Shown here: positions 1 through 64,000 of the stretch, piece after piece
How the letters are laid out: each line of letters begins with the position of its first letter
Numbering within the stretch: the first letter of the stretch is position 1
Assembly (NCBI RefSeq): GCF_002854065.1
Contig: NZ_CP024147.1
Reading direction: 5' to 3' (one strand)
DNA length: 64,000 nucleotides
Origin: Escherichia coli
GTDB lineage: Bacteria; Pseudomonadota; Gammaproteobacteria; Enterobacterales; Enterobacteriaceae
The notes under the pieces: model-generated
Databases searched by the model: none
Told to the model about the DNA's origin: nothing
Seen by the model: only the letters and a program-made list of their open reading frames with translations
Translations under genes and position numbers: made by a program

Positions 1-122
1 GTTATGCGGTAATCATCCGTTTTCAGGACAATCTGCAATTCACTGTTTTTTTGCAACAGAACTTCAATAGACATTCTGATGATAGGATGAGTATCCATAA
101 TGATCACCGACGTTGGTTTCAT
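1..122 (-). CDS. fimZ: Fimbrial response regulator FimZ, N-terminal 40 codons only; the gene continues beyond the window start
   Basis: Reverse complement of 1-122 translates MKPTSVIIMDTHPIIRMSIEVLLQKNSELQIVLKTDDYRIT from an ATG at 120-122; position upstream of argU as in K-12. Confidence 0.7.
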   Translation of the reverse strand, partial: MKPTSVIIMDTHPIIRMSIEVLLQKNSELQIVLKTDDYRI

Positions 123-364
123 AGTTACCAGTCTCATAGGAGCGGACAATTTTCCGTTAGGGCGGTAAATTGTACTTTGATACATGAAAATACGGGTTTT
201 CTTGATTCAGACGCGCAGCGATGTGCATTTGTTTGCCGCTATAGCGAAATAAATCAGAAAATCAGACGCGGTCGTTCACTTGTTCAGCAACCAGATCAAA
301 AGCCATTGACTCAGCAAGGGTTGACCGTATAATTCACGCGATTACACCGCATTGCGGTATCAAC

Positions 365-441
365 GCGCCCTTAGCTCAGTTGGATAGAGCAACGACCTTC
401 TAAGTCGTGGGCCGCAGGTTCGAATCCTGCAGGGCGCGCCA
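365..441 (+). tRNA. argU: tRNA-Arg (anticodon UCU), argU; integration target of the prophage
   Basis: 77-nt sequence GCGCCCTTAGCTCAGTTGGATAGAGCAACGACCTTCTAAGTCGTGGGCCGCAGGTTCGAATCCTGCAGGGCGCGCCA with cloverleaf arms and UCU anticodon; 3' 45 nt repeated at 16895-16939. Confidence 0.92.
397..441. repeat. attL core: 45-bp direct repeat (3' end of argU) marking the left prophage junction
   Basis: Identical to 16895-16939. Confidence 0.85.
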
Positions 442-456
442 TTACAATTCAATCAG

Positions 457-1620
457 TTACGCCTTCTTTATATCCTCCATAATTCCAGAGTGGGACATAT
501 TTGGGACATTATCACCAAAAATGTCGTCTATTTTCCTCGCATGCTCTGTCAAATGATTAGGCGCAAGGTGAGCATACCTACGAACCATTTCTATGGACTC
601 CCATCCGCCCATTTCCTGAAGCACTGATAATGGGACGCCTGACTGAATCAGCCAGCTTGCCCAGGTGTGTCTGAGGTCATGGAAACGGAAATCTTCAATT
701 CCTGCACGACGACAAGCTGATAGCCATGATGTCTTGCTGTCGATGCGCATCTTCCTGACCGCAGGCGTTGATGTTCCATCTGCTCGCTTAGCCGCCTTGG
801 TATGTACAAACACCCATTTGTGATGCTTGCCTATTTGATCACGCAACACTTTACAGGCGGTATCGTTCAGCGCCACACCAATGGCGCGGTTTGATTTGCT
901 CTCTTCTGGATTCACCCAGGCAACTCGTCGCTGCATGTCGATTTGTTGCCATTCCAGATTTATGATGTTCGACTTTCTCAGACCAGTTGCCAGCGCAAAC
1001 TTGACGACAGATTTCAGTGGTTCGGGGCACTCATCAATAAGGCGTTTTGCTTCCTCCTTTTCCAGCCATCTGACTCGCTTGTTTCTGACCGCTGGTATCT
1101 TGATGACAGGCGCTTTTTCCAGCCACTTCCAGTCGCGTTCTGCAGCACGGAGAATGGCCTTTATCATGGCAAGATGCTTTGCCTTTGTCTGAGTTGATAC
1201 TGGCTTTGGTTCATAAACAGGCAGTTCTTTACCTTTCCTGATGGCGGCCTGAACTTTCTGTTTCCATATTTCTTTCGTCTTTCTGTTATGCATTCTGCTT
1301 ACAGCAGAGTAAATCTTTGCCTCCGAGATATCTTTAAGCCTTATACCCTCAAAATGTTCAAGCCAGAACTCAATCCGGCTTTTATCTGAATCGAGAGATT
1401 TTTTATCAGCTTTTTCCTCAAGCCATCTTAGGCAGGCCTCTTCAAAAGTGACATCAGGTAAATCCCCTAGCTTTTCTACTCGCCAGAGTTCTGCTTTTCG
1501 CTTGTCGTGCAACTCCTGAGCTTGCCGCTTGTCCTTTGTGCCAAGAGATTCCTTAATTCGTTTCCCGCCCGGGAGCGAATACGAGGCATACCATATTTCA
1601 TTTCTGCGGAAGAGTGACAT
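457..1620 (-). CDS. intD: Prophage tyrosine integrase (DLP12 IntD-like, 387 aa)
   Basis: 387-aa ORF directly adjacent to tRNA; C-terminal R..HxxR..Y catalytic region ([15 protein letters not shown]); matches remembered IntD. Confidence 0.95.
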
Positions 1621-1847
1621 TTTCTTTCCTCTGTTATGCCATCACCCGCGCTCACCTGGACAGTATGCAGCGGAGACTGAAGCGCCGCAATGCAGGCTTG
1701 CCGTGTTGTGAGGTAAGGAGATTTTGGCTTGGTTGGATCTTTACGTGTTGCCTGTAGGCGGCCTGTTCGTATCCAGTTGGTGGCGGTTGGTCTGGATATC
1801 TTAAGAAACTGACAGGCCTCATCGAGTGTGAGGCTGTATGATTCCAT
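1476..1847 (-). CDS. Excisionase-like HTH protein (Xis/AlpA type); possibly a pseudogene because it overlaps int by about 145 nt
   Basis: ORF upstream of int with HTH motif [26 protein letters not shown]; start taken at internal Met MESYSL. Confidence 0.45.
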
Positions 1848-2097
1848 GGTTACCTCTGCTTTTTGAACGCATGTCACGTAACTTCTTAATGTGTTCTGCC
1901 GTTTCGATCTCTTCTGCTATCCGATCTGCATCAGCTTTATTCACAGGTTCAAAGTCATGATTAAAGCGGAACATGCTGGCGATACATGTTCTGCCTTTTC
2001 GGATGTAGTGAACTTTGTTGTGGGTAGAACGCAGGATTTTGCAGGGAGTGCCGTGGTGGTCGACGTACCAGGTGTTAGGAAAAATGATTCTGAACAT
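1819..2097 (-). CDS. Hypothetical prophage early-region protein (92 aa)
   Basis: ORF only; position between xis and the TraR-like gene; no recognised motif. Confidence 0.3.
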   Translation of the reverse strand: MFRIIFPNTWYVDHHGTPCKILRSTHNKVHYIRKGRTCIASMFRFNHDFEPVNKADADRIAEEIETAEHIKKLRDMRSKSRGNHGIIQPHTR

Positions 2098-2144
2098 TTT
2101 TACACCTCAGTTGGACGATGTTGAAATTTGCTGCTTTGAGGCCA

Positions 2145-2363
2145 TCACAGTCCCCATTGTTTGTTCTTAAGTTCGATCTCCTCCTGGCAACTCGCACAAG
2201 TCCGACAACCCTGAACAGCCAGGCGTCTTCGCTCATCTATCGGATCGCCACACTCACAACAATGAGTTGCGGATACAGTCTGGTAGTTCAGACGACGCAT
2301 TTTTATTGCTGTATTGCGCTGTAATTCTTCGATTTCTGATGCTGAATCAATGATGTCTGCCAT
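2145..2363 (-). CDS. TraR/DksA-family C4 zinc-finger protein (phage TraR-like, 72 aa)
   Basis: 72 aa with CxxC-(17)-CxxC (CCECGDPIDERRRLAVQGCRTCASCQ), typical of the TraR/DksA C-terminal zinc finger. Confidence 0.6.
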   Translation of the reverse strand: MADIIDSASEIEELQRNTAIKMRRLNYQTVSATHCCECGDPIDERRRLAVQGCRTCASCQEEIELKNKQWGL

Positions 2364-2590
2364 CTTTCATTAATCCCTGAATTGTTGGTTAATACGCTTG
2401 AGGGTAAATGCGAATAATAAAAAAGGAGCCTGTAGCTCCCTGATGATTTTGCTTTTCATGTTCACCGTTCCTTAAAGACGCCGTTCAACATGCCGATCGC
2501 CATGCTTAAATGAGTCGGTGTGAATCCCATCAGCGTTACCGTTTCGCGGTGCTTCTTTAGTATCTGGCTGAAAGAGGGGGTTATTAAGGC

Positions 2591-2953
2591 GTGAATACCT
2601 ACAGCATCACATTACCCTGGCCTCCGAGCAATAATCGCTATTACCGCCATAATCGCGGGCGCACGCACGTCAGCGCAGAGGGGCAGGCATACCGCGATAA
2701 CGTCGCCCGAATCATTAAAAACGCAATGCTGGATATCGGCCTGGCTATGCCTGTGAAAATCCGCATTGAGTGCCACATGCCGGATCGCCGTCGCCGTGAC
2801 CTGGATAATCTGCAAAAAGCCGCTTTTGACGCACTCACTAAAGCAGGTTTCTGGCTGGATGATGCTCAGGTCGTTGATTACCGCGTTGTGAAGATGCCTG
2901 TTACCAAAGGTGGGAGGCTGGAACTGACCATCACCGAAATGGGGAATGAATGA
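2591..2953 (+). CDS. rusA: Holliday-junction resolvase RusA (120 aa)
   Basis: 120 aa [18 protein letters not shown]... matching remembered RusA. Confidence 0.93.
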
Positions 2954-3090
2954 TGTTTGAGTTTTATATGGCAGAACTTCTTCGCCACCGCTGGGGGCAT
3001 CTGCGCTTATATCGTTTCCCCGGTTCTGTTTTGACCGATTACCGAATACTGAAGAGTTACGCCAAAACCCTGACAGGAGCAGGAGTATGA
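2950..3090 (+). CDS. ylcG: Small prophage protein YlcG (46 aa)
   Basis: ATG overlapping rusA stop; translates [46 protein letters not shown]; below the ORF-track size cutoff. Confidence 0.6.
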
Positions 3091-3175
3091 AGTCAGAGAT
3101 AACAATCAACTAATACTGTTTTGTTGATTTTTGCTTGTAATTGGCGTTTTGGTCTGATTTTTGTGGAGTAAGTTG

Positions 3176-3559
3176 ATGCGTGATATTCAGATGGTTCTTG
3201 AGCGTTGGGGAGCGTGGGCGGCTAATAATCATGAAGATGTGACCTGGTCGTCCATTGCCGCCGGTTTTAAGGGATTAATTCCTTCAAAAGTAAAATCTCG
3301 CCCGCAATGTTGTGACGATGACGCGATGATCATTTGCGGGTGCATGGCCCGTCTGAAAAAGAACAACAGCGATTTGCACGATTTATTAGTAGATTATTAT
3401 ATAGTCGGTATGACATTCATGTCACTGGCAGGTAAGCATTGCTGCTCTGATGGTTATATCGGGAAAAGGTTACAAAAGGCTGAGGGCATAATTGAAGGGA
3501 TGTTAATGGCATTAGATATCCGGTTAGAGATGGATATCGTTGTTAATAACTCTAATTAA
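3176..3559 (+). CDS. quuD: Late-gene antiterminator Q (QuuD-like, 127 aa)
   Basis: [24 protein letters not shown]... matches remembered DLP12 QuuD; start taken at second Met of the track ORF. Confidence 0.85.
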
Positions 3560-3584
3560 TACGCCAATTATTTACTAAAAGTTA

Positions 3585-3622
3585 TTAAAAATGGGGCGTT
3601 GAAGCGCCCCCAAAAATAAAGG
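3585..3622. terminator. Bidirectional rho-independent terminator between quuD and nmpC
   Basis: GC hairpin GGGGCG-ttgaa-GCGCCCC flanked by A-run upstream and A/T-run downstream. Confidence 0.5.
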
Positions 3623-3747
3623 GTAATATATAACAGAAGGTTTGTATAGTTAGAAGCAAGGTTGTGCTTCTAAAGGAAGTGGCTTGAGGGAGCCACTTAT
3701 ATGTTGGGGAGGCAAAGCCTCCCACAACATATCTTTTAGTAATCAAA

Positions 3748-4830
3748 TTAGAACTGGTAAACCATACCTACAGCAACGATATCATCGGTAGCAACGCCAG
3801 ATGCTTTCGTGAAATCGCTCTTATCAATCAGGTTGATTTTGTAGTCAACAAAAGTGGACATATTTTTGTTGAAGTAATAGGTTGCACCTACATCAACATA
3901 TTCAACCAGGTCCTGATCACCCCAAACACCCAAGTCTTTTCCTTTAGAATGCAGGTAAGCAACGGATGGACGCAGGCCGAAGTCGAACTGATATTGTGCA
4001 ACAGCTTCGAAGTTTTGTGCTTTGTTGGCAATATGGTTATTACCAAAAACAGTCATGTTCTGGGTTTCAGAATAGGTGGTGGCCAGATAGATGTTGTTCG
4101 CATCATATTTCAGACCAGCTGCCCATACTTCAGCATTTTGACCAGAAGCATTCAGACCGTTGTTACCGTAGATAACCTGATTATTAGTGCGATCAGATTT
4201 AGCATAGGTTGCACCCACGCCGAATCCTTCATACTCATAAGTAGTTGAGAAACCGAAACCATCGCCATTAGCTTCAGTTACTTCATTTCGGTCATTTTTG
4301 CCCTGATACTGAGCTGCAAAGTTCAGGCCATCAACCAGACCAAAGAAGTCGTTGTTACGATAAGTTGCAACACCTGTGGTGCGACCAGTCATGAACACAT
4401 CTGTTTGGGTCCAGGTATCGCCACCGAATTCTGGCAGAACGTCAGTCCACGCACCGATGTCGTATGCTACACCGTAGTTACGGCCGTAATCGATTGAGCC
4501 GTAGTCACCGAATTTCAGGCCAGCGAAGGCAAGACGGGTTTTATCTTTGGAGGAACCTTGAGATTCAGCGCGGTTGCCTTTGAATTCATATTCCCACTGA
4601 CCGAAACCAGTCAGTTGATCGTTGATTTGGGTTTCACCTTTGAAGCCAAGACGGGCATAAGTAGTATCACCATCATCTGCATCATTAGAGGAGAAGTAGT
4701 GCTTAGCATTAACTTTCCCGTACAGATCCAGCTTGTTACTGTCTTTATTATAAATTTCAGCTGCCTGAGCAGACATCGCCATCAGTACTGATGCAGCTAC
4801 AGCAGAAATTGCCACTGTTAATTTTTTCAT
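3748..4830 (-). CDS. nmpC: Outer-membrane general porin NmpC/OmpD-like, apparently intact (360 aa)
   Basis: Signal peptide [23 protein letters not shown], porin beta-barrel sequence ending in C-terminal F; uninterrupted here (K-12 copy carries IS5). Confidence 0.9.
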
Positions 4831-5258
4831 CGTGAGCCCTTTTTTTTGAACTATTATTAAAAAATGATGTCACTGCGCGATAAATATTCATCTAATCAAT
4901 GTGATTATTTCAAGATGTAAGTTTTGGTTTCTCGTTTAATTTGTGAAGTAGATCTCTATTTTTATCTGAACTTTTTTCTATCGAATCCTATTCATGGCTC
5001 TTGGCTGAATAAAAATAAATCTATTAGCCAATTTATATTAATGGCTGTTATTTATAAGTGCTCTATAATTTGAAGGTTCAATTTAAATTGGCTAAAAATA
5101 ACGCTGGAAATTATTTGTTGGTTATTTGTTGAGATTTTCTTATGTATTTGTAGTGGTGTTTTCAATACTCGGTAGCATTCTCGCAAATATCATTTAGTGG
5201 TTTACGTACGTAAAAAATTGGTTATGCTGTTAAGAGTGGTTACTTCGTTACACAGCTT

Positions 5259-5291
5259 AAACCCGCCGTCGAGCGGGTTTTTCCATTTTTT
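5259..5291 (+). terminator. tR'-like terminator in the late leader upstream of the lysis genes (Q antitermination target region)
   Basis: Hairpin AACCCGC-cgtcga-GCGGGTT followed by TTTTCCATTTTTT. Confidence 0.45.
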
Positions 5292-5403
5292 GAGTCTCGA
5301 TATTAGCTGATAACCCAATACCTGAGTTATTCACTGACTCCGAGTCTGTTACGTTTCGTAGTATTCCCTCAATTTACACCCGCTTTGTCTGCGAGGTGGG
5401 GTT

Positions 5404-5619
5404 ATGAAATCCATGGATAAGTTAACAACGGGTGTCGCCTATGGCACCTCAGCAGGTAGTGCCGGGTACTGGTTTTTACAGCTGCTCGATAAAGTCACGC
5501 CCTCACAGTGGGCAGCAATAGGTGTGCTGGGTAGCCTGGTATTTGGCCTGCTGACGTACCTGACAAACCTTTATTTCAAGATTAAAGAAGATAAGCGCAA
5601 GGCTGCGAGAGGTGAATAA
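5404..5619 (+). CDS. essD: Phage holin (EssD-like, 71 aa)
   Basis: 71 aa with hydrophobic TM segments and charged C-terminus; first gene of lysis cassette. Confidence 0.9.
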
Positions 5620-6116
5620 TGCCTCCATCATTACGAAAAGCTGTTGCTGCTGCTATTGGTGGCGGGGCTATTGCTATAGCATCTGTGTTAATCACTGGCC
5701 CAAGTGGTAACGATGGTCTGGAAGGTGTGAGACATAATCCTTACAAAGACATAGTTGGTGTATGGACTGTATGTTACGGGCATACAGGAAAAGACATCAT
5801 TCCCGGTAAAACGTATACCGAAGCAGAGTGCAAAGCCCTCCTGAATAAAGACCTTGCCACTGTCGCCAGACAAATTAACCGGTACATCAAAGTCGATATA
5901 CCGGAAACAACGCGCGGCGCTCTTTACTCGTTCGTCTACAACGTGGGTGCTGGCAATTTCAGAACATCGACGCTTCTTCGCAAAATAAACCAGGGTGATA
6001 TTAAAGGCGCATGTGATCAGCTACGGCGCTGGACATACGCTGGCGGTAATCAATGGAAAGGACTGATGACTCGCCGTGAGATTGAGCGTGAAGTCTGTTT
6101 GTGGGGGAAACAATGA
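5619..6116 (+). CDS. rrrD: SAR endolysin / lysozyme (RrrD-like, 165 aa)
   Basis: N-terminal signal-anchor-release segment [18 protein letters not shown] followed by lysozyme domain; ATGA overlap with holin stop. Confidence 0.9.
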
Positions 6117-6571
6117 GCAGAGTAACCGCGATTATCTCCGCTCTGGTTATCTGCATCATCGTCTGCCTGTCATTGGCTGTTAATCATTACCGTGATAACG
6201 CAATCGCCTACAAAGAGCAGCGCGATAACAAGGCCAGTGAACTGGAGAAGGCGAACGCCACCATCGCTGACATGCGGAAGCGTCAACGTGATGTAGCAGA
6301 ACTCGACGCAAGATACACAAAGGAGCTTGCTGATGCTAACGCGACTATCGAAAGTCTCCGTGCTGATGTTTCTGCTGGGCGTAAGCGCCTGCAAGTCGCC
6401 GCCACCTGTGCAAAGTCAACGACCGGAGCCAGCGGCATGGGCGATGGAGAAAGCCCAGGACTTACAGCAGATGCTGAACTCAATTATTACCGTCTCCGAA
6501 GTGGAATCGACAAGATAACCGCGCAGGTTAACTACCTGCAGGAATACATCAGGACGCAATGCCTGAAATAA
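6113..6571 (+). CDS. rzpD: Spanin inner-membrane subunit Rz (i-spanin)
   Basis: N-terminal TM helix then coiled-coil-rich periplasmic domain; ATGA overlap with endolysin; diverges from K-12 RzpD. Confidence 0.85.
6327..6518 (+). CDS. rzoD: Spanin outer-membrane lipoprotein Rz1 (o-spanin), embedded in the +1 frame of Rz
   Basis: Lipobox LLGVSAC followed by proline-rich segment [13 protein letters not shown]; wholly inside Rz in another frame; exact start uncertain. Confidence 0.7.
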
Positions 6572-6602
6572 TTTTTTTGCAAATCACAAAGTCCATTTAA
6601 TG

Positions 6603-6628
6603 AGCCTCGCGATGCGGGGCTTTTTTTA
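6603..6628 (+). terminator. Rho-independent terminator after the lysis cassette
   Basis: Hairpin CCTCGC-gat-GCGGGG followed by CTTTTTTT. Confidence 0.5.
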
Positions 6629-6866
6629 CATCTGAATTTCACAGCGCATCTCACGCGCATATTACATCACCCGAGCCTTTCAGAAAGTTGAGCCTGAGAA
6701 CTGCCGTATATGGTGGCGACCATCTCGGGGCGGCTTTTCTGTGAGACAGGCTCACTTTCTAAAAGGTAAAGACGCTATGAACCAATTAGAAGAAAAGCTT
6801 CAAAGAATGATTTCCTTATACAAGGAAGATAACTGCCAAAAAGTTCCTTAAAACATCGCAGAGTTA

Positions 6867-7265
6867 ATGGAATTGGCAAGTGAATTTTCTGGCATGCTTA
6901 AGTCGTCAGGTGTTCGGTCAGCGTTCTTTGTTGAAATGCTGATGCACGGCGGACTTATGGCAACAATGAGACGTGTAATGGAAGACCAGAGAAAAGAACC
7001 TCCTCAGGTATACGTTTTGTCATCGAAGAAAACTGGGCTAACCAAAATTGGGTATTCATCCAACATTCCACAACGCATCAAATCGCTTGGCAACTCTGGA
7101 CCAGACTGCTTGAAGCTTGAGTGCCTGATCCCTGGTGGAAGAGAAACTGAAAACATGCTTCATCGCAAATTTGCCGCAAAGAGAAAGCACGGTGAATGGT
7201 TCGCCCTGTCCAAGGATGACATTGAGGGATTGAAATCTGTAGCGATTACTTCTGATGGCTATTAA
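6867..7265 (+). CDS. T5orf172 / GIY-YIG-like domain protein (132 aa), prophage accessory gene
   Basis: Motif block VYVLSSKKTGLTKIGYSSNIPQRIKSL...ENMLHRKFAAKRKHGEWFAL resembles the T5orf172 (MUG113) fold; N-terminal 45 aa unassigned. Confidence 0.5.
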   Translation: MELASEFSGMLKSSGVRSAFFVEMLMHGGLMATMRRVMEDQRKEPPQVYVLSSKKTGLTKIGYSSNIPQRIKSLGNSGPDCLKLECLIPGGRETENMLHRKFAAKRKHGEWFALSKDDIEGLKSVAITSDGY

Positions 7266-7943
7266 TGCTTGTTTAGAGCAATTTTCATAACAACTCTTCA
7301 TTACAAAGCCCATCTACTGGTGGGCTTGATAATGAAACCGTGATTTACATCCCCACAATCCGGGTATGTAAAAGATAGTTCAGGCGAGAACGGATTTAAC
7401 TAAATCTGTGCGCCACCAGTTAACGGCAGTACCACGAAACAACCCAAGCCAGTAAGTGGGGAAATAACACCGGCAGCCACTGAAAGATGAACCTCCTGCC
7501 TTATGGCAAAAAAGATTCTTTGTGGTGGCGGACTGATGGAAAGACATCCTAATTTCAGCCAAACATTGAAGGAGTTGTTATGTCAGCAGAAGGTTTCAAT
7601 AACCCATCAAAATTCCGGGATGAGTGGGATAGCAGCGTAAAGAGTAAGTGATGCCATCACAAAAGCCATTCCCTACAGAGTGGCTTTGATAATGGCTTAT
7701 ACCCTACACGGGATAACTTAACTGATATCCTTTTTAAAGGATAAAGGTATTCAAGCCTGACACATCATGCGCTGTATCGTCGCCGTATTCCCGTATTAAC
7801 AGAGACCGTAGCCCGACGGGGAACTCCTTCTGCGCGAGTGTGCGGGAATAATCAAAAACGATGCACACCGGGGTTACCGGGTACACATATTTCATCATGC
7901 CAGCGAGTCCGGTTCTGGCACGGAAGAAACCGGACGTTATGAT

Positions 7944-8354
7944 TTAGTGCGGAAATATTTGTGTAGTGTTCTGAATGTTCTCAGTAAAGAGTAATGAATT
8001 ATCAAAGGTATAGTAATACCTTTTGTTTTCGTGGATATTTGTAATCCATCTGAAAACCCCTGCTGTAGCAAGATTTTTCCTGTATTCGTAAAATGATAAC
8101 TCTCCTGATTTGAATCCTTTTAATGTGGTTTCTATAAGGCATTTATTTTTTGAAAATCTTACATTTACAACCTTACCCTGTCCTTTTATTAAAACCGTAT
8201 TATCGTTTTCAAGAACAAGATGAATATTCTCTGTGGCTAAATAGTAAATGTAATGTGAGACATTGTGACGTTTTAGTTCAGAATAAAACCAGTGATAGTT
8301 TAAATTATTTCGCACTTTATCGAATATTTGTTTAAAAATGGCAACCTGAGCCAT
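7944..8354 (-). CDS. Uncharacterised AT-rich prophage protein (136 aa from second Met; possibly YbcV-like)
   Basis: ORF in low-GC segment; length and position relative to the cos/nu1 region resemble DLP12 ybcV; no motif recognised. Confidence 0.45.
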
Positions 8355-8411
8355 TGTAGTACCTTCCATGTGATATGAAGGTACCTAGTCTGCACGATTA
8401 TCTAAATTGCT

Positions 8412-8645
8412 TCAATCTGGTCTGACCTGCTTTCTGAGCAATTCAGTAATGTCACTCTTTTCTTTGTTTGCTTCAGGCGAAACTCTTTTTTCTGAGCACA
8501 GTCTTCGGCGGCAGGCTTCAATGACCCAGGCTGAGAAATTCCCGGACCCTTTTTGATCAAGAGCGATGTTAATTTGTTCAATCATTTGGTTAGGAAAGCG
8601 GATGTTGCGGGTTGTTGTTCTGCGGGTTCTGTTCTTCGTTGACAT
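8412..8645 (-). CDS. Small ribbon-helix-helix-type DNA-binding protein (YlcI/DUF3950-like, 77 aa)
   Basis: Basic N-terminus then NIRFPNQMIEQINIALDQKGSGNFSAWVIEACRRRL, consistent with RHH/Arc-like fold; adjacent to cos as ylcI is in DLP12. Confidence 0.5.
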   Translation of the reverse strand: MSTKNRTRRTTTRNIRFPNQMIEQINIALDQKGSGNFSAWVIEACRRRLCSEKRVSPEANKEKSDITELLRKQVRPD

Positions 8646-8689
8646 GAGGTTGTCCCGTATTCAGTGTCGCTGATTTGTATTGTCTGAAG

Positions 8690-9000
8690 TTGTTTTTACG
8701 TTAAGTTGATGCAGATCAATTAATATGATACCTGCGTCATAATTGATTATTTGACGTGGTTTGATGGCGTAGATGCACGTTGTGACATGCAGATGATAAT
8801 TATTATCATTTTGCGGGTCCTTTCCGGCGATCCGACAGGTTACGGGGCGGCGACCTCGCGGGTTTTCGCTATTTATGAAAATTTTCCGGTTTAAGGCGTT
8901 TCCGTTCTTCTTCGTCGTAACTTAATGTTTTTATTTAAAATACCCCCTGAAAAGAAAGGAAACGACAGGTGCTGAAAACGAACTTTTGGGCCTTTGTCGT
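8690..9000 (+). other. Lambda-type cohesive-end site (cosQ - cosN - cosB); cosN 12-nt overhang sequence GGGCGGCGACCT at about 8845-8856
   Basis: Near-identity to the joined right and left ends of phage lambda as I recall them (…CCGACAGGTTACG|GGGCGGCGACCTCGCGGGTTTTCGCTATTTATGAAAATTTTCCGGTTTAAGGCGTTTCCGTTCTTCTTCGTC…) directly upstream of nu1. Confidence 0.8.
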
Positions 9001-9033
9001 TTCCTTTCTCTGTTTTTGGCCGTGGAATGAACA

Positions 9034-18819: not shown

Positions 18820-21792
18820 TTACCAGTGCACTCCAATGGTGAGAAACGCGTTGTTGCGCTCTCCGTTACGTTGATTAATCGCCTTAAAGGTATGTTGATA
18901 CTCGACGCCGAGACTGACTTTGTGCGGCCAGGCGTCGTAGTGCGTCTCGCCGGTCCAAATATTCCAGCGGACCCCGACACCGCCAAGCTGCGCGCCCTGA
19001 GTGCCTTTATCACGATAGCCGTTGTCCTGAACGTGAGCGTAAGGCTCAATAGTCTGTCCGTTAGCTACCTTCTGATGCCAGCTGACGCGATAATCTGCCG
19101 TCCACGCCTGAATATCCTGGCGGATATATTGCGCCGCATCGAGGTACAGGTTTTGGGCAAACCAGCCTGAACCGTTCGGGTGCCATTCGTCGCTGTATTT
19201 GCCGCCATTAAAGAATGAGGCGCTGGCGCGCAGCATGGTATCGGATGCGCCATTTTGCCCGTTCAGCGGCAACTGCTGTTCGACGGCGAGGAAAAAGATC
19301 TGATCGCTCAGCGGCTTCCAGCGTAGACCGGTGCCGGACATCGGATTTTTCACCGGCATCATCACCCCGTTTTCTCCGGTATCGGCAAAGACGCGGCTAT
19401 AAACTGAGAGCAGGTCGCCTTCCAGCAGCATATTGCGTCCGATGCGGTACTCGGCTTCCAGTTGCCCGTAGCTACGATAGCTTTTCCCTGGCGCTGCGCC
19501 GCCAACATTATTGTTAGCGGTACTCATTGCCCCGGAACGCAAGCCGATGGAAGAATCGAAACTGAACGTCCAGCGGCGACCGACCTCCTCATGCAGACGG
19601 CGGAAATTGAAGCGTTGCTGATTTTGCTCTGGGGTCAGTGGGGTTATCAGCGCCTGATTATCAATGTCATCAATCACCAGCCGGGCGTAGTACTGCGTCG
19701 CAGGCATGTCATCCAGACGCTGGTTCACATAGGCCAGTTGTCGGATCAGTGCCGGATCGTCCGGTAGCCCTTTATGCGCCTGTTCGAGCATTTCCCGCGA
19801 CTGTGCGATATCACCGCTATCCCACAAGGCGTAACCAAGCGCTGCCTGGGTGTTGCTATTATTCGGTTCCAGTTCCAGCGCGGCGCGCAAATCACTCACC
19901 GCGGCCGGGACATTATGACGTTGGCGATAAATTGTCGCCCGCGCAACGTAAGCGTTGGCAGAAGGCGCAATATTGATTGAGCGCGTGAGATCGTTCAGTG
20001 CGAGTTCCGGCTGACCAGGAATGTAACGTTGCGCATGCAGCCACCAGTAGAGCGCATTGCTTCCCAGTCCACGTTTTTCTGCCTGTTGTAGCCAGCGATC
20101 GCGAGCCGCACCATTTCCTGCCGCCTGGGCGGTATTGGCAGCAGCAAGCAGATCCTCATTGCTCATGTCGTGAAGACTGATTTTCTGCCAGGCCGCCAGT
20201 GCGGTGGCGTAGTCCTCAACCTGATACGCCTGATAGGCTACCGCACGATGTTGCCAGGCGTTCGGTTGTCGTTGTTCGGCCTGAAGCCATGCATACAACG
20301 CCACACCGGGTAGCGTGTCCCGATAACACTTTGCCAGACGGTTCCAGGCGGCAGCATCGTAGGAAGGCGACATATCGCCCAGCAAGCGAACTATTGCCGG
20401 GCAATTATCTGCAATACCCGGCAACTGACTTTGCCACTGACGTTGCTCCGCCAGCGGTAAGGGTTTCGATAAAATCGCCACCTTCGCTGGAGTTGCCAGG
20501 TAAGGATGACTTTCCAGAAGAGACGCCAGTCGCGCCATTAAAGTCTGGCTGACACGCGCATCGCCCTGGAAAGGATAGCGTTGCAGCAATAAATCGGCAG
20601 CTTCGCGTGACTGCTCGCTCTGTATCAGTTGCCAGGTTAGTTGATCCAGGCGGGTAAGATTTGCCGGTTCTTGCTGATACAGCAAGCGTGCCAGACGCAG
20701 AGCTTCAGCCTTGTTACGGGTCGCCACGCTGACAGCATAACGCTCCTCAAGCATTTCATTGGCGGGGAGGGTGGCGAGCAGTTTTTGCGCTGCGTCGTAC
20801 TGACCTTCTTTTAACAGCACCGGTAGCGTCGCGCCAACAACATACTGGCGGTTATCGGCAAACTGCACCGTATAATTCGCCAATGCCTGAACGGGGTTGG
20901 CGCTGTATTTAGATAACAGATAGAGCCAACTTTTCTCTTGTGCGTCCGTGGTAAACAGCGGCTTATTTTCAATGAGATAATGCTGGAGGCGTGCTTTTTC
21001 GCCACGATAAGCCAGCGCGGTCGCGTAAGTAATATATGACTGAGGATCGGTGAAGATCCCCTGTGATTGCAGTGCCAGGATCCGATCGTCCAGCTGCCCG
21101 GCAAGAAGCACGTCAAACCACTGACGGCGTTCTGCCGCGCTTAATGTGTTCTGCTGGCGTGCTTCATTGTATAGCGTATCTGCCTGGGACCATTGTTTCA
21201 GGTAGATTGCCCGTTGCAGCAGATCGGTTCGCAGCGTTTTTCCTTCCGGCGATGCAGCAAACGTCGCATCGTTCAGTTGCGCTCTGGCGACAGGTAACTG
21301 TGCCAGCCGCAGGGCATTCTGCCCGACTTCACTGCGACAACGCAGGGTCGGCGCAGCATCGCACGCTTTTTGCTGGGCAAGCAGTTCTTCAACTGTCGTA
21401 ACGCTTTTCACTTCAACTGGAATAGCCGCCAGACTGCGCTCAAGTCGGGCATCTCCTGGGTGACGTTTCAGTTGATCCTCAAGCAACAGCCGCGCCCGGT
21501 CATCATGACCAAAATGGCGATAGGCTTCCGCAAGGTATAAAGTCAGCGGAATATTATCCGGCACCTGCTGGTGTATATATTCATATTCGCGGATGGCGGT
21601 TGCTTCGTCGTTATTTTTCTGTGCCTTCAGCGCCTTATCGAGACGGGGATAAATAACAAAATGGCGATAATCGCTCAGCCCCAGCTCTTCTGCGCTGGTG
21701 CCGATATTGTCTGCGAGTGCGCTGGTACTCAATAAAGACGTCAGCAGTAAACCAGACCATCCGATGACGCGATTAAGGTTATTCTCCTTCAT
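18820..21792 (-). CDS. nfrA: Bacteriophage N4 adsorption protein A (outer-membrane, TPR-containing; 990 aa)
   Basis: 990 aa from MKENNLNRVIGWSGLLLTSLLSTSALA; the track ORF has a 7-codon upstream extension. Confidence 0.9.
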   Translation of the reverse strand: MKENNLNRVIGWSGLLLTSLLSTSALADNIGTSAEELGLSDYRHFVIYPRLDKALKAQKNNDEATAIREYEYIHQQVPDNIPLTLYLAEAYRHFGHDDRARLLLEDQLKRHPGDARLERSLAAIPVEVKSVTTVEELLAQQKACDAAPTLRCRSEVGQNALRLAQLPVARAQLNDATFAASPEGKTLRTDLLQRAIYLKQWSQADTLYNEARQQNTLSAAERRQWFDVLLAGQLDDRILALQSQGIFTDPQSYITYATALAYRGEKARLQHYLIENKPLFTTDAQEKSWLYLLSKYSANPVQALANYTVQFADNRQYVVGATLPVLLKEGQYDAAQKLLATLPANEMLEERYAVSVATRNKAEALRLARLLYQQEPANLTRLDQLTWQLIQSEQSREAADLLLQRYPFQGDARVSQTLMARLASLLESHPYLATPAKVAILSKPLPLAEQRQWQSQLPGIADNCPAIVRLLGDMSPSYDAAAWNRLAKCYRDTLPGVALYAWLQAEQRQPNAWQHRAVAYQAYQVEDYATALAAWQKISLHDMSNEDLLAAANTAQAAGNGAARDRWLQQAEKRGLGSNALYWWLHAQRYIPGQPELALNDLTRSINIAPSANAYVARATIYRQRHNVPAAVSDLRAALELEPNNSNTQAALGYALWDSGDIAQSREMLEQAHKGLPDDPALIRQLAYVNQRLDDMPATQYYARLVIDDIDNQALITPLTPEQNQQRFNFRRLHEEVGRRWTFSFDSSIGLRSGAMSTANNNVGGAAPGKSYRSYGQLEAEYRIGRNMLLEGDLLSVYSRVFADTGENGVMMPVKNPMSGTGLRWKPLSDQIFFLAVEQQLPLNGQNGASDTMLRASASFFNGGKYSDEWHPNGSGWFAQNLYLDAAQYIRQDIQAWTADYRVSWHQKVANGQTIEPYAHVQDNGYRDKGTQGAQLGGVGVRWNIWTGETHYDAWPHKVSLGVEYQHTFKAINQRNGERNNAFLTIGVHW

Positions 21793-24016
21793 TTTCGGAC
21801 TCCAGTTGCGCAACCTGTTCTGTGTTTAAACCTGCTTTGAGTAATAGTGATTGCATCGAAACTTGTAATTCGCGTTGAATTGTCAGGACGCGATCCAACG
21901 TTTCCTGGCTGATAACGCCTTCGGTGACCAAAAACTTGCCGAGCGGCAGAGAACTGCGTTCATGGCGCAATAACAACACGTTAATTGCTGAACGATTAAT
22001 ATGACCGAGCGTGGTCAGTATTTCGGCGAACAGGAACTGATGCGGCACATATTGCCGCCAGATTTCACCGGCCTGCTGTTCCGTGAGCCACTGATGCTGA
22101 ACCGCATTGTACAACATTGCCCGCGGATCGTGACCGCGTCGGCGTGCATACCAGTGACGTAACCCCGTGACAATTTATCCCCGCAGAACAATGACGTAAC
22201 GCACTTTGCGTCCGACTTTACGCGTCAGGGCCGCCAGCGAAACCGGGTCAATACCATCTTCACTGCCGACAATTAACACATCATTTTCCAGACGCAGCGG
22301 CAGCACTGCATAATGCAGCGCCACGGAGGCTGGCATTTCGGCAATCAGCGAGGACGGGATCTGCCAGGCATCGATGGATTCCCACGCCACGCCGTTTTGC
22401 TCTGCCAACGCCTGTGCCAGTTGCTCGGCGCTAATCAGCCCCTGCATCAGCATTGAACCGCCCAGGCGTAGACCTTCGACGCGATTACGCAGTGCTGTAT
22501 CGAGTTGTTCTTCAGTGATGACCTGATTTTCCAGCAGAATTTGACCTAACGGGCGCAACGAGCGGGTATCGCCAGTGACGCTGGGGAAGTCATGCGTTGT
22601 TTTATCCCACGCCACGCGACGTGGATCGCCGTGTTGAAGTACCTGTTTTAACGCGCGCCAGTTGGCCATGAAGTTAATCAGGTTGCCCCAGAAAAGACGC
22701 AGGACGGAAAGCAGCCCCTGCGTCAGGCCGTAGTAGCCAGTAACGAAAATCACCCGCTGCACGATGCGGTTAACCATCAAACCAAAGTTTAGCCACAGCA
22801 GGGTCATTAACCATGCGCTGCCGCTGAAAATAGAAAGGAAATGCTAGGCATCGGGCCACAAACTTTCATACGCCAGCAACAGCAAAAGCTGGATCATCAC
22901 CAGCATCGCGAGGAAGCTGACAAAGTTACTGATTGCCCCTTTGCGGTCGCGCCAGAGAAAGTAGTTCAGCGTCAGGCTGGAGGTCCATTTATGGGTTTTA
23001 AAACCCTGGAAAACAATGCCGATGATCCAGCGGGATTTTTGTCGAACCGCAGTCGAAAAGGTATCGGGGAAATATTCGCGCACGCAGATCATGTTTGACG
23101 TCCGTGCGTGCTGTAAAAATTTACGCTGCTCGCGTTCTTTGGCTTCGTCCACCACCGGAAAACGGACAAAAATTTCCGTCATACCTTTTTCTTTCAGGCG
23201 GAAGCCAATGTCGTAATCTTCAGTAAGACTCTGCACGTCGAAAGCAATACCGTCACCGTCAGCTAACAGTGCGGTCACGGCGCGGCGGCTGAAACAGGTG
23301 CCGACGCCTGCGCTGGGCACTTGTCCGGCGAGGGCTTCACGCACCGGAACATCTTTGCCATGCAGTTCTGAAAACTCATCAATGTAAGTCATGCTGGTGA
23401 AGTGCGTCCATTCGCGTTCGAATGGGTATACCGGGATCTGAATCAGATCTTTACGCTCGACCAGATAGTTGAACAGACGCAACTCCATCGGTGAAATCAC
23501 ATCTTCGGCGTCATGCAGAATAAAACCAGCAAAAGCGAAATTGGCGCTACGCTCAAACTGGGTGATGGCGTCCAGCACGTTGTTCAGACAGTCGGCTTTG
23601 CTGGTGGGGCCAGGACGCGCGCAGACTACCTTATGCACATTCGGGAAGCGAGCGCACACTTCGTCAACATCACGCTGAGTGTCCGGGTCGTTGGGGTAGG
23701 TGCCAACAAAGATATGATAGTTTTCGTAGTCGAGCGTGGTCGCCGCCAGCTCGGCCATATTGCCGATGACGCCCGTTTCATTCCACGCCGGAACCATAAT
23801 CGCTAACGGTTTTTCATCTGGTTTATACAGTTCGCGGTAACTCATTCGCGGGTAGCGGCGATAAACACTCAACTTGCGTTTAATGCGGCGTACCCAGTAG
23901 ACGACATCAATAAAAAAATCGTCCAGCCCGCTGATGAACATGATGACCGCTAACGTTATCGCGATTACTTTTAAGCCGTAGAGCCAGGTAGCAAAAACAT
24001 CAAGAAGCCAGTCCAC
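21779..24016 (-). pseudogene. nfrB: Bacteriophage N4 adsorption protein B (inner-membrane glycosyltransferase-like), split by two in-frame stop codons
   Basis: Three co-frame ORFs (390, 210, 112 aa) separated by single stops at 22844-22846 (TAG) and 22175-22177 (TAA); together they span exactly 2238 nt, the length of a 745-aa NfrB. Confidence 0.8.
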
Positions 24017-24165
24017 ACAAAAACCTTACATTAACGCTGGTTATGTTTAGGGTGGCGTATATTAAGGTTTTTTATGAATTGTGACAGCTTTTTACCATTA
24101 ATAGGTATGACTATTGCGGCACGTTATTTTTACACTGGTTATAAAAGTTGCCGTTTGCTGAATAA

Positions 24166-25608
24166 TTAAGCGGGTAATGTGATAACAAACCTTGTCCCCC
24201 GCGCATCTGACGTTACTGCAACCGTGCCTTTATGCGCGACAACAATCGATTTCACTATCGCCAGCCCAATGCCGCTACCTTCGCCTTTTCGTTGGCGGGA
24301 GGGGTCAACGCGGTAGAAACGGTCAAACAATCGCGGTAAGTGCTCGGGCGCAATGGGCGTACCGGGGTTTTCGACGATAACTTGCACCTGATGATCGACC
24401 GTCTGGCAGCGCACTACAATAGCCTCTCCGGGTGGCGTATAACGCAGGGCATTAGAAAGCAGGTTGCTTAATGCCCGACGCAGCATCAGCGGATCGCCCG
24501 CAACCTGACATTCGTCGCCAACAAATCGCAACTCCACGCCGCGATCTTCCGCTAACGCCTCGAAAAAATCGAACACTTTGCCGACTTCATCCGCCAGGTT
24601 GAGCATTTTCTTTTCGGGGATTAGCTGGTTGTTATCGGCCTGAGCGAGAAACAGCATATCGCTGACCATTTTCGCCATTCGCGTCAGCTCTTCGAGATTA
24701 GAGTAGAGCACATCTTCCAGCTCCTTCTGGCTGCGAGACTGGCTGAGGGCGATTTCCGTTTGCGTGATGAGATTGGTAATCGGCGTGCGAATTTCGTGAG
24801 CGATATCCGCTGAGAAATTGGACTGGCGGGTAAAGACATCCTCAATACGCTCGATCATATGGTTGAACGACAGTACCAGCTGTTCCAGCTCAATCGGCAC
24901 GGTCTGCGGGTCGAGGCGAACGTCGAGATCTTTCGAGGTGATATTCTGGATTTGACGGCTGACGCTGCGGATCGGCGCGTGACCTTTATGTACCGCCAAC
25001 AGCACGATAAAGACGATCAGGATGCTGATTACCGATGCGGTCATAATAAGTTTATTCATCAAATCATTTATGTAATGAAGATGAAAATCGATCGACAGCG
25101 CGATGTAGAGCGTATAAATCGGTTTGCCGTCCACCAACGGGCCAACCGGCAAGTTAATCATCCGCCAGTTGCTGTGTTCCATATGCCCGTGACCGTGGCC
25201 TGGCATCATAATTGTCGGGCCGGAAAGGAGATACACCTCGCCACCCCGCGCGTCTTTATCGGGTATGGCATCACGTGCAAACTCGCGGATATCCGGCGCA
25301 CCGGGGGAGTGATACACCGTTTTGCCGTGGCTATCTGCCAGGGAAATCAACACGTTGGAATAACCACTGACGATATCTTCCAGCGTCATTAAGCGTCGGG
25401 CTTGCGTTTCGTCAGGGTGATTTAGTACCCGTTCAAGGGTGGCGCTAATCTCTTTTAAATCATTAATATCCTGCTCGGCAAAATGCACTTTTACTGAGTG
25501 GATCATGATCCATGCAAAGGCGAAAAACGCCGCGATGGTGGCCAGGCTGATAAAAAAGGTCAGGCGGGTTGCCAGCGAAAACGGGCGCTGAAATGGCTTA
25601 CTGACCAT
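24166..25608 (-). CDS. cusS: Copper/silver sensor histidine kinase CusS (480 aa)
   Basis: From [10 protein letters not shown]...; HisKA/HATPase motifs; overlaps cusR stop. Confidence 0.92.
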
Positions 25609-26281
25609 CCGGCACCTCAAGCATGTAACCCACGCCGCGCACGGTTTGAATCAGCTTCGGCTCAAAGTCGTTGTCGATTTTGCCGCGTAGCCGCTTCACC
25701 GCCACATCAATAGCATTGGTATCGCTGTCAAAATTCATGTCCCATACCTGCGAGGCGATAAGCGAGCGGGGCAGCACTTCGCCCTGATGGCGAAGGAAGA
25801 ACTCCAGCAGAGTAAACTCTTTACTGGTCAAAGTGATGCGCGTGCCGCTGCGGGTGACTTTGCGGCTGACGAGATCGACCATCAAATCGGCAACCTGAAA
25901 CTGACTTTCGATAATCACCGCCGCCCCGCGCCGCAGTAATGTGCGCACCCGCGCCAGCAGTTCAGCAAAAGCGAATGGCTTCACCAGGTAGTCATCTGCC
26001 CCCAACTCCAGCCCCTTGACGCGATGTTCAATGGTGCCAAGCGCGGTAAGCAACAGAATCGGCATCCCTTTATTGGCGGAGCGTAACATGCGCACGATAT
26101 CCCAGCCGTTCACGTCCGGCAGCATAATATCGAGGATTATCAGATCATAATCACCGGTCATCGCCAGATGGTAGCCATTCAGCCCGTTGTCGGCCAAATC
26201 GACCACAAAACCGGCTTCGGTTAACCCTTTGGTCAAGTATTCTCCGGTTTTCTTTTCATCTTCGACAATCAACAGTTTCAT
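25598..26281 (-). CDS. cusR: Copper/silver response regulator CusR (OmpR family, 227 aa)
   Basis: [20 protein letters not shown]... receiver plus winged-helix domains. Confidence 0.95.
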
Positions 26282-26346
26282 ATTTCCTCCGCATGTTGCC
26301 CGGGCAATTCTAGAGTAGCGGGATCAGATGGCAATCGCTTATTGGC

Positions 26347-26368
26347 AAAATGACAATTTTGTCATTTT
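26347..26368. promoter_or_regulatory. CusR-binding box in the divergent cusR/cusC promoter region
   Basis: Perfect palindrome AAAATGACAATTTTGTCATTTT between cusR and cusC. Confidence 0.6.
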
Positions 26369-26437
26369 CCTGTCACCGGAAAATCAGAGCCTGGCGAGTA
26401 AAGTTGGCGGTATAAAATCACCAGAAATTATGAGCCT

Positions 26438-27820
26438 ATGTCTCCTTGTAAACTTCTGCCATTTTGTGTGGCCCTTGCGCTAACCGGTTGTTCACTGGCA
26501 CCGGATTATCAGCGTCCGGCAATGCCCGTTCCTCAGCAGTTCTCACTCAGCCAGAACGGCTTGGTTAACGCAGCAGATAACTATCAGAACGCGGGCTGGC
26601 GCACCTTTTTTGTTGATAATCAGGTGAAGACGCTGATTAGCGAGGCGCTGGAGAATAACCGGGATTTGCGCATGGCGACGCTGAAAGTGCAGGAGGCACG
26701 GGCGCAATATCGTCTGACCGATGCCGACCGCTACCCACAGCTCAATGGCGAGGGCAGCGGCAGCTGGAGCGGTAATCTTAAAGGGAATACCGCCACGACA
26801 CGGGAGTTTTCGACCGGCCTTAACGCCAGCTTTGACCTCGATTTTTTCGGTCGCTTAAAGAACATGAGCGAAGCCGAGCGACAAAATTATTTAGCCACTG
26901 AGGAAGCTCAGCGCGCGGTGCATATTCTGCTGGTTTCTAATGTCGCGCAAAGCTATTTCAATCAGCAGCTGGCGTATGCGCAATTGCAAATAGCCGAAGA
27001 AACGCTGCGTAATTATCAGCAGTCATATGCGTTTGTTGAAAAACAACTGTTGACCGGTAGCAGCAATGTTCTGGCGCTGGAACAGGCTCGCGGGGTGATA
27101 GAAAGTACCCGCAGTGACATCGCTAAACGTCAGGGGGAACTGGCGCAGGCGAATAATGCATTGCAACTGTTATTGGGAAGCTACGGCAAGCTGCCGCAAG
27201 CGCAGACAGTAAACAGCGACAGCCTGCAAAGCGTTAAATTACCGGCGGGCTTGTCGTCGCAAATCTTATTGCAGCGCCCGGATATTATGGAAGCTGAACA
27301 CGCGTTAATGGCGGCTAATGCCAATATTGGGGCCGCACGCGCGGCATTTTTCCCATCTATAAGCCTGACCAGCGGAATATCAACCGCCAGCAGCGATCTG
27401 TCGTCATTATTTAACGCCAGCAGCGGGATGTGGAATTTTATTCCTAAAATTGAGATCCCCATTTTTAATGCCGGACGCAACCAGGCCAATCTGGATATCG
27501 CCGAAATTCGCCAGCAGCAGTCGGTAGTGAATTATGAACAGAAAATCCAGAACGCCTTTAAAGAAGTGGCAGATGCGCTGGCATTACGTCAAAGCCTGAA
27601 CGATCAAATCAGCGCCCAGCAGCGTTATCTGGCGTCGCTGCAAATTACTTTGCAACGGGCGCGGGCATTATATCAGCACGGCGCGGTAAGTTATCTGGAA
27701 GTGCTGGATGCCGAGCGTTCTTTATTTGCAACCCGACAAACCTTACTTGACCTGAATTATGCCCGTCAGGTCAACGAAATTTCTTTATATACCGCACTTG
27801 GTGGCGGTTGGCAGCAATAA
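26438..27820 (+). CDS. cusC: Outer-membrane factor lipoprotein CusC
   Basis: Lipobox LALTGC; OMF/TolC-like repeats. Confidence 0.95.
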   Translation: MSPCKLLPFCVALALTGCSLAPDYQRPAMPVPQQFSLSQNGLVNAADNYQNAGWRTFFVDNQVKTLISEALENNRDLRMATLKVQEARAQYRLTDADRYPQLNGEGSGSWSGNLKGNTATTREFSTGLNASFDLDFFGRLKNMSEAERQNYLATEEAQRAVHILLVSNVAQSYFNQQLAYAQLQIAEETLRNYQQSYAFVEKQLLTGSSNVLALEQARGVIESTRSDIAKRQGELAQANNALQLLLGSYGKLPQAQTVNSDSLQSVKLPAGLSSQILLQRPDIMEAEHALMAANANIGAARAAFFPSISLTSGISTASSDLSSLFNASSGMWNFIPKIEIPIFNAGRNQANLDIAEIRQQQSVVNYEQKIQNAFKEVADALALRQSLNDQISAQQRYLASLQITLQRARALYQHGAVSYLEVLDAERSLFATRQTLLDLNYARQVNEISLYTALGGGWQQ

Positions 27821-27843
27821 TTTTTAACTCCAGGAGAGAATAA

Positions 27844-28176
27844 ATGAAAAAAGCACTGCAAGTCGCAATGTTCAGTCTGTTTACCGTTATTGGCTTTAAT
27901 GCCCAGGCTAACGAACATCATCATGAAACCATGAGCGAAGCACAACCACAGGTCATTAGTGCCACCGGCGTGGTAAAAGGTGTTGATCTGGAAAGCAAAA
28001 AAATCACCATCCATCACGATCCGATTGCTGCCGTGAGCTGGCCGGAGATGACCATGCGCTTTACCATCACTCCGCAGACGAAAATGAGTGAAATTAAAAC
28101 TGGCGACAAAGTGGCGTTTAATTTTGTCCAGCAGGGCAACCTTTCTTTATTACAGGATATTAAAGTCAGCCAGTAA
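27844..28176 (+). CDS. cusF: Periplasmic copper/silver chaperone CusF (110 aa)
   Basis: Signal peptide and conserved Met/His/Trp metal-binding residues. Confidence 0.95.
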   Translation: MKKALQVAMFSLFTVIGFNAQANEHHHETMSEAQPQVISATGVVKGVDLESKKITIHHDPIAAVSWPEMTMRFTITPQTKMSEIKTGDKVAFNFVQQGNLSLLQDIKVSQ

Positions 28177-28191
28177 CCCAGGTTTAATGAG

Positions 28192-29415
28192 ATGAAAAAA
28201 ATCGCGCTTATTATCGGCAGCATGATCGCGGGCGGTATTATTTCTGCGGCAGGTTTTACCTGGTTTGCAAAGGCGGAACCGCCCGCAGAAAAAACGTCGA
28301 CCGCAGAACGTAAAATCTTATTCTGGTACGACCCGATGTATCCCAATACGCGGTTCGATAAACCAGGTAAATCGCCGTTTATGGATATGGATCTGGTGCC
28401 GAAATATGCCGATGAAGAGAGTTCTGCGTCTGGTGTGCGCATTGACCCGACTCAGACGCAGAATCTGGGGGTGAAAACGGCTACCGTCACGCGCGGACCG
28501 CTGACTTTTGCCCAGAGTTTCCCGGCGAATGTCAGTTACAACGAGTATCAGTATGCCATTGTGCAGGCTCGCGCTGCCGGGTTTATCGACAAGGTGTATC
28601 CGCTTACCGTGGGCGATAAAGTGCAAAAGGGCACACCGCTTCTCGACCTGACCATTCCCGACTGGGTGGAAGCGCAGAGTGAGTATTTACTGCTGCGCGA
28701 AACCGGCGGTACGGCGACCCAGACTGAAGGCATTCTTGAGCGGCTGCGACTGGCGGGAATGCCGGAGGCGGATATTCGCCGCCTGATCGCCACGCAAAAA
28801 ATCCAGACTCGCTTTACGCTCAAAGCGCCCATTGATGGCGTGATCACCGCGTTTGATCTGCGCGCGGGAATGAATATCGCCAAAGATAACGTGGTAGCGA
28901 AAATTCAGGGTATGGACCCGGTGTGGGTCACTGCTGCGATCCCGGAGTCCATCGCCTGGCTGGTGAAAGATGCCTCGCAGTTTACGCTCACCGTTCCGGC
29001 GCGACCTGATAAAACACTCACCATCCGCAAATGGACGCTACTACCTGGCGTGGATGCCGCGACCCGCACGCTGCAGCTGCGTCTGGAAATCGACAACGCC
29101 GACGAGGCGCTAAAACCGGGAATGAACGCCTGGTTGCAACTCAATACCGCCAGCGAACCGATGCTGCTCATTCCGTCACAGGCGCTGATTGATACCGGCA
29201 ACGAACAGCGGGTGATTACCGTTGATGCCGACGGGCGCTTTGTACCAAAACGCGTTGCCGTTTTCCAGGCATCGCAAGGTGTCACCGCATTACGCTCTGG
29301 TCTGGCGGAAGGTGAAAAGGTGGTTTCCAGCGGCCTGTTCCTGATTGATTCCGAAGCCAATATTTCTGGCGCACTGGAGCGGATGCGCTCTGAAAGTGCT
29401 ACCCATGCGCATTGA
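28192..29415 (+). CDS. cusB: Membrane fusion protein CusB (407 aa)
   Basis: MKKIALIIGSMIAGGIISAAGFTWFA...; HlyD-like periplasmic adaptor. Confidence 0.95.
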   Translation: MKKIALIIGSMIAGGIISAAGFTWFAKAEPPAEKTSTAERKILFWYDPMYPNTRFDKPGKSPFMDMDLVPKYADEESSASGVRIDPTQTQNLGVKTATVTRGPLTFAQSFPANVSYNEYQYAIVQARAAGFIDKVYPLTVGDKVQKGTPLLDLTIPDWVEAQSEYLLLRETGGTATQTEGILERLRLAGMPEADIRRLIATQKIQTRFTLKAPIDGVITAFDLRAGMNIAKDNVVAKIQGMDPVWVTAAIPESIAWLVKDASQFTLTVPARPDKTLTIRKWTLLPGVDAATRTLQLRLEIDNADEALKPGMNAWLQLNTASEPMLLIPSQALIDTGNEQRVITVDADGRFVPKRVAVFQASQGVTALRSGLAEGEKVVSSGLFLIDSEANISGALERMRSESATHAH

Positions 29416-29426
29416 GGGAATAACCA

Positions 29427-32400
29427 ATGATTGAATGGATTATTCGTCGCTCGGTGGCGAACCGTTTTCTGGTGCTGATGGGCGCGTTGTTTCTGAGTAT
29501 CTGGGGCACCTGGACCATCATTAACACGCCAGTGGATGCACTGCCGGATCTCTCCGATGTGCAGGTGATTATTAAAACCAGCTATCCCGGGCAGGCACCG
29601 CAAATCGTTGAAAATCAGGTGACTTATCCGCTAACTACCACCATGTTGTCGGTACCTGGCGCGAAGACTGTGCGCGGTTTCTCGCAGTTTGGCGACTCTT
29701 ATGTGTATGTCATTTTCGAAGATGGCACCGATCCGTACTGGGCGCGCTCGCGGGTGCTGGAGTACCTCAACCAGGTACAGGGTAAGCTGCCTGCGGGAGT
29801 CAGCGCCGAGCTGGGGCCAGATGCCACGGGTGTTGGCTGGATCTATGAATATGCATTGGTGGATCGCAGCGGTAAGCACGATCTGGCCGATTTACGCTCA
29901 TTGCAGGACTGGTTTCTCAAATATGAGCTAAAAACCATCCCTGACGTTGCGGAAGTGGCGTCGGTGGGCGGTGTGGTGAAAGAGTATCAGGTGGTTATCG
30001 ATCCCCAGCGCCTGGCGCAGTATGGCATCAGTCTCGGCGAAGTGAAAAATGCGCTGGATGCTTCAAACCAGGAAGCGGGCGGTTCGTCGATCGAACTGGC
30101 GGAAGCGGAATATATGGTGCGCGCCAGCGGCTATCTGCAAACGCTCGACGACTTTAATCACATCGTTTTAAAAGCCAGTGAAAATGGCGTGCCCGTTTAT
30201 CTGCGTGATGTTGCGAAGGTCCAGGTTGGCCCGGAGATGCGCCGGGGCATTGCCGAACTGAACGGCGAAGGCGAAGTTGCGGGCGGGGTGGTGATCCTGC
30301 GCTCCGGCAAAAACGCCCGAGAAGTGATCGCCGCCGTGAAGGACAAACTGGAAACGCTGAAAAGTAGTCTGCCGGAAGGCGTGGAGATAGTTACAACATA
30401 CGATCGCAGCCAGCTCATTGACCGGGCCATCGACAACCTCAGCGGCAAGTTGCTGGAAGAGTTTATTGTGGTGGCGGTAGTCTGTGCGCTGTTTCTCTGG
30501 CATGTGCGCTCGGCGCTGGTGGCGATTATTTCGTTGCCGCTGGGGTTGTGTATTGCTTTTATTGTCATGCACTTCCAGGGACTGAATGCCAATATTATGT
30601 CGTTGGGTGGCATTGCGATTGCCGTCGGGGCGATGGTCGATGCTGCTATCGTCATGATCGAGAATGCGCATAAACGGCTGGAAGAGTGGCAGCACCAGCA
30701 TCCTGACGCCACGCTGGATAATAAAACGCGCTGGCAGGTGATCACCGATGCGTCTGTTGAAGTGGGGCCGGCGCTGTTTATCAGTCTGCTGATTATCACG
30801 TTGTCGTTTATCCCGATCTTCACCCTGGAAGGGCAGGAAGGGCGTCTGTTTGGCCCGTTGGCGTTCACCAAAACGTATGCGATGGCGGGTGCGGCGCTGC
30901 TGGCGATCGTAGTGATCCCTATCCTGATGGGTTACTGGATCCGTGGCAAAATTCCGCCGGAAAGCAGTAACCCGCTCAATCGCTTTTTGATTCGTGTTTA
31001 TCATCCGCTATTGCTGAAAGTACTGCACTGGCCGAAAACCACGCTGCTGGTGGCAGCGCTTTCGGTGCTGACGGTTCTCTGGCCGCTCAATAAAGTTGGC
31101 GGGGAGTTTTTACCGCAGATCAATGAAGGCGACTTGTTATATATGCCATCGACGCTGCCGGGGATCTCCGCAGCAGAGGCGGCGAGTATGCTGCAAAAAA
31201 CCGACAAGCTGATTATGAGCGTACCTGAAGTGGCGCGGGTATTTGGCAAAACCGGGAAAGCGGAAACCGCCACCGATTCTGCTCCGCTGGAGATGGTAGA
31301 AACGACCATCCAGCTTAAGCCGCAGGATCAGTGGCGGCCAGGCATGACAATGGACAAAATCATTGAGGAACTGGATAACACCGTGCGTCTGCCGGGGCTG
31401 GCGAATCTGTGGGTGCCGCCAATTCGTAACCGTATCGATATGCTCTCAACCGGCATTAAAAGCCCCATCGGCATTAAAGTTTCCGGCACTGTGCTGGCGG
31501 ATATCGACGCGATGGCGGAGCAAATTGAAGAAGTGGCGCGAACGGTGCCAGGCGTAGCTTCTGCGCTTGCCGAGCGTCTGGAAGGTGGGCGCTATATCAA
31601 CGTTGAGATTAACCGTGAAAAAGCCGCGCGTTACGGTATGACGGTGGCGGATGTGCAGTTGTTTGTGACTTCTGCGGTGGGCGGGGCGATGGTTGGCGAA
31701 ACGGTGGAAGGGATTGCCCGTTATCCCATTAATCTGCGTTATCCGCAAAGCTGGCGCGATAGTCCGCAGGCACTGCGCCAGTTGCCGATCCTGACGCCGA
31801 TGAAGCAGCAAATCACCCTGGCAGACGTGGCCGACGTTAAAGTCTCTACCGGACCGTCGATGCTGAAAACCGAGAATGCGCGCCCGACGAGCTGGATTTA
31901 TATCGATGCCCGCGATCGTGACATGGTATCGGTGGTTCACGATTTGCAAAAAGCGATAGCTGAAAAAGTGCAGTTAAAACCGGGCACCAGCGTGGCATTC
32001 TCCGGGCAGTTCGAGCTACTGGAGCGCGCCAACCATAAGCTGAAACTCATGGTGCCGATGACACTGATGATCATCTTCGTGCTGTTGTATCTGGCATTCC
32101 GTCGGGTGGGCGAAGCGTTGCTGATTATCAGCAGCGTACCGTTTGCGCTGGTGGGCGGCATCTGGTTGCTGTGGTGGATGGGCTTTCATCTTTCTGTGGC
32201 GACGGGCATCGGTTTTATTGCCCTTGCCGGGGTCGCCGCCGAATTTGGCGTGGTGATGCTGATGTATTTACGTCACGCCATAGAGGCCGAGCCGTCGTTG
32301 AATAATCCGCAAACATTCAGCGAGCAGAAGCTGGATGAGGCGTTGTATCACGGCGCGGTACTGCGCGTGCGCCCGAAAGCGATGACGGTGGCGGTGATTA

Positions 32401-32570
32401 TCGCTGGTCTGCTGCCGATTCTGTGGGGAACAGGAGCAGGGTCAGAGGTGATGAGCCGGATTGCCGCGCCGATGATTGGCGGCATGATCACCGCGCCTTT
32501 GCTGTCGCTGTTTATTATCCCGGCGGCGTATAAGCTGATGTGGCTGCACCGACATCGGGTACGGAAATAA
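29427..32570 (+). CDS. cusA: RND heavy-metal efflux pump CusA (1047 aa)
   Basis: 1047 aa, 12-TM RND architecture, [22 protein letters not shown]... Confidence 0.95.
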
Positions 32571-32671
32571 AAGCAGGATACCCCGTTTAACCGTGTGGAT
32601 TGTGTCTTGCGACGATGGGCACTAAATGTTAAAAGGTGCCCCTCAACAAAAAAGACACACAGGGGAAAGGC

Positions 32672-34048
32672 GTGAAAAACGCGTCAACCGTATCGGAAGA
32701 TACTGCGTCGAATCAAGAGCCGACGCTTCATCGCGGATTACATAACCGTCATATTCAACTGATTGCGCTGGGTGGCGCAATTGGTACTGGTCTGTTTCTT
32801 GGCATTGGCCCGGCGATTCAGATGGCGGGTCCGGCTGTATTGCTGGGCTACGGCGTCGCCGGGATCATCGCTTTCCTGATTATGCGCCAGCTTGGCGAAA
32901 TGGTGGTTGAGGAGCCGGTATCCGGTTCATTTGCCCACTTTGCCTATAAATACTGGGGACCGTTCGCGGGCTTCCTCTCTGGCTGGAATTACTGGGTGAT
33001 GTTCGTGCTGGTGGGAATGGCAGAGCTGACCGCTGCGGGCATCTATATGCAGTACTGGTTCCCGGATGTTCCAACGTGGATTTGGGCTGCCGCCTTCTTT
33101 ATTATCATCAACGCCGTTAACCTGGTGAACGTGCGCTTATATGGCGAAACCGAGTTCTGGTTTGCGCTGATTAAAGTGCTGGCAATCATCGGTATGATCG
33201 GCTTTGGCCTGTGGCTGCTGTTTTCTGGTCACGGCGGCGAGAAAGCCAGTATCGACAACCTCTGGCGCTACGGTGGTTTCTTCGCCACCGGCTGGAATGG
33301 GCTGATTTTGTCGCTGGCGGTGATTATGTTCTCCTTCGGCGGTCTGGAGCTGATTGGGATTACTGCCGCTGAAGCGCGCGATCCGGAAAAAAGCATTCCA
33401 AAAGCGGTAAATCAGGTGGTGTATCGCATCCTGCTGTTTTACATCGGTTCACTGGTGGTTTTACTGGCGCTCTATCCGTGGGTGGAAGTGAAATCCAACA
33501 GTAGCCCGTTTGTGATGATTTTCCATAATCTCGACAGCAACGTGGTAGCTTCTGCGCTGAACTTCGTCATTCTGGTAGCATCGCTGTCAGTGTATAACAG
33601 CGGGGTTTACTCTAACAGCCGCATGCTGTTTGGCCTTTCTGTACAGGGTAATGCGCCGAAGTTTTTGACTCGCGTCAGCCGTCGCGGCGTGCCGATTAAC
33701 TCGCTGATGCTTTCCGGAGCGATCACTTCGCTGGTGGTGTTAATCAACTATCTGCTGCCGCAAAAAGCGTTTGGTCTGCTGATGGCGCTGGTGGTAGCAA
33801 CGCTGCTGTTGAACTGGATTATGATCTGTCTGGCGCATCTGCGTTTTCGTGCAGCGATGCGACGTCAGGGGCGTGAAACACAGTTTAAGGCGCTGCTCTA
33901 TCCGTTCGGAAACTATCTCTGCATTGCCTTCCTCGGCATGATTTTGCTGCTGATGTGCACGATGGATGATATGCGCTTGTCAGCGATCCTGCTGCCGGTG
34001 TTGATTGTATTCCTGTTTGTGGCATTTAAAACGCTGCGTCGGAAATAA
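32672..34048 (+). CDS. pheP: Phenylalanine-specific permease PheP (458 aa)
   Basis: From MKNASTVSEDTASNQEPTLHRGLHNRHIQLIALGGAIGTGLFLG (amino-acid permease signature). Confidence 0.9.
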   Translation: MKNASTVSEDTASNQEPTLHRGLHNRHIQLIALGGAIGTGLFLGIGPAIQMAGPAVLLGYGVAGIIAFLIMRQLGEMVVEEPVSGSFAHFAYKYWGPFAGFLSGWNYWVMFVLVGMAELTAAGIYMQYWFPDVPTWIWAAAFFIIINAVNLVNVRLYGETEFWFALIKVLAIIGMIGFGLWLLFSGHGGEKASIDNLWRYGGFFATGWNGLILSLAVIMFSFGGLELIGITAAEARDPEKSIPKAVNQVVYRILLFYIGSLVVLLALYPWVEVKSNSSPFVMIFHNLDSNVVASALNFVILVASLSVYNSGVYSNSRMLFGLSVQGNAPKFLTRVSRRGVPINSLMLSGAITSLVVLINYLLPQKAFGLLMALVVATLLLNWIMICLAHLRFRAAMRRQGRETQFKALLYPFGNYLCIAFLGMILLLMCTMDDMRLSAILLPVLIVFLFVAFKTLRRK

Positions 34049-34079
34049 GGCATTCACGCTACATCCGACAAAACGATGT

Positions 34080-34113
34080 CCGCTCTCATCCATTCGATGA
34101 GAGCGGTTTTTTT
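34080..34113. terminator. Bidirectional rho-independent terminator between convergent pheP and ybdG
   Basis: Perfect hairpin CCGCTCTCATC-cattc-GATGAGAGCGG followed by TTTTTTT. Confidence 0.6.
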
Positions 34114-34115
34114 AA

Positions 34116-35411
<1,296 letters not shown>

Positions 35412-35470
35412 TTATGCAAATCAGGAGAATCTGAGGGGAAATAGCCGGGCAGATGCCCGGCAAGAGAGAA

Positions 35471-36124
35471 TTACACTTCGGTTAAGGTGATGTTTTGCGG
35501 CAGACGAGATTTCGGCAGCGTAGCGTTAAAATCTTCAACGCTGTGATGACCTACCGGAACAACCACCAGACTGGTGTAGCCTTTCTCTTTCAGACCAAAT
35601 TCTGCATCGAGGATGGCGGCGTCAAAACCTTCGATGGGTACCGCGTCCAGACCCAGAGCCGCCACGCCGAGCAGGAAGTTACCGACGTTGAGATAAACCT
35701 GTTTTGCCATCCACTCTGCATCATCATGCAGATCTTTACGGTGCATATCAGCGAAGAACTTGCGACCTTTATCGTTCGCGGCTTTCGCTTCCGGCGTGGC
35801 AAAGCGGCCATCGGCATCTTCCTGGTCAACAACCAGCTTCAGCCAGGCATCGTCCATCGCGGTTTTTGCACAGAACACCACGACGTGCGAGGCATCAAGC
35901 ATTTTACGCTCGTTGAACACGTAATTACCGGCAGCGGATTTGGCAACACGCGCTTTACCTTCTTCCGTGCTGGCAACAATAAAATGCCACGGCTGGGAGT
36001 TGGTGCTGGACGGGCTGTATTGCAGTAGCGTTTTGATCTGCTCGGCCTGTTCCGGGGTAAGTTTTTTGCTGGCATCAAATGCCTTAGTGGAATGACGCTT
36101 TAAGGCGACAGAAATGATATCCAT
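35471..36124 (-). CDS. nfsB: Oxygen-insensitive NAD(P)H nitroreductase NfsB (217 aa)
   Basis: From [50 protein letters not shown]. Confidence 0.9.
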
Positions 36125-36217
36125 AAAGACTCCATGTGTAAGTAATTTTGCGTGCCAGCAGATTACAAGGTTCAACGAGAAATGGTAAGCGAGAAAAATG
36201 CGCTATAGATTTCCGCT

Positions 36218-36586
36218 TTACCCTGGACGCACTCTTTTTTGATCGCGTTTAGCTAAGCCATCAACCACCAGATTCCACGAATCGTTGATCAGATCGCAAA
36301 GTAACGCTGCGGAGATTTCCTCGCCGGGATAAACCGAAATCCAGTGCTTTTTATTCATGTGATACCCTGGCTTAATGCTCGGGTATATCTGCTGATTTAA
36401 CAGGGATTTTTGTGGATCGGACTTCAGATTGATAAACGGAATGCCGCGCATCTCCGACGACAACATAAAAATCTTGCCGCCAATTTTAAAAACATCGAAC
36501 TCCGGGCCAAACGGCCAGCAAAGCTCGACAAAAGGTAGCTCAAGGGCCAGGCGTTTCGCCGTTTCGTGCAGTGATTGCTTATCCAT
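36218..36586 (-). CDS. ybdF: Uncharacterised protein YbdF (122 aa)
   Basis: ORF and conserved position. Confidence 0.8.
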
Positions 36587-36649
36587 AAACTTTCCTTAGG
36601 CGAAGGAGAATAAGCAAAGTATGCCGCGAAGTTCGGCGATAATCGACGT

Positions 36650-36898
36650 TTAATCCGCCAGCGAGAACCAGCGTCGCCAGATAAAGCGCAGAATAAAATA
36701 CTCGATAGCGCCCAGCGCTAAAAACCACAGGCAAAACAATAAAGTGTAAAGCTGGCTAAGATCCATCAGATGGAACGTGGTCACCAGTTTCTGTGCCAAC
36801 GTCAGTCCCAGTGCGGGGGCGGGCAGCAGCAGGCAAGAGAGGAAAGCCATCAGTAAAATGCCTGCTGCGGTGGTCAAGGTTTCTAAAGGGTGTTTCAT
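36650..36898 (-). CDS. ybdJ: Small membrane protein YbdJ (82 aa)
   Basis: ORF with two hydrophobic helices; conserved position. Confidence 0.8.
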   Translation of the reverse strand: MKHPLETLTTAAGILLMAFLSCLLLPAPALGLTLAQKLVTTFHLMDLSQLYTLLFCLWFLALGAIEYFILRFIWRRWFSLAD

Positions 36899-36963
36899 AA
36901 CATTGTTAAATGTAAGTTAAAACACCATTGTCAGGGATATTCTTCTGTAAGGCAATTCCCGAC

Positions 36964-38091
<1,128 letters not shown>

Positions 38092-38531
38092 TTATGTTGG
38101 CGTTTTCTATTCAGTATAGAAGTCGGAGCGGCTGGGCGAGATGCGGAAGTTCTGGAATGTTTCTTTTTTTGGTGATGGTGAACTGATGGTGCCTGAAGCA
38201 ATTTGGCTACTTTTGCAATGTGACAAGTTATGGCACGGCTGGCTGGTGGCGAAGAATTTTGACGATTGAGGCATGCAGAAAAAACGGGCTCAGCTTCAGT
38301 TGATTAAATGAGGAGTGAGAAGTCCGAAACAGGATTTACTGTATAAATAAACAGCTATTTTGTTGAGGAAGGGTAAGATAACGGCGGGTGCCTGAAGCTT
38401 TCCGGTTTCAGGTTTACTCTGAGGTCTGGAAAGATGAAGCCCCAGGAGATATTTCTATCAACCCTGGGGCTGCCACTCCAAACCAGACAATTTGGATGGT
38501 AGTTCCTTCTTCGCATGGAGGCAATATAAAC

Positions 38532-38684
38532 ATGCTGACGAAATATGCCCTTGTGGCAGTCATAGTGCTGTGTTTGACGGTACTGGGATTTACGCTTCTG
38601 GTCGGAGACTCGCTGTGTGAGTTTACGGTGAAGGAACGTAATATTGAGTTCAGGGCTGTTCTCGCTTACGAACCGAAGAAGTAG
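38532..38684 (+). CDS. hokE: Hok-family membrane toxin, copy 1 (50 aa)
   Basis: [50 protein letters not shown]. Confidence 0.85.
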
Positions 38685-39034
38685 CCGTTGTGCGGGGAGT
38701 AATCCCCGCATATCCGGTTGTCAGGTCAGGATGGTAAGGCACCTGCTTTACACTTTCGCCCGCGGTCAGTGATGGCTGCGGGCGGTTTCGTTTTAAGAGC
38801 AATGATGAGTTTTGCCGACAGAAGTCCGAAACAGGATTCACTGTATAAATAAACAGCTATTTTGCTAAGGAAGGGTAAGATAACGGCGGGTGCCTGAAGC
38901 TTTCCGGTTTCAGGTTAACTCTGAGGTTTGGAAAGATGAAGCCCCAGGAGATATTTCTATCAATCCTGGGGCTGCCACTCCGAACCTGAACAACTCGGAT
39001 GGTAGTCCCTTCTTCGCATGGAGGCAATATAAAC

Positions 39035-39187
39035 ATGCTGACGAAATATGCCCTTGTGGCAGTCATAGTGCTGTGTTTGACGGTGCTGGGATTTACGCTT
39101 CTGGTCGGAGACTCGCTGTGTGAGTTCACCGTAAAGGAACGTAATATTGAGTTTAAGGCTGTTCTCGCTTACGAACCGAAGAAGTAG
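39035..39187 (+). CDS. hokE: Hok-family membrane toxin, copy 2 (50 aa; R42K relative to copy 1)
   Basis: [50 protein letters not shown]. Confidence 0.85.
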
Positions 39188-39308
39188 CCGTTGTGCGGGG
39201 AGCAATCCCCGCATATCCGGTTGTCAGGTCAGAGTGGTAAGGCACCTGCTTTACACTTTCGCCCGCAGTCAGTGATGGCTGCGGGCGAATCGTACCAGAT
39301 GTTGTCAA

Positions 39309-39929
39309 TTAATCGTGTTGGCACAGAGTTATGACTATTTTTTCTTTTATCTGCCAGTGCACAGCAAACATCTCATTCTCACGATGAATGATGATCTGCT
39401 GTTTATTCCAGCTAATTATCTGATAGTCCAGAAAACCTGCATCAGTTTGGATCTCACTTGCCTTAAATGCGCTCTCTTTGGCGGAAAATGCCAGTGTCAG
39501 CGCCAGAGAAAAGGCTAAACCGCAGTCTGCGAGTCGCTCGTGTTCTGCTGGTGTAATAATGTTGTCTGTCAATTCGGTCGCTGTTTGCGCAGAAAAAATT
39601 TCTTCGATATCAACGCCAATCGGTTGACGGGAAACCACGGCTAATGCCGTAGCCCCGCAGTGGCTAATACTGCCGTATACCTCCGCAGGCCACACCGGTT
39701 GGCGTAGCTCGCCGATTGCGGGCACACATTTATAGCCATATTCCCGCAAGGCATAAACAGCAGCGATCCGTCCGGCTAAATGCTCTGTTTTACGTTTACG
39801 TCCAGCGTGTTGCAGTTGTGCGTAGTGCGGCAGCCAGAGTAAATCCTGCTCACAAAAATTCGCCGGATCGAACTCAACAAAATGCAGCGTATGTCCGGCA
39901 AAGGGGAGGGAGGTATGCGTAGTTTTCAT
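39309..39929 (-). CDS. entD: 4'-phosphopantetheinyl transferase EntD
   Basis: From MKTTHTSLPFAGHTLHFVEFDPANFCEQDLLWLPHYAQLQHAGRKRK... Confidence 0.85.
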   Translation of the reverse strand: MKTTHTSLPFAGHTLHFVEFDPANFCEQDLLWLPHYAQLQHAGRKRKTEHLAGRIAAVYALREYGYKCVPAIGELRQPVWPAEVYGSISHCGATALAVVSRQPIGVDIEEIFSAQTATELTDNIITPAEHERLADCGLAFSLALTLAFSAKESAFKASEIQTDAGFLDYQIISWNKQQIIIHRENEMFAVHWQIKEKIVITLCQHD

Positions 39930-39964
39930 ATCGACCATATTCGAGACTGATGACAAACGCAAAA

Positions 39965-40085
39965 CTGCCTGATGCGCTACGCTTATCAGGCCTACATGGT
40001 CCTGCAATATATTGAATTGGCAAGATTTTTGTAGGCCGGATAAGGCGTTCACGCCGCATCCGGCATGAACGACGCGCACTTTGTC
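39965..40085. repeat. REP (repetitive extragenic palindromic) elements between entD and fepA
   Basis: GCCTGATGCGCTACGCTTATCAGGCCTACA and GTAGGCCGGATAAGGCGTTCACGCCGCATCCGGCA motifs. Confidence 0.5.
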
Positions 40086-40103
40086 AACAATCTGACGTTA
40101 GCA

Positions 40104-42344
40104 TCAGAAGTGAGTGTTTACGCTCATATACCACGTACGTCCCGGCTCGTTATAGGTATACGCCCCGGCACCGGCGATATAGTTGGCCCCTGCCAAATCG
40201 CCCGTGGTCTGGGCATTACCCGCACGCCACAAACGTTTGTCGAACAGATTGTCCACGCCGCCGGTCAGACTGACATTCTTCGTCACATCCCACGTCGCGC
40301 TCAGCCCAACAATGCTGTAAGGACTAATTTCTTTGGTTTCCGGTCCAACCGCTGGCTGACCTTTATAGTTGTACTTCTTCGGCTGCTGCTTACCGTACCA
40401 GGTGAAGGTCGTTTGCATCGACAAATCTTCTCGTGCCTGCCAGCTCAGCGTTGAGTTCAACGTATACTCCGGGATGATCGACAAACGGTCGCCCGTGGTT
40501 TTGTTTTCACTCTTCAGCATATAAGTGATGTTATTAGTCCACATCACCGTTTCGCTAACCGGTACGTTTAACGATCCTTCCAGACCTTCAACCACCGCTT
40601 TCGGCACGTTATCCCACTGATAGAGATCGGTGCCGACTGCGTTTTGCCCTACAGCAACATAGCCTGCTTCAATCTTATTGCGATAATCGTTGCGGAACCA
40701 GGTCACACCCGCCAGCCAACCGTCGCGTTTGAACTCCAGACCAATCTCCTTGTTGATGCTGGTTTCTGCTTTCAGGTCATCGTTACCTTGCAGATAGCAG
40801 CCGCCCGCGCTGGCATAGCAGCCCTGGCCTTTACTATAGAGGATATAGTTAGGGTTAGTCTGGTACAGGCTCGGCGCTTTATAAGCACGGGCAATGCCCA
40901 TTTTGAGCGTGAAGTCATCGCCTAAACCTTGCGATATGTTCAGCGCCGGGCTCCAGTTATTGCCGACAATACTGTGATGATCGAAACGCAGCCCCGGCGT
41001 TACGATGGTGCTGTCAGTCAGCTCCATGTTGTTTTCGGCAAACAGCGAGAAAATTTCTGCTTTTGAATACGGGCTACGGTCGGTGGCACTCACGCCATCA
41101 ATAGCGCCACCGGTATTCGTTCCGGTCAGTGCCTGGGTGTTGGAACTTAAGTCCTTCATCCGTTGCTGATTCCACTCCGTACCCAGCGTCAGCGTTTGGT
41201 TAACGAGGAAATCAATCGGCAGGTTAACTTCGCTGTGCAGCATCACGTCATCAAGATCGATATCGACGAAATCCTGTGTCGCTTTTTCGTTAAATTTCCC
41301 TTCGGTGCCACCCGCCAGACCTTCCGGAATACGCGAGTTACGGGTGTGTTCATACTGCACCCAGTTGCTGGTGGTCACGCCGTTATCCCAGCCGCCGTTC
41401 CAGGTCAGCGAGTAGTTCTGGCGATACAGGCGGTTGGTTTCATCGCCATATTTCGAGCGAGTATAGGAGTCAGAGTTGGTGTTCTGGGTATCGCCCGCAT
41501 ACAGGTTACCCTGGCGGCTGTAGCCCGCTTCCAGTTCCAGCGATTGCAATGGTGCGAAGTCCCAGCGCACCACGCCGTTAATATCTTTATTGATCACCCC
41601 TTCGCGCCCGGCTGGTAACGTCGTGGCATACGTTCCGGCACGCGCGGACTGATGGCCCTGGTTGATATCCCACGCGTCAGCCTGAGTTTTGTCGAGGTTG
41701 CCATACAAGCGGAAGCTGAATTCGTCGCCCAGCGGACCGGTCAGGCTAAAGTTAGTGCGTTTGGTGGCACCTTCCTCTTTATGTTCTGGCGCATTGAAAT
41801 ATGCGTCCCAGGAGCCGTGCCACTCGCCGCTGCCTTTTTTGGTAATGATGTTAACCACGCCGCCCGCCGCGCCGTTGCCATAACGCGCAGCTGCCGGACC
41901 ACGCAGAACTTCAATACGTTCAATCATTTCAGGTGGCACCCAGGAGGTATCACCACGGGTATCGCGCTCGCCACGCCAGCCCTGGCGCACCGAGTTACGG
42001 CTGCTTACCGGCTTGCCGTCAATCAAAATCAGCGTGTTTTCCGGACCCATACCGCGAATATCAATCTGTCGGTTATTCCCTCGCTGACCACTGGTGGAGT
42101 TACCGGTCAGGTTAACGCCTGGCATGGTACGGATGATCTCCGACACATCGCGGGCAACGGGGTTTTTGCGGATTTCATCTGCGGTGATGGTCGAAACGCC
42201 AGGCGCCTGTAAGTTCTGCTCGGCGGCGGTAACGACAATGGTATCGTCATGTGAAACAGGAGTATCGGTCGGCTCTTGTGCCTGCGCTACCCCATAAATC
42301 CCCAGATTGACCAACAAGGCCATGGAATGAATCTTCTTGTTCAT
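40104..42344 (-). CDS. fepA: TonB-dependent ferric enterobactin outer-membrane receptor FepA (746 aa)
   Basis: From MNKKIHS...; TonB box DTIVVTA; C-terminal aromatic residue. Confidence 0.95.
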   Translation of the reverse strand: MNKKIHSMALLVNLGIYGVAQAQEPTDTPVSHDDTIVVTAAEQNLQAPGVSTITADEIRKNPVARDVSEIIRTMPGVNLTGNSTSGQRGNNRQIDIRGMGPENTLILIDGKPVSSRNSVRQGWRGERDTRGDTSWVPPEMIERIEVLRGPAAARYGNGAAGGVVNIITKKGSGEWHGSWDAYFNAPEHKEEGATKRTNFSLTGPLGDEFSFRLYGNLDKTQADAWDINQGHQSARAGTYATTLPAGREGVINKDINGVVRWDFAPLQSLELEAGYSRQGNLYAGDTQNTNSDSYTRSKYGDETNRLYRQNYSLTWNGGWDNGVTTSNWVQYEHTRNSRIPEGLAGGTEGKFNEKATQDFVDIDLDDVMLHSEVNLPIDFLVNQTLTLGTEWNQQRMKDLSSNTQALTGTNTGGAIDGVSATDRSPYSKAEIFSLFAENNMELTDSTIVTPGLRFDHHSIVGNNWSPALNISQGLGDDFTLKMGIARAYKAPSLYQTNPNYILYSKGQGCYASAGGCYLQGNDDLKAETSINKEIGLEFKRDGWLAGVTWFRNDYRNKIEAGYVAVGQNAVGTDLYQWDNVPKAVVEGLEGSLNVPVSETVMWTNNITYMLKSENKTTGDRLSIIPEYTLNSTLSWQAREDLSMQTTFTWYGKQQPKKYNYKGQPAVGPETKEISPYSIVGLSATWDVTKNVSLTGGVDNLFDKRLWRAGNAQTTGDLAGANYIAGAGAYTYNEPGRTWYMSVNTHF

Positions 42345-42504
42345 TGTTTTATTCCTGCATTTTTGCCACGAATTGCAACTGTCGGGCATGGTCGTCCTCA
42401 ACACGACGCATCCCGCTACCGCGAAAACCTTTGATCCTGAAAGACACGCAGTGCAGTTGGTTAATTAATGTCCGCGCTTCCCACGGCGCGCCATTACGCT
42501 ATTG

Positions 42505-42545
42505 CAAATGCAAATAGTTATCAATAATATTATCAATATATTTCT
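42505..42545. promoter_or_regulatory. Fur box(es) in the bidirectional fepA / fes-ybdZ-entF promoter region
   Basis: GCAAATGCAAATAGTTATCAATAATATTATCAATATA resembles overlapping GATAATGATAATCATTATC hexamer arrays. Confidence 0.55.
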
Positions 42546-42586
42546 GCAATCAATGAAAAATTGCACAGTAAACATGGGGTTATGGT

Positions 42587-43789
42587 GTGACGGCGTTAAA
42601 AGTAGGAAGTGAGAGCTGGTGGCAGTCGAAACATGGCCCGGAATGGCAGCGTCTGAATGACGAAATGTTTGAGGTCACTTTCTGGTGGCGTGATCCCCAA
42701 GGTTCTGAAGAATACTCGACGATAAAGCGCGTATGGGTCTACATCACTGGCGTGACTGATCACCATCAGAACAGCCAGCCCCAGTCGATGCAGCGAATTG
42801 CAGGTACTGATGTCTGGCAGTGGACGACACAACTCAATGCCAACTGGCGCGGCAGCTACTGCTTTATTCCCACCGAACGCGATGACATTTTTTCTGCACC
42901 ATCCCCCGATCGCCTCGAATTACGTGAAGGCTGGCGAAAACTATTACCCCAGGCAATAGCCGATCCGCTGAATCCACAAAGCTGGAAAGGCGGGCGAGGG
43001 CACGCTGTTTCTGCACTCGAAATGCCGCAAGCGCCTCTGCAACCGGGATGGGATTGTCCGCAAGCGCCAGAAATACCAGCCAAAGAAATTATCTGGAAAA
43101 GTGAACGGTTGAAAAATTCACGTCGTGTATGGATTTTTACCACCGGCGATGTAACAGCAGAAGAACGCCCGCTGGCAGTTTTGCTCGATGGCGAATTTTG
43201 GGCGCAAAGTATGCCCGTCTGGCCTGTGCTGACTTCGCTGACCCATCGTCAGCAACTTCCTCCCGCCGTGTATGTGTTGATCGACGCTATCGATACCACG
43301 CACCGCGCCCACGAACTGCCGTGTAATGCGGATTTCTGGCTCGCAGTACAGCAAGAGTTATTACCCCTGGTGAAAGCTATTGCCCCTTTTAGCGATCGTG
43401 CCGATCGCACCGTGGTTGCCGGGCAGAGTTTTGGTGGGCTTTCCGCGCTGTATGCCGGACTGCACTGGCCTGAACGCTTTGGCTGTGTATTAAGCCAGTC
43501 AGGATCGTACTGGTGGCCGCATCGGGGCGGGCAGCAAGAGGGCGTGTTACTTGAAAAGCTAAAAGCTGGTGAAGTTAGCGCCGAAGGTCTGCGCATTGTG
43601 CTGGAAGCGGGTATTCGCGAGCCGATGATCATGCGGGCCAATCAGGCGCTGTATACGCAATTACACCCTATAAAAGAATCCATTTTCTGGCGTCAGGTTG
43701 ACGGCGGACATGATGCGCTTTGTTGGCGCGGTGGCTTGATGCAGGGGCTAATCGACCTCTGGCAACCACTTTTCCATGACAGGAGTTGA
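42587..43789 (+). CDS. fes: Enterochelin esterase Fes
   Basis: 400-aa ORF with esterase GxSxG motif (GQSFGG). Confidence 0.9.
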   Translation: MTALKVGSESWWQSKHGPEWQRLNDEMFEVTFWWRDPQGSEEYSTIKRVWVYITGVTDHHQNSQPQSMQRIAGTDVWQWTTQLNANWRGSYCFIPTERDDIFSAPSPDRLELREGWRKLLPQAIADPLNPQSWKGGRGHAVSALEMPQAPLQPGWDCPQAPEIPAKEIIWKSERLKNSRRVWIFTTGDVTAEERPLAVLLDGEFWAQSMPVWPVLTSLTHRQQLPPAVYVLIDAIDTTHRAHELPCNADFWLAVQQELLPLVKAIAPFSDRADRTVVAGQSFGGLSALYAGLHWPERFGCVLSQSGSYWWPHRGGQQEGVLLEKLKAGEVSAEGLRIVLEAGIREPMIMRANQALYTQLHPIKESIFWRQVDGGHDALCWRGGLMQGLIDLWQPLFHDRS

Positions 43790-43791
43790 AT

Positions 43792-44010
43792 ATGGCATTC
43801 AGTAATCCCTTCGATGATCCGCAGGGAGCGTTTTACATTTTGCGCAATGCGCAGGGGCAATTCAGTCTGTGGCCGCAACAATGCGCCTTACCGGCAGGCT
43901 GGGACATTGTGTGTCAGCCGCAGTCACAAGAGTCCTGCCAGCAGTGGCTTGAAGCCCACTGGCGTACTCTGACACCGGCGAATTTCACCCAGTTGCAGGA
44001 GGCACAATGA
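43792..44010 (+). CDS. ybdZ: MbtH-like protein YbdZ (72 aa)
   Basis: MAFSNPFDDPQGAFYILRNAQGQFSLWPQQCALPAGWD... with MbtH tryptophans. Confidence 0.85.
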   Translation: MAFSNPFDDPQGAFYILRNAQGQFSLWPQQCALPAGWDIVCQPQSQESCQQWLEAHWRTLTPANFTQLQEAQ

Positions 44011-47000
44011 GCCAGCATTTACCTTTGGTCGCCGCACAGCCCGGCATCTGGATGGCAGAAAAACTGTCGGATTTACCCTCCGCCTGGAGCGTGGCGCATT
44101 ACGTTGACTTAACCGGAGAGGTTGATGCGCCATTACTGGCCCGCGCGGTGGTTGCCGGATTAGCGCAAGCAGATACGTTGCGGATGCGTTTTACGGAAGA
44201 TAACGGCGAAGTCTGGCAATGGGTCGATGATGCGCTGATATTCGAACTGCCAGAAATTATCGACCTGCGAACCAATATTGATCCGCACGGTACTGCGCAG
44301 GCATTAATGCAGGCGGATTTGCAACAAGATTTGCGCGTCGATAGCGGTAAACCACTGGTCTTCCATCAGCTGATACAGGTGGCGGATAACCGCTGGTACT
44401 GGTATCAGCGTTATCACCATTTGCTGGTCGATGGCTTCAGTTTCCCGGCCATTACCCGCCAGATCGCCAATATTTACTGTACATGGCTGCGTGGCGAACC
44501 AACGCCTGCTTCGCCGTTTACGCCTTTCGCTGATGTAGTGGAAGAGTACCGGCAATACCGCGAAAGCGAAGCCTGGCAGCGTGATGCGGCATTCTGGGTA
44601 GAACAGCGTCGCCAACTGCCACCGCCCGCGTCACTTTCTCCGGCACCTTTACCGGGGCGTAGCGCCTCGGCAGATATTCTGCGCCTGAAACTGGAATTTA
44701 CCGACGGGGAATTCCGCCAGCTGGCTATGCAATTTTCAGGTGAGCAGCGTACCGATTTAGCTCTTGCGCTGGCGGCTTTGTGGCTGGGGCGATTGTGCAA
44801 TCGCATGGACTACGCTGCCGGATTTATCTTTATGCGTCGACTGGGGTCGGCGGCGCTGACGGCTACCGGACCTGTGCTCAACGTTTTGCCGTTGGGTATT
44901 CACATTGCGGCACAAGAAACGCTGCCGGAACTGGCAACCCGACTGGCGGCTCAACTGAAAAAAATGCGTCGCCATCAACGTTACGATGCCGAACAAATTG
45001 TCCGTGACAGCGGGCGAGCGGCAGGTGATGAACCGCTGTTTGGTCCGGTACTCAATATCAAGGTATTTGATTACCAACTGGATATTCCTGATGTTGAGGC
45101 GCAAACCCATACCCTGGCAACCGGGCCGGTTAATGACCTTGAACTGGCCCTGTTCCCGGATGAACACGGTGATTTGAGTATTGAGATCCTCGCCAATAAA
45201 CAGCGTTACGCTGAGCCAACGTTAATCCAGCATGCTGAACGCCTGAAAATGCTGATCGCCCAATTCGCCGCGGATCCGGCGCTGTTGTGCGGCGATGTCG
45301 ATATTATGCTGCCAGGTGAGTATGCGCAGCTGGCGCAGATCAACGCCACTCAGGTTGAGATTCCAGAAACCACGCTTAGCGCGCTGGTGGCAGAACAAGC
45401 GGCAAAAACACCGGATGCTCCGGCGCTGGCAGATGCGCGTTACCAGTTCAGCTATCGGGAAATGCGCGAGCAGGTGGTGGCGCTGGCGAATCTGCTGCGT
45501 GAGCACGGCGTTAAACCAGGGGACAGCGTGGCGGTGGCATTACCGCGCTCGGTCTTTTTGACCCTGGCGCTACATGCGATTGTTGAAGCCGGTGCGGCCT
45601 GGTTACCGCTGGATACGGGGTATCCGGACGATCGCCTGAAAATGATGCTGGAAGATGCGCGTCCGTCGCTGTTAATCACCACCGACGATCAACTGCCGCG
45701 CTTTGCCGATGTTCCAGATTTAACCAACCTTTGCTATAACGCCCCGCTTACACCGCAGGGCAGTGCGCCGCTGCAATTTTCACAACCGCATCACACGGCT
45801 TATATCATCTTTACCTCTGGCTCCACCGGCAGGCCGAAAGGGGTAATGGTCGGGCAGACGGCTATCGTCAACCGCCTGCTGTGGATGCAAAACCACTACC
45901 CGCTTACAGGCGAAGATGTCGTTGCCCAAAAAACGCCGTGCAGTTTTGATGTCTCGGTGTGGGAGTTTTTCTGGCCGTTTATTGCCGGGGCTAAACTGGT
46001 GATGGCTGAACCGGAAGCGCACCGCGACCCGCTCGCTATGCAGCAATTCTTTGCCGAATATGGCGTAACGACCACGCACTTTGTGCCGTCGATGCTGGCG
46101 GCATTTGTTGCATCGCTGACGCCCGAAACCGCTCGCCAGAGTTGCGCGACGTTGAAACAGGTTTTCTGTAGTGGTGAGGCCTTACCGGCTGATTTATGCC
46201 GCGAATGGCAACAGTTAACCAGCGTGCCGTTGCATAATCTGTATGGTCCAACGGAAGCGGCGGTGGATGTGAGCTGGTATCCGGCTTTTGGCGAGGAACT
46301 GGCACAGGTGCGCGGCAGCAGTGTGCCGATTGGTTATCCGGTGTGGAATACGGGCCTGCGCATTCTCGATGCGATGATGCATCCGGTGCCGCCGGGTGTG
46401 GCGGGAGATCTCTATCTCACCGGTATTCAACTGGCGCAGGGGTATCTTGGACGACCCGATCTGACCGCCAGCCGTTTTATTGCCGATCCTTTTGCCCCAG
46501 GTGAACGGATGTATCGTACCGGAGACGTTGCCCGCTGGCTGGATAACGGCGCGGTGGAGTACCTCGGGCGCAGTGACGATCAGCTAAAAATTCGCGGGCA
46601 GCGTATCGAACTGGGCGAAATCGATCGCGTGATGCAGGCGCTGCCGGATGTCGAACAAGCCGTTACCCACGCCTGTGTGATTAACCAGGCGGCAGCCACC
46701 GGTGGTGATGCGCGTCAGTTGGTGGGCTATCTGGTGTCGCAATCAGGTCTGCCGTTGGATACCAGCGCATTACAGGCACAGCTTCGCGAAACATTGCCGC
46801 CGCATATGGTGCCGGTCGTTCTGCTGCAACTGCCGCAGTTGCCACTTAGCGCCAACGGCAAGCTGGATCGCAAAGCCTTACCGTTGCCTGAACTTAAGGC
46901 ACAAACGCCGGGGCGTGCGCCGAAAGCGGGCAGTGAAACGATTATCGCTGCGGCATTCGCGTCGTTGCTGGGTTGTGACGTGCAGGATGCCGATGCTGAT

Positions 47001-47888
47001 TTCTTCGCGCTTGGCGGTCATTCGCTACTGGCAATGAAACTGGCAGCGCAGTTAAGTCGACAGTTTGCTCGTCAGGTAACGCCGGGGCAGGTGATGGTCG
47101 CGTCAACTGTCGCCAAACTGGCAACGATTATTGATGGTGAAGAGGACAGCGCCCGGCGCATGGGATTCGAAACCATTCTGCCGTTGCGTGAAGGTAATGG
47201 CCCGACGCTGTTTTGTTTCCACCCGGCATCCGGTTTTGCCTGGCAGTTCAGCGTGCTCTCGCGTTATCTCGATCCACTATGGTCGATTATCGGCATTCAG
47301 TCGCCGCGCCCTCATGGCCCCATGCAGACAGCGACGAACCTGGATGAAGTCTGCGAAGCGCATCTGGCAACGTTACTTGAACAACAACCGCACGGCCCTT
47401 ATTACCTGCTGGGGTATTCCCTTGGCGGTACGCTGGCGCAGGGCATTGCGGCGCGACTACGTGCCCGTGGCGAACAGGTGGCATTTCTTGGCTTGCTGGA
47501 TACCTGGCCGCCAGAAACGCAAAACTGGCAGGAAAAAGAAGCTAATGGTCTGGACCCGGAAGTGCTGGCGGAGATTAACCGCGAGCGCGAGGCCTTCCTG
47601 GCGGCACAGCAGGGAAGTACTTCAACGGAGTTGTTTACCACCATTGAAGGCAACTACGCTGATGCTGTGCGCCTGCTGACGACTGCTCATAGCGTACCGT
47701 TTGACGGTAAAGCGACGTTGTTTGTTGCTGAACGCACGCTTCAGGGAGGTATGAGTCCTGAACGCGCCTGGTCGCCGTGGATTGCGGAGCTGGATATCTA
47801 TCGTCAGGATTGTGCGCATGTGGATATTATCTCTCCAGGGGCATTTGAAAAAATTGGGCCGATTATTCGCGCAACGCTAAACAGATAA
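44007..47888 (+). CDS. entF: Enterobactin NRPS EntF (C-A-PCP-TE, 1293 aa)
   Basis: 1293 aa; condensation HHxxxDG (HHLLVDG), adenylation core motifs (FTSGSTGRPKG, YRTGD), PCP GGHSL, thioesterase GYSLGG. Confidence 0.95.
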   Translation: MSQHLPLVAAQPGIWMAEKLSDLPSAWSVAHYVDLTGEVDAPLLARAVVAGLAQADTLRMRFTEDNGEVWQWVDDALIFELPEIIDLRTNIDPHGTAQALMQADLQQDLRVDSGKPLVFHQLIQVADNRWYWYQRYHHLLVDGFSFPAITRQIANIYCTWLRGEPTPASPFTPFADVVEEYRQYRESEAWQRDAAFWVEQRRQLPPPASLSPAPLPGRSASADILRLKLEFTDGEFRQLAMQFSGEQRTDLALALAALWLGRLCNRMDYAAGFIFMRRLGSAALTATGPVLNVLPLGIHIAAQETLPELATRLAAQLKKMRRHQRYDAEQIVRDSGRAAGDEPLFGPVLNIKVFDYQLDIPDVEAQTHTLATGPVNDLELALFPDEHGDLSIEILANKQRYAEPTLIQHAERLKMLIAQFAADPALLCGDVDIMLPGEYAQLAQINATQVEIPETTLSALVAEQAAKTPDAPALADARYQFSYREMREQVVALANLLREHGVKPGDSVAVALPRSVFLTLALHAIVEAGAAWLPLDTGYPDDRLKMMLEDARPSLLITTDDQLPRFADVPDLTNLCYNAPLTPQGSAPLQFSQPHHTAYIIFTSGSTGRPKGVMVGQTAIVNRLLWMQNHYPLTGEDVVAQKTPCSFDVSVWEFFWPFIAGAKLVMAEPEAHRDPLAMQQFFAEYGVTTTHFVPSMLAAFVASLTPETARQSCATLKQVFCSGEALPADLCREWQQLTSVPLHNLYGPTEAAVDVSWYPAFGEELAQVRGSSVPIGYPVWNTGLRILDAMMHPVPPGVAGDLYLTGIQLAQGYLGRPDLTASRFIADPFAPGERMYRTGDVARWLDNGAVEYLGRSDDQLKIRGQRIELGEIDRVMQALPDVEQAVTHACVINQAAATGGDARQLVGYLVSQSGLPLDTSALQAQLRETLPPHMVPVVLLQLPQLPLSANGKLDRKALPLPELKAQTPGRAPKAGSETIIAAAFASLLGCDVQDADADFFALGGHSLLAMKLAAQLSRQFARQVTPGQVMVASTVAKLATIIDGEEDSARRMGFETILPLREGNGPTLFCFHPASGFAWQFSVLSRYLDPLWSIIGIQSPRPHGPMQTATNLDEVCEAHLATLLEQQPHGPYYLLGYSLGGTLAQGIAARLRARGEQVAFLGLLDTWPPETQNWQEKEANGLDPEVLAEINREREAFLAAQQGSTSTELFTTIEGNYADAVRLLTTAHSVPFDGKATLFVAERTLQGGMSPERAWSPWIAELDIYRQDCAHVDIISPGAFEKIGPIIRATLNR

Positions 47889-47903
47889 ATTAACATTATC
47901 TAT

Positions 47904-47947
47904 AAACCCATAATTGCAGGAAATAATTATGGGTTTATCATTTATTT
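47904..47947 (+). terminator. Rho-independent terminator after entF
   Basis: 12-bp perfect stem AAACCCATAATT...AATTATGGGTTT followed by T-rich tract. Confidence 0.55.
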
Positions 47948-48103
47948 AATTTATAAGGTTGCTGGTTATTTTTCTTAAATAGAGTGAATGTTGCATTCAG
48001 TGGAATGAATTTACAAACTTCAGCTTCGGATAATTCTCACCAACTGGTAAAGTGAGCGCCGTGGAGATTTCCCCCTATTGGACTCATTTTCAGGTTATAC
48101 CCC

Positions 48104-49237
48104 ATGTCATCACTGAATATTAAACAGGGAAGTGACGCTCATTTTCCCGATTATCCTCTGGCGTCGCCCAGTAATAATGAAATTGATTTACTTAATCTAA
48201 TCTCAGTTTTATGGCGGGCCAAAAAAACGGTCATGGCGGTCGTTTTTGCGTTTGCCTGTGCAGTCTTGCTGATCTCTTTCATCCTGCCGCAAAAATGGAC
48301 CAGCGCGGCGGTTGTCACGCCTCCAGAACCTGTTCAGTGGCAAGAGTTGGAGAAAACATTCACTAAGCTTCGTGTGCTGGATCTGGATATCAAAATTGAT
48401 CGTACAGAAGCATTTAACCTGTTTATCAAGAAGTTTCAGTCGGTTAGCTTGCTGGAAGAGTACCTGCGTTCATCACCTTATGTGATGGACCAATTAAAAG
48501 AGGCGAAAATCGACGAACTGGATTTGCATCGCGCAATTGTCGCATTGAGCGAAAAAATGAAAGCGGTTGATGACAATGCCAGTAAGAAAAAAGATGAACC
48601 GTCACTGTATACCTCCTGGACGCTAAGTTTTACCGCGCCAACCAGTGAAGAGGCGCAGACCGTTTTGAGCGGGTATATCGATTATATCTCTGCGTTGGTG
48701 GTGAAAGAGTCGATAGAAAACGTCCGTAATAAACTGGAGATCAAAACCCAGTTTGAAAAAGAAAAACTGGCTCAGGACCGCATTAAAATGAAAAATCAAC
48801 TTGATGCAAACATTCAGCGCCTCAATTATTCACTCGACATTGCCAACGCGGCAGGAATTAAAAAGCCCGTTTACAGTAATGGTCAGGCCGTTAAAGATGA
48901 CCCCGATTTCTCTATTTCTCTCGGCGCAGACGGTATTGAACGCAAACTGGAAATTGAAAAAGCGGTCACTGACGTTGCGGAACTGAACGGTGAATTACGT
49001 AATCGTCAGTATCTTGTTGAGCAGTTAACAAAAGCAAATATCAACGATGTGAATTTTACGCCGTTTAAATATCAGTTAAGCCCGTCATTGCCAGTGAAAA
49101 AAGACGGTCCGGGTAAGGCGATTATTGTGATCCTTTCCGCGCTGATCGGCGGGATGGTGGCTTGTGGTAGCGTGTTATTGCGCTATGCGATGGCATCCAG
49201 AAAACAGGATGCCATGATGGCAGACCACTTAGTTTAA
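48104..49237 (+). CDS. fepE: Polysaccharide co-polymerase FepE (O-antigen very-long-chain length regulator, 377 aa)
   Basis: Wzz-type topology: N- and C-terminal TM segments with periplasmic coiled-coil. Confidence 0.9.
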   Translation: MSSLNIKQGSDAHFPDYPLASPSNNEIDLLNLISVLWRAKKTVMAVVFAFACAVLLISFILPQKWTSAAVVTPPEPVQWQELEKTFTKLRVLDLDIKIDRTEAFNLFIKKFQSVSLLEEYLRSSPYVMDQLKEAKIDELDLHRAIVALSEKMKAVDDNASKKKDEPSLYTSWTLSFTAPTSEEAQTVLSGYIDYISALVVKESIENVRNKLEIKTQFEKEKLAQDRIKMKNQLDANIQRLNYSLDIANAAGIKKPVYSNGQAVKDDPDFSISLGADGIERKLEIEKAVTDVAELNGELRNRQYLVEQLTKANINDVNFTPFKYQLSPSLPVKKDGPGKAIIVILSALIGGMVACGSVLLRYAMASRKQDAMMADHLV

Positions 49238-50049
49238 CTATTTGCGGTTGAAGGTGCCGTTCGTCCGAGCGGCACCACGAGCGGCGTTCCGGCTACCGGA
49301 TCGTCAATGATCATGCAGCGGAGACCATAAATGCGCTCAATCAGTTCAGCAGTGACAATCTCCTTCGGCGCTCCCTGAGCAACAATTTTCCCTTCTCGCA
49401 ATGCAATCAAATGGCTGGCGTAACGACAGGCCTGATTAAGATCGTGCAGCACCGCCGCCAGGGTATAGCCTTTCTCGCGGTTCAGTTCGCTTAACAGTTC
49501 CAGCAAATCAATCTGATGACTGATATCCAGCCAGGTCGTGGGTTCGTCGAGCAGCATAATTGCCGTTTCCTGGGCCAGCACCATCGCGATCCACGCTCGC
49601 TGGCGTTGCCCACCGGAAAGGGTATCCACGCTTTGATCTGCAAGATGAGTTATTCCCGTGGCCTGCATCGCTTTCGTTACCGCCTCTTCATCTTCTTTGC
49701 GCCAACGGGTAAACAGCGGTTGATGCGGATAACGCCCACGCGCCACCAGCTCCTGCACGGTGATATCGCCCGGCGTGGTAGCATTTTGCGCCAACAGACC
49801 AATCCGGCGTGCAACTTCTTTACTGGCGTAATGTTGAATGTGCTCGCCATCCAGCCAGACATGCCCGTGAGTAGGCGTCATCAGGCGGCTTAAGGTACGC
49901 AGCAACGTGGATTTACCGCAGCCATTTGGCCCGATAATTGCCGTGAAGTGACCATCAGGTATTTCTACAGTCAGATTTTCCGCAACGGTATATTTGCCAT
50001 ATCCCAGGGTTAACTGTTCGCCGCGCAAACGGGCTACTGATTCGGTCAT
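49234..50049 (-). CDS. fepC: Ferric enterobactin ABC transporter ATPase FepC (271 aa)
   Basis: From MTESVARLRGEQLTLGYGKYTV...; Walker A GPNGCGKST, signature LSGGQ. Confidence 0.9.
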   Translation of the reverse strand: MTESVARLRGEQLTLGYGKYTVAENLTVEIPDGHFTAIIGPNGCGKSTLLRTLSRLMTPTHGHVWLDGEHIQHYASKEVARRIGLLAQNATTPGDITVQELVARGRYPHQPLFTRWRKEDEEAVTKAMQATGITHLADQSVDTLSGGQRQRAWIAMVLAQETAIMLLDEPTTWLDISHQIDLLELLSELNREKGYTLAAVLHDLNQACRYASHLIALREGKIVAQGAPKEIVTAELIERIYGLRCMIIDDPVAGTPLVVPLGRTAPSTANS

Positions 50050-51038
50050 TTTTTGCGAGACTCCTGAATTAACAAGACGATAAGGTAAATACCGCCGAGG
50101 CTGACGGTAACGACGCCAACCGGAAGTTGATACGGCATAAACAGTTGTTGGGCGCAGAGATCGGCCGCCAGCAGTAACAACGCCCCGCACAGCGCCGCCT
50201 GGGTTAGCCCCCAGCGAGCGGTGCCGCTAATGCGTCGGGCAATGTGCGGCGCGACTAAAGCAATAAAGGAAATCGGCCCGGCAAGCGCTGTTGCCGCAGC
50301 GGTAAGCACCACTGCAACCAGCATCATTAACAGACGCGAACGTTCGACGCTGACGCCCAGCGCACACGCGGTATCATCGCCCATTTCCAGCAAGCGCATC
50401 CGGCGTACCAGTAAGGCGGCGGCAATTAGCATCAATATAATGATGGGTGCGGAAGGCGAGGTTTTTGCCCACGTCAGGCCGTTGAGCGATCCGGCATTCC
50501 ACAAACCTGCTGTTAGCGCCGTTTCTAAAGACGCTTTCAGCAACAGCCAGGTATTAAAGGCCACCAGCATGGCGCGAACGCCGATACCGATAATAATCAA
50601 CCGAAAGGTGTCGATACCGTTACGCCAGGCGAGCAGCCAGACCAACAGCGAAGTGATAATGCCGCCCACCATTGCTGCCAGCGCGATAGCCGTCAGGTCC
50701 TGACCAAACAGCACCATCGCCACCAGCACGCCGCTCCACGCCCCGGTGTTAAAACCCATTACGTCAGGGCTGCCGAGCGGGTTACGCATCAGCGACTGAA
50801 AAATCGCGCCACTGACGCCCAGTGCTGCGCCAATCAACAGCGCCATCAGCACGCGTGGTAAACGCCATTCGGTGACCACCATCGTCATACTGCGCGGCGC
50901 ATCGCCCATCAGCGCGGCGAATACCTGCGAGGTTTCCAGCGTGACGGCACCGCTGCGTAATCCCCAGATACCTGCAACCACACAGGCGGAAATCAGCAGC
51001 AAACAGGTGATGAGTAATCGGCGAGAGACGTAAATCAT
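50046..51038 (-). CDS. fepG: Ferric enterobactin ABC permease FepG (330 aa)
   Basis: FecCD-family permease; ATGA overlap with fepC. Confidence 0.9.
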   Translation of the reverse strand: MIYVSRRLLITCLLLISACVVAGIWGLRSGAVTLETSQVFAALMGDAPRSMTMVVTEWRLPRVLMALLIGAALGVSGAIFQSLMRNPLGSPDVMGFNTGAWSGVLVAMVLFGQDLTAIALAAMVGGIITSLLVWLLAWRNGIDTFRLIIIGIGVRAMLVAFNTWLLLKASLETALTAGLWNAGSLNGLTWAKTSPSAPIIILMLIAAALLVRRMRLLEMGDDTACALGVSVERSRLLMMLVAVVLTAAATALAGPISFIALVAPHIARRISGTARWGLTQAALCGALLLLAADLCAQQLFMPYQLPVGVVTVSLGGIYLIVLLIQESRKK

Positions 51039-52039
51039 GCACCACCTCGCGTTTTACGTCGCACGAGGAAGATCAGCACCGGTGCACCAATAAACGCACT
51101 GACCACAGAAACGCGCAGTTCACCGGGCACAATCACCCGCCCGATGATATCGGCAAACAGCAGCAGGGCAGGGGTAGCAAGTAGCGTGACGGGCAGCGAC
51201 CAGCGATGATCGGCACCCACCAGCCAACGCGCCATATGCGGCATCATCAGGCCAATAAAGGCAATCGGGCCAACTACCGCCGTCGCACTACCACAAAGCA
51301 CGGTAATCGCCAGCAGACCAATCAACTGTGTGCGCGCCACGCGACTGCCCAGCGCCGTCGCGGTGTCACTGCCGAGGCTCAAACTGTTCAGCGCGCGGCT
51401 CAGTAATAGCGCGGTTGCTCCGGCGATCAGCACCGGGATCAGCACCACTTTTAAGGTATGTAGATTGCGAATATCCAGCGAACCGGCTTGCCAGAAACGC
51501 AGTTGATCGTAGACGTCAGGATTAAGCAGGGCGATGCCGCTGGTCAGCCCTTCCAGCACCGCCGCCAGCGCCACGCCCGCCAGGGTTAAACGCACCGGAC
51601 TTAACTGCCCGCCGCCCTGGCTGCCGGTAAAGGCAACAATCAATGAGGCCACCAGCGCCCCGGCGAAGGCCATCGCCAGTTGTTCCTGTGCGGAAGAGTA
51701 ACCAAACAGCGCCGCACCCAGCACAATGGCAAAGCTGGCTCCGGCGTTCACGCCAAGCAAGCCGGGGTCGGCAAGTGGGTTTCGGGTGAGGGTTTGCATT
51801 AACGCCCCGGCAAGGCCAAGCGCGCCGCCTGCCAGTAAACCGGCAAGGGTACGCGGCAGCCGCGCGTCGAGCACGATGGTGCAGTCGGCGCTCTGGCAGG
51901 TGCCGGAGAAGGCCTCCAGCACTACGGAAGCGGGGAGTGATTTTGCCCCAATGAGCAGACTTAATGCCGTCGCGATAATCAGTAATAACAGCAATCCGGG
52001 CACGGCAATGGCGCGTGTCACGGCAACAGAACCAGACAT
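51035..52039 (-). CDS. fepD: Ferric enterobactin ABC permease FepD (334 aa)
   Basis: From MSGSVAVTRAIAVPGLLLLL...; FecCD family. Confidence 0.9.
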   Translation of the reverse strand: MSGSVAVTRAIAVPGLLLLLIIATALSLLIGAKSLPASVVLEAFSGTCQSADCTIVLDARLPRTLAGLLAGGALGLAGALMQTLTRNPLADPGLLGVNAGASFAIVLGAALFGYSSAQEQLAMAFAGALVASLIVAFTGSQGGGQLSPVRLTLAGVALAAVLEGLTSGIALLNPDVYDQLRFWQAGSLDIRNLHTLKVVLIPVLIAGATALLLSRALNSLSLGSDTATALGSRVARTQLIGLLAITVLCGSATAVVGPIAFIGLMMPHMARWLVGADHRWSLPVTLLATPALLLFADIIGRVIVPGELRVSVVSAFIGAPVLIFLVRRKTRGGA

Positions 52040-52047
52040 ACGAACTT

Positions 52048-52078
52048 CCATGATAATGAAATTAATTATCGTTATCGA
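52048..52078. promoter_or_regulatory. Fur box in the divergent fepD / entS promoter region
   Basis: GATAATGAAATTAATTATCGTTATC. Confidence 0.55.
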
Positions 52079-52149
52079 TCTTATTTGGATATGTTAGCAT
52101 GTGCAGCCTAAGAATAGGTATTTAAAATATTTGATGGCAAGGCATTGTA

Positions 52150-53400
52150 ATGAATAAACAATCCTGGCTGCTTAACCTCAGCCTGTTGAAAACGCACCCG
52201 GCGTTTCGCGCAGTATTCCTCGCTCGTTTCATCTCTATTGTTTCTCTGGGTTTGCTCGGCGTCGCGGTGCCGGTGCAGATCCAGATGATGACACATTCCA
52301 CCTGGCAGGTGGGGCTTTCGGTGACGCTGACCGGCGGCGCGATGTTTGTTGGCCTGATGGTCGGCGGTGTGCTGGCGGATCGCTATGAGCGCAAAAAAGT
52401 GATTTTGCTGGCGCGCGGCATCTGTGGCATTGGCTTCATTGGACTGTGCCTGAACGCGCTGCTGCCGGAGCCGTCATTGCTGGCAATCTATTTACTTGGT
52501 TTATGGGATGGTTTTTTCGCATCGCTTGGCGTTACGGCGCTATTGGCGGCGACACCTGCACTGGTAGGGCGTGAAAACTTAATGCAGGCCGGGGCGATCA
52601 CCATGTTGACCGTGCGTCTGGGGTCGGTGATTTCGCCCATGATTGGCGGTTTACTGCTGGCGACTGGCGGTGTGGCCTGGAACTACGGACTGGCGGCGGC
52701 GGGCACGTTTATTACCTTGCTACCGTTGTTAAGCCTTCCGGCACTGCCACCGCCACCGCAGCCGCGTGAGCATCCGTTGAAATCATTACTGGCAGGATTT
52801 CGTTTTCTGCTCGCCAGCCCGCTGGTGGGAGGGATTGCGCTGCTGGGTGGTTTATTGACGATGGCGAGTGCGGTGCGGGTACTGTATCCGGCGCTGGCTG
52901 ACAACTGGCAGATGTCAGCGGCACAGATTGGTTTTCTCTACGCGGCGATCCCGCTCGGCGCGGCTATTGGTGCGTTAACCAGCGGGAAGCTGGCACATAG
53001 TGCGCGACCAGGGTTATTGATGCTGCTCTCCACGCTGGGATCGTTCCTCGCCATTGGTCTGTTTGGCCTGATGCCGATGTGGATTTTAGGCGTGGTTTGT
53101 CTGGCGCTGTTCGGCTGGCTGAGCGCGGTTAGTTCGTTGCTGCAATATACAATGCTGCAAACGCAAACTCCGGAAGCGATGTTAGGGCGGATTAACGGTT
53201 TGTGGACGGCGCAGAACGTGACGGGCGATGCCATAGGCGCAGCGCTGCTGGGCGGTTTGGGAGCGATGATGACACCGGTTGCTTCCGCAAGCGCGAGCGG
53301 TTTTGGTTTGTTGATTATCGGCGTGTTGTTATTGCTGGTGCTGGTGGAGTTGCGACGTTTTCGCCAGACGCCGCCGCAGGTGACAGCGTCTGACGGTTAA
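52150..53400 (+). CDS. entS: Enterobactin exporter EntS (MFS, 416 aa)
   Basis: 12-TM MFS protein [27 protein letters not shown]... Confidence 0.9.
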
Positions 53401-53403
53401 TGC

Positions 53404-64000: not shown

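Follow-up and report, generated by a model that had tools for sequence, protein, structure and literature searches.

A small open reading frame (ORF) lies at the left end of a cryptic prophage in the Escherichia coli contig NZ_CP024147.1 (assembly GCF_002854065.1), next to a deletion in the phage early region. The locus raises two questions: what the ORF encodes, and whether it has been retained because the host makes use of its product. We addressed them in a stretch of 64,000 nucleotides, referred to below as the window.

Location of the ORF in a truncated prophage

The window starts with fimZ and argU, followed by a DLP12-type cryptic prophage with the gene order intD, xis-like ORF, DUF4222, orf73, rusA, ylcG, quuD, nmpC/ompC-type porin and the lysis genes essD-rrrD-rzpD. 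Beyond the lysis genes, the annotation of the closely related strain 100416 shows decayed terminase and tail genes. The features surrounding the ORF are as follows.

365..441, plus strand: tRNA-Arg(UCU) gene argU, DLP12-type attachment site (ARAGORN and Rfam tRNA; same layout as argU-intD of K-12)
457..1620, minus strand: intD integrase gene, left prophage end (Pfam Phage_integrase, E 5.2e-47; RefSeq intD)
1476..1877, minus strand: xis-like excisionase ORF, probable start ATG 1847 (PHROG 2907, E 4.4e-46; 81% identity to SfI Xis, 116 aa)
1819..2097, minus strand: DUF4222 gene directly 3' of orf73 (Pfam DUF4222, E 1.9e-19; PHROG 285; SfI_0030 at the same position)
2145..2363, minus strand: orf73 ortholog, 72-aa TraR-family C4 zinc-finger protein, predicted RNA polymerase secondary-channel binder (Pfam, PHROG, identity to the lambda and SfI proteins, fold)
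2370..2465, minus strand: small upstream ORF, 31 aa from GTG or 29 aa from ATG 2459 (annotated in SfI as SfI_0032)
2462..2562, minus strand: 3' remnant of an exo-xis ORF, its 5' end cut by the deletion (alignments to lambda, SfI and APEC_AN-25)
2562..2563, no strand: deletion junction at the end of exo-xis homology, joining the exo-xis region to the 28 nt that precede the rusA start codon
2591..2953, plus strand: rusA, first gene to the right of the deletion (Pfam RusA, E 6.9e-23; RefSeq)

The small upstream ORF ends with a stop codon 6 nt ahead of the orf73 start codon, and the lambda ORF in the corresponding position has the same translation, MNMKSKIIRELQAPFLLFAFTLKRINQQFRD. In the 100%-identical RefSeq record, the exo-xis remnant is given as a pseudogene "missing N-terminus". 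Only 227 nt separate orf73 from rusA. The initial annotation had described the early region as gutted, and this is indeed the case: pL, N, cI, cro, O, P, exo-bet-gam and most of the nin region were lost at the junction, and the exo-to-ybcO genes of fuller relatives are absent from the window.

Two neighboring genes differ in condition from the corresponding records. The xis-like ORF at 1476-1877 (minus strand) looks full length, the PHROG 2907 match spanning all 117 profile positions, whereas RefSeq shows only a 66-nt "helix-turn-helix" pseudogene fragment there in the identical record; its identity to SfI Xis falls over the final ~30 residues, the part of the ORF that overlaps int. The nmpC/ompC-type porin gene (3748-4830, minus strand, 360 aa) is intact in the window, whereas nmpC of K-12 is interrupted by IS5.

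Identification of the ORF as an ortholog of lambda orf73

A single ORF with an ATG start occupies 2145..2363 on the minus strand and encodes a protein of 72 residues, MADIIDSASEIEELQRNTAIKMRRLNYQTVSATHCCECGDPIDERRRLAVQGCRTCASCQEEIELKNKQWGL (ORF listing of the window). The initial annotation had named a search against the DksA/TraR family HMM as the check on its assignment. This search was run and gave a significant match to Pfam PF01258 (zf-dskA_traR) with 37.3 bits and an E value of 2.8e-9, above the gathering score of 24.9. The protein also matched PHROG 54, "DksA-like zinc-finger protein", over residues 1-70 (E 3.6e-26), and its significant sequence relatives in the PDB were YbiI (the best, E 1.2e-5) and F-plasmid TraR only. 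Judged from these profile matches, the relationship to the family is far beyond chance. The protein shares 87% identity (62/71 residues) with lambda Orf73 and is 100% identical to SfI_0031 of the functional phage SfI; RefSeq names the identical protein WP_000763385.1 "TraR/DksA family transcriptional regulator".

The dN/dS value of the minus-strand frame against lambda orf73 was 0.18, and 0.11 for codons 1-60, which indicates that the minus-strand frame is the coding one. This comparison with lambda reflects selection in phages. An overlapping ORF on the plus strand (2118..2324) gave no family match and was regarded as spurious.

The score of the protein against TIGR02419 (C4_traR_proteo), 53.9, was under the curated cut-off of 59.7 bits. 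As controls, F TraR scored 80.5 and lambda Orf73 54.7. Because the functionally validated lambda Orf73 is also below the cut-off, we ascribe the shortfall to the model and not to a loss of family features. Neither equivalog model was reached (F TraR NF010268, 25.8 vs 108; YbiI NF008243, 42.8 vs 96), and the Pfam search gave no Ogr/Delta family match. By these scores the protein is a family member but the equivalog of neither F TraR nor YbiI. The idea of a defence-system component was dropped, the sole PADLOC match to the protein being a meaningless 13.7 bits. Judged by sequence, this is an intact TraR-family gene orthologous to orf73 of phage lambda, and it is already known, correctly annotated and very common.

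Conserved residues and predicted fold

Four hallmarks of TraR and Orf73 have been published (PMC9239242, PMC8614690): an N-terminal DxxDxA motif (TraR D3, D6 and A8), which extends to the active-site region of RNA polymerase; a zinc finger of the form CxxC-17-CxxC; the counterparts of two TraR arginines, R48 (rim helices) and R49 (beta-prime Si3), within ExxRK/ExxRL; and a C-terminal helix with an acidic residue touching beta Si1. The window protein carries every one of them (D3, D6, A8; C35/C38/C56/C59; E44-x-x-R47-L48 with R46/R47; E64). Its cysteines have the spacing C35-x2-C38, 17 residues, C56-x2-C59, and this C4 arrangement is a predicted zinc finger. Two further cysteines are present, C36 and C53. 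The length of 72 aa fits the TraR-like range of ~70-75 aa, and the protein aligns to DksA residues about 69-151, the C-terminal half.

D3, D6, A8 and E64 are invariant in the alignment of the window protein, lambda Orf73, TraR and DksA. Of 81 family representatives, 71-81 conserve each of the hallmark positions other than E44 and L48. D6 and A8 each occur in at least 78/81; R46 and R47, which align with TraR R48 and R49, are R in 79/81 and 75/81, respectively; and the position of E64 is E or D in 79/81. E44, the E of ExxRL, is E in 53/81 representatives, and L48 is variable.

The AlphaFold model, built on the alignment of the 81 representatives, had a mean pLDDT of 86.6 and consists of a helix (2-22), the finger and a helix (57-66). 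Its best Foldseek matches in the PDB were TraR in RNA polymerase complexes (6n57_M and 5w1s_M, TM 0.63-0.66), followed by YbiI and DksA. A TraR-like fold of helix, zinc-finger globule and helix is predicted for the protein by this model. The TraR/DksA-like zinc-finger identity first read from the ORF was thus borne out by HMMs, motifs, the predicted fold and the 87% identity to lambda Orf73.

Comparison with known relatives

The lambda counterpart is the ORF at lambda 30,392-30,613, between ea22 and orf61, which is unannotated in NC_001416. Lambda Orf73 has the same DxxDxA, the same six cysteines including both extra ones, and the same ExxRL as the window protein, and the upstream small ORF, the predicted terminator/promoter (t2/p1) element and the ribosome-binding region are the same. 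The gene also has the position of orf73 in the exo-xis region: it lies on the leftward (pL) strand, between orf61-type ORFs and xis-proximal genes, with the small ORF and the t2 hairpin before it. Nine substitutions distinguish the two proteins (window residue, position, lambda residue: Y27H, T29A, V30I, A49V, E62D, I63L, K66I, N67S and W70R). The C-terminus of the window protein is divergent and shorter (72 aa vs 73 aa in lambda Orf73). Homology to lambda stops within the last ten codons, and the downstream neighbor is DUF4222 in the window, in contrast to ea22 in lambda. Unlike its lambda counterpart, orf73 of the window has been severed from pL and N by the deletion.

The closest arrangement was that of phage SfI, a serotype-converting phage of Shigella flexneri, in which the order is N...cIII-kil-gam-bet-exo...small ORF-orf73-DUF4222-xis-int-attP. 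The orf73-DUF4222-xis-int module is the same and the protein is 100% identical. The shared order and protein indicate that the left end of the window prophage is the same module as in a functional phage. In SfI, the gene stands within a complete N-to-int leftward operon, whereas the operon in the window is truncated. Near-identical variants of the protein are also encoded by many genes named "DksA-like zinc-finger protein" in Stx and lambdoid phages.

F-plasmid TraR (PDB 5W1S and 6N57) belongs to the same length class and shares the motifs and the predicted three-element fold, but is only about 30% identical to the window protein. TraR is encoded in a conjugation operon and orf73 in a phage early operon, and TraR activates some promoters, whereas lambda Orf73 does so weakly if at all (PMC9239242). 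In regard to DksA, a host cofactor of the stringent response, the C4 finger and DxxDxA of the window protein align with its globular domain and coiled-coil tip, and DksA and lambda Orf73 share one binding site on RNA polymerase (PMC9239242). The window protein corresponds to the C-terminal half of DksA only, without the coiled coil and without the ppGpp-binding residues; TraR-type proteins act without ppGpp.

Proposed mechanism of the protein

Lambda Orf73 competes with DksA for RNA polymerase and inhibits rrnB P1 (IC50 ~50 nM) in a ppGpp-free reaction for which D3 and D6 are needed (PMC9239242). It slows host growth and raises the phage yield 3- to 4-fold, and single-copy, pL-driven Orf73 lowered the plating efficiency about 10^4-fold (PMC9239242). 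The statement in the initial annotation that phage TraR homologues can reprogramme host transcription is upheld by the literature (PMC9239242).

By analogy with lambda Orf73, we infer the same RNA polymerase mechanism for the allele in the window. As expected from lambda Orf73 and F TraR, the protein would bind RNA polymerase and not DNA. The N-terminal helix, with D3-x-x-D6-x-A8, would pass along the secondary channel as far as the active-site region, the globular domain with the zinc finger (C35/C38/C56/C59, R46 and R47) would sit on the beta-prime rim helices and touch beta-prime Si3, and the C-terminal helix (E64) would touch beta Si1. RNA polymerase bound in this way would change shape, so that promoters with short-lived open complexes, such as those of rRNA and ribosomal-protein genes, would be inhibited independently of ppGpp. 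In intact lambdoid phages, orf73 is a delayed-early gene of the pL operon and raises the phage yield. The potency of the window allele could differ from that of lambda Orf73, since five of the nine substitutions fall in segment 62-70, the expected contact with beta Si1.

Expression signals upstream of orf73

In the window, the deletion has taken away both the native promoter, pL, and the gene for the antiterminator, N. The following element lies directly upstream of orf73.

2413..2450, minus strand: hairpin and T-run, identical to the published predicted terminator t2 of lambda/phi24B and overlapping the predicted promoter p1

For both lambda and phi24B, Bloch et al. predicted a terminator (t2) shortly before orf73 and, with BPROM, a promoter (p1) that overlaps it (PMC4195576). 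This 38-nt t2/p1 element is kept base for base at window positions 2413-2450, compared with the sequence printed in PMC4195576. The terminator scan placed a terminator-like hairpin at 2441..2423, with an RNA folding energy of -14.7 kcal/mol (z = -3.05). The p1 prediction (BPROM) corresponds in the window to a -35 element TCATCA at 2446..2441 and a -10 element TTTTATTAT at 2422..2414. It is a poor match to the consensus: the -35 element agrees at 3/6 positions and p1 failed the consensus scan. That scan, covering 1400-5400, gave no sigma-70-like site for the minus strand between positions 2364 and 3396. Upstream of orf73, the closest gene in the same orientation is the porin gene, which has a terminator-like site of its own after it, at 3610..3593.

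The strongest match between 1400 and 5400 was a near-consensus sigma-70-like site at 3396-3425 on the minus strand (GTGACA, 18 nt, TATAAT; 11/12), which is antisense within quuD and directed toward rusA and orf73. As a promoter of orf73, this match (3425..3396) was set aside, the t2 hairpin lying in between.

In H2O2-induced phi24B, the mRNA of orf73 and ea22 was above that of the other tested genes, and lambda orf73 mRNA was below that of the upstream genes, which was ascribed to terminator t2 (PMC4195576). A literature search for experimental mapping of a terminator or promoter between orf61 and orf73 of lambda gave in-silico predictions only (PMC4195576). Judging from the retained element, low or conditional expression of orf73 via predicted p1 is possible. 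Given the 10^4-fold loss of plating with pL-driven Orf73, strong constitutive expression would be counter-selected. Most likely, the gene in the window is silent or weakly transcribed.

Distribution of orf73 and probable origin of its retention

Copies of orf73 with at least about 90% nucleotide identity were found in 3298/5426 complete E. coli genomes and in 514 phage records, and a scan of 1.84 billion representative proteins gave 613 related clusters at E <= 0.001. The uninterrupted deletion junction is much rarer: it occurs in 2/5426 genomes, those of strains 100416 and CUWW06 only, and the deletion therefore looks recent. The intD segment is present in 1591 of the 5426 genomes and the contiguous intD-to-orf73 block in at most 778 of these; about half of the intD-bearing elements lack orf73. 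DLP12 of K-12 is among these, having the order intD-xisD'-exoD'.

Independent deletions with different endpoints were found in APEC_AN-25, UTME-9 and ET776. At the same site, APEC_AN-25 has kept orf61-, orf63- and orf60a-type genes, which adjoin a truncated ybcN, and UTME-9 carries an IS3 plus extra genes. The remnant in ET776 (L005 3743-5202), at the lambda att site by ybhC, arose independently, and in it orf73 and orf61-/orf63-/orf60a-type genes directly abut a truncated nuclease gene and rusA. Lambdoid remnants seem to have lost the exo-to-nin interval repeatedly. In the argU remnants that we inspected, the protein was identical except for one substitution in UTME-9, with 0-2 nucleotide differences in the gene. 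These differences are too few for a dN/dS test of selection in the remnant state, and the identity would fit constraint and a recent origin alike.

About 1.9 kb separate orf73 from attL, and the gene forms the distal end of the leftward operon. It probably survives because the attL-proximal int-xis-DUF4222-orf73 block falls outside the deletion, and deletions of the pL-proximal early, immunity and replication genes that stop before int-xis will tend to spare it. We therefore infer that orf73 is a passenger. The initial annotation had taken its retention in the gutted region as a sign of a host-directed function. Retention for a host function is unsupported by the comparative evidence, given the junction in 2/5426 genomes, the block in at most 778/1591 intD genomes, the K-12 DLP12 without the gene and the deletion of pL and N; nor is it refuted, p1 being retained.

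Evaluation of alternative explanations

The best PDB sequence match, YbiI (E 1.2e-5), and the weak matches to the YbiI and TraR equivalog models would favor another zinc-finger protein, either a YbiI-type host protein, F TraR proper or a P2 Ogr-type late activator. However, the YbiI match covers the finger only (residues 31-67), the equivalog scores are far under their cut-offs (42.8 vs 96 and 25.8 vs 108), Pfam gave no Ogr/Delta family match, and the 87% identity to lambda Orf73 is full-length and accompanied by a syntenic exo-xis position. Such a reading is effectively refuted by these comparisons already, and we give it almost no weight. It is very unlikely that the ORF is intact and its product inactive, with C-terminal differences or extra cysteines abolishing RNA polymerase binding. 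The protein is one residue shorter than lambda Orf73 and has 5/9 of its substitutions in residues 62-70, but E64 and the helix are preserved. Moreover, the divergent tail is unlike random decay, because it coincides with a module boundary, at which lambda homology stops and ea22 gives way to DUF4222. The extra cysteines, C36 and C53, have been suggested to disturb the folding of lambda Orf73 (PMC9239242); they are nevertheless common to the active lambda protein. Further evidence against inactivity is that the functional temperate phage SfI encodes the identical protein, and many Stx and lambda-like phages near-identical variants.

A third explanation concerns the host: orf73, expressed from p1 at a low level or under stress (e.g. 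oxidative), would be a domesticated regulator, a ppGpp-independent brake on ribosome synthesis kept by selection. The ORF is intact with all functional residues and the published predicted p1 is kept exactly, yet p1 is a BPROM prediction with a -35 match of 3/6 that failed the consensus scan. The phi24B data, with orf73/ea22 mRNA above the other tested genes after H2O2 (PMC4195576), agree with stress expression, whereas in lambda orf73 mRNA is lower than that of upstream genes, ascribed to t2 (PMC4195576). Several independent early-region deletions end before orf73; on the other hand, about half of the intD elements, including that of K-12, are without the gene, the junction is rare and probably recent, and the 0-2 substitutions in the remnants are too little divergence for showing constraint. 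Expression of Orf73 is also costly for growth. We consider domestication unlikely on balance. The full proposal, that orf73 is transcribed from predicted p1, perhaps in response to oxidative stress, and is a domesticated regulator that slows rRNA and ribosomal-protein transcription of the host independently of ppGpp, we regard as quite improbable. By contrast, it is probable that the gene is an intact TraR-family orf73 ortholog, with an RNA polymerase-binding mechanism assigned by homology, carried as a passenger in a DLP12-type remnant.

Other observations in the window and in a related strain

Positions 1-6600 of the window are 100% identical to strain 100416. Positions 36000-44000 are identical to strain CUWW06 and are without the IS421 insertion of strain 100416; coordinates of the strain 100416 record are not transferable to the distal window because of this IS421 difference, and the window comes from a third strain closely related to these two. 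The plus strand has two Rfam matches to the sok antitoxin (CssrC), spaced about 500 nt apart (38386-38540 and 38888-39043), and an ES036 (CssrF) sRNA match lies near the pair at 39988-40029 (minus strand). The sok matches suggest tandem hok/sok-type loci between the ybd genes and the enterobactin (ent/fep) genes. An Rfam IS009 RNA match (10578-10776, plus strand, 229.5 bits) is located within the decayed late prophage region. Past the lysis cassette, a 132-aa ORF (6867-7265, plus strand) has the RefSeq name GIY-YIG nuclease family protein and a weak PADLOC match to the candidate defence family PDC-S57 (E 4.3e-6). In the strain 100416 record (L006 22422-24608), RefSeq lists nfrB, which encodes the phage N4 adsorption glycosyltransferase, as a pseudogene with an internal stop.

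Significance of the stranded gene

As it stands, the gene is a matter of routine annotation: the family is characterised, the RefSeq name is correct, and about 60% of complete E. coli genomes carry close copies. The sole pointer to expression of the stranded copies is a predicted promoter. If they are expressed, cryptic prophages would give many E. coli strains an extra, ppGpp-independent modulator of RNA polymerase, with a bearing on growth-rate control and stress tolerance.

Follow-up and report, generated by a model that had tools for sequence, protein, structure and literature searches.

An intact nmpC/lc-type porin gene between the Q gene and the late promoter of a DLP12-type prophage in Escherichia coli

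Described phage-borne porin loci and the locus in the window

The nmpC porin gene, its placement in DLP12 and PA-2, its promoter, the IS5 insertion in the K-12 copy and the IpeX RNA have all been described already. In E. coli K-12 the gene lies in the prophage DLP12 (qsr′) at the tRNA-Arg argU/intD site, flanked by rusA, ylcG and quuD on one side and by essD, rrrD and rzpD on the other. The classical lysogenic-conversion porin is Lc (protein 2) of phage PA-2, whose gene is antisense to the lysis genes and is annotated with a CRP site (GenBank J02580). The region from –199 to –1 of K-12 nmpC contains a sigma-70 promoter with a mapped transcription start site at a ‘G’; it is activated by Crp through two sites, is repressed by OmpR, IHF and MprA, and drives the only IS5 transposase mRNA detectable by 5′ RACE (PMC11677980). 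IpeX, a 167-nt DLP12 RNA, arises within the porin transcript under the phage porin promoter (PMC12197685, PMC5069750) and is reported to lower OmpC and OmpF (PMC5069750, PMC3333887).

Here we analyzed a window of 64,000 nucleotides, the whole of one stretch of an E. coli contig (NZ_CP024147.1, assembly GCF_002854065.1), in which an nmpC/lc-type general porin gene is found at 3748–4830 on the – strand. At this end of the window a tRNA-Arg (365–438, from an Rfam search) stands next to the integrase gene intD (457–1620), and the order after intD is rusA, ylcG, quuD, porin, essD, rrrD and the Rz gene, the same as in K-12 DLP12. The gene quuD (3176–3559, + strand) encodes a Q antiterminator of 127 residues of the 933W/Q21 type (Pfam Phage_antitermQ, 1e-53), which shares 78% identity with the Q protein of phage 933W and has a remote match to the solved Q21 (E 1e-7); its name is that of the RefSeq annotation in a 99.9%-identical strain. 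The first late gene, essD (5404–5619, + strand), encodes a P21-type holin (Pfam Phage_holin_2_1, 2e-35) and is likewise named essD in RefSeq. With quuD and essD on the + strand and the porin gene opposite to them, the preliminary description of this DNA was right to place the porin antisense between Q and the lysis genes. Its assignment of the locus to nmpC agrees with the gene order and with the flanks: the promoter region, the 3′ UTR, the late promoter pR′ and the first 148 residues of the protein are 97–100% identical to K-12 DLP12. The differences from K-12 DLP12 are that the porin in the window has no IS5, is 360 rather than 365 residues long, and departs from the K-12 protein only in its C-terminal 60%. 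The early region differs as well: it lacks the emrE and ybcK-ybcO of K-12 and contains DUF4222 and TraR/DksA-type genes.

Comparison with phage 933W delimits the inserted DNA. The distance from the end of Q to pR′ is 88 nt in 933W and 1,691 nt here, and the extra DNA comprises a 3′ UTR, the porin gene and the porin promoter region. The cassette, at about 3509–5199, thus consists of an IpeX-type 3′ UTR, an nmpC/lc-type porin gene and, as its own promoter region, one that is predicted to depend on CRP. It is a lysogenic-conversion ‘moron’ that fits precisely into the interval from the 3′ end of Q to the cognate pR′ of Q. Thirty-six phage records, PA-2 lc and 434B among them, have the Q-porin-S arrangement, and a 434 derivative has taken up the K-12 segment together with its IS5. 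Among the closest relatives are phages ev243 and PhiR70_1, in which the porin is identical in 360 of 360 residues and the Q-porin-holin DNA is 98.7% identical. Those are complete phage genomes, whereas the cassette in the window lies in a decayed prophage with IS1 and IS2 insertions downstream of it. PA-2 shares with the window the antisense placement, the CRP site and the 3′ UTR (94.7%), and differs in that Lc belongs to the K-12-type allele group. Outside Escherichia the closest named relative is OmpD of Salmonella enterica (about 80% over the full length), which is the product of a chromosomal gene in another genus. We consider it very probable that this is the usual Q-porin-lysis segment of a lambdoid prophage of the DLP12 type, located at tRNA-Arg, with nmpC divergent from pR′.

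The porin protein and its alleles

The preliminary description had taken the porin gene to be intact, encoding 360 residues with a signal peptide. In the open reading frame list, 3748–4830 on the – strand is translated into 360 residues with no stop or frameshift. A hidden lesion of this kind was looked for in 3748–4830 and none was found: at least 1,000 contigs encode exactly this protein, as does the temperate phage ev243, and therefore no sequencing-type defect is concealed in the reading frame. The family matches run over the full length of the mature protein. Residues 29–360 align with positions 1–337 of the Pfam Porin_1 profile (PF00267, 507 bits), and the NCBIfam porin OmpC model, which is of subfamily level and not an equivalog, is matched at 515 bits against a cut-off of 484. 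Solved chains of OmpK37, OmpC, OmpK36, PhoE and OmpF match residues 24–360 with E values from 1e-135 to 1e-115. Because the mature chains in the PDB begin to align at residue 24 (AEIYNK), immediately after a segment ending in AQA, the signal peptide is 23 residues long (4762–4830); the PA-2 record annotates a sig_peptide of 23 codons for lc. In an alignment with 22 relatives, the P and both G residues of the constriction-loop motif PEFGG are invariant, its E and F are nearly so, and the YQF of the C-terminal VYQF is invariant. An AlphaFold2 model built from the 22-sequence alignment had a mean pLDDT of 35 and was unusable. From these sequence features, NmpC should be exported by its 23-residue signal peptide and form a trimeric 16-strand general diffusion porin, a channel in the outer membrane.

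The disruption of nmpC by IS5 in K-12, which the preliminary description had noted, was located precisely: IS5B splits the gene 58 nt before the stop codon, with a target duplication of TTAG. With IS5 removed, the K-12 protein has 365 residues and 330 of 365 positions are identical to the protein in the window; the same value (330/365) was obtained for PA-2 Lc, and PA-2 Lc and K-12 NmpC are identical to each other at 361 of 365. Residues 1–148 are identical in all three proteins. At the DNA level, identity to K-12 per 60-nt block falls to 32–58/60 only within about 3750–4420, the allele-specific part that encodes the C-terminal 60% of the protein, and is 57–60/60 elsewhere in 3176–5619. The near-identical blocks comprise the Q gene, the Q-porin spacer, the first ~440 nt of the porin gene, the region upstream of it, the late promoter and essD.

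The variable blocks fall where the enterobacterial porin alignment is rich in indels and poorly conserved. Given the OmpF and OmpC structures and this indel pattern, the blocks are probably the surface loops L4–L8. Among the phage porins there are at least three allele groups (K-12, Lc, Chlobot and PhiR29_1; the window and ev243; and 4C10), and all are identical over the first ~148 residues. The pattern is thus a mosaic, in which the promoter, the first 148 residues and the IpeX 3′ UTR are almost invariant and the C-terminal 60% is variable. One speculative reading, possible though on balance unlikely, is that the cassette is a modular ‘surface-swap’ unit in which lambdoid phages recombine with one another and so exchange the C-terminal 60%, the part that encodes the loops. 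If that were so, each lysogen would exchange the OmpC/OmpF of its host, via IpeX, for a porin with a different surface, and the docking of phages, colicins or antibodies would be altered. Selection for surface diversity may underlie this mosaicism of the loops.

Transcription of nmpC and of the late operon

The promoter region of nmpC (PnmpC, 4831–5029, – strand) is nearly invariant relative to K-12, with 59–60 identities in each block of 60, and at 4939–4959 there is an exact match to the annotated CRP site of the PA-2 lc entry (J02580). A sigma-70 scan at default stringency found no nmpC promoter, and a relaxed scan of the upstream DNA returned five candidates scoring 8/12. We tentatively assign the PnmpC hexamers to TTGAAA-18-GAATAT at 4913–4884, the best of several weak candidates in the sequence. 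We infer that nmpC would be expressed in this strain and that its RNA would start and end as in the map proposed here, being transcribed leftward from PnmpC and stopping at the terminator at 3593–3610.

An intact gene may nevertheless be silent, through repression by OmpR, IHF, MprA or nucleoid proteins acting on the AT-rich upstream region. That reading has several points behind it. The repressors are those listed for PnmpC (PMC11677980), the spacer between nmpC and pR′ is only 28–29% G+C, and the title of Prilipov et al. (1998), as cited in PMC3333887 and PMC5745476, describes nmpC of E. coli B as quiescent. Independent IS insertions in nmpC, with IS5 in K-12, IS1 in a B-lineage strain and others, suggest that its loss costs little. 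Set against these, PnmpC of K-12 is active enough to be the source of the only IS5 transposase mRNA that could be detected, the nmpC mRNA has been reported as a target of small RNAs in E. coli (PMC3333887), and the intact reading frame is found unchanged on 1,000 contigs or more as well as in viable phages. We regard silence as possible, at rather less than even chances. Since it concerns the activity of the gene and not its identity, it is compatible with the reading of the region as the DLP12-type porin segment.

Under that reading, the nmpC transcript would end in a structured 3′ UTR (about 3581–3747, – strand). In the – strand RNA this region folds into stem-loops at 3699–3732, 3677–3698 and 3650–3673, followed by the terminator stem at 3593–3610 and a U tract, with a folding energy of –57.4 kcal/mol (z = –7.8 relative to shuffled sequences). 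The 188-nt Q-porin spacer is present in all 36 porin-bearing phage records, at 93–99.5% identity, and in none of the records that have no porin. The alignment of the 3′ UTR contains no compensatory pairs, the substitutions lying in loops or being G-U compatible; covariation was looked for and not found, all identities being above 93%, and the evidence for the structure consists of thermodynamics and conservation only. By location, size and conservation the region matches IpeX and is a candidate for it. A search of 1–9000 against Rfam at a permissive E-value returned no IpeX- or StxS-like family, the matches being the tRNA-Arg and chance hits. The boundaries of the 167-nt RNA in the window are our own placement from the descriptions in reviews. 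Production of IpeX in this strain would be expected from the map, and the RNA would then lower OmpC and OmpF.

The preliminary description had placed terminator-like hairpins on both sides of the porin gene. Both exist, to within one base, and they belong to different transcripts. The first, at 3593–3610, was identified in the terminator scan as an intrinsic terminator stem of the nmpC/IpeX transcript: it is a GGGGCG-6-CGCCCC hairpin with six G-C pairs and a loop of six, followed on the – strand by ATTTTTAATA. On the + strand the stem is trailed by CAAAAATAAA, and it is therefore not an efficient terminator in that direction. The second is formed by AAACCCGC-6-GCGGGTTT at 5259–5280 with a T tract running to 5291, and its terminator score is on the + strand. 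It therefore acts on rightward RNA and not on the porin transcript, being a proximal element of the late leader instead of a terminator that flanks the porin gene.

When the porin-to-holin spacer was searched against phages, 5200–5282 matched the segment found at the end of Q in 933W and in many Stx phages; in 933W it aligns with 20665–20746, which is annotated as promoter, qut and terminator, at 76% identity. The 933W feature ‘pR′; putative late promoter’ reads TTTACG-16-TATCAT, and the corresponding site here, at 5201–5228 on the + strand, is TTTACG-16 nt-TATGCT with a predicted start near 5235. The initial transcribed region and the hairpin are also conserved, the hairpin at 5259–5280 being homologous to the first ‘possible rho-independent terminator’ of 933W, and the pR′ region of K-12 DLP12 is identical to that in the window. 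The only homologue of the Q933W-type pR′ thus lies beyond the porin promoter and is directed rightward, and therefore nmpC and the late operon are transcribed divergently.

This is contrary to the preliminary description, in which nmpC was convergent with late transcription. In its fuller form, that alternative holds that the late promoter is just 3′ of Q, that late transcription collides with nmpC, and that the two hairpins insulate the porin gene. It draws on the position of pR′ directly after Q in lambda and 933W, on the opposite orientation of nmpC with respect to Q and the lysis genes, and on the presence of a hairpin on either side. A scan of 3560–3747, from Q to the stop codon of the porin gene, detected no promoter-like site on the + strand, however, and the location of pR′ at 5201–5228, from which it fires away from nmpC, and the + strand T tract of 5259–5291 both argue against it, leaving it very improbable. 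In the divergent arrangement that we prefer, only read-through from the Q gene converges on nmpC, and this RNA would be antisense to the 3′ UTR.

Late transcription would thus run rightward from about 5235, meet the hairpin at 5259–5291 and, with Q, proceed into essD-rrrD-rzpD. The closest described leader is the pR′-tR′ leader of the Stx phages 933W and Sakai Sp5, the source of the StxS sRNA, which shares with the window the –35 and –10 elements, the initial transcribed region and the first hairpin. In the Stx phages the leader runs on to a second terminator at +258, followed by tRNAs and stx (PMC7547250). In the window the homology stops after the first hairpin, essD follows 112 nt further on, and the terminator scan found no second terminator before essD. 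The PR′ RNA of the Sakai Stx phages ends 258 nt downstream of its start (PMC7547250), the same distance as that from the annotated pR′ to the second terminator in 933W. Since these data suggest that the first hairpin is read through in the Stx phages, the hairpin at 5259–5280 is only a candidate tR′, and by this analogy its terminator activity may be weak. In work cited in PMC7918800, the DLP12 lysis operon is reported to be under the control of RpoE and a Q-type antiterminator at a promoter that precedes essD, which fits the pR′ map.

Distribution of the intact gene and its significance

Of 5,426 complete E. coli genomes, 2,392 contain the 2.6-kb Q-porin-holin segment with a coverage of at least 80%, and about 2,500 contain the porin gene alone at that coverage, with 244 records at 99% identity or more. 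The IS5::nmpC junction of K-12 was detected in only 282 of the 5,426, mostly laboratory derivatives of K-12. Among 22 rows sampled at even intervals from the carriers, 18 had the full-length porin gene in a single piece. From these counts, an intact nmpC is the norm and the K-12 pseudogene is not the usual state; the intact gene is an ordinary constituent of about 40% to nearly half of complete E. coli genomes.

These results bear on annotation. In near-identical strains PGAP/RefSeq labels the gene ‘ompC: porin OmpC’, and the NCBIfam porin OmpC model is passed, yet there is practically no chance that it is the chromosomal osmoporin gene ompC, given a position inside a prophage between Q and the holin gene and near intD and tRNA-Arg, 90% identity to K-12 NmpC and PA-2 Lc with identical flanks, and the subfamily rank of the model. 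The label is excluded by synteny and was rejected; as a name for this porin it is misleading. The annotation value of the locus is that intact nmpC, and not the K-12 pseudogene, is common in natural E. coli.

The suggestion in the preliminary description that such a porin can change outer-membrane permeability and sensitivity to phages and colicins is in line with the literature (PMC11677980). The divergence of nmpC and pR′ removes an antisense conflict that would otherwise have been expected at this locus. Strains that carry it may make an extra porin together with a small RNA that lowers OmpC and OmpF, and both products bear on studies of antibiotic permeability and of phage and colicin receptors.

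Gene content relative to K-12 DLP12

The early region of the prophage (window 1621-2590) differs from that of DLP12, the K-12 prophage used as reference for gene order. In the window only about 1 kb separates intD from rusA, and this interval holds a DUF4222 gene (1819-2097), a gene for a TraR/DksA zinc-finger protein (2145-2363) and gene fragments, whereas the K-12 block exoD-renD-emrE-ybcK-ybcL-ybcM-ybcN-ninE-ybcO is absent. A further difference follows the Rz gene, where K-12 carries borD on the opposite strand and the window has a GIY-YIG/T5orf172-type open reading frame of 132 aa (6867-7265; Pfam MUG113 and T5orf172).

Promoter-like signals flanking the porin gene

From the sequence, the late promoter pR' together with the hairpin downstream of it (window 5235-5291) would yield a short leader RNA, predicted at about 55 nt. 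In Stx phages, the StxS precursor is 258 nt long (PMC7547250), and its 5' part is the homologue of this predicted leader; the homology of this segment to the Stx phages 933W and Sakai ends directly after the hairpin. Inside quuD, the Q gene, the minus strand carries a near-consensus sigma-70 site (GTGACA-18-TATAAT, 3396-3425, 11/12 match) that is directed antisense to the gene and resembles the lambda antisense promoter paQ. This site may be a chance match, since shuffled sequences contain more promoter-like sites in total than the region does.

Insertion sequences in the window and at the porin locus

Comparison with strain 100416, which is 99.9% identical, placed differences in insertion sequence content at three sites. 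An IS421 copy adjoins hokE in strain 100416 and is missing from the window, where a short repeat of the flanking 390 bp (95% identical) stands in its place (38706-39209). Conversely, strain 100416 lacks the 768-bp IS1 that lies in the prophage tail-gene remnant of the window (11853-12620), with inverted ends of 23 nt each and a 9-bp target duplication, GCTTATTCA. The third element is an IS2 copy (15112-16440), whose TnpA and TnpB both exceed the NCBIfam cut-offs, and which splits the minus-strand ompT gene in two (14181-15111 and 16441-16470). Because this insertion lies just past the ompT start codon, by about 25-30 nt, and is missing from strain 100416, OmpT, a protease of the outer membrane, has probably lost its activity in the strain analysed.

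At the porin locus itself, independent insertions were found across lineages, in genomes including NZ_CM196089.1 (BAP1), NZ_AP027588.1, NZ_CP100994.1 and K-12 strains. The element is IS5 in K-12 (282 genomes) and IS1 in one B-lineage strain; LR-64-1 carries an insertion of the ISVsa5 type, and in ET201 a member of the IS30 family lies within the locus. That separate lineages acquired these insertions independently suggests that the prophage porin has been lost recurrently.

Follow-up and report, generated by a model that had tools for sequence, protein, structure and literature searches.

Organization of the right-end accessory region

The window, a 64,000-nt stretch of Escherichia coli DNA, carries a DLP12-type, argU-linked prophage (100% match by sequence comparison) that is defective, its packaging and tail genes being truncated. 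The earlier note had picked out three ORFs in the accessory slot that separates the lysis genes from cos; we found all three in place, and RefSeq gives them the same coordinates in strain 100416, which is 100% identical. The features of the region are as follows.

6602–6626, + strand: intrinsic terminator next to Rz (terminator scan; GC-rich hairpin and T-run just 3′ of Rz)
6670–6786, + strand: conserved structured mRNA leader, an irregular hairpin of about 105 nt (RNAalifold, covariance model, pair counts)
6777–7265, + strand: T5orf172/MUG113 (GIY-YIG superfamily) cassette gene of 162 codons, starting at ATG 6777 (HK106/Chlobot alignment)
6849–6851, + strand: nonsense codon TAA at codon 25, which is GAA (Glu) in intact alleles (HK106/Chlobot alignment)
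6867–7265, + strand: residual 132-aa ORF, WP_000417740.1, the first of the three ORFs (ORF list, RefSeq, Pfam)
7289–7347, + strand: conserved non-coding block A, with a hairpin at 7306–7327 (blastn against HK620, Sf6, HK544, phiKp_30 and BIS08P22; fold)
7409–7553, + strand: conserved non-coding block B (96–97% identical across lambda-like, P22-like and Stx phages)
7549–7677, + strand: 129-bp insert that varies between strains, at a hot-spot of moron insertion (HK106/Chlobot comparison)
7656–7745, + strand: conserved non-coding block C, with a hairpin and a GATAATGG motif (blastn against phages)
7944–8354, − strand: DUF1398 gene, 136 aa, orthologue of lambda lambdap78, DLP12 ybcV and Qin ydfO (Pfam, PDB, lambda comparison)
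8412–8645, − strand: DUF3950/YlcI-YnfO gene, 77 aa (Pfam, NCBIfam, alignment of relatives)
8418–8427, no strand assigned: core of a PdhR-type box (TGGTCTGACC)
8845–8856, + strand: lambda-type cohesive end (alignment to lambda)

The terminator, whose homologous site in HK106 and HK544 is annotated as rho-independent, bounds the cassette slot on the left. On the other side, window 8483–8844 aligns with lambda 48141–48502 and stops exactly at the lambda right end (base 48502 = 8844), which places the cosN overhang GGGCGGCGACCT at 8845–8856, the right limit of the accessory region. This alignment confirms the position between Rz and cos that had been proposed. The prophage lacks borD and has the cassette slot in its place. 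The block as a whole is prophage DNA of the ordinary lambda-family kind, with an exchangeable slot and two lambda genes.

A T5orf172 cassette gene with a premature stop codon

The first ORF had been called T5orf172/GIY-YIG-like, and Pfam agrees, with matches to MUG113 (4.6e-14) and T5orf172 (9.6e-10) over residues 48–121 of the 132-aa ORF; 11,204 relatives share this domain at E ≤ 0.001. The alignment shows that the 162-codon gene is interrupted at 6849–6851 and that the 132-aa ORF represents its 3′ portion. A 36-aa ORF at 6741–6851 shares its frame and matches the N-terminus of its family, phrog_4284, so that both halves of the interrupted gene match one family in one frame. In phages HK106 and Chlobot codon 25 is GAA and the gene is intact, and across all 162 residues the window gene has 98.8–99.4% amino-acid identity with HK106 gp64 (YP_007151734.1) and its Chlobot counterpart (tblastn). 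Among related loci, 24 have the intact 162-aa ORF and 3 a 24-aa stub. The exact TAA-bearing 81-mer occurs in 2 of the 81 E. coli genomes with the gene; the remaining 79 differ from it by at least one base, and the one that we checked directly, strain BE2-5, has an intact annotated CDS of 489 nt. The second strain with the TAA also carries a 403-bp deletion, which removes 7032–7434.

AlphaFold2 models the intact protein with a pLDDT of 91.2, as an N-terminal three-helix bundle (helices 3–20, 23–43 and 49–71) followed by an alpha/beta domain (77–159). The residual ORF keeps the whole T5orf172 domain and lacks helix 1 and half of helix 2. We checked the motif set of the superfamily (the Tyr of 'GIY', the K-I-G of the second motif, the Arg, Glu and His, and the GEWF motif) and found that Y79, K90, G92, R100, E125, W141 and F142 do not vary among 50 aligned relatives, that I91, H129, G139 and E140 are conserved in at least 90% of them, and that the window sequence has every one. 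In a fold search with the GIY-YIG model, no nuclease match was found, because the helical bundle dominated the matches. For T5orf172/MUG113 proteins of the GIY-YIG superfamily, PMC10448857 cites the single published case of Glu-dependent nuclease activity. The intact cassette protein is predicted to be a nuclease. The window gene is most probably a decaying pseudogene that has lost its function, and would at best yield a truncated 132-aa product through re-initiation 15 nt after the stop. Such a product may retain some activity, since the whole catalytic domain is kept and RefSeq treats the 132-aa ORF as an intact protein.

A conserved structured leader occludes the Shine-Dalgarno sequence

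Ahead of the cassette gene, the leader folds so that in its basal helix (helix 1) GCCUUU (6675–6680) pairs with AAAGGU (6762–6767), the Shine-Dalgarno region, 10 nt before the ATG. Covariance model R1 scores the window leader at 122.6 bits, and its minimum free energy is −44.3 kcal/mol (z = −3.5). Across 59 distinct leader sequences, 92.8% of cells were paired, with compensatory changes in 19 of the 29 pairs; a second pair count gave 94.3% and 13 of 29. The covariation score was 0.32–0.33, compared with at most 0.08 when the partners were slid (0.329 and at most 0.075 for the 19-of-29 alignment), and was reached by 0 of 500 shuffles, the covariation coming from about five or six sequence lineages and from alignments fitted to the model. 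Helix 1 columns pair in every lineage (96.7% paired), the Shine-Dalgarno sequence always lies within this helix, adjoining the start codon, and an independent RNAalifold run recovered helices 1–4. On the sense strand we counted 149 G·U cells against 2 A·C cells, indicating that the sense strand is the one that folds. The structure of the leader is thus conserved, and it occludes the Shine-Dalgarno sequence.

When window 6560–7960 was searched against Rfam 15 (4227 families), no family matched, even at E up to 10, and the best scores were all far under threshold (mir-458, 22 against 59 bits; Proteo-phage-1, 19.8 against 42; rimP, 17.9 against 47). The type-I leader, the sequence variant of the window, is present in 903 of 5426 complete E. 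coli genomes, about one in six, and phages from seven or more enterobacterial genera carry it as well. The leader is a new finding, a widespread folded RNA without an Rfam match that hides the ribosome-binding site of the cassette. From its structure, it may well have a regulatory role; an extended, irregular hairpin is just as compatible with cleavage by RNase III or with the binding of a protein.

The leader sequence is common to phages with GIY-YIG, KilA-N and Rha genes, and the cassette ORF behind it starts at a conserved ATGAA. Cassettes behind 176 leader matches included KilA-N (70), Rha (56), GIY-YIG (27), Ant (10) and HNH-type (about 7) genes; the proteins encoded behind it in other phages include a P22-type antirepressor, an HNH-AP2 endonuclease and an uncharacterised 242-aa protein. 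Leader units sometimes stand in tandem, in arrays of up to three, each cassette with its own copy.

Conserved non-coding DNA links the slot to the packaging end

The 678 bp between the first and second ORFs are conserved non-coding DNA common to 595 phage records, not an empty spacer. Block A is the right edge of the slot, where homology to the KilA-N and Rha phages resumes, and block B is the joint of the lysis/cassette module with the packaging module; reading the sequence variants of block B frame by frame, we found no conserved reading frame. The 129-bp insert, which holds a 23-codon ORF (7580–7651) with an AAGGAG Shine-Dalgarno sequence and then a hairpin, is absent from HK106 and Chlobot and present in 125 E. 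coli genomes; in other phages this point is taken by gene 66 or by a member of the Gp49 family. Aligning block C, we observed compensatory differences in its hairpin between the window version and the HK106/Chlobot version.

DUF1398 and DUF3950 genes at the packaging end

The DUF1398 protein, which has 136 aa when read from the annotated ATG (the ORF called mechanically extends to 8369), matches the Pfam family along its full length (PF07166, 2.7e-43, positions 1–119 of 119), the solved structure of YdfO (PDB 2HH8, E 7.4e-68) and phrog_413 (2.5e-87), for whose label 'head protein' we sought support and found none. The gene lies in a trough of 31–35% GC and is 77% identical to lambda 47048–47452, with 83% nucleotide identity to K-12 and lambda. 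We found it in 43 phage records and, in this sample of loci, only together with the lambda-type cos/Nu1 packaging module. The lambda orthologue is dispensable for plaque formation, its CRISPRi knock-down plating at an efficiency of 1.3–1.9 (PMC10695390). K-12 ybcV is activated by PdhR, with a 10-fold drop of its mRNA in a pdhR mutant and a PdhR SELEX site between ybcV and ybcW (PMC7660256), and ydfO is stress-inducible (PMC4077768). The PdhR-type box of the window falls within the 3′-terminal part of the DUF3950 ORF, about 65 bp ahead of the codon at which DUF1398 starts. Its sequence is that of the mapped K-12 SELEX site, and window, K-12 and lambda all share the 16-mer CAATCTGGTCTGACCT. From this identity and an unverified coordinate conversion, we infer that the published PdhR site is the location of the K-12 16-mer. 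Because the box is identical to the sequence of the K-12 ybcV/ybcW site, DUF1398 is probably best seen as a prophage gene whose expression is controlled by host metabolism rather than as one with a lytic or defence function.

The third ORF matches DUF3950 (PF13132, 9.8e-21) and the NCBIfam model YlcI_YnfO_N (NF041551, 35.7 bits for a cut-off of 30). Its N-terminus is basic and its C-terminus variable (the window protein has 77 aa and that of K-12 has 64), and 22 relatives show hardly any variation over the first 50 residues. Lambda holds an unannotated homologue at 48139–48303, and with 152 phage records, among lambdoid and Stx phages, DUF3950 is more widely distributed than DUF1398. AlphaFold2 gives an extended basic segment (1–18) followed by helices 19–32 and 34–53, at a mean pLDDT of only 67.6. 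The best Foldseek neighbours were the ribbon-helix-helix-type proteins TCP, ParD2, ArtA and PrpA (TM 0.4–0.57, E > 2), and hhalign placed the protein on P22 Arc in the expected register at a probability of just 1.3%. Of the earlier description as a basic ribbon-helix-helix protein, the basic character holds and the topology is compatible; the assignment itself lacks statistical support. The protein is put forward here as a probable small DNA binder of this type.

Left slot and right module assort independently

We compared 88 related loci, in which the left slot holds GIY-YIG, KilA-N (with hkbL), Rha or nothing, and the right module is DUF1398-DUF3950-Nu1, DUF2560-TerS or HNH. GIY-YIG and KilA-N each pair with all three right modules, and Rha was seen only with DUF2560-TerS and HNH; HK106 itself has the GIY-YIG gene without DUF1398 and DUF3950. 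Left slot and right module thus assort independently, with most combinations seen, and the caution of the earlier note that nothing shows the genes to act together was correct. We favour, at a probability of about 75%, the reading that the block is not one system and consists of two unrelated, independently assorting right-end pieces joined by a conserved non-coding linker.

The first piece (about 6572–7347) is a variable slot after the Rz terminator of lambdoid late operons, laid out as terminator, leader of about 105 nt pairing the Shine-Dalgarno sequence, and one cassette ORF starting at ATGAA. The cassette would be transcribed within the Q-antiterminated late transcript, and the leader, by occluding the ribosome-binding site, would keep translation of DNA-targeting, potentially toxic proteins low or conditional. 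The window cassette is the HK106 gp64 orthologue broken by the GAA-to-TAA change at codon 25. The second piece (7944–8645, − strand) is lambda's own DUF3950 and DUF1398 pair.

Alternative readings of the slot and its genes

Concerning the action of the intact gene, and for that reason compatible with the two-piece reading, is the idea that the T5orf172 cassette is a free-standing homing endonuclease, which would cut cassette-less or differently filled slot alleles of co-infecting lambdoid phages and be copied in by repair from the conserved flanks. It would explain both the presence/absence polymorphism of the slot (empty or filled with GIY-YIG, KilA-N or Rha, its junctions being sharp, at ATGAA on the left side and some 25–40 nt past the stop on the right) and its unusually well conserved flanks, which are 90–97% identical among otherwise mosaic phages. 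T5orf172 and HNH-AP2 are, moreover, the two homing-endonuclease families described in ICP1-like phages, where they lie at boundaries of genetic exchange and often adjoin terminase genes (PMC10448857), and both kinds occur in the lambdoid slot. However, the commonest occupants (KilA-N, Rha and Ant) are not nucleases, so homing is no general explanation of the slot, and the cassette protein has no recognisable sequence-specific DNA-binding domain, only a helical bundle of 70 residues, whereas 87% of surveyed T5orf172 homing endonucleases bear Zn-finger CapR-like domains (PMC10448857). We regard homing, including the copying step, as possible but on the unlikely side.

The leader hairpin could also be read as a cassette-exchange site acting as single-stranded DNA, like integron attC, or as a mere RNase III site parting cassette from lysis mRNA, which we consider improbable. 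The structure is kept more than the sequence, each cassette has its own copy in arrays of up to three, the junctions are exact at the 3′ side of the hairpin, and the stem of more than 25 irregular base pairs falls in the size class of known RNase III sites in lambda and T7. On the other hand, the units have no integrase or other dedicated recombinase linked to them, exchange is sufficiently explained by homologous recombination in the conserved flanks, the excess of G·U over A·C cells (149 against 2) favours an RNA of the coding strand, and the constant placement of the Shine-Dalgarno sequence in helix 1 is not required of a mere recombination site. RNase III processing could be how the ribosome-binding site gets released. 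An equally long shot is that leader and cassette form a portable unit in which an RNA or DNA hairpin gates translation of conflict genes on a late-infection signal and also marks the exchange point; if so, phage late operons would have an integron-like cassette system, and the broken nuclease of the window would be a decayed cassette.

The earlier note had singled out the block as the likeliest site of a defence or superinfection-exclusion function, and the evidence as a whole contains nothing pointing to a defence system. The slot is known for lysogenic-conversion genes such as bor, it also houses conflict-type proteins (antirepressor, KilA), expression of DUF1398 from prophages is on record, and in PADLOC-DB v2 the first ORF weakly matches PDC-S57, a candidate system (E 4.3e-6, positions 3–84 of the 212 in the profile). 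This match is limited to the shared domain, however, and no complete defence system was found among the three proteins, the Csx23 match of the second (E 0.022) being noise and the third having none. A late-operon gene behind a terminator, with its ribosome-binding site occluded, is atypical for a defence gene expressed in the lysogen; in the window it is nonsense-mutated, and in the sister strain further deleted. The three genes assort independently, and the second and third are in lambda itself, where no exclusion phenotype has been attributed to them. The statement that none of the three has an assigned function holds. Of the two findings that the earlier note had named as counting against its proposal, the first, that the leading ORF is not T5orf172-like, is not what we found; the second is, the other two genes being the ordinary ybcV/ylcI content of DLP12 and lambda, so that half of what the note had set against itself was found. 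A role of the block, or of the first ORF alone, in anti-phage defence or superinfection exclusion is thus very unlikely.

A toxin-antitoxin or abortive-infection pair, with DUF3950 as the upstream ribbon-helix-helix antitoxin and DUF1398 as the downstream toxin, is hardly credible: the order, shared strand and 57-nt gap in the window resemble type II operons, the antitoxins ParD and PrpA are among the best, non-significant structural matches to the DUF3950 model, and there is a weak match to phrog_497 ('HicB-like'), but K-12 and lambda place the oppositely oriented ybcW/lambdap79 between the two genes, phage records number 152 for DUF3950 and only 43 for DUF1398 (we rejected a type II pair with obligate adjacency on these two counts), DUF1398 appears to be under its own PdhR-dependent control, knock-down of lambdap78 has no phenotype (PMC10695390), and no PADLOC or toxin-antitoxin model matches.

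The gene block itself is ordinary, and it is the leader that deserves further attention. The three genes matter little: they are already annotated and common to lambda or HK106, and one is most probably a pseudogene in the window. The leader, by contrast, precedes exactly those KilA-N, Rha, Bro and T5orf172 accessory genes that have for decades been poorly understood in lambdoid phages, and if it controls translation, it offers a single experimental handle on the timing of these cassette genes. It also corrects annotations that place small ORFs or extended start codons over the same stretch, and the independent assortment data provide a clean map of the recombination joints between lysis and packaging modules.

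Comparison with known systems

The closest relatives of the window cassette are HK106 gp64 and its Chlobot orthologue ('GIY-YIG nuclease family protein'), which share with it the position after the Rz terminator, the leader and the downstream non-coding block; Chlobot further shares the DUF1398 and DUF3950 genes of the window and encodes a small terminase of lambda type. They differ in having GAA at codon 25, where the window has TAA and the host prophage is a defective one of DLP12 type. The right-hand pair has its counterparts in lambda (lambdap78 and the unannotated ORF), K-12 DLP12 (ybcV/ylcI) and Qin (ydfO/ynfO), with the same two families, orientation and cos/Nu1 neighbourhood. In lambda and K-12, ybcW/lambdap79 intervenes over 609 bp; the window has 50 bp instead, so that DUF1398 and DUF3950 are adjacent.

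P22 rha (orf201), HK620 hkbK (KilA-N) and the Stx-phage ant occupy the same slot behind the same leader as the window gene and belong to other protein families, and therefore no mechanism transfers from them to the nuclease. As summarised in PMC4936722, rha of P22 and phi80 is a late-operon gene that harms lytic growth unless checked by IHF. Such a gene fits the idea of cassettes that would need tight control. Henthorn and Friedman reportedly placed the IHF control of rha, in 1995, at the level of DNA or transcription and not in the leader RNA.

The T5orf172 and IPA-HNH homing genes of ICP1-like and other phages (Barth et al. 2023, PMC10448857) belong to the same nuclease domain families as the slot cassettes, and in both settings the genes lie at exchange boundaries near terminase genes and presence/absence polymorphism is seen between related phages. 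The lambdoid T5orf172 protein differs in being short and without the Zn-finger DNA-binding repeats, and its slot is shared with non-nuclease cassettes. Finally, leaders that sequester the Shine-Dalgarno sequence are familiar as RNA thermometers, translational operators and RNase III-activated leaders such as that of lambda N, and the window leader resembles them in pairing the Shine-Dalgarno sequence in a basal helix before the start codon. It differs from them in having no Rfam match and in serving as a portable unit for many unrelated ORFs.

Gene content and limits of the block

The block between Rz and cos belongs to a defective, argU-linked prophage of the DLP12 type in E. coli. Window 8483–8844 aligns with lambda 48141–48502 at 94.5%, giving the block a lambda-type cos as its right limit, and because the alignment stops exactly at the lambda right end (window 8844), the cohesive end was placed in the 12 nt that follow. 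The features are:

6569–6571: Rz stop codon, left limit of the block
6670–6786: structured leader
6741–6851: 36-aa ORF
6867–7265, plus strand: ORF1, 132 aa
7289–7347, 7409–7553 and 7656–7745: conserved non-coding blocks A, B and C
7549–7677: 129-bp insert
7944–8354, minus strand: ORF2, DUF1398 gene
8412–8645, minus strand: ORF3, DUF3950 gene
8845–8856: 12-nt cohesive end, positioned from the end of the lambda alignment

Window 6400–9100 matches strain 100416 (NZ_CM128593.1) at 100% identity and ~70 other complete genomes at 99.6–99.7%. Strain 100416 has the order intD, rusA, quuD, an intact nmpC-type porin, essD, rrrD and the lysis (Rz) protein, followed by a "GIY-YIG nuclease family protein", a "DUF1398 domain-containing protein", a "YlcI/YnfO family protein", a truncated small terminase and tail-gene fragments. 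Nearby, the porin gene of the window (3748–4830, minus strand; 360 aa, nmpC type, labelled ompC in strain 100416) is intact and its K-12 copy is split by IS5; likewise, the class I SAM-dependent methyltransferase gene ybcY (10874–11542, minus strand) is an intact 222-aa ORF here and a pseudogene in K-12.

All three ORFs of the earlier note were found where it had placed them, and its domain guess for ORF1 was borne out by HMM search (MUG113, 4.6e-14; T5orf172, 9.6e-10). ORF2, in a trough of 31–35% GC, is a DUF1398 gene (2.7e-43), and ORF3 is a DUF3950 gene (9.8e-21; NCBIfam YlcI_YnfO_N also scored above its curated cut-off). The note had further seen the block as a plausible site for a defence function; PADLOC, however, reported no defence system, its sole match being a domain-level one of ORF1 to the candidate PDC-S57. 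The block is ordinary lambdoid DNA whose genes were already annotated, one of them probably inactivated, and the analysis gave no support to a role in defence.

Lambda relatives of the DUF1398 and DUF3950 genes

Judged by sequence, ORF2 and ORF3 correspond to genes that phage lambda itself carries. The DUF1398 protein shares 77% identity with the product of lambda 47048–47452 (lambdap78) and matches the solved Qin YdfO structure 2HH8 at 7.4e-68, and the first 55 residues of the DUF3950 protein are 94.5% identical to an ORF at lambda 48139–48303 (minus strand), which carries no gene annotation in the lambda reference NC_001416. K-12 holds the same pair twice, as ybcV and ylcI in DLP12 and as ydfO and ynfO in Qin. 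Both bor and ybcW/lambdap79, present in lambda and K-12, are missing from the window, where 50 bp stands in place of lambda 47532–48140; this replacement also changed the C-terminus of the DUF3950 protein.

The two genes are not an obligate pair: lambda and K-12 have an opposite-strand gene between them, and DUF3950 is the more widespread, being present in 152 phage records (Stx phages account for many) against 43 for DUF1398. We found no support for the "head protein" label of the DUF1398 family (RefSeq lambdap78; PHROGs phrog_413). CRISPRi knock-down of lambdap78 gave a plating efficiency of 1.3–1.9 (PMC10695390), and ydfO has been reported to be strongly induced under ionic-liquid stress and, when over-expressed, to raise oxidative-stress tolerance (PMC4077768). 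AlphaFold2 modelled the DUF3950 protein, whose N-terminus is basic, at low confidence as an extended stretch with two helices after it; it looks like a small ribbon-helix-helix DNA binder, although neither the Arc-like register found by hhalign nor the best Foldseek neighbours, which are of ribbon-helix-helix type (E > 2), reached significance.

In a K-12 pdhR mutant, ybcV mRNA falls 10-fold, and SELEX mapped a PdhR site to the interval from ybcV to ybcW (PMC7660256). A 16-mer, CAATCTGGTCTGACCT, is identical in the window (core 8418–8427), K-12 and lambda and agrees with the published PdhR box sequence; by this match and an unverified coordinate conversion, the K-12 copy would be the mapped SELEX site. 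The identical box in lambda suggests that lambdap78 may be under host pyruvate-sensing control. In the window, this PdhR-type box precedes the DUF1398 gene and falls within the DUF3950 coding sequence.

The T5orf172 gene is interrupted

ORF1, which had been taken for a whole gene, is the 3' portion of a nonsense-interrupted 162-aa frame. The 36-aa ORF matches positions 2–33 of the 171-position profile phrog_4284 and ORF1 matches positions 40–171; the two share one frame and are split by a TAA at 6849–6851. In phages HK106 and Chlobot the same codon is GAA, and the uninterrupted 162-aa protein is 98.8–99.4% identical. The gene is present in 81 of 5426 complete E. coli genomes, only 2 of which have the exact TAA-bearing 81-mer; among the other 79 carriers, strain BE2-5 was checked directly and has an intact 489-nt CDS, and the second TAA strain, GDSC2227PM, is additionally deleted for 7032–7434. 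In related viral contigs the ORF runs to 162 aa in 24 and stops after 24 aa in 3.

ORF1 keeps all invariant residues of the domain (Y79, K90, G92, R100, E125, W141 and F142, full-length numbering). For the intact protein, AlphaFold2 predicts with high confidence (pLDDT 91.2) a bundle of three helices at the N-terminus, of which ORF1 lacks the first and half of the second. Most probably the gene is a young pseudogene in this lineage, with some room left for translation by re-initiation at ATG 6867, 15 nt past the stop. RefSeq/PGAP does not mark the 132-aa remnant (WP_000417740.1) as a pseudogene but names it "GIY-YIG nuclease family protein" like any intact gene, because the internal ATG yields a clean ORF.

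Our best guess is that the intact protein would be a DNA endonuclease serving phage–phage conflict or homing; a phmmer search of PDB sequences with the GIY-YIG protein returned no match. Homing has a precedent in ICP1-like phages, in which T5orf172 and HNH-AP2 are the two families of homing endonucleases found at exchange boundaries, often beside terminase genes (PMC10448857). For the lambdoid gene we nevertheless regard it as rather unlikely, because the protein has no recognisable DNA-binding domain and most occupants of its slot are not nucleases.

An exchangeable slot and a conserved joint

ORF1 and ORF2 are 678 bp apart, and this stretch, mostly unannotated, is 90–97% conserved in 595 phage records (lambda-like, P22-like, Stx and a Klebsiella phage). 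We surveyed 88 loci anchored on block B, its most conserved part. To the left, after Rz, four states were seen: a GIY-YIG gene, KilA-N with hkbL, Rha, or nothing. To the right lay one of three modules: DUF1398-DUF3950-Nu1, DUF2560-(hkbN)-TerS or an HK97-type HNH gene. Both GIY-YIG and KilA-N cassettes occur with all three right-hand modules, and Rha was found with DUF2560-TerS and HNH and, among these loci, not with DUF1398-DUF3950-Nu1. The DUF1398 gene was found only beside the lambda-type cos/Nu1 module in this sample, and HK106 differs from the window in having the GIY-YIG gene with both DUF1398 and DUF3950 absent. Slot occupants and right-hand modules thus assort in most combinations, in keeping with the earlier caution that nothing shows these genes to act together; the GIY-YIG gene is one interchangeable occupant of a separate slot, and the genes form no single system.

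Blocks A–C may serve as a linker for recombination or form a structured portion of the late transcript. Folding of the whole 481-nt gap is much stronger than that of shuffled sequences, whichever strand is taken (z = −5.3 and −4.2), and because both are strongly structured the fold cannot be assigned to one strand. For block B by itself, folding gave no support to a structured RNA (z = −0.3 and −0.8), and the sequences vary too little for covariation. The blocks flank insertion hot-spots for different small genes, namely Sf6 gene 66, a Gp49-family gene and the 129-bp insert of the window. This insert, present in 125 complete E. coli genomes and missing from HK106 and Chlobot, has a 23-codon ORF (7580–7651; MSAEGFNNPSKFRDEWDSSVKSK) with a strong AAGGAG Shine-Dalgarno sequence before it and a hairpin after it, and could be a micro-moron or a remnant. 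Other small ORFs were discarded: the 54-aa ORF at 7734–7898 (minus strand), annotated in Chlobot, is interrupted by a stop and lacks a start codon in lambda and K-12, carries indels in POCJ13 and has no PHROG match, and natural variants bring a stop codon or mostly non-synonymous changes into the 60-aa minus-strand and 21-aa plus-strand ORFs of block B.

A structured leader precedes the cassettes

Between the Rz terminator and the ATG, a stretch of 180 nt upstream of ORF1, the sequence is 88–90% identical to that before hkbK (KilA-N) in HK620 and rha in phiKp_30; versions that have diverged further stand before KilA-N in HK544 and BIS08P22 and before Rha in POCJ13. RNAalifold on seven sequences predicted one long irregular hairpin, with compensatory changes in 14 of 38 predicted pairs, and the window leader has an MFE of −44.3 kcal/mol (z = −3.5). 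In the basal helix, GCCUUU (6675–6680) pairs with AAAGGU (6762–6767), which is the Shine-Dalgarno sequence for the ATG at 6777.

Searching with a covariance model (116 positions, 29 pairs) turned up 69 copies among the block-B loci and another 107 in loci gathered independently by a degenerate pattern.

Covariation in the leader; both alignments were fitted to the model and represent about five or six sequence lineages
Set; distinct sequences; cells paired; compensatory pairs; covariation; best slid control; shuffles
First; 19; 94.3%; 13/29; 0.322; 0.079; 0/500
Second; 59; 92.8%; 19/29; 0.329; 0.075; 0/500

In the second set, helices 1–4 are 93–99.6% paired and the apical helix 5 is weak (69%); RNAalifold recovered helices 1–4 from this alignment without the model's structure. 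G.U cells outnumber A.C cells by 149 to 2, so it is the sense strand that folds, which agrees with an mRNA.

Of the 5426 complete E. coli genomes, 903 carry the type-I leader (the sequence variant of the window), which also occurs in 151 phage records from Escherichia, Salmonella, Klebsiella, Enterobacter, Hafnia, Citrobacter and Pantoea. A search of Rfam with the leader gave no family match, even at E up to 10, and our literature search found nothing relevant on the slot or leader. A weak match to Proteo-phage-1 was set aside as chance (19.8 bits against 42, spanning 36 nt of an 82-position model). Known prophage sRNAs were excluded: AgvB, AsxR and STnc100 are Rfam families without a match, and the Pas sRNAs are encoded elsewhere, close to Q and the holin gene. 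A scan for a sigma-70 promoter serving the cassette found none, and HK106 does not conserve the TTCACA-N16-TATTAC that was seen by eye at ~6636–6663. A short hairpin (GCGC-ATCTCAC-GCGC, 6640–6665) separates the Rz terminator from the leader; judged by eye in an alignment, its counterparts in HK544 (ATGCGT-ACCGCA-ACGCAT) and POCJ13 keep the stem with a different sequence. In POCJ13 (L012 856–990) a 45-aa "hypothetical protein", gp44, is annotated over the leader, and in several RefSeq E. coli genomes the Rha/KilA-N CDS overlaps it, probably because its start was called too far upstream; both cases are likely to be artefacts of annotation.

Cassettes behind the leader (176 leader hits, some loci common to both sets; ORF starting at the conserved ATGAA)
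Cassette; hits; remarks
KilA-N; 70
Rha; 56
T5orf172; 27; 24 intact, 3 truncated
P22-type antirepressor; 10; P22_AR_N at 1.3e-44
HNH-type endonuclease; about 7; one tested, HNH_3 at 2.1e-18 with a weak AP2 match
Unknown 242-aa protein; 3; no significant match in Pfam

One leader variant can precede different cassettes, with similarity breaking off exactly at the ATGAA. In Stx phages, leader-ant stands between the endolysin and Rz genes and leader-rha follows Rz; in one contig leader-HNH/AP2 lies upstream of the holin gene, and one contig carries three consecutive leader-cassette units between Rz and the small terminase. Since units occur in tandem and elsewhere in the late operon, the leader travels with its cassettes and is not tied to one site (tandem or displaced units were seen at L116, L186, L198, L174, L170, L010 and L154).

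Proposed function of the leader

The slot consists of a terminator, the leader, a cassette and the conserved joint; the Shine-Dalgarno sequence is occluded within a covarying helix, and the cassettes behind it are interchangeable. As is established for lambda, Q-modified polymerase ignores the Rz terminator, and in P22-like phages head genes lie downstream in the same late operon; the cassettes would be read as part of the late transcript. There the leader may hold cassette translation low or conditional, which would fit the cargo. KilA kills the host. Rha of P22 and phi80 blocks phage growth unless restrained by IHF (summarised in PMC4936722). The remaining cassettes are antirepressors and nucleases. 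Cleavage of the long stem by RNase III could plausibly free the ribosome-binding site.

The block itself is of little interest; what interest remains lies in the leader, which is widespread and tied to long-puzzling phage accessory genes. On comparative sequence evidence, it is a new and well-supported putative member of a familiar class, the mRNA leaders that sequester the Shine-Dalgarno sequence.

Follow-up and report, generated by a model that had tools for sequence, protein, structure and literature searches.

The closest described relative of the structured RNA analysed here is Rfam family RF03044 (Proteo-phage-1), reportedly a candidate sRNA put forward by Weinberg et al. in 2017. Like the copy described below, the members of this family are found in the late regions of phages or prophages, where they lie between a Q gene or a tRNA and a holin gene and end in an intrinsic terminator. 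The related RNA that we found in Pseudomonas prophages has a Q-like gene upstream of it, a holin gene downstream and a terminator at its end, a position resembling that of the lambda late leader ('6S' RNA), which runs from pR' to tR'; the likeness is one of location, and the lambda leader is not known to have a conserved fold. Other parts of the locus call to mind the intercistronic RNase III hairpins of T7, 3' stabiliser hairpins, the lambda boxB/nut, HK022 put and N4 DNA-hairpin promoter elements, and the small proteins of Qin.

The interval studied here, positions 7266-7943 of the window (the whole 64,000-nucleotide stretch of Escherichia coli DNA that was analysed), belongs to a defective, DLP12-like lambdoid prophage in which terminase and tail genes are truncated and an IS1 is present. 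The gene order around this gap is quuD, an ompC/nmpC-type porin gene, essD, rrrD, Rz, a GIY-YIG gene, the gap itself, ybcV and ylcI (both on the minus strand) and nohD, which places the interval past the lysis cassette and the moron that trails it (an accessory add-on, in this case the GIY-YIG gene) and before the convergent ybcV and ylcI, which precede the terminase. A prediction made earlier from the letters had called the flanking genes accessory, a fair description of the GIY-YIG gene, ybcV and ylcI, and had stated that no standard ORF explains the region. The latter is confirmed here by the PGAP annotation: across the 25 listed genomes holding the whole interval at 99.9-100% identity, it places no gene within 7266-7943. 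The interval consists of several elements joined together, not of a single one, and we think it rather probable that it forms a mosaic junction, for the most part untranslated, within the prophage's rightward late operon, with three separately conserved functional pieces.

Gene-end hairpins and mosaic layout

Two similar stem-loops, each followed by GATAATG, had been noticed in the original prediction, and both were found on the + strand. Hairpin 1 (7297-7336), which lies 31 nt past the GIY-YIG stop codon, has a lower stem of 7 bp, then a 2x2 internal loop (5'-CA/5'-GA), an upper stem of 7 bp (AAGCCCA/TGGGCTT) and a loop of 8 nt, its 16-nt arms being 88% complementary. Hairpin 2 (7653-7696) begins 1 nt past the stop codon of a 23-codon gene and repeats this architecture with one more mismatch, a 12-nt loop and 19-nt arms that are 79% complementary. 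The hairpin-1 module also comes after the stop codon of HK620 hkbL, of Sf6 gene 65 and of an ORF in PhiR49_1, and variant 2b, present in HK620, HK97 and P22, retains the architecture of hairpin 2 by means of compensatory changes. The CA/GA internal loop is kept in all three hairpin types, and an identical one was read by eye in a hairpin that follows an M3-like RNA (a covariance-model match; see below) in a Pantoea relative.

Folding and covariance analysis, which had been proposed as a check on these structures, bore them out. The interval folded much better than its dinucleotide shuffles, with z = -6.1 on the + strand and -7.9 on the - strand and none of 20 shuffles equally good. Pairing of the hairpin family was kept over 28 distinct variants, in which 93.9% of the cells pair as against 25-56% with the partners slid, and both sides have changed at 6 of the 14 pairs; these variants represent three lineages, so that the covariation counts are not independent events. 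About 45 of the 392 hairpin cells are G-U or U-G pairs, and these fit the + strand only, because they would become A-C mismatches on the opposite strand.

Local blastn and alignments of related phages showed that the module breakpoints coincide with the hairpins. In PhiR49_1, a single fused hairpin substitutes for 7299-7652, and chimeric hairpins joining the left arm of 2b to the right arm of 2a were also found. Judged by these comparisons, the two hairpins are one homologous gene-end family that would form on the + strand of the late transcript and that also marks recombination joints. We suggest that they protect 3' ends or serve in processing, in the manner of the RNase III-type intercistronic hairpins of T7, and are not terminators. 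Being shared sequence, they are also the joints for module exchange. With the T7 hairpins and 3' stabiliser hairpins they share length (14-16 bp), a conserved internal loop, the lack of a U tract and a placement between the cistrons of a long phage transcript, directly past stop codons; however, the stems in the window are shorter than classical RNase III substrates and have no sequence relation to them, the likeness being one of architecture and position only.

Between and beyond the hairpins, the interval is made of parts with different distributions. Downstream of hairpin 1 there is an optional module, M2 (7341-7413, + strand), which includes a small hairpin at 7344-7372 (TTTACATCCCC/GGGTATGTAAA) and is carried by Sf6, HK620 and HK106, whereas HK97, phage L and Chlobot have about 15 nt instead. 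A variable slot (7549-7652, + strand) holds here a leader, a Shine-Dalgarno sequence and the 23-codon gene, and in Sf6 and a Stx2a phage it is occupied by gene 66 (126 aa, phrog_322); in HK620, HK97, HK106, P22 and Chlobot, 7549-7677 (the slot plus the left arm of hairpin 2) is swapped for 23 nt. Hairpin 2 is followed by an orphaned leader (7697-7745, + strand), whose sequence continues in P22-like phages into the Shine-Dalgarno and start of orf80/hkbM (DUF2560); here no ORF comes after it. The last block, 7746-7943, accompanies the leftward ybcV (DUF1398) gene and was found only beside ybcV-type genes (PhiR49_1, Chlobot and, at 81%, the DLP12 of K-12), and it is probably the downstream untranslated flank of ybcV. 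Two further palindromes proposed for this end of the interval did not survive inspection: that at 7701-7717 amounts to CCC/GGG, which is chance level, and there is none at 7880-7910, the actual hairpin being located at 7903-7936 (GTCCGGTT...AACCGGAC). A 54-codon minus-strand ORF (7734-7898) was rejected as a protein, as all its differences change amino acids and two loci have a stop codon in it.

A candidate relative of Proteo-phage-1 RNA

The block at 7414-7548 (+ strand), which we call M3, is by the alignments the most conserved part of the interval. It is a structured RNA core of 135 nt that comprises P2 (7443-7446/7457-7460; CCCA[AGCCAGUAAG]UGGG at 7443-7460), a potential pseudoknot between the P2 loop GCCAG (7448-7452) and 7470-7474, a variable hairpin P3 (7476-7487/7517-7529), a GGCGGAC linker (7528-7533) and P4 (7535-7538/7545-7548) with the loop GAAAGA, all on the + strand. 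Small RNAs had been one of the options offered for the region; a structured RNA is supported, in the form of M3, a block that had not been singled out, and not of the hairpins themselves.

A covariance model, R1, was trained only on 14 Pseudomonas-type Proteo-phage-1 loci, with no enterobacterial sequences, plus two helices (P3 and P4). In the 64-kb window its sole match was 7400-7550 (+ strand, 39.2 bits, model positions 1-140), with an E-value of about 3e-10 that is rough owing to a shortened calibration. The same model matched Sf6, HK022, HK97, HK620, P22 and BTP1 (31-38 bits) as well as a Stx2a phage. Among the 14 Pseudomonas-type loci, 94.7% of the cells pair, as against 30-44% when slid, with compensatory change at 17 pairs, and five Pseudomonas-type loci are Rfam RF03044 matches (58-82 bits). 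The window copy is below the gathering threshold of that family (19.8 versus 42 bits, E = 1.8, a match to the tail only at 7443-7478), and this Proteo-phage-1 tail is all that the interval yielded in Rfam, searched with the whole window at gathering thresholds and permissively over 6500-9100.

The features of the family are distributed unevenly in the window copy. The P2 hairpin with its AGCCGG-type loop and the conserved 3' strand AAAnAACACCGGCAGCC is recognizable, the loop reading AGCCAG in the window and the strand, at 7461-7478, GAAAUAACACCGGCAGCC against the consensus gaAAaAACaCCGGCAGCC, and the P2 loop is able to pair with the 3' strand in both. These pseudoknot pairs co-vary between the families, from GCCGG/CCGGC to GCCAG/CUGGC; the window copy has a C-A mismatch there, while most enterobacterial copies carry CUGGC, which matches the GCCAG loop. 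In contrast, the P1 hairpin (CCAGG...CCUGG, inner GNN-UUCG-NNC) is absent, the R1 alignment putting non-pairing bases in its place, and the 5' region of M3 varies among enterobacterial copies. The window copy also differs in being AT-richer, in being located after the lysis genes (as it is also by comparison with the lambda leader) and in ending in a U-less hairpin; moreover, the Rfam model spans only the first 82 nt, and the P3 and P4 extension was defined in the present analysis. M3 is classed here as a divergent, P1-less relative of RF03044 that is extended 3'.

M3 is 93-97% identical in P22, L, HK97, HK620, Sf6, Emek and a Stx2a phage, and the block was present in 1119 of 5426 E. coli genomes. 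Covariation is minimal within the enterobacterial copies, and recent exchange could be a cause of their high identity. A coding reading of M3 (ORFs of 21, 45 and 60 codons) was discarded on account of a stop codon in Chlobot, changes in A-run length and the lack of any PHROG match, and a long-range helix (7412-7418/7523-7529), present in many M3 copies, is missing from others.

Phage RNAs already described were also considered. The PasA-D positions in E2348/69, as given in RIL-seq tables, fall in prophage gaps other than that between Rz and terminase (for PasB, the gap between the tail genes I and J; for PasA and PasC, that from an esterase gene to a holin gene); AgvB, AsxR and Esr41 gave no Rfam match, and the anti-sRNAs, with AgvB and AsxR, sit at the Q-S moron site; and the 'M3 RNA' of Phi80 is an oop homologue near cII. 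In the transcriptome of Salmonella D23580, the BTP1 prophage has no annotated ncRNA between rha and pid, the site of the homologous block, which is a point against our reading, and none of STnc6000-6030 is located in that gap.

M3 would then be a reduced enterobacterial relative of Proteo-phage-1 RNA, of 135-150 nt, that keeps P2 and the pseudoknot, the AAAUAACACYGGCAGCC strand, a variable P3 and a terminal P4. The scan predicted no promoter for M3 or for the 23-codon ORF, and we propose that M3 is produced as part of the late transcript, presumably from pR', and acts at the RNA level, where it may have a regulatory role. P4 would be the 5' head of the following cassette, like the same hairpin motif ahead of tRNAs and ORFs in many phages. 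Since the prophage is defective, late transcription may be rare here.

The P4 hairpin motif in other phages

In an unbiased motif scan, both free positions of the P4 motif were complementary in 120 of 121 instances. The motif was located 4-9 nt upstream of a same-strand tRNA in 24 of these 121, and inspection by eye placed about eight others 22-46 nt (mostly 22-31 nt) upstream of a Shine-Dalgarno and ATG, the same spacing as that from P4 to the 23-codon ORF (31 nt) or to gene 66 in Sf6 (29 nt). Phages whose hosts are unrelated carry it; copies lie within phage tmRNA genes as well as in the late operons of P22, HK97 and HK022. The motif is absent from Rfam 15, with no Rfam match at any of its sites, and a literature search on it or on RF03044 found nothing.

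A tentative reading, to which we give less than even weight, is that 7531-7548 is a copy of a pan-phage, host-independent signal, UGACA-GCNNG-GAAAGA-CNNGC, that marks the start of tRNA or mRNA units and around which the Proteo-phage-1/M3 RNAs are built. Such a signal, a self-contained element of RNA or of single-stranded DNA, could act in the formation or processing of 5' ends, in polymerase modification or in hairpin-promoter recognition. As in lambda boxB/nut, HK022 put and the N4 hairpin promoters, a variable stem carries a conserved purine-rich loop (GAAAGA, against GAAAA or GAAGA in boxB) to form a short hairpin, placed at a fixed short distance upstream of a transcribed unit and in several copies per phage genome. 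Unlike boxB, it has a hexaloop instead of a pentaloop, lacks a boxA, is spread over very different hosts and occurs inside phage tmRNA genes; we know of no partner protein.

Two other readings of the motif were set aside. The GGAAAGAC hairpin gave by eye no consistent fit to hammerhead, HDV-like or hairpin ribozymes or to RNase P CR-I, the last of which it presumably resembles. For a sigma-70 promoter formed by UGACA and a -10 element, the spacing is inconsistent, and a -10-like hexamer directly upstream is modestly enriched (16% versus 5.6%).

A probable microprotein gene

The 23-codon ORF behind an AAGGAG sequence that had been pointed out before is located at 7580-7651 (+ strand), 5 nt separating the Shine-Dalgarno (7569-7574) from the ATG, and encodes MSAEGFNNPSKFRDEWDSSVKSK (23 aa). 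The strong ribosome binding ascribed to it was deduced from the Shine-Dalgarno and is not an observation, but the proposal of a small protein gained comparative support. The peptide is identical in 34 loci, all three substitutions being synonymous, and homologues of 23-27 aa with 48-61% identity are found at other genomic positions and in other genera. Eight columns are invariant in six homologous sequences from five genera (the initiator Met plus G5, N8, P9, F12, R13, E15 and D17), and in the 23-codon paralogue of P22-like phages the core codons 5-17 show three synonymous changes and a conservative one. The ORF has, in sum, a start with a Shine-Dalgarno, a kept length and frame and a bias towards synonymous or conservative change, and it very probably encodes a real, conserved microprotein, the gene for which would have been inserted between P4 and the terminal hairpin. 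It was missing from PHROGs, NCBIfam and a 15-billion-protein collection.

The Qin small proteins (YnfR, of 21 aa, YnfQ, YnfN and GnsB) are likewise encoded by very short ORFs between Rz-type and ydfO/ybcV-type genes; they have, however, no sequence similarity to this one, and the Qin gap failed to align with 7266-7905. An 11-nt complementarity between 7286-7296 and the ribosome-binding site of the ORF (7572-7582; 11 of 11 nt), for which our own estimate of the chance expectation is about 0.05, is confined to the upstream module of the window type and is not conserved, and we dismissed it as a long-range pairing.

Discussion

We favour a junction assembled from separately conserved pieces, with hairpins that would act on the transcript. 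It is unlikely, although it deserves consideration, that these hairpins are transcription terminators, perhaps bidirectional, which insulate the rightward late genes and morons from the leftward ybcV and ylcI transcripts, the rest being spacer. Their position directly past stop codons, in an interval that separates convergent genes, is what such a role would predict; the Pseudomonas relatives have a canonical GC-rich hairpin and U run after P4, the minus strand has UUUUGUGAU after hairpin 2, and the annotators of phage L put a leftward terminator inside the conserved block, where our scan finds the same weak site (7513-7492). However, the stems in the window are followed by the tails GAUAAUGAAACC and GAUAAUGGCUUA, with no U tract on the + strand, and the terminator scan called neither hairpin, so that the terminators suggested in the original prediction find no backing; variant 2b lacks a U run on both strands, the wobble pairs are compatible with the + strand only, and in HK620, HK97 and Sf6 the late genes on either side of the hairpins run in the same direction, so that the hairpins are read through there. 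Somewhat less likely still is that they work on the DNA level only, as palindromes that mark boundaries, as linkers or as binding sites for proteins, which would promote the exchange of lambdoid modules and have no RNA function. The mosaic breakpoints at the hairpins, the fused and chimeric forms, with recombination apparently within the loop, and the boundary sequences annotated elsewhere in Sf6 all agree with this, and a boundary role is compatible with an RNA role too; but a palindromic operator would keep its arms and not the pairing, and here the arms vary while pairing is retained, with many G-U pairs, asymmetric once in a DNA duplex, and an asymmetric CA/GA loop conserved in all types, including the divergent Pantoea copy.

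That the whole interval is the debris of a defective prophage in decay, made of remnants of deleted genes with an ORF and hairpins arisen by chance, seems to us highly improbable. The core block, hairpins and microprotein all recur in phages that are viable (P22, HK97, HK620, Sf6, HK544 and Emek) and across genera, and fold z-scores of -6 to -8 also speak against it. This does not hold equally for all parts, since terminase and tail genes of the prophage are indeed truncated and it carries an IS1, neither the minus-strand ORF of 54 codons nor the complementarity of 7286-7296 with 7572-7582 is conserved, and 7697-7745 is an orphaned leader: decay is largely refuted for 7297-7696 and is the best description of 7697-7943.

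For the junction reading that we prefer, several consequences may be drawn. The structured RNA and the 23-aa gene are unannotated in every record examined, although P22, HK97, HK022, HK620 and Sf6 rank with the most thoroughly studied phages, and the M3 block is present in about a fifth of complete E. coli genomes. The hairpin family provides a concrete sequence basis for the sites of module swaps in this region, and the microprotein would add a conserved member to the small proteins of phages, which are poorly charted. The hairpin motif adjacent to tRNAs could bear on the expression or maturation of phage tRNA arrays. M3 ties an orphan Rfam candidate of Pseudomonas prophages to genetically tractable systems and, if it acts on late transcripts, through processing, stability or polymerase behaviour, it would add an extra RNA layer to the control of late genes in lambdoid phages.

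Organization of the interval

The original prediction of hairpin-rich non-coding DNA between two genes of the window proved real and more interesting than it first appeared, but positions 7266-7943 hold several things, not one. This segment of the E. coli chromosome contains a DLP12-like defective lambdoid prophage. To the left of the interval lie quuD, an ompC/nmpC-type porin gene (3748-4830, minus strand), essD (5404), rrrD (5619), Rz (6101-6571) and a GIY-YIG gene (6867-7265), and to its right a ybcV-like gene (DUF1398; 7944-8369, minus strand), a YlcI/YnfO gene (8412-8645, minus strand), a truncated nohD, tail-fibre remnants and IS1. On the basis of this gene order, the interval is part of the rightward late operon, with the lysis cassette on one side and the packaging genes on the other, and faces two leftward accessory genes. 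PGAP annotates no gene within it in the 25 listed genomes carrying it at 99.9-100% identity. RNA folding, proposed as a check, was far better for the whole interval than for dinucleotide shuffles (z = -6.1 and -7.9 for the two strands).

Local blastn against annotated phages divided the interval into separate modules with sharp borders: a hairpin 1 module (7297-7340), an optional module found in Sf6, HK620 and HK106 (7341-7413), a core block (7414-7548, plus strand) sharing 93-97% identity with P22, L, HK97, HK106, HK620, Sf6, Emek, Chlobot and a Stx2a phage, a variable slot (7549-7652), hairpin 2 with a short leader (7653-7745), and a block found only beside ybcV-type genes (7746-7943). The slot is occupied by a mini-ORF in the window, HK544 and Salmonella phage Emek, and by a 126-aa gene (Sf6 gene 66, phrog_322) in Sf6 and the Stx2a phage; in HK620, HK97, HK106, P22 and Chlobot, the slot plus the left arm of hairpin 2 (7549-7677) is swapped for 23 nt. 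In PhiR49_1 one hairpin stands for both and the intervening sequence is missing, and a chimeric hairpin was found that combines left and right arms of different types. Together with the 7549-7677 replacement, these two cases indicate that the module joints fall within the hairpins. The analysis establishes the anatomy, strand, conservation and family relationships of the elements.

Positions 7697-7745 are the leader into orf80/hkbM in P22-like phages and are orphaned in the window. The further palindromes proposed at 7701-7717 and 7880-7910 differ from their description: the first is just CCC/GGG, and the actual hairpin towards the right end lies at 7903-7936. A 54-codon minus-strand ORF within 7746-7943 was rejected as a gene and treated as non-coding, because all its differences are amino-acid-changing and it is interrupted in two loci.

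Other features of the window were recorded in passing. Since the match between the GIY-YIG ORF and phrog_4284 begins only at profile position 40 of 171 and its HK106 homologue has 162 aa, the window copy may be N-terminally shortened or may start further upstream. At 9034-9858 a single 274-codon ORF fuses a Nu1-type small-terminase N-terminus to an Ig-like domain segment, where PGAP gives a truncated terminase pseudogene and a separate Ig-like protein. Rfam matches comprise a full-length IS009 (10578-10776, 229 bits) within a tfaD-like tail-fibre assembly gene (10235-10819), two tandem sok antitoxin RNAs of hok/sok-type loci (38386-38540 and 38888-39043) and the ES036 (CssrF) sRNA (39988-40029); a tRNA lies at 365-438.

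A structured RNA in the core block

In Rfam the sole match was below threshold, aligning 7443-7478 with the tail of RF03044, Proteo-phage-1 (19.8 bits, E=1.8). An IMG/VR scan for that tail, AAANAACACCGGCAGCC, yielded many GC-rich loci, five of which, among those tested, were true RF03044 matches (58-82 bits). In these GC-rich loci the Rfam motif (hairpin P1, then P2 and the tail) is followed by elements outside the Rfam model: a variable hairpin P3, a conserved GGCGGAC, a hairpin P4 with a GGAAAGAC or GGGAAGAC loop and, after a short linker, a GC-rich terminator that has a U run. For 14 of their sequences we set a structure of P1, P2, P3, P4 and a pseudoknot (P2 loop GCCGG with tail CCGGC), in which 94.7% of cells paired, against 30-44% with partners slid, and 17 pairs had compensatory changes.

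A covariance model built solely from those 14 sequences found exactly one match in the 64-kb window, at 7400-7550 on the plus strand, full length (39.2 bits, E~3e-10 on a rough calibration). It also matched Sf6, HK022, HK97, HK620, P22, BTP1, the Stx2a phage, one Salmonella arizonae prophage and one Pantoea prophage, with no match in the phi80, K-12 DLP12, Qin or EPEC loci compared. The window copy retains P2 (7443-7460; CCCA/UGGG, loop GCCAG), the tail, P3 (7476-7529; GCCAC-UG-AAAGA ... UCUUU-GUG-GUGGC), GGCGGAC and P4 (7535-7548), all on the plus strand, and P1 is missing. Both strands of the pseudoknot differ between the two families, GCCGG/CCGGC becoming GCCAG/CUGGC; in the window the tail is CCGGC, so there is one C-A mismatch. 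The comparative evidence thus points to a structured RNA in the core block, best filed as a divergent, P1-less variant of candidate family RF03044: it scores below the gathering score of the family, yet is recovered by an extended model built without it.

The block is carried by 1119 of 5426 complete E. coli genomes and is never annotated, except where an rha gene extends with its 3' end into the first bases of the block. The RNA of Pseudomonas prophages is flanked by a Q-like antiterminator gene (phrog_79), often accompanied by a tRNA, and by a holin gene (phrog_126), the place of the lambda late leader; in enterobacterial phages it comes after the lysis genes. Short ORFs inside the block were discarded as genes, being unconserved, with a stop codon in Chlobot and changes in A-run length in Emek and others. 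None of the known prophage sRNAs checked is this RNA (PasA-D, AgvB, AsxR and Esr41 of pathogenic E. coli, Salmonella STnc6000-6030, phi80 M3/oop).

Two side observations concern this block. By eye, its 5' half ACGGCAGUACCACGAAACAACCC resembles its own second half AGCCAGUAAGUGGGGAAAUAACAC and the Proteo-phage-1 P2-loop/tail, and may be a degenerate tandem duplication (7423-7478). In BTP1 (locus L016, 2272-2586, in its own coordinates, as for the other L loci compared) and at the homologous P22 position, the leftward, highly expressed pid lies shortly past the core block and the HK620/HK97/P22-type hairpin 2 (2b). Read on the opposite strand, the block thus also follows pid, whose terminator it could contain.

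A hairpin motif shared with unrelated phages

The last 18 nt of the core block (7531-7548), GACTGATGGAAAGACATC, have matches in >120 IMG/VR contigs, and about 40 of the matched contigs listed are unrelated to lambdoid phages. There the matches adjoin tRNAs, or fall within the tmRNA genes of phage contigs of ~93 kb or in other structured regions. Bacterial genomes (298 Gb) gave 31 matches, against ~9 expected by chance by our estimate, roughly a dozen being prophage copies of the core-block RNA family. Near-matches led to a general motif, UGACA-GCNNG-GAAAGA-CNNGC, and an unbiased scan with the four stem positions free returned at least 121 instances (copies in loci L026-L135 and L286-L405). Among the instances listed, both free pairs were complementary in 120 of 121 (~14% by chance, by our estimate), in 14 different combinations. 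No Rfam 15 family matches the motif.

In 24 of the 121 instances listed, a same-strand tRNA gene begins 4-9 nt downstream of the motif, and an opposite-strand tRNA lies within 100 nt of none. By eye, about eight of those listed are 22-46 nt (mostly 22-31 nt) upstream of a Shine-Dalgarno and ATG, a spacing matched by those that separate P4 from the mini-ORF (31 nt) and from Sf6 gene 66 (29 nt). In 16% of the instances listed, against 5.6% of random positions, a -10-like hexamer has its end 0-3 nt upstream. The motif has the look of a "unit-start" hairpin, which might serve as a 5' leader or in processing, act on the polymerase, or function as a hairpin promoter.

Some individual occurrences deserve mention. 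In phage tmRNA genes of ~93-kb contigs (L028, 7992-8376; also L031, L043, L048 and L063) and in bacterial MAG contigs L272 and L283, the exact GACTGATGGAAAGACATC occupies the expected place of pseudoknot 1, shortly before the tag reading frame. It also lies ~100 nt downstream of a 16S rRNA gene in two MAG contigs (L262, 2347-2364; L279, 5914-5931), one titled Parcubacteria and the other "bacterium". In L284, L257 and L282 it falls in a structured-looking region where Rfam made no RNase P call. A gut-phage contig with the motif, L296, also carries a gut-2 RNA, a type-P5 twister ribozyme and a type II hammerhead ribozyme (771-818, 3253-3307 and 3780-3844).

A probable 23-codon gene in the variable slot

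The predicted 23-codon mini-ORF is present at 7580-7651 on the plus strand, behind a Shine-Dalgarno AAGGAG at 7569-7574. It occurs at 34 loci in four sequence variants, whose three differing positions within the ORF are all synonymous, and the window version of its cassette is carried by 128 of 5426 E. coli genomes. When the peptide was compared by tblastn with all fetched loci and GenBank phages, same-size homologues appeared at other places: MATQGFDNPSKFRDEWDKQAEGK (23 aa) in P22-like E. coli phages, MAVEGSDNPVKFREELDKSIPKK and MAAQGFDNPTQFREELDKSIPKE in Proteus phages, MSLEGSQNPSQFRKEWDESTEQKPASL in an Enterobacter phage and MKSCNATQGFDNPTKFREEWDRQTKEA in Cronobacter phage ES2, with G5, N8, P9, F12, R13, E15 and D17 invariant. 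The P22-like paralogue starts 4 nt past orf80 and stops 5 nt short of the small terminase gene; it differs from the mini-ORF at 21 of 72 nt, with three synonymous changes and one conservative change in core codons 5-17. The peptide was not found in PHROGs, NCBIfam or a 15-billion-protein collection. This pattern of substitution and homology suggests that the mini-ORF is probably a real gene, and we consider its translation highly likely. In Proteus phage Brookers (L406, 701-1172) a homologue lies directly upstream of a Sf6 gene 66 (phrog_322) homologue, so that the two genes alternating in the slot adjoin each other in this phage.

Positions 7286-7296, immediately before hairpin 1, are perfectly complementary over 11 nt to the ribosome-binding site and start codon of the mini-ORF (7572-7582). 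This is probably chance, since it is found only in loci with the GIY-YIG upstream module.

Gene-end hairpins

Two similar stem-loops, each followed by GATAATG, had been proposed and are confirmed here at 7297-7336 (hairpin 1; 16-nt arms, 88% complementary, 8-nt loop) and 7653-7696 (hairpin 2; 19-nt arms, 79%). Three sequence types exist, namely hairpin 1, the hairpin 2 of the window and the HK620/HK97/P22 type (GGTTATTGCAGAGGCCA...TGGTCTCGACAATGGC), with a common architecture: two 7-bp stems, lower and upper, flank a 2x2 internal loop whose left side is invariably 5'-CA and whose right side is 5'-GA, and a loop of 8-12 nt caps the hairpin. In 28 distinct variants, 93.9% of cells were standard pairs, against 25-56% with partners slid. 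Changes on both sides were seen in 6 of 14 pairs; as the variants form three lineages, these represent few independent events. G-U or U-G pairs make up about 45 of 392 cells; read on the opposite strand they would be A-C mismatches, and this points to pairing in plus-strand RNA.

The hairpins lie shortly 3' of stop codons of plus-strand genes: the distance is 31 nt for the GIY-YIG gene and 1 nt for the mini-ORF in the window and 1 nt for hkbL in HK620, while in PhiR49_1 the hairpin overlaps the stop. In a divergent Pantoea prophage, an M3-like RNA (that is, one like the core-block RNA) matched by the covariance model is followed, by eye, by a hairpin with the identical CA/GA loop and another upper stem. 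A role as intrinsic terminators is not supported, as neither hairpin has a U tract, and neither was picked by a terminator scan. We conclude that the two are gene-end RNA hairpins, whose placement and form are like those of T7-type intercistronic hairpins. That the elements are transcribed or processed, or have a regulatory role, is our inference; by the T7 analogy, the gene-end hairpins of these phages would protect 3' ends or undergo processing.

Follow-up and report, generated by a model that had tools for sequence, protein, structure and literature searches.

The 64-kb window, by which we mean the whole stretch of Escherichia coli DNA that was analysed, carries near its start a lambdoid defective prophage integrated at the tRNA-Arg gene argU. 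This gene lies at 365–441 (+ strand), as annotated in the near-identical strain 100416 and in K-12. An exact repeat search places attL, the 45-bp 3′ end of argU (397–441, + strand), at the left edge of the prophage and attR, a second copy of the same 45 bp (16895–16939, + strand), at its right edge, and these perfect repeats enclose an element of 16.5 kb. Strain 100416 matches a probe covering 8300–9700 at 100% and differs from the window at 4 positions across the window's first 11.8 kb; the gene order was read from the annotation of that strain and compared with K-12. The integrase gene intD (457–1620, − strand) adjoins argU and is followed by a very short early region, rusA, quuD, a porin gene and the cluster essD-rrrD-Rz. 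After Rz come a GIY-YIG gene, a ybcV-like gene, ylcI, the cos site, a truncated Nu1 gene (Nu1′) and tail-gene fragments, and beyond these tfa, a methyltransferase gene, appY, ompT and envY. Integration at argU, an adjacent intD, the att repeats and the order rusA-quuD-porin-essD-rrrD-Rz…cos-nohD…tfa-appY-ompT-envY are the features that mark membership in the DLP12 group, and all of them are present. K-12 DLP12 (qsr′), with its cos-nohD region, is the closest known relative: it shares the argU site, intD, the order essD-rrrD-Rz…ylcI-cos-Nu1 homologue…appY-ompT-envY and the loss of the large terminase and head genes.

The variant in the window is much more reduced than its K-12 counterpart, at 16.5 kb versus 21.3 kb. 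Its early region between intD and rusA (1620–2600) holds only small ORFs and pseudogene fragments over ~1 kb, whereas the longer early region of K-12 DLP12 spans ~7.4 kb (2980–10370 in the compared record) and includes IS3, emrE and ybcK-ybcO. The prophage porin gene (nmpC/ompC-like, 3748–4830, − strand) is intact, in contrast to the K-12 DLP12 pseudogene, in which nmpC is broken by IS5, and a ybcY-like SAM methyltransferase gene (10874–11542, − strand) is likewise intact here and a pseudogene in K-12 DLP12. An ORF of the GIY-YIG nuclease family (6867–7265, + strand) takes the place that bor holds in lambda and K-12 DLP12, with Rz on one side and the ybcV-like gene on the other; its PADLOC match to PDC-S57, a candidate defence family, is weak (E = 4e-6). 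An IS1 copy (11853–12620, transposase ORF 12102–12605) with a 9-bp target duplication, GCTTATTCA, is absent from strain 100416. A promoter and terminator scan of 8300–9900 returned counts equal to the shuffle expectation.

The preliminary description had placed the cos site in a prophage lacking large terminase and head genes, and the searches bear this out. Queried by tblastn against the 64 kb, lambda gpA, gpW and residues 1–260 of the portal protein gpB give no matches, the RefSeq annotation of strain 100416 lists no head genes, and Nu1 is the sole terminase or head query with a match in the window. An ORF at 7944–8369 (− strand) was considered as a head gene through its PHROGs assignment (phrog_413, 'head protein') and rejected; it is the DUF1398/YbcV moron gene, which lambda too has upstream of cos.

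The single Nu1 match belongs to an ORF of 274 aa (9034–9858, + strand) that starts at the Nu1 ATG at 9034, encodes Nu1 residues 1–141 without the C-terminal 40 residues, and continues in frame into gpV, the major tail protein, of which it keeps the C-terminal Ig-like part. PGAP represents the same DNA as a pseudogene (partial terminase small subunit) and a separate Ig-like protein. The Nu1::V junction thus reflects one deletion that took A, all head genes and the first tail genes, extending from Nu1 codon 142 into gene V. K-12 DLP12 differs at this point: its nohD is full-length, and a gpA fragment (aaaD) comes after it. Relative to lambda, Nu1 1–141 carries three substitutions (K48R, A75T, L132I), none of them in the recognition helix (residues 17–24) or the wing (residues 31–39); both elements are identical to lambda, and the DNA-binding domain encoded next to cos is therefore of lambda specificity. 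Among neighbouring ORFs submitted to PADLOC, the Nu1 N-terminus gives a generic HTH match only (mad1, residues 1–55). The junction DNA is lineage-restricted, occurring in 1 of 5426 complete E. coli genomes, and the exact fusion protein is found on 69 public contigs, including Shigella dysenteriae.

Immediately upstream lies a complete lambda-type cos site spanning 8815–9009. The 12-mer GGGCGGCGACCT occurs as a single copy within the 64-kb window (8845–8856, + strand), and with a chance expectation of 0.27 at up to one mismatch it is not significant by itself; the identity of the site is settled by the homology of the flanking sequence rather than by the 12-mer alone. Alignment of 8640–9060 with phage lambda (PV340536.1) gives 19 mismatches over 419 columns without an internal gap. 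The lambda right end, cosN and the R and IHF elements of cosB are nearly unchanged, as had been proposed: the gap-free alignment of 8690–9000 contains 17 substitutions in 311 bp, 11 of them 5′ of cosN, and 10 of these 11 are also 5′ of cosQ.

Subsite boundaries come from the definitions of Murialdo and Feiss 2022 (PMC9026076) and of Feiss et al. 2015 (PMC4669245), and from repeats that can be seen in the sequence itself. The leftmost segment, 8690–8814 (+ strand), is the homologue of the non-coding lambda right end (lambda 48348–48472); no role in packaging is known for it, and 10 of the 17 substitutions fall there. The cosQ sequence GGGTCCT (8815–8821, + strand) is identical to that of lambda, and its exact 7-bp position we take to be lambda 48473–48479; whatever the exact bounds, all of lambda 48472–48485 is identical in the window. 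This element, a packaging termination signal (PMC4669245), sits at the lambda distance 5′ of cosN with no indels between the two and one spacer substitution (lambda 48486, T to C) that is common to PhiR26_1, K-12 DLP12 and O157 prophages. The 16-bp cosN CGGGGCGGCGACCTCG (8843–8858, + strand; 16-bp definition as in PMC9026076) matches lambda at 16/16 positions. It comprises GGGCGGCGACCT and 2 bp beside each nick, with the CG dinucleotides conserved at both nicks, and the sequence predicts a top-strand nick at 8844/8845 and a bottom-strand nick at 8856/8857.

The right half of the site is equally well preserved. The spacer between cosN and R3 (I2, 8859–8893, + strand) is identical to lambda and of equal length, so the critical cosN–R3 spacing, which is required (PMC9026076, PMC4669245), is kept. 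R3 (8894–8909, + strand; lambda bp 50–65), the TerS binding site that is critical, matches lambda throughout; bp 56, 58 and 59, which matter for TerS recognition (PMC9026076), are among the identical bases. The core of the I1 IHF site, AATAAAAACATTA (8923–8935, − strand), was located by a consensus scan, fits 8 of the 9 specified IHF consensus positions and is unchanged from lambda. R2, which reads AGAAAGGAAACGACAG on the + strand (8953–8968, − strand), is identical to lambda and inverted with respect to R3 and R1. R1, TTGTCGTTTCCTTTCT (8994–9009, + strand), carries one change, C to T in its first and outermost base at 8994, a base shared with PhiR26_1; it extends 9 bp past position 9000, where the preliminary description ended. 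The order R3-I1-R2-R1 with an inverted R2 is that of lambda cosB (PMC9026076, PMC4669245). All remaining differences between cosQ and the Nu1 start, at lambda 48486, 73, 102, 134, 138, 144 and 175, fall in spacers, and four substitutions lie between R2 and R1. Lambda coordinates past 137 follow the numbering of PV340536.1, in which the Nu1 ATG is at 190, versus 191 classically; the shift corresponds to a known correction, by one G, that was made near bp 138 to the lambda sequence as first published. Exact alignment to lambda cos, which the preliminary description had proposed as a check, finds no mismatch in cosN, R3 or R2, and because these three are identical to lambda its reading of the site stands at the very elements where mismatches would have counted against it. 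Judged by sequence, the site is complete and of lambda packaging specificity, and is probably still cuttable.

A natural counterpart of this cos is found in a deposited phage. Escherichia phage PhiR26_1 (PV340555.1) has a cos that matches positions 8791–9036 (246 bp) with 100% identity; the packaging module of this phage is complete (Nu1-A-W-B), and its Nu1 and gpA match lambda at 180/181 and 639/641 residues. The exact sequence in the window is therefore the cos of a phage with an essentially lambda terminase. GenBank lists PhiR26_1 as a complete phage genome and MG1655 as its host, the infectious status of the phage being that given by this record, and full-text literature searches found no published description of the PhiR phages. 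The variant bases recur in other natural copies, including full prophages of O157:H7 and ST131 that carry a large terminase gene. Across 360 bp around cos, the window shows 3 differences from PhiR26_1 and 12 from K-12 DLP12, a pattern that fits repeated exchange between remnants and active phages. K-12 DLP12 carries changes in R3 (bp 53) and I1 (bp 85), whereas the window copy does not. The intact sequence is probably owed to recency and repeated recombination with active lambdoid phages, not to a host function.

A lambda-type cos in a DLP12 remnant is an already known and ordinary feature, represented in K-12 by the cos-nohD region of DLP12. With a 247-bp cos probe, whose retrieval is biased towards copies that retain cos, 4590 of 5426 complete E. 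coli genomes have a lambda-type cos, with a median of 2 and a maximum of 8 matches per genome, and cos divergence across remnants is at most about 5%. Some of the matched copies belong to full prophages and others to terminase-less remnants with differing deletion junctions. In K-12 DLP12, nohD is followed by an A′ fragment and then tfaD; in K-12 Qin, nohA is followed by a tail-protein fragment; in AR_0369, where cos is 100% identical to that of the window, Nu1′ is followed by a J′ fragment. Qin and AR_0369 resemble the window in that their lambda-type cos is complete and tail-gene fragments directly follow the Nu1 homologue, and differ from it in their chromosomal sites and in their junctions. 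Some E. coli genomes match the probe at positions 5–100 only, which cover cosQ, cosN and the spacer and end just before R3; such matches would fit a lambda-like cosQ/cosN with another cosB specificity, as in phage 21.

We consider it very probable, on the sequence as it stands, that the intact cos of this DLP12-type (qsr′) lambdoid defective prophage at argU would be cut with the help of a phage of lambda specificity. Left to itself, the resident site should be inert because the prophage makes no terminase. During growth of a lambda-specificity phage in the cell, terminase from that phage and IHF from the host would assemble on R3-I1-R2 and nick cosN, and nicking would produce a staggered double-strand break in the chromosome with 12-nt 5′ overhangs. 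Terminase would then hold the cosB side of the break, and the cosQ side would be exposed to exonucleases. Translocation towards appY-ompT-nfr-cus-ent could begin and would not properly finish, yielding at most defective single-cos filled heads. Realistically, the site would become a hotspot for recombination in its neighbourhood, and the prophage would offer incoming phages its alleles of cos, nu1 and the lysis genes through marker rescue and mosaicism.

Published work on lambda and its relatives provides strong precedent for the cutting step. Terminase supplied in trans both initiates and terminates packaging at the chromosomal cos of passive prophages, with yields of ~0.7–2 phage per cell, and helper packaging of passive prophages is a routine published assay (PMC4669245). 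Lambda recombinants that carry the nu1 of K-12 DLP12 are viable (De Paepe et al. 2014, PMC3945230), and from the position of this marker they must also carry the DLP12 cos. Recombinants between lambda and DLP12 are ~100-fold more frequent than those with the Rac and Qin prophages, 10 of 19 lambda–DLP12 junctions lie right at cos, and the authors suggest that double-strand breaks at the lambda and DLP12 cos sites might stimulate recombination (PMC3945230). By analogy, terminase cutting of the chromosomal copy by a helper is plausible, as is chromosome cutting with stimulated recombination; transduction of cus and ent is not plausible. Fisher and Feiss (Virology 1980) reportedly obtained cos+ revertants of a lambda cos mutant via recombination with this cryptic prophage, and Murialdo (1988) is said to have tied the lethality of terminase in rec− cells to chromosomal cos sites.

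A site with an intact sequence might still be an inert fossil if chromosomal context, topology or occupancy blocked its cleavage. One R1 base and four bases of the R2–R1 spacer do differ from lambda, and cutting of this particular copy is a prediction. We nevertheless judge such inertness unlikely, as a phage with a lambda terminase carries the identical sequence, helper terminase uses the chromosomal cos of passive prophages (PMC4669245), and the K-12 DLP12 cos works in lambda (PMC3945230).

The site is oriented such that packaging would run from cosN through cosB towards increasing coordinates, along a route through appY, ompT, envY, nfrAB, cusSRCFBA and pheP to entD, fepA, fes, entF and onwards, of which ~48.5 kb would take in cusSRCFBA and most of ent/fep. 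A complete initiation site, this orientation and this reach are what one would look for if a superinfecting lambda-like phage packaged and transduced appY, ompT, nfr, cus and ent/fep at meaningful frequency, in a cos-type lateral transduction. For a lambda-type terminase to complete a particle, however, it must reach another cosQ-cosN, equally oriented and about a genome length away (PMC4669245, PMC6687093), and uncut DNA prevents the joining of tails (PMC6687093). This second cos can serve at 75–105% of genome length in the same orientation, and a mature particle carrying cus and ent DNA would need one 38–51 kb downstream. We searched the whole window on both strands for the 16-bp cosN at up to 4 mismatches. 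In the 55 kb downstream there is no cosN-like site with fewer than 3 mismatches in its 16 bp, and the only 3-mismatch site is 54 kb away, beyond packaging range. Between 38 and 51 kb downstream there is no second cos; the sites with 3–4 mismatches in the window are at chance level and lack cosQ. Packaging could therefore not finish properly.

Heads filled from a single cos do have a precedent. Excision-defective lambda prophages yielded filled heads containing prophage and host DNA (Sternberg and Weisberg 1975, as a passage of PMC8008629 relates it), and these lambda 'doc' particles, like passive-prophage helper packaging, parallel what would happen here in that terminase acts in trans on a chromosomal cos and proceeds in one direction, from cosN to cosB (PMC4669245 and the same passage of PMC8008629). 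Productive helper packaging, though, uses two cos sites a genome length apart, as in tandem prophages; the window has one, and only the defective single-cos outcome would be open to it. Single-cos particles become infectious only after DNase trimming and the addition of tails. Transduction that starts in situ at a prophage packaging site and moves in one direction into host genes is a property of pac-type phages (PMC8008629, PMC6687093), but their lateral transduction depends on cutting by the headful mechanism, which is not how lambda-type terminases work (PMC6687093, PMC12829572). Reviews describe cos phages as being without generalized or lateral transduction, since they need a second cos for cutting (PMC6687093, PMC12829572). 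We therefore hold transduction of these neighbours at meaningful frequency to be quite improbable. The helper route of the preliminary description divides accordingly: a complete site, lambda specificity, a suitable orientation and the published use of chromosomal cos sites argue, by analogy, for the cutting part, whereas productive packaging and transduction of the adjacent cus and ent DNA finds no support, as it needs a second cos and none suitable lies in the 55 kb downstream.

An element that has intact intD, perfect 45-bp att repeats and a complete cos but brings neither packaging nor head genes also recalls the cos-type PICIs of E. coli, chromosomal islands with an integrase and a lambda-like cosN that lack their own terminase and depend on a lambda-like helper (PMC9026076). 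On such a reading, the prophage would be a helper-dependent satellite, PICI-like or cosmid-like, that keeps cos for packaging of the 16.5-kb island. PICIs, however, excise, replicate and carry Rpp (PMC9026076), and the element in the window does none of these. Its annotation lists only a DUF4222 gene, a TraR/DksA-family gene and two pseudogene fragments between intD and rusA, with no replication module, intact excisionase or Rpp-like gene. Its cosB is the helper's own lambda type, and the cosB proposed for PICIs has a wholly different sequence (PMC9026076). A 16.5-kb monomer is far below the cos-to-cos length that lambda needs (Feiss and Siegele 1979, as cited in a passage of PMC6687093), and in K-12 no DLP12 excision was seen upon lambda infection (De Paepe et al., PMC3945230). 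Excision would thus be no remedy for the missing second cos, because the element has no replication module and the monomer is far too short between cos cuts. The satellite reading was rejected for want of a replication module, Rpp and a distinct cosB, and we give it almost no credence. Equally remote is the idea that cos, with or without Nu1(1–141)::gpV, hinders lambdoid phages, whether by titrating terminase as a decoy, by serving as a suicide cut site, or through a shortened TerS able to bind cosB or to poison terminase assembly. The fusion ORF is open, keeps the full DNA-binding domain while missing the C-terminal 40 residues, lies in late-operon position downstream of the late lysis genes and recurs as an exact protein on 69 public contigs, but it is a predicted ORF with a generic HTH (mad1, residues 1–55) as its only PADLOC match, lambda grows well on K-12, which bears two such cos sites (DLP12 and Qin), and a junction present in 1 of 5426 complete genomes is a rare, lineage-restricted allele that resembles decay rather than selected design.

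None of the satellite, decoy or defence, and inert-fossil readings has positive support. It is very unlikely, in our estimate, that the chromosomal cos is used at appreciable frequency, be it through one-ended packaging of cus, ent and fep with delivery of the DNA or through interference with the helper terminase assisted by Nu1(1–141)::gpV, as a prophage-relic defence. If true, one-ended packaging would be a cos-phage analogue of lateral transduction, and only a demonstrated one-ended packaging with transfer of cus and ent would alter current views, as cos phages are held not to transduce laterally.

The preferred reading, a resident cos that a lambda-specificity helper would cut, places this copy among the cos sites of cryptic prophages, a known reservoir of cos, terminase and lysis alleles for lambdoid phages and suggested sites of terminase breaks. 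The copy described here adds one allele, the same as that of a deposited phage, and one deletion junction, and little beyond correct annotation. Since nearly every E. coli has at least one such cos, these sites are part of the background from which phage mosaicism arises.

Follow-up and report, generated by a model that had tools for sequence, protein, structure and literature searches.

Organisation of the nfrB locus

The window, that is, the whole stretch of 64,000 nucleotides of Escherichia coli DNA analysed here (contig NZ_CP024147.1), carries nfrB, nfrA and ybcH in the order cusRS, nfrB, nfrA, ybcH, with nfrB lying between cusS and nfrA, as in K-12 and in the sister strain 100416, a human stool isolate. 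All three genes are on the minus strand, which for nfrB had not been given in the preliminary description of this DNA. The nfrB pseudogene occupies positions 21779–24016. The gene for the outer-membrane component, nfrA (18820–21792, minus strand), is intact with 990 codons; it had already been described as such, and it is indeed full length and free of internal stops. Third in the nfrBA-ybcH operon, ybcH (17929–18819, minus strand) is likewise intact, with 296 codons. The start of nfrA overlaps the end of nfrB by 14 nt (21779–21792), an overlap also found in K-12, which places nfrA downstream in the same operon (PMC8669469).

Translation from 24016 to 21779 gives a single frame of 745 codons followed by the terminal TAA and interrupted by two nonsense codons. 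In a base-by-base alignment with nfrB of K-12 MG1655 (b0569), all 2238 of 2238 nucleotides were aligned without a gap, the two genes being of equal length and 98.9% identical. The 25 differences comprise 22 synonymous changes, the substitution E580V and the two stops. The first of these is an amber at codon 391 (22844–22846, minus strand), where TAG stands in place of the ancestral TGG, and the second is an ochre at codon 614 (22175–22177, minus strand), where TAA stands in place of CAA. Since K-12 has TGG and CAA at these codons, both stops are G:C-to-A:T transitions. The preliminary description had recognised the gene as nfrB in three segments collinear with NfrB, had placed an amber at codon 391 and an ochre at codon 614, and had inferred TGG and CAA as their ancestors; the K-12 alignment bears out each of these points, and exactly these two internal stops were found.

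The first open reading frame of 390 aa (codons 1–390; 22847–24016, or 22844–24016 with its stop, minus strand) holds the family-2 glycosyltransferase domain. The middle one, of 210 aa (Met404–Gly613; 22178–22807, or 22175–22807 with its stop, minus strand), covers the membrane linker and most of the c-di-GMP-binding region, which has been assigned to residues 414–745 of NfrB (PMC8669469). The third is a C-terminal remnant of 112 aa (Met634–Glu745; 21782–22117, or 21779–22117 with its stop, minus strand). The statement that these three frames are separated by single stop codons holds for the reading frame, but not for the open reading frames as listed, the second and third of which start at the first in-frame ATG past each stop (Met404 and Met634).

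A Pfam search with the repaired translation matched PF13632 (residues 165–382), PF13641 (70–332) and PF05157, MshEN (542–628), and the separate fragments match the same families. The glycosyltransferase matches cover residues 70–382, and the stop at codon 391 lies just past this domain. Because the frame is broken by the amber TAG and the ochre TAA, the copy in the window is classified as a pseudogene of the NfrB family and not as a functional member. Apart from the stops, its protein sequence is identical to the intact allele WP_000383936, and the nearest intact allele differs by 7–8 synonymous changes and by no missense change, stops excluded. The inactivation of nfrB is therefore young. The earlier observation that the gene shows no frameshift or other decay also stands, as the K-12 alignment contains no indels and the comparison with the nearest intact allele no missense change.

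The amber at codon 391 and Dcm methylation

The ancestral context of codon 391, GCC-TGG, contains the Dcm site CCTGG, and on the plus strand the change reads CCAGG to CTAGG. The altered G is paired with the inner C of CCWGG, which is the position methylated by Dcm. Judged by this context, W391amber is the change that would be expected from deamination of 5-methylcytosine at a Dcm site, a process that is documented together with Vsr repair (PMC2715241 and references there). The preliminary description, which had suggested repeated selection, contained no mention of this hotspot; for one of the two stops, it is the better-supported cause.

By its composition, nfrB is unusually amber-prone, as it has seven CCWGG sites and 5 of the 14 possible hotspot transitions give TAG. 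Only three of its 20 Trp codons stand in the CCTGG context, and these are precisely the three Trp codons that have changed in strain 100416. Recurrence of the same change was found in public genomes: W391TAG occurs on at least four nfrB allele backgrounds that are 19–43 substitutions apart from one another, and W551TAG on at least five. Among 3988 matched complete-genome records, four carry W391TAG (one of them a duplicate), among them a K-12-type and a 2%-divergent allele, while 3982 other genomes have TGG at this codon.

The four truncation products tested among those predicted from Dcm-hotspot changes are all present publicly, namely 1–336 (199 contigs), 1–390 (359), 1–550 (155 + 130) and 1–703 (at least 1000). 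The products of Trp-to-stop changes outside Dcm sites were also present in ten of ten cases tested, on 21–151 contigs each; such contig counts reflect clonal sampling, which confounds a comparison of frequency between hotspot and non-Dcm stops. Given that all ten non-Dcm stops exist as well, the hotspot is a contributor and not the sole cause, and loss of nfrB is pervasive in public genomes. The window and strain 100416 are separated by 20 recent SNPs, two of which fall at Dcm-methylated positions; such positions make up about 0.5% of the sequence, and the enrichment, roughly 20-fold, is based on very small numbers. In a CCWGG census of the window against K-12, Dcm sites were not enriched for changes, so that a comparison at this deep divergence cannot serve to estimate the strength of the hotspot.

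Codon 614 and the nested series of stops

The ochre at codon 614 lies in the context GGGGA-CAA-ATT, which is not a Dcm site, and it is specific to the lineage among complete genomes, being found in only one of 4626 besides the window. Two further codons are TGG in the window and stops in its relatives. Codon 551 (22364–22366, minus strand) shares with codon 391 the context CGATGCC-TGG-CA, and it reads TAG in sub-clades of the window lineage (L024, L026 and strain 100416) as well as on at least four other backgrounds. Codon 11 (23984–23986, minus strand), also in a CCTGG context, reads TGA in L026 and strain 100416, which form the most derived sub-clade, and this W11opal is not a Dcm-hotspot change. 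The stops are thus nested within the lineage, with two in the window, three in L024 and four in L026 and strain 100416. Double and triple stop alleles were found on other backgrounds too (L017, L025 and L027–L029).

No single-stop intermediate that would put the two stops in order was found on the exact nfrB background of the window. The product 1–613, which would mark Q614ochre by itself on the V580 background, was absent from the protein collection, whereas a V580 fragment 404–745, indicating an upstream stop only, does exist, on retrieved contigs that belong to other backgrounds 11–19 differences away. A series moving upstream from codon 614 through 551 and 391 to 11, with a recurrent W391amber, was considered and set aside, as the W551 and Q614 intermediate was not found. 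Among the matches listed, the product 1–550 is followed by an intact 561–745 fragment in eight of eight contexts.

Distribution of the double-stop allele

A match to nfrB with at least 80% coverage was obtained in 5031 of 5426 complete genomes. The 210-aa fragment, which requires both stops and whose exact sequence marks the double-stop allele, occurs on 88 public contigs. This allele was recovered from many independent isolates of different sources, including short-read Logan and ENA assemblies; among independent assemblies, L013 is 100% identical to the window and L012 has a difference at one synonymous position. The double-stop form of nfrB is inherited within a naturally occurring E. coli lineage. 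Damage has reached nfrA as well, both in members of this lineage and in other lineages in which nfrB is dead, with an IS1 insertion in L013, T717P in strain 100416 and a split nfrA in L017, L021, L033, L035 and L043.

Predicted phenotype and comparison with known systems

[quoted passage not shown] From its gene content, the strain is expected to have no c-di-GMP-activated NfrB glycosyltransferase, to lack the N4 glycan receptor and to resist those N4-type phages that depend on this receptor. The intact nfrA and ybcH are predicted to be without function and possibly under-expressed through polarity. In practice, the annotation of this genome should list nfrB as a pseudogene, and the predicted loss of the receptor bears on host range and on the choice of N4-like (Schitoviridae) phages for cocktails.

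The K-12 protein (b0569) is a c-di-GMP-activated family-2 glycosyltransferase which produces the N4 glycan receptor, and the window copy shares its position, its length and its layout of glycosyltransferase and MshEN domains. Unlike K-12 NfrB, it bears W391amber, Q614ochre and E580V, and the full-length enzyme cannot be encoded. Some E. coli strains, E. coli B among them, are on record as carrying nfrB (and dgcJ) alleles with premature stops, IS insertions or deletions (Sellner et al., 2021; PMC8669472). As in the window, those lesions inactivate nfrB in strains that were not engineered, and they too would be expected to abolish sensitivity to N4. Sellner and others ascribe the lesions to laboratory fitness costs, whereas the allele of the window is found in many wild isolates; neither the codon sites, nor the recurrence, nor the nested series of two, three and four stops appears in that paper (PMC8669472). 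A literature search for nfrB pseudogenes returned no paper on natural nonsense alleles of nfrB, the sole relevant statement being the one in PMC8669472. As premature stops in nfrB have already been published, the stops described here are genuine but, for the most part, an unremarkable instance of phage-receptor gene loss. Other natural losses of phage receptors, as with ompC, fhuA and the LPS genes, likewise proceed by point mutations or IS insertions that disable a dispensable pathway for a surface structure exploited by phages; at nfrB, by contrast, selection by phage is a presumption.

Amber hotspots at the 5-methylcytosine of CCAGG sites in lacI were reportedly described by Coulondre and Miller in 1978, and work on Vsr is said to have been published by Lieb in 1991. 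By their sequence context, W391amber and W551amber would belong to the class of the lacI hotspots, being transitions at the methylated C of CCWGG that create TAG and recur. In contrast to the lacI reporter hotspots, they occur in natural populations and in a phage-receptor gene, and Q614ochre and W11opal fall outside the class. The gene can be taken as a clean natural example of the way in which Dcm methylation biases the loss-of-function alleles that arise first, and arise again, in E. coli in the wild.

Origin of the stops

The account that we favour, with a probability of about 0.8, is that nfrB was inactivated recently in a natural E. coli lineage and has been passed on vertically as a pseudogene. 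At codon 391, the amber would be the change that spontaneous deamination of the Dcm-methylated C in CCTGG is expected to produce, one that appears to have been repeated independently in several unrelated E. coli lineages, and the ochre at codon 614 would be an ordinary transition from C to T that only this lineage has. Whichever stop came first would have abolished the enzyme, and it may have been favoured by pressure from N4-like phages or because the polysaccharide system was costly. The remaining one of the two, together with the third and fourth stops of the sub-clades, would then have accumulated in a gene freed from constraint, the more readily because an unusually high share of the Dcm sites in nfrB give an amber. 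A dead gene may, on this account, gather further in-frame stops quickly and before other signs of decay appear.

Unconstrained accumulation can be compared with a neutral hotspot model, built on the mutation spectrum of the lineage itself with a hotspot factor of 10–50, under which 7–12% of neutral nfrB mutations are nonsense. Three of the four secondary nfrB mutations are nonsense (P of about 0.001–0.007), as are both of the two on the branch of strain 100416 (P of about 0.005–0.016). The neutral model therefore leaves a modest excess of nonsense changes, though the numbers behind it are small.

Repeated positive selection for extra stops could account for this excess, and we consider it unlikely overall. 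A first stop might have left a leaky or harmful remnant, such as a read-through product, a reinitiated C-terminal c-di-GMP-binding fragment, an unregulated glycosyltransferase fragment or continued expression of nfrA and ybcH, and later nonsense mutations, perhaps by Rho-dependent polarity, would silence the operon more fully. Polarity is made plausible by the 14-nt overlap within the operon (PMC8669469), the lineage has four nonsense against zero missense changes in nfrB, W11opal lies upstream of all the other stops, and multi-stop alleles recur on the other backgrounds named above. On the most parsimonious tree, however, W551amber arose later than W391amber and lies downstream of it, so that it cannot alter the protein or the polarity. 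The intermediates of a strictly upstream-moving series are absent (the V580 product 1–613 is missing, and the listed contexts of product 1–550 retain 561–745), and several of the other multi-stop alleles came from a search that required a second stop, which makes them biased examples. A fuller version, to which we give the same low standing, would portray nfrB as a hotspot-primed target for phage-receptor loss: in-frame CC-TGG and C-CAG-G would supply ambers at an elevated rate, and selection would then repeatedly add stops that shut off the remnants together with nfrA and ybcH, giving the nested alleles of two, three and four stops and the double and triple ambers of other backgrounds. Were the nonsense excess truly the product of selection, then either truncated NfrB or an NfrA/YbcH export system left without its partner would seem to be costly to the cell.

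The favoured account, an unconstrained young pseudogene, has also been weighed against a functional nfrB, in which the stops are decoded or tolerated and the protein acts through read-through or as split glycosyltransferase and MshEN fragments. The perfectly kept frame with no missense change and the restart codons past each stop would suit such a protein, and in-frame stops with apparent conservation in bacteria have been argued to reflect read-through (PMC7918605). The absence of missense changes is nevertheless explained by the youth of the allele. Sub-clades keep adding stops of all three kinds, and the damage to nfrA in relatives also argues against a functional nfrB. The stop at codon 391 lies upstream of the last membrane helices, and with it the whole c-di-GMP domain, which is required for activity (PMC8669469), is lost. 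A working split or read-through enzyme is consequently very improbable.

Equally improbable is a laboratory-mutagenised or nonsense-suppressor strain, which the preliminary description had raised and in which G:C-to-A:T mutagenesis would have produced the stops incidentally or a suppressor tRNA would make them tolerable. Both stops are indeed G:C-to-A:T transitions, and this class makes up five of the seven substitutions on the window's own branch. Nonetheless, no other nonsense codon was found in the approximately 45 aligned genes of the window besides nfrB, and since the split from its closest relative the branch has acquired only those seven substitutions in about 61 kb. Three of these are intergenic, three synonymous and one missense, and two of the seven are transversions, a selection-filtered natural pattern that speaks against mutagenesis, as does the sharing of the double-stop allele by many wild isolates. 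Regarding suppression, the only tRNA gene in the window is argU, tRNA-Arg(UCU), and the glnV/X/U/W cluster of the sister genome 100416 has the wild-type anticodons CTG and TTG; no tRNA with an anticodon for UAG or UAA was found in either place. Amber, ochre and opal codons together in the sister genome would moreover be beyond any single suppressor. Within the window, and for the suppressor idea within these tRNAs, the mutagenised or suppressor background is largely refuted. The case cautions against taking several stops in a gene with no frameshift and no missense change as a sign of a mutagenised strain, of a suppressor or of programmed read-through.

In nanopore-only assemblies, consensus errors are known to occur at Dcm-methylated motifs, and a systematic base-calling error at such motifs would fit the CCTGG context of codon 391 and of codons 11 and 551 in strain 100416. 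This artefact is the least credible of the explanations: codon 614 lies in no Dcm motif, K-12 and the window disagree at only 13 of 158 CCWGG sites (in a census that took in 158–166 window sites), as expected at 2.1% divergence, and outside nfrB the comparison with strain 100416 shows zero Dcm sites changed on its side and two on that of the window, while TGG is read at codon 391 in the 3982 other genomes and the same double-stop allele comes from many independent assemblies, short-read ones included.

The nfrB allele and what its stops remove

In the window, nfrB lies on the minus strand, with a GTG start at 24016 and a TAA end at 21779-21781. Translated, 21779-24016 yields 745 codons, interrupted by two internal stops: TAG at codon 391 (22844-22846, minus strand), where K-12 has TGG, and TAA at codon 614 (22175-22177, minus strand), where K-12 has CAA. 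The resulting pieces of 390, 210 and 112 aa, as given in the preliminary description, are present in the mechanical ORF list. A base-by-base alignment to nfrB of K-12 MG1655 (b0569) was gapless and contained 25 differences, namely 22 synonymous changes, one missense change (E580V) and the two stops. Both stop positions are sense codons in K-12; therefore, the ancestral codons and the G:C-to-A:T direction given in the preliminary description were right. E580V is common to intact nfrB alleles of other strains, and the nearest intact allele (protein WP_000383936) has zero missense differences from this lineage. Downstream, nfrA, previously claimed to be intact, and ybcH are full length. Every test run, except that for intactness, identifies the gene as the orthologue of nfrB from K-12; it is therefore a pseudogene of that family.

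NfrB is a c-di-GMP-activated glycosyltransferase (GT) of the inner membrane, and the polysaccharide that it makes and exports together with NfrA and YbcH is the initial receptor of phage N4. Infection depends on the GT active site as well as on c-di-GMP binding, residues 414-745 being the soluble c-di-GMP-binding part, and the genes form one operon with a 14-nt overlap between nfrB and nfrA (PMC8669469, PMC8669472). Pfam searches on the repaired translation identified a family-2 glycosyltransferase domain (residues 70-382) and MshEN (542-628), and the NfrB fragments annotated in public assemblies matched those families too. The amber at codon 391 (W391amber) ends the protein directly past the GT domain, with loss of the entire regulatory domain, while the ochre at codon 614 (Q614ochre) falls within that domain. 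Judging from the published point-mutant data, each stop alone should abolish function.

A young, naturally inherited pseudogene

The closest complete genome is that of strain 100416, isolated from human stool in the Gambia; across ~61 kb, 20 substitutions and one 4-bp indel separate it from the window. This indel is a CTTT at 17837-17840, within a short CTTT/CTTTC repeat between envY and ybcH. Both nfrB stops are also found in 100416, where NCBI annotates a pseudogene with internal stops, and 88 contigs in the public protein collection carry the exact 210-aa product that requires both stops. Among the retrieved assemblies of the same lineage, L013 is 100% identical to the window in nfrB and L012 is identical except for one base. 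The nfrB present here is a real, young and naturally inherited pseudogene. General sequencing error at Dcm motifs and a gross Dcm/Vsr defect were both excluded by a census of CCWGG sites, of which 13 of the 158 in K-12 are changed in the window, matching the 2.1% divergence; between the window and 100416, zero Dcm sites outside nfrB are changed on the 100416 side.

The preliminary description was confirmed in its observation and borne out in part in its interpretation. It had proposed a mutagenised or a suppressor-carrying background, and neither found support. Nonsense codons occur in nfrB only, among ~45 window genes aligned to K-12. When changes are polarised against K-12, the branch of the window holds seven substitutions (three intergenic, three synonymous and one missense; five G:C-to-A:T and two G:C-to-T:A), a normal, selection-filtered pattern. 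No suppressor tRNA was found in the window, where argU is the sole tRNA gene, and the gln tRNA cluster of 100416, the location of supE and supB, has wild-type anticodons. Across the window and this cluster there is no evidence of mutagenesis or suppression.

A nested series of stops at and beyond Dcm hotspots

Within nfrB, the window and 100416 differ by exactly two bases, each of which creates a further stop in 100416: W11 (TGG to TGA) and W551 (TGG to TAG). Two stops are present in the window, L012 and L013, three in L024 (codons 391, 551 and 614; an intermediate from public contigs) and four in L026, as in 100416; therefore, the lineage shows a nested series of two, three and four nonsense codons. 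The sole further nfrB change across these sequences is one third-position substitution in L012.

The ancestral context of codon 391, GCC-TGG, contains CCTGG, a Dcm site, and the W391 G-to-A change is the complement of a C-to-T at the inner, methylated cytosine (plus strand: CCAGG to CTAGG). Deamination of 5-methylcytosine makes such positions hotspots, which Vsr repair offsets only in part (PMC2715241 and the work of Lieb cited in it). W391TAG was found in at least four allele backgrounds, 19-43 substitutions apart pairwise: in CFSAN061772 it is the sole base differing from K-12 in a K-12-type nfrB, and in KK19-02 it lies on a 2%-divergent allele. W391amber is thus a recurrent Dcm-hotspot amber, of the classical kind reportedly described by Coulondre and Miller.

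The seven CCWGG sites of nfrB allow 14 hotspot transitions, of which five give TAG (W11, Q337, W391, W551 and Q704), seven are synonymous and two are missense, an unusual exposure to amber-generating changes. Only 3/20 Trp codons have the CCTGG context, and the same three are turned to stops in 100416. W551TAG occurs in at least five allele backgrounds. The predicted hotspot-amber truncation products are all present in public data, with contig counts confounded by clonal sampling: 1-336 on 199 contigs, 1-390 on 359, 1-550 on 155 (and a variant of it on 130 more) and 1-703 (P0018; Q704amber, at a Dcm site, with loss of the last 42 residues) on at least 1000. The last product comes from at least one large E. 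coli clone. Two of the 20 recent window/100416 substitutions are at methylated positions, which make up ~0.5% of sites: W551amber and, on the window's side, a synonymous substitution in cusC. The latter (C-to-T at 26561, Leu42, in a Dcm site) is the one further hotspot-type mutation of recent date in the window.

Codons 391 and 551, the two amber-prone Trp codons, lie in the same 12-nt context, CGATGCC-TGG-CA (22842-22852 and 22362-22372, minus strand), and W391amber+W551amber doubles occur in this lineage and also in K-12-type alleles (L025, L027, L028 and L029). Context-dependent mutability, recombination or chance may account for this.

Loss of nfrB as such is already known, and the Dcm amber hotspot is textbook knowledge. 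No description was found in the literature of nfrB-specific recurrent stop sites, of the large proportion of nfrB Dcm sites that can give rise to ambers, or of a nested multi-stop nfrB series in a wild lineage.

Limits of the hotspot and the neutral model

Q614ochre (GGGGA-CAA-ATT) is not a hotspot change, nor is the W11 opal, which is at the outer motif position. Moreover, stops were found in public genomes at 10/10 non-Dcm Trp codons tested (21-151 contigs each, counts likewise subject to clonal sampling); loss of nfrB through nonsense mutation is therefore pervasive, with Dcm sites no more than over-represented.

A neutral model that takes its spectrum from the lineage itself (17 polarised substitutions, all in sequence other than nfrB) and multiplies the hotspot rate by 1-50 expects 5-12% nonsense per mutation. 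Under this model, at least three nonsense changes among four secondary mutations have P = 0.0006-0.007; for the 100416 branch, with both of its mutations nonsense, P = 0.003-0.016. The residual nonsense excess, drawn from very small numbers, is suggestive and unexplained. A selective model of progressive upstream truncation with recurrent W391amber was tested, and its predicted intermediates were not found: on the V580 background (alleles with E580V), the 1-613 product is absent from the public protein collection, and the V580 404-745 product is, among the contigs retrieved, on other allele backgrounds only. The 1-550 product has an intact 561-745 fragment downstream in 8/8 contexts among the matches listed. 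In the most parsimonious tree, W551amber arose later than, and downstream of, an existing stop, a position from which neither protein nor polarity can be affected; its placement therefore favours neutral accumulation.

Decay of the nfr operon

Damage to nfrA is frequent in lineages with a dead nfrB. In L013 (GCA_028883575.1), whose nfrB is exactly that of the window, an IS1 (4016-4975 in that assembly) interrupts nfrA after codon 104; 100416 carries the missense change T717P; and nfrA is split in the unrelated nfrB-dead lineages L017, L021, L033, L035 and L043. The 6-kb nfr operon received 3/12 substitutions of the 100416 branch, all three disruptive or missense. These observations fit relaxed constraint after NfrB loss, the operon as a whole decaying once nfrB is lost; in the window, nfrA and ybcH are still intact.

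Other features of the window and its relatives

Near its 5' end, ompT is interrupted by an IS2 (15111-16441), absent from 100416 and K-12, whose TnpA and TnpB exceed the NCBIfam IS2 cut-offs; the K-12 ompT alignment begins at nt 24 only. The strain therefore probably lacks the OmpT outer-membrane protease. A DLP12-type cryptic prophage (~450-13000) adjoins argU (tRNA-Arg UCU, 365-441) and contains intD, rusA, quuD, essD and a lysis cassette; it is rearranged and partly divergent relative to K-12 DLP12, the lysis and ybcV parts being 83-92% identical. Within this remnant, upstream of appY, lies an IS1 (InsA/InsB ORFs, ~11852-12621) that 100416 lacks at the same position.

The hokE-entD spacer (624 bp, 38685-39308) has neither the IS186 of K-12 nor the IS421-family element of 100416, and exceeds a simple empty site by ~500 bp, which include a 95%-identical repeat of hokE-adjacent sequence. 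The cusC product (26438-27820) has 460 aa, as in 100416; owing to a different 3' end, that of K-12 has 457 aa. Outside the window, the annotation of djlB in 100416 (L039, 27650-29077) includes an internal stop.

What the first reader, a model, noticed from the sequence alone, without database searches (positions are those of the whole stretch)
38310..39300. Tandem duplication of the hokE toxin-antitoxin locus between ybdK and entD
Two consecutive ~505-bp units, each with a mok-like leader, a 50-aa Hok ORF and the 3' stem-loops, are about 95% identical; the Hok proteins differ by one residue (R/K at position 42). As I recall it, K-12 has a single hokE followed by IS186 at this site; here there is no IS and the module is doubled. 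The level of divergence indicates the duplication is not very recent and both copies appear intact, which could raise toxin dosage or reflect homogenisation between the copies.
Basis: partly seen in the sequence, partly recalled or inferred. Interest (0 to 1): 0.5.

Follow-up and report, generated by a model that had tools for sequence, protein, structure and literature searches.

The report
Common tandem hokE toxin-antitoxin pair
The window carries two complete head-to-tail copies of the small hokE/sokE toxin–antisense-RNA module between ybdK and entD; this is real, but it is an old, already reported arrangement found in roughly 44% of complete E. coli genomes.

Summary
Two head-to-tail units (38318-38784 and 38820-39287; 95.3% identical, 21 mismatches plus one 1-nt indel) are joined by a 35-nt linker. 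[quoted passage not shown] The two Hok proteins differ at residue 41 (R/K), not 42.

The arrangement is not unusual. PGAP annotates "hokE x2" in many RefSeq genomes, including O157:H7. Three alleles of the unit-to-unit junction occur in 1446 + 725 + 230 of 5426 complete E. coli genomes (about 44%). The same linker is present in E. whittamii and other divergent Escherichia lineages, so the duplication predates E. coli. The duplication was explicitly reported for strain NRG857c (PMC7232551), and tandem hok "islets" are described in general. K-12's single, IS186-interrupted copy is the derived state.

One modestly new point: the Sok-recognition hairpin is the most variable segment of the unit, with four allele classes shuffled among array positions.

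Verdict: real, intact, already known, low interest.

The parts
38318..38784 (+). hokE/sokE unit 1, the repeat core (467 nt)
   Evidence: Direct repeat, 95.3% identical to unit 2. PGAP annotates hokE here in the 99.9%-identical strain CUWW06.
38785..38819 (+). 35-nt linker between the units. It begins with the U-tract of the unit-1 terminator (GTTTCGTTTT).
   Evidence: Homologous (about 80-100%) in all 17 duplicated or triplicated loci examined, including E. whittamii. The T-rich tail resembles the tail after the terminator hairpin of Citrobacter hok units.
38820..39287 (+). hokE/sokE unit 2, the repeat core (468 nt)
   Evidence: 100% identical to unit 2 of O157:H7 TR01.
38337..38356 (+). LexA (SOS) box of unit 1, TACTGTATAAATAAACAGCT
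   Evidence: This and the unit-2 box are the only two CTGT-N8-ACAG matches in the 64-kb window. The box is present in 42/42 sampled units. hokE is a published LexA-box gene (PMC2826370; heterology index 4.9 in PMC11228462).
38839..38858 (+). LexA (SOS) box of unit 2, CACTGTATAAATAAACAGCT
38374..38379 (+). Putative hok promoter -10 (TAAGAT), unit 1. The unit-2 equivalent is at 38876-38881.
   Evidence: Position relative to the conserved mRNA 5' box. Conserved as TAnnAT across 49 hok loci. It did not pass the strict consensus scan, so this is an inference.
38384..38393 (+). 5' 'tac' box of hok mRNA, unit 1 (GCGGGUGCCU). It pairs with the fbi box at 38737-38746.
   Evidence: 10-bp 5'-3' helix in the MFE fold, z = -6.9. 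The 6-bp core pairs in 48/48 hok loci.
38737..38746 (+). 3' 'fbi' (fold-back inhibition) box, unit 1 (AGGCACCUGC)
38886..38895 (+). 5' 'tac' box, unit 2. It pairs with 39240-39249.
   Evidence: MFE fold, z = -9.0.
39240..39249 (+). 3' 'fbi' box, unit 2
38386..38540 (+). hok mRNA leader of unit 1, matching Rfam RF01794
   Evidence: 80.2 bits against a gathering score of 59, E = 1e-17.
38888..39043 (+). hok mRNA leader of unit 2, matching Rfam RF01794
   Evidence: 79.3 bits, E = 2e-17.
38430..38488 (-). Sok-like antisense RNA gene of unit 1 (about 59 nt; ends placed by homology)
   Evidence: Mapped from the MG1655 sokE annotation, 607733-607792, with its 5' end 44 nt upstream of the hokE ATG. 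It folds as a 10-11-nt single-stranded 5' tail plus a terminator hairpin with a U-rich tail.
38932..38991 (-). Sok-like antisense RNA gene of unit 2 (about 60 nt; ends placed by homology)
   Evidence: It differs from the unit-1 Sok by 4 edits, 3 of them within the first ~25 nt of Sok.
38496..38524 (-). Putative sok promoter of unit 1: -35 TTGCCT (38524-38519), 17-nt spacer, -10 TACCAT (38501-38496). The unit-2 equivalent is at 38999-39027.
   Evidence: Read from the sequence. The region 38496-38531 is nearly invariant in 42 units, pi 0.005. It matches the consensus at 8/12, below the scan threshold of 9/12.
38472..38500 (+). Sok-target hairpin of unit 1 (haplotype h1, 8-nt loop CCAGACAA). The unit-2 equivalent is at 38974-39003 (haplotype h3, with A.U to G.C compensatory changes in the stem).
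   Evidence: helix 5 has 4 pairs with two-sided changes across 49 loci. This is the most variable 24-nt window of the unit, pi about 0.2.
38496..38684 (+). Mok-like ORF of unit 1 (62 codons, in frame with hok)
   Evidence: The 12-codon extension [12 protein letters not shown] was read in 41 of the 42 units; in the last one my search string did not match. MG1655 mokC and hokC likewise share a stop codon, so mok is an in-frame extension there.
38999..39187 (+). Mok-like ORF of unit 2 (62 codons)
   Evidence: Listed by the ORF listing.
38532..38684 (+). hokE-1 CDS (50 aa, Arg41)
   Evidence: Translation. Pfam HOK_GEF, E = 7.7e-8. Corresponds to WP_000956467.1 'HokE' in the 99.9%-identical CUWW06 and in O157:H7 TR01.
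39035..39187 (+). hokE-2 CDS (50 aa, Lys41)
   Evidence: Translation. Corresponds to WP_000956465.1 'HokE' in CUWW06. This is the commonest HokE sequence in the sample, 20 of 42 units.
38667..38669 (+). Tyr46 TAC codon within CUUACGAA (TadA A-to-I editing site, Y46C), unit 1. The unit-2 equivalent is at 39170-39172.
   Evidence: The motif is present in both units and in all 42 sampled units. Editing of hokE Y46C at about 40% is published for K-12 (PMC12214031, PMC5630033).
38690..38711 (+). 3'-UTR GC hairpin (GCGGGGAGUAAUCCCCGC), unit 1. This is the site where IS186 sits in K-12. The unit-2 equivalent is at 39193-39214.
   Evidence: helix 6, 94% paired across 49 loci. The K-12 IS186 junction lies here.
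38756..38785 (+). Terminator hairpin of unit 1, followed by a U-tract
   Evidence: The only terminator-like site found by the scan.
39259..39288 (+). Terminal hairpin of unit 2, with no U-tract (followed by AAUCGUACC)
   Evidence: The same tail occurs in single-unit strains and in E. albertii.

Best explanation
The region holds two complete, independently equipped hokE/sokE type I toxin-antitoxin modules, head to tail, in the ybdK-entD intergenic region. It is a widespread, ancient copy-number allele of this locus. It is not a recent event and not an artefact.

Inferred working of each unit, by homology with hok/sok of plasmid R1 and hokE/sokE of K-12:
1. A weak promoter, whose -35 position is overlapped by a LexA box, makes a roughly 400-nt hok mRNA.
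2. The mRNA's 5' 'tac' box pairs with the 3' 'fbi' box, which keeps the full-length mRNA closed and untranslated.
3. A short antisense Sok RNA is made from a promoter inside the mok/hok start region. It pairs with the leader just upstream of the mok start codon, blocks translation of the 62-codon Mok ORF and, with it, production of the 50-residue Hok peptide.
4. If Sok falls or hok transcription rises (SOS induction), Hok is made. Hok is a membrane-depolarising peptide, and its Tyr46 codon can be edited to Cys by TadA.

Shown here: the presence, integrity and conservation of all these sequence elements in both units, purifying selection on both Hok ORFs, and the population and phylogenetic distribution of the array.

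Inferred, not shown: transcription, 3' processing, Sok-mediated repression, toxicity, LexA control and any dosage effect of having two units.
For: - Repeat.
- Annotation: RefSeq genomes annotate hokE x2 at this locus, including O157:H7, O55:H7 and O111:H8.
- Frequency: the three junction alleles occur in 1446, 725 and 230 of 5426 complete genomes.
- Age: the homologous linker and the two-unit state are present in E. whittamii and two other divergent Escherichia genomes whose ybdK is only 91-96% identical.
- Leader: both leaders match Rfam RF01794 above the gathering score.
- Toxin: Pfam HOK_GEF match.
- mRNA structure: both mRNAs fold with the 5'-3' helix, z = -6.9 and -9.0. Across 49 hok loci 78% of cells pair compared with 33-45% when partners are slid, and the tac-fbi core pairs in 48/48.
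- Sok: sokE coordinates transferred from MG1655; Sok folds as expected.
- Mok: the in-frame arrangement matches mokC/hokC in MG1655.
- Integrity: intact Hok ORFs were read in 41 of 42 sampled units, and the promoter, fbi and TadA motifs are present together in 41 of 42.
- Selection: hok pN/pS = 0.067 between the two units of the window (5 synonymous changes, 1 non-synonymous) and 0.13 across units.
- LexA box: present in both units and in 42/42 sampled units.
- Literature: the duplication is reported in strain NRG857c (PMC7232551); hok islets (bioRxiv 10.1101/2025.08.07.668861); tandem type I TA loci (PMC2887945); SOS control and editing of hokE.
Against: - No expression or toxicity data exist for this strain.
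- The strict sigma-70 scan found no promoter on either strand. The hok and sok promoters match the consensus at only about 8/12.
- The NCBIfam Hok models score below their curated cut-offs: 49 against 89 bits, and 40 against 73 bits.
- According to the literature cited (Pedersen and Gerdes 1999), wild-type chromosomal hok loci did not give post-segregational killing, so 'active killer module' is not established.
- K-12 hokE was not induced by AZT in one study (PMC11228462).
- Unit 2 lacks a U-tract after its terminal hairpin.
Confidence: 0.9

Rival explanations
1. It is a recent, strain-specific duplication, or an assembly artefact that should collapse to one unit.
For: Tandem repeats of about 500 nt can be mis-assembled from short reads. 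K-12 has one unit.
Against: The units differ at 4.7% of positions, so they are not collapsed or expanded copies of the same sequence. The same two-unit structure with a homologous linker is present in about 2,400 complete genomes and in other Escherichia species. The two units fall in different allele clades, each also found in other strains.
Confidence: 0.01
2. One of the two units is a decaying, non-functional relic, so only one module works.
For: The K-12 chromosomal hok loci are regarded as inactivated (cited). Unit 1 has a 1-nt shorter target loop that lacks any U (loop CCAGACAA). Unit 2 lacks a terminator U-tract.
Against: Both units retain every element. Between them hok shows 5 synonymous and 1 conservative non-synonymous change, pN/pS 0.067. 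The target-hairpin stem shows compensatory A.U to G.C changes. Both allele classes are kept across species. Where inactivation occurs at this locus it is by IS insertion, and there is no IS here.
Confidence: 0.12
3. The two units are functionally insulated modules. Their Sok RNAs have diverged in the recognition tail so that each represses mainly its own hok mRNA, and selection favours arrays that combine different specificities.
For: The Sok 5' tail and target loop is the most variable 24-nt window, pi about 0.2 compared with synonymous divergence of about 0.10. Four allele classes recur across species and across array positions. Co-resident units differ in this segment in 18 of 19 pairs. Cognate duplexes are 7-25 kcal/mol more stable than non-cognate ones.
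Against: For the pair in this window the whole Sok region differs by only 4 edits in about 60 nt, and predicted non-cognate duplexes are still very stable, -43 to -48 kcal/mol. The sampled genomes are not phylogenetically independent. A loop may simply be less constrained. An old duplication is expected to have diverged anyway.
Confidence: 0.25
4. The modules act mainly as SOS-induced stress or persistence effectors, or as phage-defence elements, rather than as addiction (post-segregational killing) modules. On this view the second copy raises the SOS-inducible toxin dose.
For: A LexA box heads each unit and is conserved at a fixed distance from the mRNA 5' box in 17 of 48 other hok loci. hokE is listed among SOS TA genes (PMC2826370) and was induced 3.5-fold by ciprofloxacin in EDL933 (PMC11125564).
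Against: K-12 hokE was not induced by AZT and was not lexA-dependent in PMC11228462, although K-12's copy is IS-interrupted. No phenotype for hokE was found in the papers read. Nothing in the sequence can test dosage.
Confidence: 0.4

Closest known systems
hokE/sokE of E. coli K-12 MG1655 (b4415 / b4835)
   Same: Same locus (ybdK-entD). The unit is 97% identical to unit 1. It has the same Hok length, sokE position, LexA box and TadA-editable Tyr46.
   Different: K-12 has one unit, and its 3' UTR hairpin is split by IS186B, which separates hok from the fbi box and terminator. K-12 HokE carries Ala8 and Lys41 where the window's Hok-1 has Val8 and Arg41 (translation of L005). Its Sok-target loop is a third haplotype, h2.
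Annotated tandem hokE pairs in other E. coli: hok-2.1/hok-2.2 of AIEC NRG857c (PMC7232551), and hokE x2 in O157:H7, O55:H7, O111:H8 and others
   Same: Same locus, the same approximately 503-nt period and the same linker. Unit 2 is 100% identical to that of O157:H7 TR01, and strain CUWW06 is 99.9% identical over the region compared.
   Different: None of substance. Other strains combine different allele classes of the unit, for example h4+h3 in O111:H8, M18 and related strains and h2+h1 in others.
hok/sok of plasmid R1 (the paradigm type I TA system)
   Same: Hok/Gef toxin, a folded mRNA with 5'-3' tac-fbi pairing, mok-coupled translation, and a cis-antisense Sok with a single-stranded 5' tail plus a terminator hairpin.
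   Different: This locus is chromosomal and has a LexA box at its promoter. Mok is an in-frame N-terminal extension of Hok, whereas from my own recollection of the R1 sequence mok is in a different frame there. Post-segregational killing has not been shown for chromosomal loci.
Other tandem type I TA arrays in E. coli: ldrABC/rdlABC, ibsAB/sibAB and z3289/z3290 (PMC2887945)
   Same: Whole toxin-plus-antisense units repeated head to tail in one intergenic region, with copy number varying among strains.
   Different: A different toxin family and a different antisense geometry.

Membership tests
[quoted passage not shown] | Small (about 50 aa) Hok/Gef-family membrane toxin ORF | tested here: met
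   Two 50-codon ORFs. Pfam PF01848, E = 7.7e-8. NCBIfam HokA and Hok-family hits have E = 1e-10 to 1e-13 but fall below the curated cut-offs. PGAP names the corresponding genes HokE in the 99.9%-identical strain CUWW06.
[quoted passage not shown] | Leader RNA with the family's conserved sequence and structure | tested here: met
   Rfam RF01794 scores 80.2 and 79.3 bits against a gathering score of 59. The model matches the strand of the hok mRNA. Leader hairpins show two-sided compensatory changes across 49 loci.
[quoted passage not shown] | Long-range pairing of the mRNA 5' end (tac) with a 3' box (fbi) | tested here: met
   10-bp helices 38384-38393/38737-38746 and 38886-38895/39240-39249 in the MFE folds. 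The 6-bp core pairs in 48/48 hok loci.
[quoted passage not shown] | Cis-encoded antisense Sok RNA gene (promoter, 5' tail, terminator hairpin) opposite the leader, just upstream of the mok start | tested here: met
   Positional homology with the annotated MG1655 sokE. Predicted fold is a tail plus a hairpin with a U-rich tail. The -35 TTGCCT / 17 nt / -10 TACCAT region is nearly invariant. The promoter matches the consensus at 8/12, below the scan threshold. Transcription itself was not testable.
[quoted passage not shown] | mok reading frame through which hok translation is coupled | tested here: met
   62-codon ORFs 38496-38684 and 38999-39187, in frame with hok as for MG1655 mokC/hokC. The extension was read unchanged in 41 of 42 units. 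Coupling itself was not testable.
[quoted passage not shown] | Toxicity of Hok, Sok-dependent repression, 3' processing of the mRNA, post-segregational killing | not testable with these tools
   These need experiments. HokE overexpression is reported as toxic (bioRxiv 10.1101/2025.08.07.668861). Chromosomal loci did not give post-segregational killing (same source, citing Pedersen and Gerdes 1999).
LexA (SOS) regulon gene | CTG-N10-CAG palindrome with an AT-rich spacer at the promoter | tested here: met
   38339-38354 and 38841-38856 are the only two matches in 64 kb. They match the 20-nt consensus at 16/20 and 15/20, and the box is present in 42/42 units.
LexA (SOS) regulon gene | LexA binding and DNA-damage induction | not testable with these tools
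   The literature is mixed. The Lex box and SOS induction are cited in PMC2826370 and PMC1891008. Induction was 3.5-fold in EDL933 after ciprofloxacin (PMC11125564). There was no AZT induction in K-12 (PMC11228462).
Tandem type I TA arrays with antitoxin discrimination (as described for ibs/sib) | Each antisense RNA represses only its cognate toxin mRNA | tested here: inconclusive
   Differences cluster in the Sok 5' tail. However, the window pair differs by only 3-4 edits, and predicted non-cognate duplexes remain stable.

The most novel reading that the evidence does not exclude
The hokE array is an ancient, trans-species polymorphism in which the Sok-recognition hairpin has split into at least four specificity classes. 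On this reading unequal crossing-over and gene conversion shuffle these classes among array positions, and selection favours genomes whose co-resident units carry different classes. The result would be two or three mutually insulated, SOS-inducible toxin switches rather than a simple dosage increase.
Probability: 0.2. Interest if true: 0.4.

Novelty: already known. Interest (0 to 1): 0.12.

Why it matters
It matters little as a discovery. The doubled hokE is a routine feature of non-K-12 E. coli, it is annotated in RefSeq, and it has been noted in print.

It is useful as a reminder of three things:
- K-12's single, IS186-split hokE is the derived and probably crippled state.
- Wild strains often carry two or three intact, LexA-boxed hokE/sokE modules. 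Studies of SOS-induced toxins, persistence or TadA editing done in K-12 may therefore under-represent this locus.
- Reads, probes and knock-outs for 'hokE' in O157:H7 and many other strains must distinguish two paralogues that differ at about 5% of positions.

The clustering of variation in the Sok-recognition hairpin would be of some interest to specialists in antisense-RNA specificity, if it proves to be selected.

Tried and rejected
- Tandem Repeats Finder returned nothing because its longest period is 500 and this repeat has period 503. The repeat finder and alignment were used instead.
- The sigma-70 consensus scan found no promoter on either strand. The promoters were therefore placed by homology and conservation, and are marked as inferred.
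- The first literature searches with 'hokE' were swamped by the surname Hoke. Whole-word searches combined with gene names worked.
- The first Hok and Mok coordinates I used for unit 1 were off by one. They were corrected to ATG 38532 and 38496.
- Counting doubled loci from the whole-region BLAST was unreliable because single-unit loci also reach 98% query coverage. Junction-specific queries replaced it.
- The IS186-hokE junction count (1919 genomes) is only an upper bound, because the hokC-IS186 junction is similar.
- 'Plasmid' hits to the array are mostly chromosome-sized records in PLSDB and were not pursued.
- The idea that an upstream ORF starting at GTG 38388/38890 is mok was rejected. 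The 1-nt loop indel puts it in different frames in the two units, whereas the ATG at 38496/38998-39001 region (38496 in unit 1, 38999 in unit 2) lies downstream of the indel, is conserved, and is in frame with hok as in mokC/hokC.
- The idea that the linker is foreign DNA was rejected. Its first half resembles the T-rich terminator tail of Citrobacter hok units, and its second half weakly resembles the flank upstream of unit 1.
- Full insulation of the two Sok RNAs could not be supported.
Full report
**1. Observation**

The repeat finder reports two direct-repeat families, 38318-38487 / 38820-38989 (95%) and 38487-38784 / 38990-39287 (96%), with start-to-start spacing of 502 and 503 nt. Alignment and blastn give 95.3% identity over 468 columns, with 21 mismatches and a single 1-nt indel. 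The shared core is 38318-38784 for unit 1 and 38820-39287 for unit 2, and a 35-nt linker (38785-38819) joins them. Tandem Repeats Finder was silent only because its maximum period is 500.

The flanking genes are ybdK (36964-38082, minus strand) and entD (from 39309, minus strand). Each unit encodes a 50-residue Hok, at 38532-38684 and 39035-39187.

**2. What it is**

- *Toxin.* The ORFs match Pfam HOK_GEF. PGAP names the corresponding genes HokE (WP_000956467.1 and WP_000956465.1) in strain CUWW06, which is 99.9% identical over the region compared. The NCBIfam Hok models hit with E = 1e-10 to 1e-13 but fall below their curated cut-offs.
- *Leader.* Both leaders match Rfam RF01794 above its gathering score (80.2 and 79.3 bits against 59). 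That model matches the hok-mRNA strand.
- *mRNA fold.* Both predicted mRNAs of about 400 nt fold far better than shuffles (z = -6.9 and -9.0). In both, the 5' end (GCGGGUGCCU) pairs with a 3' box (AGGCACCUGC). This is the tac-fbi lock of the R1 paradigm.
- *Covariation.* On an alignment of 49 hok loci from Escherichia, Citrobacter, Klebsiella, Enterobacter and relatives, the 6-bp core of the tac-fbi helix pairs in 48/48. The leader hairpins and the Sok-target hairpin show many two-sided compensatory changes. Overall 78% of cells pair, compared with 33-45% when partners are slid.
- *Sok.* Transferring the curated MG1655 sokE coordinates (60 nt, with its 5' end 44 nt upstream of the hokE ATG) places Sok-like genes at about 38430-38488 and 38932-38991 on the minus strand. 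Each folds into a 10-11-nt single-stranded 5' tail followed by a terminator hairpin with a U-rich tail. Each lies downstream of a -35 TTGCCT / 17 nt / -10 TACCAT motif in a nearly invariant segment. This promoter matches the consensus at only 8/12 and did not pass the generic scan.
- *Mok.* A 62-codon ORF (38496-38684 and 38999-39187) extends Hok by [12 protein letters not shown]. In MG1655, mokC and hokC share a stop codon, so mok is an in-frame extension there too. I therefore read these ORFs as the mokE equivalents. The extension was read unchanged in 41 of 42 sampled units.
- *Editing site.* Both units keep the Tyr46 TAC codon within CUUACGAA. This is the site at which K-12 hokE mRNA is edited to Cys by TadA at about 40% (PMC12214031 and PMC5630033).
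These are the only two CTGT-N8-ACAG matches in the whole 64-kb window. The box is present in all 42 sampled units. It also sits at a fixed 31-nt distance (or 41-43 nt) from the mRNA 5' box in 17 of 48 other hok loci. hokE is a known Lex-box / SOS gene (PMC2826370, PMC1891008), with a heterology index of 4.9 (PMC11228462). It was induced 3.5-fold by ciprofloxacin in EDL933 (PMC11125564), although K-12's copy was not induced by AZT (PMC11228462).

**3. How common and how old**

RefSeq annotates "hokE (x2)" at this locus in many complete genomes. Examples are O157:H7, O55:H7, O111:H8 and O126:H45.

A 71-nt query spanning the unit-to-unit junction can only match a duplicated locus. It is found in 1446 of 5426 complete genomes. 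Two diverged alleles of the same linker add 725 and 230 genomes. The total is about 2,400 genomes, or roughly 44%, with slight double counting possible for triple arrays. One strain with three units was examined (GPEC1165).

K-12's state, one unit with IS186B in the 3'-UTR GC hairpin, occurs in at most about a third of genomes. That figure is an upper bound because hokC has a similar IS186 junction.

A scan of one genome per GTDB species found hokE orthologues between ybdK and entD in other Escherichia lineages:
- E. whittamii, Escherichia sp. MOD1-EC7003 and 'E. coli' SCPM-O-B-8794 have two units. Their ybdK is only 91-96% identical to the window's.
- Escherichia sp. E1V33 has one unit between ybdK and entD. 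E. albertii also has one unit next to entD, but no ybdK was found within the roughly 2.8 kb fetched upstream.

The 35-nt linker is homologous in all 17 multi-unit loci examined, including those species. The most economical reading is a single duplication that predates the diversification of E. coli, followed by repeated collapse to one unit and occasional expansion to three. Spread by recombination between lineages cannot be excluded.

**4. Structure of the variation**

I aligned 42 units from 24 genomes.
- Units do not cluster by genome or by array position. They cluster into allele classes. Window unit 1 groups with unit 1 of O157:H7 and O55:H7. Window unit 2 groups with the entD-proximal units of many strains and with the single units of O145:H28, E1V33 and E. 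albertii. K-12's single unit belongs to a third class.
- Hok is under purifying selection. Between the two units of the window there are 5 synonymous changes and 1 non-synonymous change (pN/pS 0.067), and the mean across units is 0.13.
- The sok promoter, hok SD and start region (38496-38545) and the end of hok (38656-38695) are essentially invariant.
- The Sok 5' tail and target hairpin (38467-38495) is the most variable 24-nt window of the unit. Its pi is about 0.2, compared with a unit mean of 0.044 and synonymous divergence of about 0.10.
- Four hairpin haplotypes recur, and all keep the hairpin. Unit 2's haplotype has A.U to G.C compensatory changes in the stem.
- Co-resident units differ in this segment in 18 of 19 pairs. 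The exception, PEC240, looks like a gene-conversion tract.
- For this window the two Sok regions differ by only 4 edits, and predicted non-cognate duplexes remain very stable (-43 to -48 kcal/mol, compared with -55 to -57 for cognate pairs). I therefore cannot claim that the two modules are insulated from each other.

**5. Mechanism**

Most likely each unit works as an autonomous hokE/sokE module.
1. LexA-controlled transcription produces a stable, closed hok mRNA.
2. Sok pairs with the leader immediately upstream of the mok start and prevents mok and hok translation.
3. Loss of Sok, or SOS induction, lets Hok, a membrane-depolarising peptide, be made.
4. TadA editing supplies the second cysteine.

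The sequence elements, their conservation and the selection on them are shown here. Transcription, mRNA processing, repression, toxicity, LexA binding and any effect of having two copies are inferred from the R1 and K-12 literature and were not testable.

Whether chromosomal hok loci have a physiological role is unsettled. The literature reports no post-segregational killing by wild-type chromosomal loci.

**6. Comparison with what is known, and novelty**

The closest known object is the same locus in other strains. The duplication is listed for AIEC NRG857c as hok-2.1 ("homologous to hokE") and hok-2.2 ("duplication of hok-2.1"), with starts 504 bp apart (PMC7232551). Tandem hok "islets" account for 13.5% of chromosomal hok genes in Escherichia (bioRxiv 10.1101/2025.08.07.668861). 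Tandem repetition is a recognised hallmark of type I TA loci (PMC2887945).

The finding is therefore real but already known. I did not find the following points stated in the papers I read: the estimate of about 44% frequency, the evidence that the duplication predates E. coli, and the concentration of diversity in the Sok-recognition hairpin with allele classes shuffled between array positions. These are incremental.

**7. Verdict**

- Novelty: already known.
- Interest: 0.12.

Noticed in passing
window 38339-38354 and 38841-38856: Each hokE unit begins with a LexA box (CTGTATAAATAAACAG). These are the only two CTGT-N8-ACAG matches in the 64-kb window. The same box sits at a fixed distance (31 nt, or 41-43 nt) from the mRNA 5' box in 17 of 48 hok loci from Citrobacter, Klebsiella, Enterobacter, Phytobacter, Kosakonia and Pseudocitrobacter. 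That defines an SOS-box sub-lineage of hok.
   Followed up: yes
window 39259-39300 compared with 38756-38798: The entD-proximal unit has the terminal hairpin but no U-tract (GCGGGCGAAUCGUACC). The internal unit has GUUUCGUUUU. Single-unit strains and E. albertii share the U-less tail, so hokE transcripts from the last unit may terminate or be processed differently.
   Followed up: partly
window 38467-38495 and 38969-38998; alignment of 42 units: The Sok 5' tail and target hairpin is the most variable part of the unit (pi about 0.2, above synonymous-site divergence). It has four allele classes shared across species and shuffled between array positions. Unit 1's loop (CCAGACAA) is 1 nt shorter than the others and contains no U.
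   Followed up: partly
L065 (PS2Canimalfeces3), L069 (MS6193), L072 (ecoli019), L071 (S1-THA-01-A), L005 (MG1655): The locus is a hotspot for insertions and rearrangements. IS186 sits in the 3'-UTR GC hairpin in K-12 and in both units in L065. ISEcp1 replaces unit 1 in L069. IS150 interrupts the unit-1 leader in L072. SDR oxidoreductase genes lie downstream of unit 2 in place of entD in L071.
   Followed up: no
window 38355-38711 (-) and 38857-39129 (-); L001 1897-2164 (-) and equivalents: PGAP annotates 'hypothetical protein' ORFs, often flagged as frameshifted or incomplete, antisense to the hok leader in many genomes. They overlap the Sok and hok elements and are probably spurious calls.
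   Followed up: no
L004 (GPEC1165) 2910-4384; L067 (PEC240): GPEC1165 carries three hokE units, each with a different Sok-target haplotype. PEC240's unit 2 has the unit-1 haplotype in its 5' half, which looks like a gene-conversion tract.
   Followed up: partly
L026 (Klebsiella spallanzanii) 1233-2099; L046 (Enterobacter sp. JUb54) 2307-3185; L032: Tandem pairs of LexA-box hok units also occur in other genera, so tandem duplication of this hok sub-lineage is not confined to Escherichia.
   Followed up: no
plasmid hits H85-H88; L059 (Marinobacter sp. B9-2 contig): Fragments of the hokE unit occur on plasmids of 113-280 kb. A 2.3-kb 'Marinobacter' contig carries a 95%-identical HokE fragment, which is probably contamination.
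   Followed up: no
window 38141-38269 (+): A 42-codon ORF in the ybdK-hokE spacer is annotated as a hypothetical protein (WP_032280461.1) in O157:H7 TR01. It was not examined.
   Followed up: no
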